This document shows, piece by piece, positions 1 to 15,278 of a DNA stretch of 15,278 nt; within the stretch, counting starts at the first letter, position 1, and the number at the start of each line of letters is the position of its first letter. The translations under genes were made by a program, and so were the position numbers. The stretch covers positions 3,705 to 18,982 of the forward strand of contig CAYVSA010000038.1 in NCBI GenBank assembly GCA_964454175.1, written 5' to 3'. This DNA comes from an uncultured Pseudomonadota bacterium. GTDB lineage: Bacteria > BMS3Abin14. The notes beneath the pieces are model-generated. The model had not been told where the DNA came from and ran no database searches. It saw only the letters and a list, made by a program, of their open reading frames with translations.

Positions 1-85
1 TCTTGGGACTTGGGCCCTGGGACAGCCGGGTCTTGGGACTTGGGCCCTGGGACAGCCGGGTCTTGGGACTTGGGCCCTGGGACAG
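1..85. repeat. Perfect 30-bp tandem repeat (TCTTGGGACTTGGGCCCTGGGACAGCCGGG), about 2.8 copies visible, cut by the window edge
   Basis: 1-30 = 31-60 exactly; 61-85 = first 25 nt of the unit; no spacers between units. Internal sub-structure CTTGGGA/CTTGGGC/CCTGGGA/CAGCCGGGT. Confidence 0.97.
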
Positions 86-86
86 T

Positions 87-110
87 AGTACGCCCTCAGT
101 CCGGCGTACT
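87..110. other. 8-bp inverted repeat (hairpin) spanning the stop codon of the response regulator
   Basis: AGTACGCC (87-94) / GGCGTACT (103-110) with an 8-nt loop containing the minus-strand TGA (96-98). No U-tract on the minus strand. Confidence 0.5.
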
Positions 111-671
111 TTGGCCCAGCACCATCTGAATGCGCTCGAACGCGACGGATGGGTCGAGGCTTTTATCCAGGAACCCTGCGGCGCCCATATTCTTAACTAT
201 CTGAATATCGTCATGGCTGTCGTGTACACCCGTCATTACAATAACGGGTGGATAGGGCTTCCCAGAATTCTTGAGGGTTTCCAGGACACCGAAGCCTGAT
301 ACGCGCGGCATCTGGAGGTCCAGAAGTATGAGCTGATACTTATCGGGAGCGGCGTTGAAAAACTCCAGGGCTTCCTGGCCGTCTTCAGCAGTTTTCACCC
401 TGAATCCGTGGTTGATCAGGAGGTCGGACATCAAGGCTCTGAAGAATTCGGTGTCATCTGCAAGGAGAATGTATCGATCGTCAGCAGGGGCCGCGACAGG
501 CTGTGCAGCCGCTGCGGTCTCCTTCATCCTGCCGTAATTTCTCCACCCTTCCGGCAGGTTCACGGAGATCTTGGACTGACATCCGCTGCACTGGATACGA
601 AATCCCTGGTTCGGTATCCTGACTGGGTCAAATACATACTCTTTTGAGCAAAGTGGGCATATAAGTCGCAT
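96..671 (-). CDS. Response regulator with N-terminal zinc-ribbon (MJ0042-like) domain and C-terminal receiver domain
   Basis: MRLICPLC...IQCSGC (two CxxC), Ala/Pro linker, then REC motifs LADD, LILLDLQMP (phospho-Asp), VMTG, FLDKS. Start 671 preferred over 701 because it begins directly at the zinc ribbon and lies downstream of the predicted promoter (711-682). Confidence 0.88.
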   Translation of the reverse strand: MRLICPLCSKEYVFDPVRIPNQGFRIQCSGCQSKISVNLPEGWRNYGRMKETAAAAQPVAAPADDRYILLADDTEFFRALMSDLLINHGFRVKTAEDGQEALEFFNAAPDKYQLILLDLQMPRVSGFGVLETLKNSGKPYPPVIVMTGVHDSHDDIQIVKNMGAAGFLDKSLDPSVAFERIQMVLGQSTPD

Positions 672-681
672 GATTTTGTGA

Positions 682-711
682 AAAGTAGCAGGAAGTGCCA
701 TACTGTGTCAA
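682..711 (-). promoter_or_regulatory. Putative sigma70 promoter for the response regulator
   Basis: Minus strand: TTGACA (711-706), 18-nt spacer, extended TG-c-TACTTT (-10 at 687-682). Confidence 0.55.
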
Positions 712-737
712 TTCAAATGGGACAGCGATGTCCATAA

Positions 738-767
738 TTGACAGCCTCAAGCTGTATAGCTTAGACT
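738..767 (+). promoter_or_regulatory. Putative sigma70 promoter for the surA-like/queD genes
   Basis: TTGACA (738-743), 18-nt spacer, TAGACT (762-767). Confidence 0.55.
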
Positions 768-776
768 TCCAGCATT

Positions 777-1475
777 ATGTTTAATCAAATAACCCGCAAA
801 ACTATCGTCTTTCTGCCAGCACTTCTCGGGGTGCTTGTACTCGTGTCAAGTCTGGGTATATGTTCTACAAATGCACTCGCAATACATAGGCAGTATCCTG
901 ATTGGGTTGAGATTGACAGAATTGTTGCCACGGTTAATGCCAATCCGGTTGTGCTGAGCGAAATAATGATGGAGTATGAATTTGGGCTGCTTTCTACTTC
1001 GGATGGAGAGGCAAAGAGCATTGACGACCTTATTGAGCCATACATCAACAGGCTTCTCATCCTGGAGGAGATCAGCGAAGTCGGCGGTTTCAGGGTCTCT
1101 AAACTCCAGGTTCAGGGTGCTTTCAGGGCCTACATGACGCGTTTCGGGGGGAAAAAGGGCTTTGAAAAAAAAGCAGCTGAATGGGGCACCGATGCCGCTG
1201 AGATCAAAAGGCGCCTGTCACGCGCCCTCACCGCTTCTCTTTATACAGAGAGCAGGATCCAGTTCTTTGTGAACATACTGCCATCGGACGTGGAGGAGGC
1301 CTATGCAAAGGAGCCCGAGAGGTGGGGCGACGGTACTCTTTTTGCCCTCTGGAACCACATCAAGGAAACTCTGCAGCAGGAGGCCTTTGTCAGGGAGAGG
1401 GACCGATGGTTTGCCAGCCTGAGGGAACGATATGATCTGAGAATGGCCAACGGTGACAACGGCGGGTCGCGATGA
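777..1475 (+). CDS. SurA N-terminal-domain-like exported chaperone (no recognisable PPIase domain)
   Basis: N-terminal signal/hydrophobic segment, then EIDRIVATVNANPVVLSEI typical of SurA_N/PrsA, helical body, C-terminal W..SLRERY. Stop overlaps queD start (ATGA). Confidence 0.65.
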   Translation: MFNQITRKTIVFLPALLGVLVLVSSLGICSTNALAIHRQYPDWVEIDRIVATVNANPVVLSEIMMEYEFGLLSTSDGEAKSIDDLIEPYINRLLILEEISEVGGFRVSKLQVQGAFRAYMTRFGGKKGFEKKAAEWGTDAAEIKRRLSRALTASLYTESRIQFFVNILPSDVEEAYAKEPERWGDGTLFALWNHIKETLQQEAFVRERDRWFASLRERYDLRMANGDNGGSR

Positions 1476-1864
1476 AATTCCGTTTGACCGTGCATGGCGT
1501 TTTTGCAGCAGCCCACAGGCTGGTTGGAAGCGGCGGGCGCTGCGAAAATCTCCACGGACATAATTTCAAGGTCGAGCTGGTCGTAGGCGGGAACAGGCTT
1601 AACGATAAAGGAATGCTGATCGATTTTTCCGATCTCAAGGTTGTACTGGGCGGGATCCTCAAGGATCTGGATCACAGGGACCTGAACACCCTGGACCAGT
1701 TTTCCAATAATAGCCCGTCCTCTGAAAATATTGCTGAATATATATTGTCACGCGCTGCCAGGGAGCTGGATGGAATGGGGGCGACGGTACTTTCCGTTAA
1801 AGTGGCAGAGTCCGATACAGCGTCGGCTGAGGTCTATGCCGGTCCCGGATTTCAGGGTACCTGA
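1472..1864 (+). CDS. queD: 6-carboxy-5,6,7,8-tetrahydropterin synthase
   Basis: FAAAHRL, CENLHGHNF (catalytic Cys and Zn-binding His), IDFSDLK, LDHRDLN, PSSENIA, V.E motifs. Confidence 0.95.
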   Translation: MKFRLTVHGVFAAAHRLVGSGGRCENLHGHNFKVELVVGGNRLNDKGMLIDFSDLKVVLGGILKDLDHRDLNTLDQFSNNSPSSENIAEYILSRAARELDGMGATVLSVKVAESDTASAEVYAGPGFQGT

Positions 1865-1886
1865 ACAGGCAGGGGCAGATCACACA

Positions 1887-1934
1887 GGTTTTTCAACAGC
1901 TGCAGGCAATTGAGTTGACAGCTGTCGAACAGCC
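1887..1934. other. Imperfect intergenic inverted repeat / stem-loop
   Basis: GGTTTTTCAACAGCTG (1887-1902) pairs with CAGCTGTCGAACAGCC (1919-1934): 14 of 16 positions including one G-U. Confidence 0.5.
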
Positions 1935-1951
1935 GGAAAGGTATTGGGGAC

Positions 1952-2701
1952 ATGGAAATTATTGACGGACACGTGCACATCGGCAGGAGTCACCTCCCGC
2001 TGGAACAGGTAAATGAGGTTCTTGCGAAAGCGGGTGCTGACAGGGCGGTGGTGTTCGCCGACCCTGAAAGCTCGAATATCCCGGACGACAATAACTATGT
2101 CCTCGAAGTGATCGGCAAGAGTGATCACATTCCATATTTTTACATAGGAGGAAATGCCTACAGCACGAGTCGGCCGTTCCCGGAACTCCCGGACCCGAAA
2201 ATCCTTGAGCCCTATAAGGGCATCAAATGGCACTGCTGGTTCACACCGGGGCATGATTTCGGCGGTACCCGGCTTGGAATGAGCGAAGAGCAGATCGAAC
2301 ACAGCCTCACGGAGCCGAGGATGGCCGCCCTCATGGGCAGAGTCCGGGAGATGGGCATACCGGTTAATTTCGAAGAGCATTTCGATATAACGGTCAGGTT
2401 CGTGGAACTCTATCCAGAGGTTAATGTCATCATACCCCACATGGGTGGTTTAAATGGAGGGACAGAGAGGATACTCAGTGCTCTGAGGTTTAAGGAGAAC
2501 GTTTTCTACGATATAAGCCTGGCTGGCCTGTCACCCGAGATGGTGAGCAGTATGGGCGCTGAAAAATTTATCTGTGGGTCGGATTATCCCTATGGCAGCC
2601 CGGCATGGACCATTGATCGTCTTCGGAACATGAGAATCTCTGATGACAACAAAAGAGCTATCTTTGCTGGAAACGTGCTCAGGCTCTCGGGCCTGGAGTG
2701 A
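1952..2701 (+). CDS. Amidohydrolase superfamily protein (Amidohydro_2-like TIM-barrel metallohydrolase)
   Basis: IIDGHVHIG (HxH), GIKWH, IIPHMGG, CGSDYPY, IFAGNVLRL; SD-like GGGGA immediately upstream. Confidence 0.85.
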   Translation: MEIIDGHVHIGRSHLPLEQVNEVLAKAGADRAVVFADPESSNIPDDNNYVLEVIGKSDHIPYFYIGGNAYSTSRPFPELPDPKILEPYKGIKWHCWFTPGHDFGGTRLGMSEEQIEHSLTEPRMAALMGRVREMGIPVNFEEHFDITVRFVELYPEVNVIIPHMGGLNGGTERILSALRFKENVFYDISLAGLSPEMVSSMGAEKFICGSDYPYGSPAWTIDRLRNMRISDDNKRAIFAGNVLRLSGLE

Positions 2702-2717
2702 TAGTTAACATATCTTT

Positions 2718-2801
2718 GACCAGGATCCAGGATCCAAAGTCAGTCAGATTTATATATTATACTTGCTCCGGATCTTGACATTGGACATTGAACGCTGGAC
2801 T
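2718..2801. repeat. Inverted pair of degenerate heptamer arrays around an AT-rich core
   Basis: Left: CCAGGAT CCAGGAT CCAAAGT (2720-2740). Right: CTTGACA TTGGACA TTGAACG CTGGACT (2774-2801). Reverse complement of 2718-2741 matches 2777-2800 at 16/24. Confidence 0.6.
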
Positions 2802-2823
2802 GCACCAGGACAAAGGAGACACG

Positions 2824-3897
2824 ATGAGAAAAGAGTCGCTGCAGTTCCTCAAAGATCTTGCCGAGGCACCCGGTCCTTCTGGATTTGAAGGGCCGGTTCA
2901 GGAAGTATGGGTCAAAAGGACCAAGCCCTTCGCCGACGAGGTGCGGGTGGACGTTCACGGGAATGCCATAGCATCCCTGAATCCCAAAGGTGGGCCCAGA
3001 GTCATGATAGCAGGTCACTGCGATGAGATCGGGTTCATGGTTAAGTACGTATCTGACGATGGCTTTATCTCTTTTTCGCCCATCGGAGGTATAGATATTC
3101 ATCTTGTACCTGCCAGAAGGGTGATAATTCACACCAGAGCCGGAAAGGTGCCGGGAGTCATCGGGAGGAAACCGATCCATCTGATGGAGCCGGCTGCCAG
3201 GACAAATCAGAAGCTTGATTGGCACAGCCAGTGGATCGACATCGGCGCGAAAGACCGCAAAGAGGCTGAAAAAATGGTGTCTTTAGGAGACCCAATTACA
3301 TATCCTGATGGCTTCTGGCCCCTGGCAGGCGACAGGGTTGCCGGACGCGGATTCGACGACAAGATGGGCAGCTTTGTGGTTTCAGAGGTGGTTCGTCTTC
3401 TTTCTAAAAAAAATATCAGGGCTTCCCTGTTCGCCGTCTCAACCGTCCAGGAAGAGTTAGGTTTAAGAGGAGCGACCACGAGTGCTTACGGGATCGACCC
3501 TGACGTGGGGATAGCTGTTGACGTTACTTTCTGTTCCGACCATCCAGAGGTGGACAAAAAGCAGCTGGGTGAGATAGGCTTGGGGAAGGGCCCCGTAATT
3601 GCCAGAGGGGCCAATATCAACCCCAGGGTATTCGAGGGTCTTCTCAAGGCTGCCAGGAAAATGAAGATCGATGTCCAGGTCGAGCCGTCTCCCCGTGCGA
3701 CCGGTACCGATGCCAACGTCATGCAGGTAACCCGAGGCGGTGTCGCCGCAGCCCTGGTCAGCGTTCCCAACAGGTACATGCATACGCCTGTTGAGGTTGT
3801 ATCTCTGCAGGATCTTGAGGAAACTGCCAGTCTGCTTGCGGCATACATCGAGTCTCTGAAGCCTGGCGATGACTTTACACCCTTTACTGTAAAGTGA
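2824..3897 (+). CDS. M42 family (TET-like) metallo-aminopeptidase
   Basis: GPSGFE, GHCDEIG, FDDKMG, QEELGLRGA, AVDVT, GTDA, RYMHTPVE. Start moved to ATG 2824 (AAGGAG SD at 2813-2818). Confidence 0.95.
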   Translation: MRKESLQFLKDLAEAPGPSGFEGPVQEVWVKRTKPFADEVRVDVHGNAIASLNPKGGPRVMIAGHCDEIGFMVKYVSDDGFISFSPIGGIDIHLVPARRVIIHTRAGKVPGVIGRKPIHLMEPAARTNQKLDWHSQWIDIGAKDRKEAEKMVSLGDPITYPDGFWPLAGDRVAGRGFDDKMGSFVVSEVVRLLSKKNIRASLFAVSTVQEELGLRGATTSAYGIDPDVGIAVDVTFCSDHPEVDKKQLGEIGLGKGPVIARGANINPRVFEGLLKAARKMKIDVQVEPSPRATGTDANVMQVTRGGVAAALVSVPNRYMHTPVEVVSLQDLEETASLLAAYIESLKPGDDFTPFTVK

Positions 3898-4442
3898 GGA
3901 TTATTTCAGGGTCGGCCAGAGGCAGATCCTTAAAGAGTCCCGCGGGGCTAACCGTCAGACCCACATCTGACAGGGTCAGAGAAGCCCTTTTTTCCATCCT
4001 GGCTGACAGAGTTGCCGGGGCGGGGGTGCTCGATTTGTTTGCAGGGACCGGTTCTCTGGGTCTGGAGGCCCTGAGCCGGGGTTCCAGTTGGGCAGTGTTC
4101 GTGGACAGGAAGCCGGCAGCGATTAAATGTATCAGACAGAATGTTGAATTGTGCGGCTTCACCGACAGGGCGAAGGTGGTTTCCGCCCCGGTGGTACCAT
4201 ACATCAGGACGAAGGGGCCCCCCGACGGGGTTGGCCTGGTATTCGTCGATCCGCCCTATTTTTCGGACGAAGGAACTAATACCTTGATGGCAATTTCCAA
4301 ACGTGCTAAATCCCTCTCGGAATGCCTTGTCGTTTATGAGCATTCACCTGGTAACCCGCCGGATAAAGTACCGGATCAAATGGAGATCCAGGACAGCAGA
4401 ACTTACGGTGATACAGCGTTGACGTTCCTTCAGGTACTGTAG
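3894..4442 (+). CDS. rsmD: 16S rRNA (guanine966-N2)-methyltransferase
   Basis: RIISGSARGRSL, RPTSDRVREALF, VLDLFAGTGSLGLEALSRG, DPPY; GTG start overlapping the upstream TGA; conserved adjacency to coaD. Confidence 0.95.
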   Translation: MRIISGSARGRSLKSPAGLTVRPTSDRVREALFSILADRVAGAGVLDLFAGTGSLGLEALSRGSSWAVFVDRKPAAIKCIRQNVELCGFTDRAKVVSAPVVPYIRTKGPPDGVGLVFVDPPYFSDEGTNTLMAISKRAKSLSECLVVYEHSPGNPPDKVPDQMEIQDSRTYGDTALTFLQVL

Positions 4443-4449
4443 AGCAAAA

Positions 4450-4529
4450 TTCCAGGTTTCAAGTTTCAGGTTCCAGGTAAATCAATACCCTTGAAATGTA
4501 GCTTGGAACATGAAACCAGGAACCTGATA
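4450..4529. repeat. Inverted pair of 4x heptamer arrays between rsmD and coaD
   Basis: Left: TTCCAGG TTTCAAG TTTCAGG TTCCAGG (4450-4477). Right: CTTGGAA CATGAAA CCAGGAA CCTGATA (4502-4529). Arms are reverse complements at 21/28; an extra CTTGAAA unit lies at 4490-4496. Confidence 0.8.
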
Positions 4530-4552
4530 CACTTATTGATCAGGAGGTTGAA

Positions 4553-5035
4553 GTGGAAAAGATGGCAATCTATCCCGGAACCTTTGACCCCATCACCAAC
4601 GGTCATGCAGACCTTATCCTGAGGGCGACAGCAATATTTGATCGAGTTCACGTACTGGTGGCCGCCTCAACGAAAAAAAAGCCAATGTTCAACGCCGGCG
4701 AACGGCTCCAGATGGTCGAGGATGCTGTAAAAGGTCTCGATGGAGTAGTTGTTGAGATCTTCGACGGGCTCCTTGTCCAGGTAGTAAAAGAGCTGTCTGC
4801 AAATATCATCATCAGGGGGCTCAGGGCTGTCAGTGATTTTGAGTACGAATCCCAGATGGCTCTCATGAACAAGCGGCTTCGGCCGGAAGTGGAAACCTTT
4901 TTTATGATAAGCAAGGAAGAGTATGCTTACGTCAGCTCCAGCTTCGTTAAGGAGATAGCAGGTCTGGGGGGCGATGTAGACAGCATGGTCGCGCCAAAAG
5001 TGGCCTCCATGCTCAAGGCAAGGTTCAAGTCATAA
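4553..5035 (+). CDS. coaD: Phosphopantetheine adenylyltransferase
   Basis: IYPGTFDPITNGH, RGLRAVSDFEYE, VSSSFVKEIA; GTG start with AGGAGG SD at 4541-4546. Confidence 0.97.
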   Translation: MEKMAIYPGTFDPITNGHADLILRATAIFDRVHVLVAASTKKKPMFNAGERLQMVEDAVKGLDGVVVEIFDGLLVQVVKELSANIIIRGLRAVSDFEYESQMALMNKRLRPEVETFFMISKEEYAYVSSSFVKEIAGLGGDVDSMVAPKVASMLKARFKS

Positions 5036-5207
5036 TAATTTGCAGCGGCTCTGACTGGCAAAACGGCGACCGCACTTTTTCAGACAGGGGAGCTTTTACT
5101 CAAATACCACCAGGTTTGCCCCGGATCCGGACCTGTTCTGGATGTGATCAGGGGAACAGCGCAGACCCGGGCATGCAGCCGAAACTCAAAAAGCAGGGGG
5201 AATAGAC

Positions 5208-6398
5208 ATGCAGCTAGCAAGAAGAGTAACTCAGATCAAACCATCACCGACTCTTGCCATTACCGCAAAAGCGAAGCAGATGAAGGCAGAGGGGCTCGAT
5301 GTGGTTGGATTCGGTGCAGGAGAACCTGATTTTGACACTCCTGAAAATATCAAGCAGGCGGCAATAAAATCCCTTAACGAGGGATTTACCAAATACACAC
5401 CGGTGCCTGGTACCAACGAAGCTAAAGACGCCATCATTGCCAAGCTCAAGAGGGACCAGGGCCTGGACTACGAAAGGTCCCAGGTGGTTATTTCCTGTGG
5501 AGCCAAGCATACGCTCTACAACATCGCCCAGGCTCTTTTCCAGGAGGGCGACGAAGTCCTGATACCTTCGCCCTACTGGGTATCCTATCCTGCCCAGGTG
5601 ATCCTGGCCGGCGCCGAACCTGTGATCGTTCAGACCTCACAGGAAAACGGTTTTACAGCTACAGTCAGCGAACTCGAGAATGCCTGCACTTCAAAGACAA
5701 AAGCCCTGATCTTGAACAGCCCCAGCAACCCGACGGGAGCAGGTTATACAAGGGGCCAGATGGAATCCATCGCCGAGTTCGCCAAAAGCAAGGGCCTGCT
5801 GGTCATTTCGGATGAGATATACGAGAAGCTGGTTTACGGGGATTTTGAATTCACCAGCATTGCCCAGCTGCCAGGGATGCAGGAGAGGACTGTTCTCGTC
5901 AACGGGCTGTCCAAAGCGTACTCCATGACCGGTTGGAGGCTCGGATACGCTGCCGGTTCAACGGAACTGGTGGCCGCAATGACAAAGATCCAGAGTCAGA
6001 GTACTTCAAACCCAACCTCGTTTGCCATGCCGGCGCTTGCCGAGGCCCTCAACGGTCCACAGGATTCGGTTGATGCCATGCTCGCCGAGTTTGACAAACG
6101 AAGAAAATATATTGTTGAGCGTCTCAACAGGATGGATGGAGTCAACTGCTTTGACCCGGTCGGGGCTTTTTACGTATTTCCCAATTTCGGTGAACTTCAC
6201 AAGAGGTCTTTTTCCGGCAGGAAAATCGGCGACTCGACAGGTTTTGCAGACTACCTTCTCAGTGAGGCTAAAGTAGCTGTTGTCCCGGGAGTGGCATTCG
6301 GAGACGATGAATTCGCAAGGCTTTCCTTTGCAACTTCAATGGAGAATATCGAAAAGGGGATTGACCGTATCGAAGCCGCGGTAGAAAGGTTGGAGTAG
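5208..6398 (+). CDS. aspC: PLP-dependent class I aminotransferase (aspartate aminotransferase-like)
   Basis: GEPDFDTP, NSPSNPTG, SDEIY, SKAYSMTGWRLGY (PLP Lys), VAVVPGVAFG, RLSFA; SD GGGGG upstream. Substrate is inferred. Confidence 0.88.
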   Translation: MQLARRVTQIKPSPTLAITAKAKQMKAEGLDVVGFGAGEPDFDTPENIKQAAIKSLNEGFTKYTPVPGTNEAKDAIIAKLKRDQGLDYERSQVVISCGAKHTLYNIAQALFQEGDEVLIPSPYWVSYPAQVILAGAEPVIVQTSQENGFTATVSELENACTSKTKALILNSPSNPTGAGYTRGQMESIAEFAKSKGLLVISDEIYEKLVYGDFEFTSIAQLPGMQERTVLVNGLSKAYSMTGWRLGYAAGSTELVAAMTKIQSQSTSNPTSFAMPALAEALNGPQDSVDAMLAEFDKRRKYIVERLNRMDGVNCFDPVGAFYVFPNFGELHKRSFSGRKIGDSTGFADYLLSEAKVAVVPGVAFGDDEFARLSFATSMENIEKGIDRIEAAVERLE

Positions 6399-6400
6399 TT

Positions 6401-7177
6401 ATGAAAATAGTGAGATTCGCGGCAGGAGAAGGCAAAGACGACTCCACCCTGTGGGGAGTTATTGAAGGCGAATCGGTAACTGCTCTTTCAGGTTCCCCTT
6501 TTGGGGGGATCGAGACCACTGACATGTCTTTTCCCATCAGCAAGGTCCGTCTTCTCAGCCCTGTCATCCCCGGAAAGATAGTAGCCATCGGGTACAATTA
6601 CATCGGCCACATCGAGGAAATGGGTGTGGAAATCCCCAAAGAGCCGCTCATTTTCCTGAAAGCGTCCAGTGCCGTGATAGGAGCCGGGGATGAGATAGTC
6701 AGGCCCCCGGAATCCGAAAGGGTGGATTTTGAAGGTGAGTTGGCTGTTGTCATTGGAACGCCCTGCAGGAGAGTTGCTTCGGCTGATGCAGACGAAGTTG
6801 TCTTTGGATACACGATCCTCAACGATGTGACAGCAAGAGATCTGCAGAGGAAGGACGTGCAGTTCTCTCGGGGCAAGAGTTTTGACACATTCAGCCCCAT
6901 CGGTCCCTGGATCGAGACTGATTTTGACCCCTCAGCCTCCAGCCTGTCTTCATCGGTCAACGGTGAGATCAGGCAGGAAGCAGCCATATCATCCATGGTG
7001 TTCTCACCGGCAGATCTTGTGTCATACGTCAGCCAGTCCATGACCCTCCACCCGGGAGATATAATAGCAACCGGTACCCCTTCCGGCGTGGGGCCCCTCG
7101 TGGAAGGCGACGAGGTCAGTATCTCGGTAGACGGCATCGGCGTTTTGACCAATCCGGTGCGGAACGAAACCCCTTGA
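6401..7177 (+). CDS. Fumarylacetoacetate hydrolase (FAH) family protein
   Basis: KIVAIGYNY..H, IFLK, DFEGEL, GYTILNDVTARD, KSFDTF.PIGP, PGDIIATGTPSGVG; GGAG SD at 6392-6395. Confidence 0.93.
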   Translation: MKIVRFAAGEGKDDSTLWGVIEGESVTALSGSPFGGIETTDMSFPISKVRLLSPVIPGKIVAIGYNYIGHIEEMGVEIPKEPLIFLKASSAVIGAGDEIVRPPESERVDFEGELAVVIGTPCRRVASADADEVVFGYTILNDVTARDLQRKDVQFSRGKSFDTFSPIGPWIETDFDPSASSLSSSVNGEIRQEAAISSMVFSPADLVSYVSQSMTLHPGDIIATGTPSGVGPLVEGDEVSISVDGIGVLTNPVRNETP

Positions 7178-8202
7178 GTGAAAAACTTCAGGGGTCACCG
7201 GGTTTGCAGCCCTGTTCAGTCCCCCTGGCCCTGACAATGGGAGATCCCTCCGGGATCGGCCCTGAGATCATATCCCTGGCCATGGAAAGGGAGGATCTCG
7301 GACAGTGTTGTATGGTGATCGGAGATCTTGCCCGACTGCGTATCGGTGCCAGGAAGGCCGGGAGCCGTGTGAAGTACAGGTCTGCCAGTGATCCTGAGGC
7401 TGCTTCCGGATACGATGGTGAGGTCCCGGTGATGGATCTGAAGAATGTTCCTGAAAACCTCAGATTCGGAAACCTTGCCGGGGAAGCCGGGGAAGCTGCC
7501 TATCAGAGTCTCGTGACTGCTATAGATCTCGCAGTTGATAAGAGGGTAGCCGGTATCGTTACAGCCCCCCTGAACAAGGAATCACTACACATGGCAGGGC
7601 ACAACTATCCCGGACATACCGAGATCCTTGCCGAGAGGACCGGCGCCTCCGATTATGTCATGATGCTGGTCGCAGGAAGTATGAGGGCCCTTCACGTTAC
7701 CAGCCACATCAGGTTTTCCGAAGTCCCCGAATTTATTACTGTAGAAAGGATACTGCGAGTACTCGAACTGGGCCGGGAGGCCCTGGTAAGGCTTGGTGTG
7801 GAAAAACCCAGGTTCGGGGTGGCGGGGCTGAATCCCCATGCAGGGGAAAGCGGCATTTTCGGCGACGAGGAGACGGAGATTATAGTACCGGCAGTGGAAA
7901 AAGCCTCAGAGCTGGGTATTGACGTCACCGGCCCGGTACCTCCCGATATCGTATTTCTCAGGATGAACAGGGGTGTGTATGATGCTGTTGTTGCCATGTA
8001 CCACGATCAGGGGCACATACCACTTAAGCTGTTTGCTTTCGAGTCCGGTGTCAATGTCACCCTCGGCCTTCCCATAATCAGAACATCTGTTGATCACGGC
8101 ACAGCTTTTGACATCGCGGGAAAGGGTCTTGCAGACCCAGGAAGTCTTGTGGAGGCCATCGAACTTGCCATCTCCCTTTCTGAAGATAGAGTGTCGGAAT
8201 GA
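7174..8202 (+). CDS. pdxA: PdxA-family dehydrogenase (PdxA2 / 4-phospho-sugar-acid-like subtype)
   Basis: MGDPSGIGPEI, TAPLNK, PGHTE, GLNPHAGE, AMYHDQG, RTSVDHGTAFDIAG. TTG start overlaps the upstream TGA; exact start uncertain. Confidence 0.92.
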   Translation: MSEKLQGSPGLQPCSVPLALTMGDPSGIGPEIISLAMEREDLGQCCMVIGDLARLRIGARKAGSRVKYRSASDPEAASGYDGEVPVMDLKNVPENLRFGNLAGEAGEAAYQSLVTAIDLAVDKRVAGIVTAPLNKESLHMAGHNYPGHTEILAERTGASDYVMMLVAGSMRALHVTSHIRFSEVPEFITVERILRVLELGREALVRLGVEKPRFGVAGLNPHAGESGIFGDEETEIIVPAVEKASELGIDVTGPVPPDIVFLRMNRGVYDAVVAMYHDQGHIPLKLFAFESGVNVTLGLPIIRTSVDHGTAFDIAGKGLADPGSLVEAIELAISLSEDRVSE

Positions 8203-9452
8203 AACTGTGTGGGCCAGTAAAGAAAAGAGTTAAGGACACAGCGTTCCTGGCTGGATTTTTGGCCCTTTTTTTCCTGACGACCGTTGTATTTCCGGGCGGC
8301 TCAAGCGCCCAGGAGGAAGGAGAAGAAGGCCTGACGATCGGGGTGGTCCTGCCGCTTTCCGGTGCCAATTCGGTCTTTGGGCGTATTCAGAAGAACTCAA
8401 TGATAATGGCTGCTGAGAAGATCAACGCTGAAGGAGGGATAAATGGTCGCCAACTCATACTTGATATCAGAAACTCGGGTAATCGATCAAAGGCGGCTAA
8501 GGATATTGCCAGGAGCTTCATCGAGAAAAAGGGCTATGCGCTGATAGTCGGCGGATTCAGTTCCAGTTCAACGAGGTCCATTGGAGCTTACGCCGAGAAG
8601 ATGGTTGTACCGTATCTGGCGATCACGGGGTCCTCGGATGCTATTACACAAAACGGCTATCGTTATGTTTTCAGGCTGAATCCTCCCATAGGCAGGTACA
8701 GTTCTGGCCTTGTGGAACTTATCTCCGAGAGGGTCAAGCCGGCGAAGATTGCTGTGGTTTATGAGAAGAGCAGCTTCGGAAAGGGAAATGCATCTGCGAT
8801 CCTCGCTGCCGCAACTGCCTCTGGCTGGGATGTGGTCGTAAATTACGGATTCACCAGCGGCGGTCTCGGATTGGAATCTCTTCTGGAGGCTATTTCCGAC
8901 AGGGAGCCGGATGTACTTTACATATCCTGTTATTCGAAAGACGCAGGGAGAATACTCACCGAACTCGCCGAGAGGAAAATATCTGTGGGTCTTGTAGCAG
9001 GGTCCTCTGAACTGGGAAAAGAGACTTTCGCAGCATCGGCAGGCCCATACGGAGAAAATGCCCTGGTTTCAGTCATCTGGGCGCCAGGACTTCCTTATCA
9101 GGGTATGGCTGAGTACGTCAGTGAGTTTTCGAACAGATTCGGCAAGGTACCCGATTACCATGGCGCCGAGGCCTATGCATCTATTCAGGTTGCAGCAAAT
9201 GCCCTCAGAAAGGTGTCCTTTGTTGAGCCTGCGGCCGTGACCGAGGCTCTAGCCAGTACCGAGATGGATACTGTTTTCGGCTATATCTCCTTCGTAGAGT
9301 CCGAAGGCTATAATAATCAAAACATGCCGCCGACCTATGTAGTCCAGTGGCAGAATAGTAAAAAGCCTGTTGTCTGGCCCCCCGATTTTGCAGAATCTGA
9401 TCTAATCCTGCCAGGAGACAAAGCTGCACTGGAAACGCTGTTGGGTGATTAA
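8199..9452 (+). CDS. Branched-chain amino acid (LivJ/LivK-type) ABC transporter substrate-binding protein
   Basis: Signal peptide ending SSA/QEE; TIGVVLPLSG, INAEGGINGRQL, GGFSS, YVFRL, VQWQN, VVWP typical of Peripla_BP_6. ATGA overlap with pdxA. Confidence 0.88.
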   Translation: MKLCGPVKKRVKDTAFLAGFLALFFLTTVVFPGGSSAQEEGEEGLTIGVVLPLSGANSVFGRIQKNSMIMAAEKINAEGGINGRQLILDIRNSGNRSKAAKDIARSFIEKKGYALIVGGFSSSSTRSIGAYAEKMVVPYLAITGSSDAITQNGYRYVFRLNPPIGRYSSGLVELISERVKPAKIAVVYEKSSFGKGNASAILAAATASGWDVVVNYGFTSGGLGLESLLEAISDREPDVLYISCYSKDAGRILTELAERKISVGLVAGSSELGKETFAASAGPYGENALVSVIWAPGLPYQGMAEYVSEFSNRFGKVPDYHGAEAYASIQVAANALRKVSFVEPAAVTEALASTEMDTVFGYISFVESEGYNNQNMPPTYVVQWQNSKKPVVWPPDFAESDLILPGDKAALETLLGD

Positions 9453-9570
9453 ATGTGTCAGATCAGTCTCTACCTGAGGGCACCCGAATCAGTAACCTGC
9501 TAATCAGGTTGTAGACTCGAGAGGAAAGAGAAAATGGCACCTTTCACTTTACGACCCTGCCAGTTGATAA

Positions 9571-9591
9571 AAGTAACGGTTAGTGTTACTT
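9571..9591. promoter_or_regulatory. Candidate operator palindrome upstream of the malic enzyme gene
   Basis: AAGTAAC-N7-GTTACTT, a perfect 7-bp AT-rich inverted repeat in the intergenic region. Confidence 0.35.
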
Positions 9592-9699
9592 ATCCCAGTC
9601 TGGAACCGCTTTATTACATTATGAAAGAACGTCCCACTGCCCTGGGGGAATTAGTCATTTTACCTTATTGACCAACAATTGCCGGAGAAACACCCTGTC

Positions 9700-12276
9700 A
9701 TGAAAAAAACTCGAAAAGATACAAATACGCCCCTGCTCGATCACATCGGACTGGAGCTGAGAGAGAAGAACAGAGGCCTTATTGGGGTGGGCAGCAAGAT
9801 ACCCATCAAGGATTCCTCGGCCCTCAGCCTTCTTTACACTCCGGGTGTGGCCGGACCTTGCCTGGAGATAGAAAAAGATCCAATACGATCCTATGAACTC
9901 ACCTGCAGGGGCAACACCGTTGCAGTAGTGAGTGACGGCTCGGCAGTGTACGGGTTGGGCAGCACCGGGCCGTACTCGGCGCTCGCAATGCTGGAAGGAC
10001 GAAGTGTTTTTTTTAAGACTTTCGCCGGCGTCGACGCAATGCCGATCTCCCTTGACACACAGGACTGTGACGAGATCGTGAATATATGTCTCAGGCTGTC
10101 GACCAGCTTCGGGGGGATCGTTCTGGAGGATATAGCCGCACCCAAATGCTTCACCCTTGAGAGGAACCTGAAAAAGGCAACCAGGATCCCCGTTTTCCAC
10201 AACGATCAGCACGGCGCGGCTATTGCGGTCCTTGCAGCTCTAATTAATGCCCTGAAGGTCGTGGAAAAGAAAATTGACAAGGTGAAGATCATTATCAACG
10301 GGGCCGGAGCTGGTGGTATCGGTACAGCCAGGCTCCTGCTGGCCGCCGGCGCCAGGGACGTCGTCCTCTGTGATCGGTACGGCTCCATCTACCGTTACAG
10401 ACTCCACCCCATGAACTGGGCCAAATCGGATATCGCCCTTCAGACCAACCGTCCTCGAAAGAGCGGTACCCTCGCAGAAATGATGGACGGCGCAGACGTT
10501 TTCATTGGTCTGTCCGCTCCGGGCATCGTATCCCCCGATATGGTTAAGAGCATGAACAAGGGTGCCATAGTATTTGCCATGGCAAACCCGATCCCCGAGA
10601 TCATGCCCAATGAGGCACTCAAGGCGGGAGCTGCTGTTGTTGGATCCGGCAGGTCCGATTTTCCTAACGAGATCAACTCAGCCTACGTTGCACCCGGTCT
10701 TTACAGGGGGCTGCTTGACGTGCGTGCGCCGAGGATAACTGACCGGATGTACCTTGCCGCAGCTGAGGTCGTTGCCGGAATGGTGAAGGAAGAGCAGCTC
10801 AATCCATCCAACATAGTACCCCCCATCTTCGACTTCCGGATCGCTTCAAAGCTGGCTCGGGTTGTGGCAGAGGAAGCCATTGACTCCGGGGATGCAAGGG
10901 TAAATGTATCCCCTCTCCAGATCGAGGAGAAAACGCAGCGTATTGTATATGAGGATGAATACACTGTCCTTCCCAAACCGGTACCCGGCAAGAAAAAAAT
11001 GGACCTTTTCGAAGAGTCCGTGGAACTTCATAACAAGTATCAGGGTGTCCTGGAGGTAAAGGTAAAAGTTCCGGTACGGGACGAGTACCTTCTGAATCGC
11101 GTTTATCTGCCCCCGGAGGCCACAGAAGCCAGTATCCTGATCTCTAAAGAACCTGAAAAAGTCTACGACCTGACCTGCAAGGGGAACCTTGTTGCGATAG
11201 TCAGCGACGGGAGCGCGGTCCTGGGCCTCGGAAACATAGGGCCACGCGCTGCATTGCCTGTTATGGAGGGCAAGGCCATCTTGTTCAAGACTTTCGCCGG
11301 AGTGGAAGCCTTCCCCATTTGTGTCTGCACCCAGGATGTGGACGAGATCGTAGACCTGGTTAAAGCGATCTCCCCGACTTTTGGCGGTGTGAACCTTGAG
11401 GATATTTCTTCGCCGCGCTGTTTTGAAATAGAAGAGCGACTCAAGGCCGAGACCGACATCCCGGTATTTCACGACGATCAGCATGGTACGGCCGTGGTGG
11501 TTCTTGGCGGCATGATGAATGCCCTGAAAATAGTCGGCAAGAAACTGTCTGACGTTAATATAGTCATGAACGGTGCCGGTGCTGCATCGATCGCAACTGC
11601 CAAGCTCCTCATGACCGCCGGGGCGCAGAACATCACACTGTGCGATATTAACGGCACGATATTCAAAGGCAGGAAAAAGGGCATGAACCGTGTCCTCGAG
11701 GAAATGGCGCTAATAACAAACGCGGACAGGTTAAAGGGGGGTACAGCCGACGCAATGAAGGGTGCGGATGTCTTTATGGGCCTTTCAGCTCCCAACACGG
11801 TTACCATGGAGATGGTTAAGAGCATGGCAAAAGATCCGATAGTGTTCGCTATGGCAAATCCCGTTCCGGAGATCATGCCCGAGGAAGCTGCAGCAGGCGG
11901 CGCTGCAGTCGTGGCTACAGGCAGATCGGATTTCAGGAACCAGGTGAACAATTCAATGGCCTTCCCGGGGATCTTCAGGGGGGCATTGGACGTGAGGGCC
12001 AGGAACATAAACGACAGGATGAAAATAGCTGCCGCAGAGGCTATCGCAGGGTACGTCGATGACACAAAACTCGAGCCGAACTACATAATACCAAGCACGA
12101 TGGATTTCAAAATACCTCCCCTGGTTGCCGCTGCCGTAGCAAAGTCTGCGATGGAAACGGGTGAGGCCAAGATCACAGTGTCTCCCGATGAGGTTGCTGA
12201 AAAAACTCTTGAGTACCTCTATGAGGGCCATATGAAGTACATTGTCGGCAGCATCAACAACGAAGAAAAAAGCTGA
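9700..12276 (+). CDS. Tandem-duplicated NAD(P)-dependent malic enzyme (two fused minimal malic-enzyme units)
   Basis: Every malic-enzyme motif occurs twice, about 424 aa apart: VSDGSAV.GLG, FKTFAGV, LEDI..P.CF, FH.DQHG, NGAGA, VFAMANP.PEIMP, GRSDF.N, RG.LDVRA. No PTA domain, so not MaeB. Start is ATG 9700 or TTG 9679. Confidence 0.95.
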   Translation: MKKTRKDTNTPLLDHIGLELREKNRGLIGVGSKIPIKDSSALSLLYTPGVAGPCLEIEKDPIRSYELTCRGNTVAVVSDGSAVYGLGSTGPYSALAMLEGRSVFFKTFAGVDAMPISLDTQDCDEIVNICLRLSTSFGGIVLEDIAAPKCFTLERNLKKATRIPVFHNDQHGAAIAVLAALINALKVVEKKIDKVKIIINGAGAGGIGTARLLLAAGARDVVLCDRYGSIYRYRLHPMNWAKSDIALQTNRPRKSGTLAEMMDGADVFIGLSAPGIVSPDMVKSMNKGAIVFAMANPIPEIMPNEALKAGAAVVGSGRSDFPNEINSAYVAPGLYRGLLDVRAPRITDRMYLAAAEVVAGMVKEEQLNPSNIVPPIFDFRIASKLARVVAEEAIDSGDARVNVSPLQIEEKTQRIVYEDEYTVLPKPVPGKKKMDLFEESVELHNKYQGVLEVKVKVPVRDEYLLNRVYLPPEATEASILISKEPEKVYDLTCKGNLVAIVSDGSAVLGLGNIGPRAALPVMEGKAILFKTFAGVEAFPICVCTQDVDEIVDLVKAISPTFGGVNLEDISSPRCFEIEERLKAETDIPVFHDDQHGTAVVVLGGMMNALKIVGKKLSDVNIVMNGAGAASIATAKLLMTAGAQNITLCDINGTIFKGRKKGMNRVLEEMALITNADRLKGGTADAMKGADVFMGLSAPNTVTMEMVKSMAKDPIVFAMANPVPEIMPEEAAAGGAAVVATGRSDFRNQVNNSMAFPGIFRGALDVRARNINDRMKIAAAEAIAGYVDDTKLEPNYIIPSTMDFKIPPLVAAAVAKSAMETGEAKITVSPDEVAEKTLEYLYEGHMKYIVGSINNEEKS

Positions 12277-12323
12277 CCGACTGCTGCAGACCAACCTCCG
12301 GCAGCCTCCTTACCAATAATCAG

Positions 12324-13766
12324 ATGGAAATCAGACCGCTGCGCGAAAAAAGCCGTAAAAAGATCAGGGAAATAGTCGGTCCAGATTACTGCTCCGACAG
12401 GACAGAGGACCTGTTCCTCTATGCCTACGACGCCATGAACCGCCGTTACCTCCCGGACATGGTCGCACACCCGGGTGGTCCTGATGAGATCTCCCGCATG
12501 ATGAAACTCGCAAACACCGATGGTTTCGCGGTGGTGCCGAGAGGTGCGGGAACGGGTATGACGGGTGGTTCACTGGCTGTGAGCGGTGGACTTATTCTCT
12601 GTACCGATCGAATGAATGAGATCCTTACGATGGATGCCGGCAACATGACTGCCTGGGCCGAGTCCGGAGCCACTAATGGCAGCCTTCAGGCCGAGGCCGG
12701 CAAGGCGGGCCTCTTTTTCCCTCCGGACCCATCCAGCATGCATATATCAACCCTCGGCGGGAACGCGGCTGAAAACGCGGGCGGTCACAGGGCCGTAAAG
12801 TATGGCGTTACCAGGGACTGGATCATGGCCCTGGAGGTGGTGCTGCCCACAGGTGAAGTGATCAAAACAGGTTCTGCCGCCATTAAAAGCGTGACCGGCT
12901 ACGATCTCACACGGCTCATGGTGGGAAGTGAGGGAACCCTGGGGATAATTACAAAGCTTTTGTGCCGTCTGCTTCCGAAGCCCGAGGCTGTGAGGACGAT
13001 GATGGCCGTTTTCTCCGGGTTGGAGGCTGCCTCGGCCACTGTTGCAGGAATAATGTCGAGCCGGATCGTACCATCCACCCTGGAGTTCATGGATTCAGCG
13101 GCAATAAACTGCGTTGAGGACTACATGCAGGCCGGACTTCCCACCGATGCAGCGGCCCTCCTCCTGATAGAAGTAGACGGCGACGCTGTCCACGCAGATC
13201 ACCAGGCATCCGTTATTGAAAAGGTCTGCGAGGAGTCGGGTGCACTTTACGTCAAGAGGGCGGGTGATGAAGGGGAAAGAGAAGCGCTGTGGAAGGCCCG
13301 GCGTTCCCTTTCTCCGGCTATAATGAAGATCAGGCCGCTCAAGTTAAATGAAGACGTGGCGGTGCCGCGGATGAAGATACCTGAATTGATAGTGGGTGTG
13401 GAGAAGATAGCAGGAGAACGGGGTATTAACATCGTTAATTTCGGGCATGCAGGCGATGGCAACGTACATGTCAACATCCTGGTAGATCCTGAAGACAGTG
13501 ACGAAATGACCCAGGCAGAAAGGGCAGTGGAGGACCTGTTCGCCCTGGTTGTAAGCCTTGGTGGATCACTTTCAGGAGAACACGGTATCGGTATCGCCAA
13601 AGCCGCGTACATGGGCATGGAGCTTGACTCTGGCTCTATCGGTGTTATGAAGAAAATAAAGGGGGCGCTTGACCCGAACAACGTGTTAAACCCCCACAAG
13701 ACCTTCGACTTCGAGGCTTCCTTAAAGGACAGGGAGCTTGTGAGGACGTATGAAAAGAGAAAATAA
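12324..13766 (+). CDS. glcD: FAD-linked 2-hydroxy-acid dehydrogenase subunit (GlcD / D-lactate dehydrogenase-like)
   Basis: PRGAGTG, FPPDPSS, GGNAAENAGG, GSEGTLGIIT, EDVAVP, GHAGDGNVH, SGEHGIG, DPNNVLNP. Confidence 0.88.
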   Translation: MEIRPLREKSRKKIREIVGPDYCSDRTEDLFLYAYDAMNRRYLPDMVAHPGGPDEISRMMKLANTDGFAVVPRGAGTGMTGGSLAVSGGLILCTDRMNEILTMDAGNMTAWAESGATNGSLQAEAGKAGLFFPPDPSSMHISTLGGNAAENAGGHRAVKYGVTRDWIMALEVVLPTGEVIKTGSAAIKSVTGYDLTRLMVGSEGTLGIITKLLCRLLPKPEAVRTMMAVFSGLEAASATVAGIMSSRIVPSTLEFMDSAAINCVEDYMQAGLPTDAAALLLIEVDGDAVHADHQASVIEKVCEESGALYVKRAGDEGEREALWKARRSLSPAIMKIRPLKLNEDVAVPRMKIPELIVGVEKIAGERGINIVNFGHAGDGNVHVNILVDPEDSDEMTQAERAVEDLFALVVSLGGSLSGEHGIGIAKAAYMGMELDSGSIGVMKKIKGALDPNNVLNPHKTFDFEASLKDRELVRTYEKRK

Positions 13767-15063
13767 GGGAAAGTCGATATCACTGGAAGGGTTTTCCTCC
13801 TGCGTAAAGTGCGGAACATGCCACACTGTGTGTCCTGTCTTCTCAACGGTGCCGGCAGAGTCCCACTCGGCAAGGGGCAAGATGGCCCTGATAGAGGCCG
13901 CTGCCGATGGCAGCCTGGCCGAGTCAGACAGGTTCCGCGATTACCTGGAGCTGTGCCTTCTCTGCGGCGCCTGCCAGGAGGCGTGCCCCAACCTGGTCCC
14001 AACAGTACCGATCATGCTCGAGGCAAGGAGAAATGCAGCCGGCAAGGTCGGGATAAAAAGCGGCAAGGGTTTTATCCTCAAGCACATACTGGCCGCTGCC
14101 GGCAGGTTCAGGTTCGCTATGAAAACGGGCCATGCCCTGCAGTGGCTCATGTTTAAAAAAATCCCGGAGAACAGAGGGATCCGCAGGCGCCTGCCGCTTC
14201 CCGCCGTACACAGCGACAGAACGCTTCCACGGGTGGCTGACAGGTTCTTTACCGAATCCTTCCGGGGTACCGTTCGGGAAGGCACCGGTCCGAAGGTAGG
14301 CATCTTTTCAGGATGCATTGTGGAATATTTCTATCCGGAGATAGGCAGGAACATGGTTGATATCCTGGGGGACATGGACGTGACAGTTATAGTGCCATCA
14401 GATCAGACCTGCTGCGGTATGCCTGCCCTGGCGGGGGGAGCAATGGACATCGTCAGGGAACTGGCGGTAAAGAACCTTGAGGAATTCGAAAAGAGCGAAG
14501 TGGATTACATTGTCACTGGATGCGCTACGTGCGGGAGCAACCTGAAGGGAAACTACCAGCAGATACTGGAAGAAGCCGGCGTCGAGCCCGTCCGGGCCGA
14601 AGCCTTTGTCTCGAAAATGAGGGACATAAATGAATTGTTGACCGAGCTTGGGAAACCCGAGCCGTCTGCGGACAGGGTGATTTCGGAACACTCGGGCATG
14701 TTGAAAGTCACCTACCACCACCCATGCCACCTTGGAAGATCCCAGGGGATAACGGATGAGCCAGTGAGGATCATAGAGTCCACACCCGGTGTCCAGTATG
14801 TGACTATGGAAGACGCCCAGACCTGCTGCGGTATGGGAGGCTCCTTCAGCATCGAGCATTACGATATATCCCTAATGATCAATGACCGCAAGGTCAGGAT
14901 GATCGAAAGCTCGAAGGCCGACGCTGTGGTGACGTCATGTCCCGCGTGCATCATGCATATAAGGGACGGCCTGGTGCGAAACGGGTTGGGCCACATCGAG
15001 GTCCTGCATGTCGTGGAACTCATGAAAAGGCAGGAAAAGGAAAAACTCCCACAAAGCGCCTGA
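13750..15063 (+). CDS. glcF: Fe-S subunit of 2-hydroxy-acid dehydrogenase (GlcF-like; 2x[4Fe-4S] plus two CCG domains)
   Basis: CVKCGTCHTVCP, CLLCGACQEACP, QTCCGMP..GCATC, YHHPCHL, TCCGMGG, TSCPAC; overlaps glcD by 17 nt. Confidence 0.88.
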   Translation: MKRENKGKSISLEGFSSCVKCGTCHTVCPVFSTVPAESHSARGKMALIEAAADGSLAESDRFRDYLELCLLCGACQEACPNLVPTVPIMLEARRNAAGKVGIKSGKGFILKHILAAAGRFRFAMKTGHALQWLMFKKIPENRGIRRRLPLPAVHSDRTLPRVADRFFTESFRGTVREGTGPKVGIFSGCIVEYFYPEIGRNMVDILGDMDVTVIVPSDQTCCGMPALAGGAMDIVRELAVKNLEEFEKSEVDYIVTGCATCGSNLKGNYQQILEEAGVEPVRAEAFVSKMRDINELLTELGKPEPSADRVISEHSGMLKVTYHHPCHLGRSQGITDEPVRIIESTPGVQYVTMEDAQTCCGMGGSFSIEHYDISLMINDRKVRMIESSKADAVVTSCPACIMHIRDGLVRNGLGHIEVLHVVELMKRQEKEKLPQSA

Positions 15064-15068
15064 ATACC

Positions 15069-15097
15069 TTGACAAATAACATGCCCAATGTTATCAG
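15069..15097 (+). promoter_or_regulatory. Putative sigma70 promoter of the tRNA gene
   Basis: TTGACA (15069-15074), 17-nt spacer, TG-t-TATCAG (-10 at 15092-15097, last base non-consensus), then a GC-rich GGGTC discriminator-like segment. Confidence 0.55.
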
Positions 15098-15109
15098 GGG
15101 TCTGCTTGT

Positions 15110-15186
<77 letters not shown>

Positions 15187-15196
15187 AACAATAAAT

Positions 15197-15225
15197 GAGG
15201 GCTCTTTCACGAGAGCCCTCTTTTT
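15197..15225 (+). terminator. Rho-independent terminator
   Basis: GAGGGCTCT (15197-15205) / AGAGCCCTC (15212-15220) perfect 9-bp stem followed by TTTTT, 10 nt after the tRNA. Confidence 0.9.
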
Positions 15226-15278
15226 CGTTCGGAGTTTCTTGTTTCTAGTAAAGTCCAACATGCAATTTCCATTGCTCT

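Follow-up and report, generated by a model that had tools for sequence, protein, structure and literature searches.

Malic enzymes (MEs) are central and much engineered, and their prokaryotic forms are still poorly understood. The small MEs compared here are those of Ca. Phytoplasma AYWB (5cee), Pyrococcus horikoshii (PH1275, 1ww8/2dvm), Thermotoga maritima (TM0542, 1vl6) and Entamoeba histolytica (EhME, 3nv9). Two reports describe small and hybrid MEs as entangled dimers: each active site receives its catalytic Tyr from the other subunit (PMC7902834, PMC11944484). In MaeB the catalytic Y52 comes from the opposing monomer, on a swapped helix, and D174 coordinates K107 (PMC7902834). For EhME, PMC11944484 gives a triad of Y65/K120/D193, with K120 NZ lying 2.8 A from Y65' OH across monomers. 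An earlier, sequence-only reading of the locus described below took as its premise that the N-terminal Tyr completes the site of the partner subunit, and this is borne out by MaeB Y52 (PMC7902834) and EhME Y65 (PMC11944484).

Large-type MEs (MaeA and the eukaryotic enzymes) have chains of about 550-600 aa with a cis YTPTV motif and a tetramerisation domain. Tandem duplication that leaves one half non-catalytic is found in eukaryotic phosphofructokinase and in the 100-kDa hexokinase I, where the active site of the live half is complete. The alpha/beta heteromers of plant NAD-ME follow the same logic, in that a copy that lost catalysis has been kept for regulation or assembly while the site of the live copy is complete.

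The product of the gene described here is very probably a small-type, NAD(P)-dependent, oxaloacetate-decarboxylating ME that forms a pseudo-heterodimer from a single chain, with one composite site, as judged from motif conservation and structure prediction. The protein is like the small MEs in fold, in motifs and in a predicted composite, entangled site to which one unit lends its Tyr motif and the other its core. Small MEs, however, assemble from two identical chains of about 40 kDa and have two equivalent sites, whereas the tandem ME would carry one full-residue composite site in one chain. It is also like hybrid MaeB of E. coli and Bdellovibrio, in which the ME unit carries an added domain derived from an enzyme that lost catalysis. 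In MaeB the addition is a PTA sensor, whereas in the tandem ME it is a second ME unit that would supply a catalytic residue too. In phosphofructokinase, hexokinase I and plant NAD-ME the live half is complete, whereas here the dead half would give an essential catalytic residue; if so, neither half of the tandem ME should work alone. A tandem, fused or duplicated ME was not described in any paper that a literature search turned up, with subscription journals and supplementary files outside its scope, and a prior description is possible. The accessible part of PMC12704298 mentions no tandem ME, with 0 occurrences of the word "tandem".

Two malic enzyme units in one open frame

The window, which is the whole 15,278-nucleotide stretch of DNA analysed, contains an open frame at 9679..12276 on the forward strand that would encode 865 aa if begun at TTG 9679. 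The sequence GGAGA lies 11 nt 5' of ATG 9700, so that translation likely starts at 9700. The database copy of the protein, P0001, has 858 aa and is 100% identical to the tandem ME of the window. Residue numbers are nonetheless counted from TTG 9679 throughout. The gene, its parts and its downstream neighbours are as follows.

9684..9688, forward strand: GGAGA, the likely ribosome-binding site, as read from the sequence
9700..12276, forward strand: tandem ME gene, from the open frame, its translation and Pfam; 858 aa from ATG 9700, 865 aa from TTG 9679
9736..10959, forward strand: N-half ME unit, aa 20-427, with a complete fold and a degenerate catalytic core
10954..11004, forward strand: inter-unit linker, aa 426-442, with low model confidence (pLDDT blocks 74 and 60)
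11005..12228, forward strand: C-half ME unit, aa 443-850, with an intact catalytic core
12324-13766, forward strand: FAD-linked oxidase gene, from Pfam, directly 3' of the tandem ME gene
13750-15063, forward strand: CCG/4Fe-4S protein gene, from Pfam; the pair spans 12324..15063

Two stretches each are matched by the Pfam families malic (PF00390; E 2.4e-43; 148.5 bits against a gathering cut-off of 23.1) and Malic_M (PF03949; E 1.8e-38; 132.8 bits against a cut-off of 23.5). The N-half and C-half align with one another at an offset of about 424 residues, with 205/401 identities (51%, E 2e-142), and 5cee matches the C-half with E 3.8e-124. The tandem ME is therefore confirmed as two complete small-type ME units in one chain, and the earlier proposal of two full units offset by 424 aa stands. 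No PTA family is among the Pfam matches, and the score for NCBIfam PRK12861, 673.2, falls short of the cut-off of 1178. The score for NCBIfam PRK13529, 193, is likewise below its cut-off of 326, so that the protein is not of the large type; a canonical ME of that type (L003) is encoded separately in the genome. The predicted activity of the tandem ME is the oxidative decarboxylation of malate with NAD(P)+ and a divalent metal.

The tandem occurs in one open frame in 14/16 genomes of the window's phylum, including the window's own, and in at least 249 database proteins, and the two-unit layout is widespread in uncultured bacteria. An assembly artefact or chimeric fusion, which would have undone the sequence-only reading, is ruled out by these same counts. 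The FAD-linked oxidase and CCG/4Fe-4S pair is found directly downstream in five of the six relatives with downstream sequence, and its genes are probably co-transcribed neighbours that are not part of the ME. A scan with Rfam and for promoters and terminators gave nothing relevant to the tandem ME gene.

Active-site residues in the two halves

The translation carries all the motifs that had been named for both halves, at the following residues and nucleotides.

9790..9918, forward strand: aa 38-80 (G38-S-K40 through G78-N-T80), the swapped or "entangled" arm of the N-half, set by equivalence to EhME 45-GK-46 to 90-GNF-92, by alignment starts and by interface prediction
9835..9852, forward strand: N-half YTPGVA (Y53, nt 9835), the canonical Tyr motif and proposed catalytic Tyr of the single live site (121/121; 248/249)
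9994..10002, forward strand: N-half Lys motif altered to EGR (R108, nt 10000), from the translation
10195..10215, forward strand: N-half FHNDQHG, with the triad Asp replaced (N175, nt 10201) and D176 retained, from the translation and relatives
10300..10425, forward strand: N-half dinucleotide-binding stretch, with GAGAGG (aa 208-213), D232, R241, W247 and K249, from conservation
11104..11121, forward strand: C-half YLPPEA (Y476), a drifted Tyr motif, never canonical in 121 or 249 relatives
11266..11274, forward strand: C-half EGK (K532), the catalytic Lys (121/121)
11392..11406, forward strand: C-half NLEDI (E574, D575); NLEDI 120 and NLEDV 1 of 121
11467..11487, forward strand: C-half FHDDQHG (D599, D600); HDDQH 121/121
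11854..11862, forward strand: C-half ANP (N727); N in 121/121 (top-residue frequency 1.00)
11938..11952, forward strand: C-half NQVNN (N757, N758); NQVNN 113 and NQINN 7 of 121, with one gap

The N-half also has VLEDI with E150/D151, ANP (N303, the counterpart of N727), NEINS (S334) and YGLGSTG. The GxGxxG Rossmann motif reads GAGAGG in the first unit and GAGAAS in the second. The core residue set is present as 8/8 in the C-half and 5/8 in the N-half; in small MEs the acidic residues of NLEDI and HDDQH act in metal binding and proton transfer, and the Asn residues of ANP and NQVNN serve the substrate and the nicotinamide. The numbering of the MaeB ME domain is close to that of the N-half (Y52, K107, E149, D174, GAGASA 207-212, D233, R242, K250), and the equivalent of N175 is D174, which coordinates the catalytic Lys, in the sections of PMC7902834 used here. 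A complete Tyr/Lys/Asp catalytic triad is found only as a composite, of Y53 from the N arm with K532 and D599 from the C core; the second site, with R108 and N175 in the N core, lacks one.

Conservation was followed in 121 sequences, which are the query and 120 matches of a database search, and in a wider census of 249 two-unit proteins. The N-half has YTPGV[AG] in 121/121, and a canonical Tyr motif occurs in the C-half in 0/121 and 0/249. The C-half motifs EGK, NLED[IV] and HDDQH are each present in 121/121, and NQ[VI]NN in 120/121. All eight core catalytic residues are found in 0/121 N-halves (maximum 6/8) versus 120/121 C-halves; given that 91/105 single-unit ME representatives, used as a baseline, have the full core (and 85/105 the Tyr motif), the loss in the N-half core is beyond chance. 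In the wider census, 248/249 relatives have the canonical Tyr motif solely in unit 1 and all eight core residues solely in unit 2, as complementary active-site degeneration had predicted. The asymmetry, with N arm and C core retained and C arm and N core drifted, is a nearly universal rule of the family.

The lesions themselves vary. In the window's clade of 35 sequences R108 (35/35), N175, N303 and S334 are fixed, but they are not fixed outside it; position 108 is K in all 83 sequences of two other groups, and N at position 303 is confined to this clade apart from a few other relatives. Other clades have EGK with FHNHAH, AVP and NQLDI in the N core, so the identity of the lesion is clade-specific and the asymmetry general. 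The expectation that R108, N175, S334 and YLPPEA would be conserved therefore holds for the first three within the clade, whereas other clades have different lesions. The drift of YLPPEA is upheld for the motif, which is never canonical in the 249, although Y476 itself is Y in 113 of 121 relatives (C in 5, V in 2, F in 1). P0037, P0076, P0083 and P0113 retain K and DD in the N core, and some residual N-core activity may persist in them; in P0122 both units are degenerate.

In the window's clade the mean top-residue frequency is 0.857 for the N-half versus 0.840 for the C-half, and the N-half is the more conserved half in 7/8 related genomes. In the tree, 19 N-halves and one N-half-like protein of 407 aa form a single clade (SH-aLRT 100), and the N-half and C-half subtrees mirror one another. 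Random decay of the N-half, which would have counted against the sequence-only reading, is ruled out, given that the N-half is conserved like the C-half in this clade and that the N-halves form one clade.

A related, shorter family (34 sequences, 643-957 aa) has an N-terminal Y[TS]PGV in 32/34 and an intact C core in 33/34. A canonical C-unit Tyr motif occurs in 0/34, and there is no Tyr at the aligned position in the rows listed. HMMs match no Rossmann part in the N remnant of the 34 sequences. The family is a natural deletion series, in which the N-half is reduced to the N-terminal Tyr arm and the C-unit is intact but has no canonical Tyr motif. A relative with reversed order, P0131, has the intact core first and the Tyr donor second; a search found no close relatives of it beyond its own cluster, and it is a lead, not evidence of convergence.

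It could be proposed that both sites are active, such that the N core (R108, N175) with Y476 catalyses the same or a related reaction, for example oxaloacetate decarboxylation or a malolactic-type reaction. The N core of the window's clade does retain E150, D151, D176, N303 and the Rossmann motif, and 113/121 relatives have Tyr at position 476. That site has nonetheless lost two members of its triad (K to R and D to N), the full residue set is absent from all 121 N-halves, the N-core lesions vary among clades and the N core is unrecognisable in the shorter family, which together make a second active site very improbable.

Predicted pairing of the halves

In small MEs, which exist as obligate, entangled dimers, an N-terminal arm of roughly 45 residues crosses to the partner and places its Tyr beside the Lys and Asp of that partner. 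The tandem ME can be explained as two such protomers, joined by a linker of about 17 residues, that have degenerated complementarily. The live site would consist of the N-half arm (Y53, in the invariant YTPGV) and the C-half core (K532, D599, E574/D575/D600, N727, N757/N758 and the Rossmann fold), and the reciprocal site, in which Y476 (YLPPEA) on the arm of the C-half meets an N-half core with R108, N175 and S334, would be catalytically dead. The arrangement plausibly arose by duplication and fusion, after which a degeneration-complementation ratchet set in: drift of the C arm would free the N core from catalytic selection, and the N arm and C core would remain indispensable.

An AlphaFold model of the tandem ME has pLDDT 92.3 and pTM 0.91. 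Superposed small MEs cover model residues 440-853, which takes in the arm; for 5cee, Z is 43.2 and the rmsd 1.2 A over 387 aligned residues. In large MEs the Tyr is in cis, and 18/31 large-ME rows span model residues 38-42 to 850-851 with about 346-390 residues aligned; 1pj4_A, for instance, aligns over chain 97..559 with Z 29.8, rmsd 2.7 A and 385 residues. Judged by the first and last aligned residues and the aligned counts alone, the large-ME superposition is read as N arm plus C core. With a predicted model of the shorter form, 31/31 large-ME alignment rows span residues 23-30 to 709-727.

Prediction of the N-half and C-half as two separate chains gave an ipSAE of 0.91 (0.91, 0.90 and 0.91 in three runs), versus 0.00 for the best of 3 controls, with at least 96% contact agreement between runs and a partner pLDDT of at least 90. 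The ipSAE mark was attained by 58/80 solved complexes and 2/110 mismatched pairs. Solved structures of homodimeric MEs may be echoed in the single-chain and the two-chain prediction alike, and the two-chain result denotes likeness, not binding. The predicted interface includes N 49-65, N 71-80 and C 530-535, and residue pairs of low predicted error connect C 523-527 with N 61, 64 and 75 and, in mirror image, C 484-499 with N 99-103. The N-half arm is thus predicted to sit on the C-half Lys helix, and the C arm on the N core, an entangled, arm-swapped pairing of two ME units that is found in prediction alone. The expected proximity of Y53 to K532 is in line with the model, the alignments and the two-chain run, all of which place the N arm on the Lys helix. 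Together with the pattern in 248/249 relatives, the predicted structures support the sequence-only reading of one complete site from Y53 and the C-half core, which would probably form within the chain.

These results bear on a self-sufficient C-half, in which C-C dimers would swap Y476 arms and the N-half would be an appended regulatory pseudoenzyme with a function resembling that of the MaeB PTA domain. There are precedents for a sensor domain attached to an ME domain (PMC7902834), and Y476 is mostly conserved. We give this arrangement scarcely any credence, given that the C-half Tyr motif is non-canonical in 249/249, that C, V or F replaces Y476 in 8/121, and that the canonical motif is likewise missing from all 34 members of the shorter family. 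Moreover, YTPGV stays invariant in N-halves that have otherwise largely gone, and the predictions set the C arm on the N core.

The same composite site could also form between chains, with the N-half of one polypeptide pairing head to tail with the C-half of another to give dimers or filaments. Sequence conservation cannot separate intra-chain from inter-chain pairing, and the two-chain prediction suggests that the halves are able to pair as separate chains. Pairing between chains is nevertheless unlikely, in that the whole chain is modelled with confidence as a unit (pTM 0.91) and the linker region between aa 424 and 445 is tightly held at 17-21 residues in 118/121 relatives, as expected for a within-chain geometric constraint.

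Possible roles of the N-half core and implications

Within the composite-site explanation, two observations do not follow from a fully dead second site that merely donates an arm. Y476 is still Tyr in 113/121 relatives, where it would not be required, and arm donation alone does not explain why the N-half is conserved equally to the C-half in the window's clade.

The dinucleotide-binding stretch offers one candidate reason. D232, R241 and K249 of the N-half are present in 121/121 and W247 in 120/121, and G208 and G210 are invariant. D232, R241 and K249 are the equivalents of MaeB D233, R242 and K250, which are NADP determinants in the sections of PMC7902834 used here. The "RK" residues are found in the N-half of 248/249 two-unit relatives and at the same positions of the C-half in 197/249, and K673 is replaced by M or L in 25/35 sequences of the window's clade. 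The dead N-half would also serve as a scaffold, and it is possible, though we propose it only tentatively, that it is a nucleotide or ligand sensor as well. A ligand-sensing role is helped by the invariant NADP-type residues and weakened by a family that has no HMM-recognisable N-half Rossmann domain. The narrower proposal, of a dedicated NADP(H)-type nucleotide sensor whose pocket occupancy is relayed to the live site via the entangled arms, is rather unlikely as it stands; in it, the reciprocal arms that entangle the halves would pass the state of the dead pocket directly to the single live site.

Alternatively, the N-half core may have no ligand function and serve solely as the folding and dimerisation scaffold required by an entangled ME, fixed by a neutral degeneration-complementation ratchet. 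This has close to an even chance of being correct, and it opposes solely the sensing proposal, not the composite site. It is consistent with N-core lesions that vary by clade (EGR/FHNDQH/ANP/NEINS versus EGK/FHNHAH/AVP/NQLDI and others) and with the related family that has an intact C core yet no HMM-recognisable N-half Rossmann part. Less easily reconciled with a pure scaffold are the invariance of D232, R241, K249 (121/121), G208 and G210 in a half that would be non-catalytic, the "RK" positions that vary in the catalytic half (197/249) versus 248/249 in the N-half, and the conservation of the N-half like the C-half in the window's clade.

Named members of the family are called "NADP-dependent malic enzyme" or similar, which hides the non-catalytic half of each chain. 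The family would be a natural single-chain entangled dimer, with composite sites split between "donor" and "acceptor" halves, and would provide a testable case of degeneration-complementation within one polypeptide. Its members form a natural erosion series, from the full tandem to an arm-only remnant, possibly with a reversed order as well. The family may therefore offer a monomeric ME scaffold for engineering, a route to study the folding of entangled dimers, and a candidate for new allosteric control via a dead but strictly conserved NADP-type pocket. If the sensor reading is true, the tandem ME would be a one-chain, redox-sensing ME, with an allostery unlike that of the acetyl-CoA-sensing PTA domain of MaeB.

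The tandem gene and its family-wide residue pattern

The tandem malic enzyme (ME) is encoded by a single long open reading frame of the window, 9679..12276 (+), of 865 residues when counted from TTG 9679, as residue numbers are here. A putative ribosome-binding GGAGA, read from the sequence at 9684-9688, lies 11 nt upstream of ATG 9700, which is therefore the most likely start. An identical database copy, P0001, has 858 residues. The translated frame has all the motifs claimed for it by the sequence-only reading, at the claimed positions, and a Pfam scan returned the predicted two malic and two Malic_M domains. The N-half and C-half share 51% identity over 401 residues (E 2e-142), and the sequence observation is borne out in full.

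A word-indexed protein search with the tandem enzyme found full-length relatives, at least 120 in number, that are 50-86% identical to it and about 835-880 residues long. Where a name is given, it is just 'NADP-dependent malic enzyme' or similar; the named sources include NC10/Methylomirabilis, Nitrospinae, Nitrospirae, Desulfobaccales, Brocadiales, Armatimonadetes and others.

Motifs and residues of the two halves in 121 sequences (the query and 120 relatives among the matches listed); the eight core residues are the catalytic residues of an ME unit apart from Tyr
Tyr motif: N-half YTPGV[AG] 121/121; C-half canonical 0/121, YLPPxA and variants
Tyr residue: N-half Y53 121/121; C-half position 476 Y 113, C 5, V 2, F 1
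Lys motif: N-half EGK 57, EGR 30, other variants 34; C-half EGK 121/121
Acidic motifs: N-half variable; C-half NLED[IV] 121/121, HDDQH 121/121
Asn motif: N-half variable; C-half NQ[VI]NN 120/121
All eight core residues: N-half 0/121, maximum 6/8; C-half 120/121

Conservation of the C-half drift to YLPPEA in homologues had been put forward as a check, and the motif is canonical in none of them. A position-by-position comparison picks out the catalytic sites as those that are invariant in the C-half yet variable in the N-half. The positions with the opposite behavior include V57 of the Tyr motif, and G56 is fixed in the N-half whereas its counterpart P479 is equally fixed in the C-half.

The pattern was also counted among all proteins collected in this analysis, 249 of which have two near-full ME units. 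In 248 of these, the N-terminal arm and C-half core are kept and the C-half arm and N-half core have drifted. The sole exception, P0122 (860 aa), is degenerate in both units. It has no Tyr in either arm, its C-unit has SAP and NPFQN, and it could have become a complete pseudoenzyme or acquired a new role. As a baseline, single-unit ME representatives retain the full core in 91 of 105 cases and the Tyr motif in 85 of 105.

The particular N-half changes R108, N175 and S334 are conserved in the window's clade of 35 sequences (R108, N303 and S334 in 35/35, D176 in 33/35, N175 in 32/35), but other clades have different lesions. A second large clade (n=41) has EGK, FHNHAH, AVP and NQLDI in the N-half, and smaller groups have other combinations. 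Therefore, the asymmetry is near-universal and the identity of the lesions is clade-specific.

Some single-unit ME-like proteins also have degenerate cores. P0147 (407 aa, N-half-like), P0207 and P0220 (470 aa) keep the Tyr motif, and others, among P0171, P0195 and P0252, do not. All six may be unfused donor or acceptor subunits of heterodimers, or fragments.

A proposed composite active site

The sequence-only reading took it as established that minimal MEs donate the catalytic Tyr across subunits, and excerpts of two papers (PMC7902834, PMC11944484) agree. In the available text on the Entamoeba enzyme EhME (PMC11944484), the catalytic triad is Y65/K120/D193, the entangled segment covers 48 residues from 45-GK-46 to 90-GNF-92, and K120 NZ of one monomer lies 2.8 A from Y65 OH of the other. 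The N-half has counterparts of these landmarks (G38-S-K40, Y53 and G78-N-T80) and its numbering is almost the same as that of MaeB, the hybrid ME with a PTA domain, so the premise holds.

An AlphaFold2 model of the tandem enzyme (88-row alignment) has a mean pLDDT of 92.3 and a pTM of 0.91, with low confidence only at the two ends and in the linker (426-442). In VIA-align, the small MEs fit onto the model over residues 440-853, a range that includes the arm (for 5cee, Z 43.2, rmsd 1.2 A, 387 aligned). Unlike the arm-swapped small MEs, large MEs hold the Tyr segment in cis. Of 31 large-ME rows, 18 run from residues 38-42 of the model to 850-851, with just ~346-390 residues aligned (for 1pj4_A, chain 97..559, Z 29.8, rmsd 2.7 A, 385 aligned); 12 lie on the N-half alone and 1 on the C-half alone. 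The span starts where the entangled segment starts and ends with the C-half. VIA-align reports the first and last aligned residues alone; we infer from them that the N arm and C core together would mimic one large-ME chain.

When the N-half and C-half were predicted as two chains, the pair scored 0.91 (0.91, 0.90 and 0.91 in three runs), with 0.00 for the best of three controls. Among solved complexes, 58 of 80 reach this mark, against 2 of 110 mismatched pairs; a pass denotes likeness rather than binding, as the prediction may echo solved homodimers that a pair resembles. The runs shared at least 96% of their contacts, and the partner pLDDT was at least 90. The predicted interface includes N-half residues 49-65, with Y53, and C-half residues 530-535, with K532. 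Low-error pairs connect N 61, 64 and 75 with C 523-527 and, in mirror image, N 99-103 with C 484-499. The linker between units is 17-21 residues long in 118 of 121 sequences, consistent with a geometric constraint inside a single chain.

Shorter relatives provide a natural deletion series. The N-half was searched against 1.84 billion cluster representatives, with ME units mapped by HMMs from the alignment. Of a first ME unit, the shorter proteins keep just the initial 130-150 residues, comprising the arm and part of the first domain; a stretch unmatched by the HMMs comes next, and a full ME unit ends the protein. Searching with P0133, one of these relatives, gave 34 such proteins of 643-957 residues. 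Y[TS]PGV is near the N terminus in 32; the remaining two are a protein truncated at its N terminus and one with an N-terminal extension of 230 residues. The C core is intact in 33 of 34. No C-unit of the 34 has a canonical Tyr motif, and the listed rows lack Tyr at the aligned position. The remnant thus holds the only candidate catalytic Tyr, and at the level of sequence the shorter family is the composite-site model enacted by evolution. It also shows that a recognizable N-half Rossmann domain would be dispensable for the basic design, since these proteins do without one. The model of P0133 (pLDDT 91.0, pTM 0.91) is spanned by all 31 large-ME rows, from residues 23-30 to 709-727. P0364 (957 aa), a member of this shorter family, has an extra N-terminal extension of ~230 residues matching PF02197 (RIIa-type dimerization/docking).

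The 248/249 pattern, the shorter family and the predictions support the proposal of one intact site made of Y53 and the C-half core, and the composite-site model is probably correct.

Ancestry and the presumed dead half

The N-halves form one clade by FastTree and a quick IQ-TREE run, in which 19 N-halves group with one 407-residue N-half-like protein (SH-aLRT 100). The IQ-TREE run left out four rows, both units of P0131 and of P0122. In both trees the N-half and C-half subtrees mirror one another, as expected from one old fusion followed by co-divergence. One group of shorter forms clusters with the tandem C-halves and another stands apart, so they may have one origin or several. In P0131 (848 aa) the order is reversed: unit 1 has an intact core without the Tyr, and unit 2 has YTPGV with a dead core (EGL, neither LED nor DD, GDGAIV). 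P0131 may have arrived at this split independently, in mirror image; a search found no close relatives, and its cluster is a singleton of 4 members on one contig.

Random decay of the N-half would have argued against the proposal. Instead, the dead half is as conserved as the C-half in the window's clade (mean top-residue frequency 0.857 vs 0.840), and 7 of 8 related genomes have it better conserved than the C-half. The NADP determinants of MaeB are D233, R242 and K250 (Harding et al. 2021, PMC7902834, in excerpt). Their N-half equivalents D232, R241 and K249 are each present in 121/121 sequences, and W247 in 120/121. An 'RK' pair occurs in 248/249 N-halves vs 197/249 C-halves, and in 25 of the 35 sequences of the window's clade the C-half counterpart of K249 is M or L. 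This suggests that the dead half may still bind an NADP(H)-type dinucleotide and that cofactor preference may be different in this clade's live half. A sensing role for the dead half is conceivable, though somewhat doubtful. A serious alternative is that the dead half is purely structural, locked in by a degeneration-complementation ratchet.

Neither the ME family nor the concept of a tandem enzyme with one dead half is new. A full-text literature search, with supplements and subscription journals outside its reach, turned up no account of a tandem or fused ME, and passages from three papers on ME structures contain none either. What appears to be undescribed is an entangled ME in a single chain that still takes a catalytic residue from its dead half.

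Genomic setting

The collection holds 16 species genomes of the window's phylum, including the window's own, and 14 have the tandem gene, always with two units in one frame; this and the 249 two-unit proteins rule out an assembly artefact as the source of the fusion. In G001, a genome of the same family reported as 100% complete, the N-half query had no match at E <= 1e-40. At locus L100 (G005:C1:1585000-1604000), the C-half match ends after ~305 residues in an open frame of 808 residues, with no oxidase/Fe-S pair downstream, which may reflect truncation, rearrangement or an assembly problem.

No other small-type ME was found in the window's genome. Outside the window, at L003 1447-3204 (-) (G000:C19), a 585-residue frame encodes a canonical large-type ME (YTPTVG, VGKLSLY, WEDF, FNDDIQG, LSNPT, GQGNNVYIFPG), so the tandem enzyme is not the organism's only ME. 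Its neighbors in the window are:

5208-6398, aminotransferase
6401-7177, FAH-family protein
7174-8202, PdxA-family protein
8199-9452, periplasmic binding protein
12324-13766, FAD-linked oxidase
13750-15063, CCG/4Fe-4S protein
15110-15186 (+), tRNA-Met (anticodon CAT), just past the CCG/Fe-S gene

The order from the aminotransferase through the tandem gene to the CCG/Fe-S gene is conserved across genera of the family, and in 5 of 6 relatives with downstream sequence the tandem gene is directly followed by the oxidase and Fe-S pair. Because the genomes compared are close kin, this synteny says little about function. The genes at 5208-15063 may constitute a 2-hydroxyacid/pyruvate/C4-acid node.
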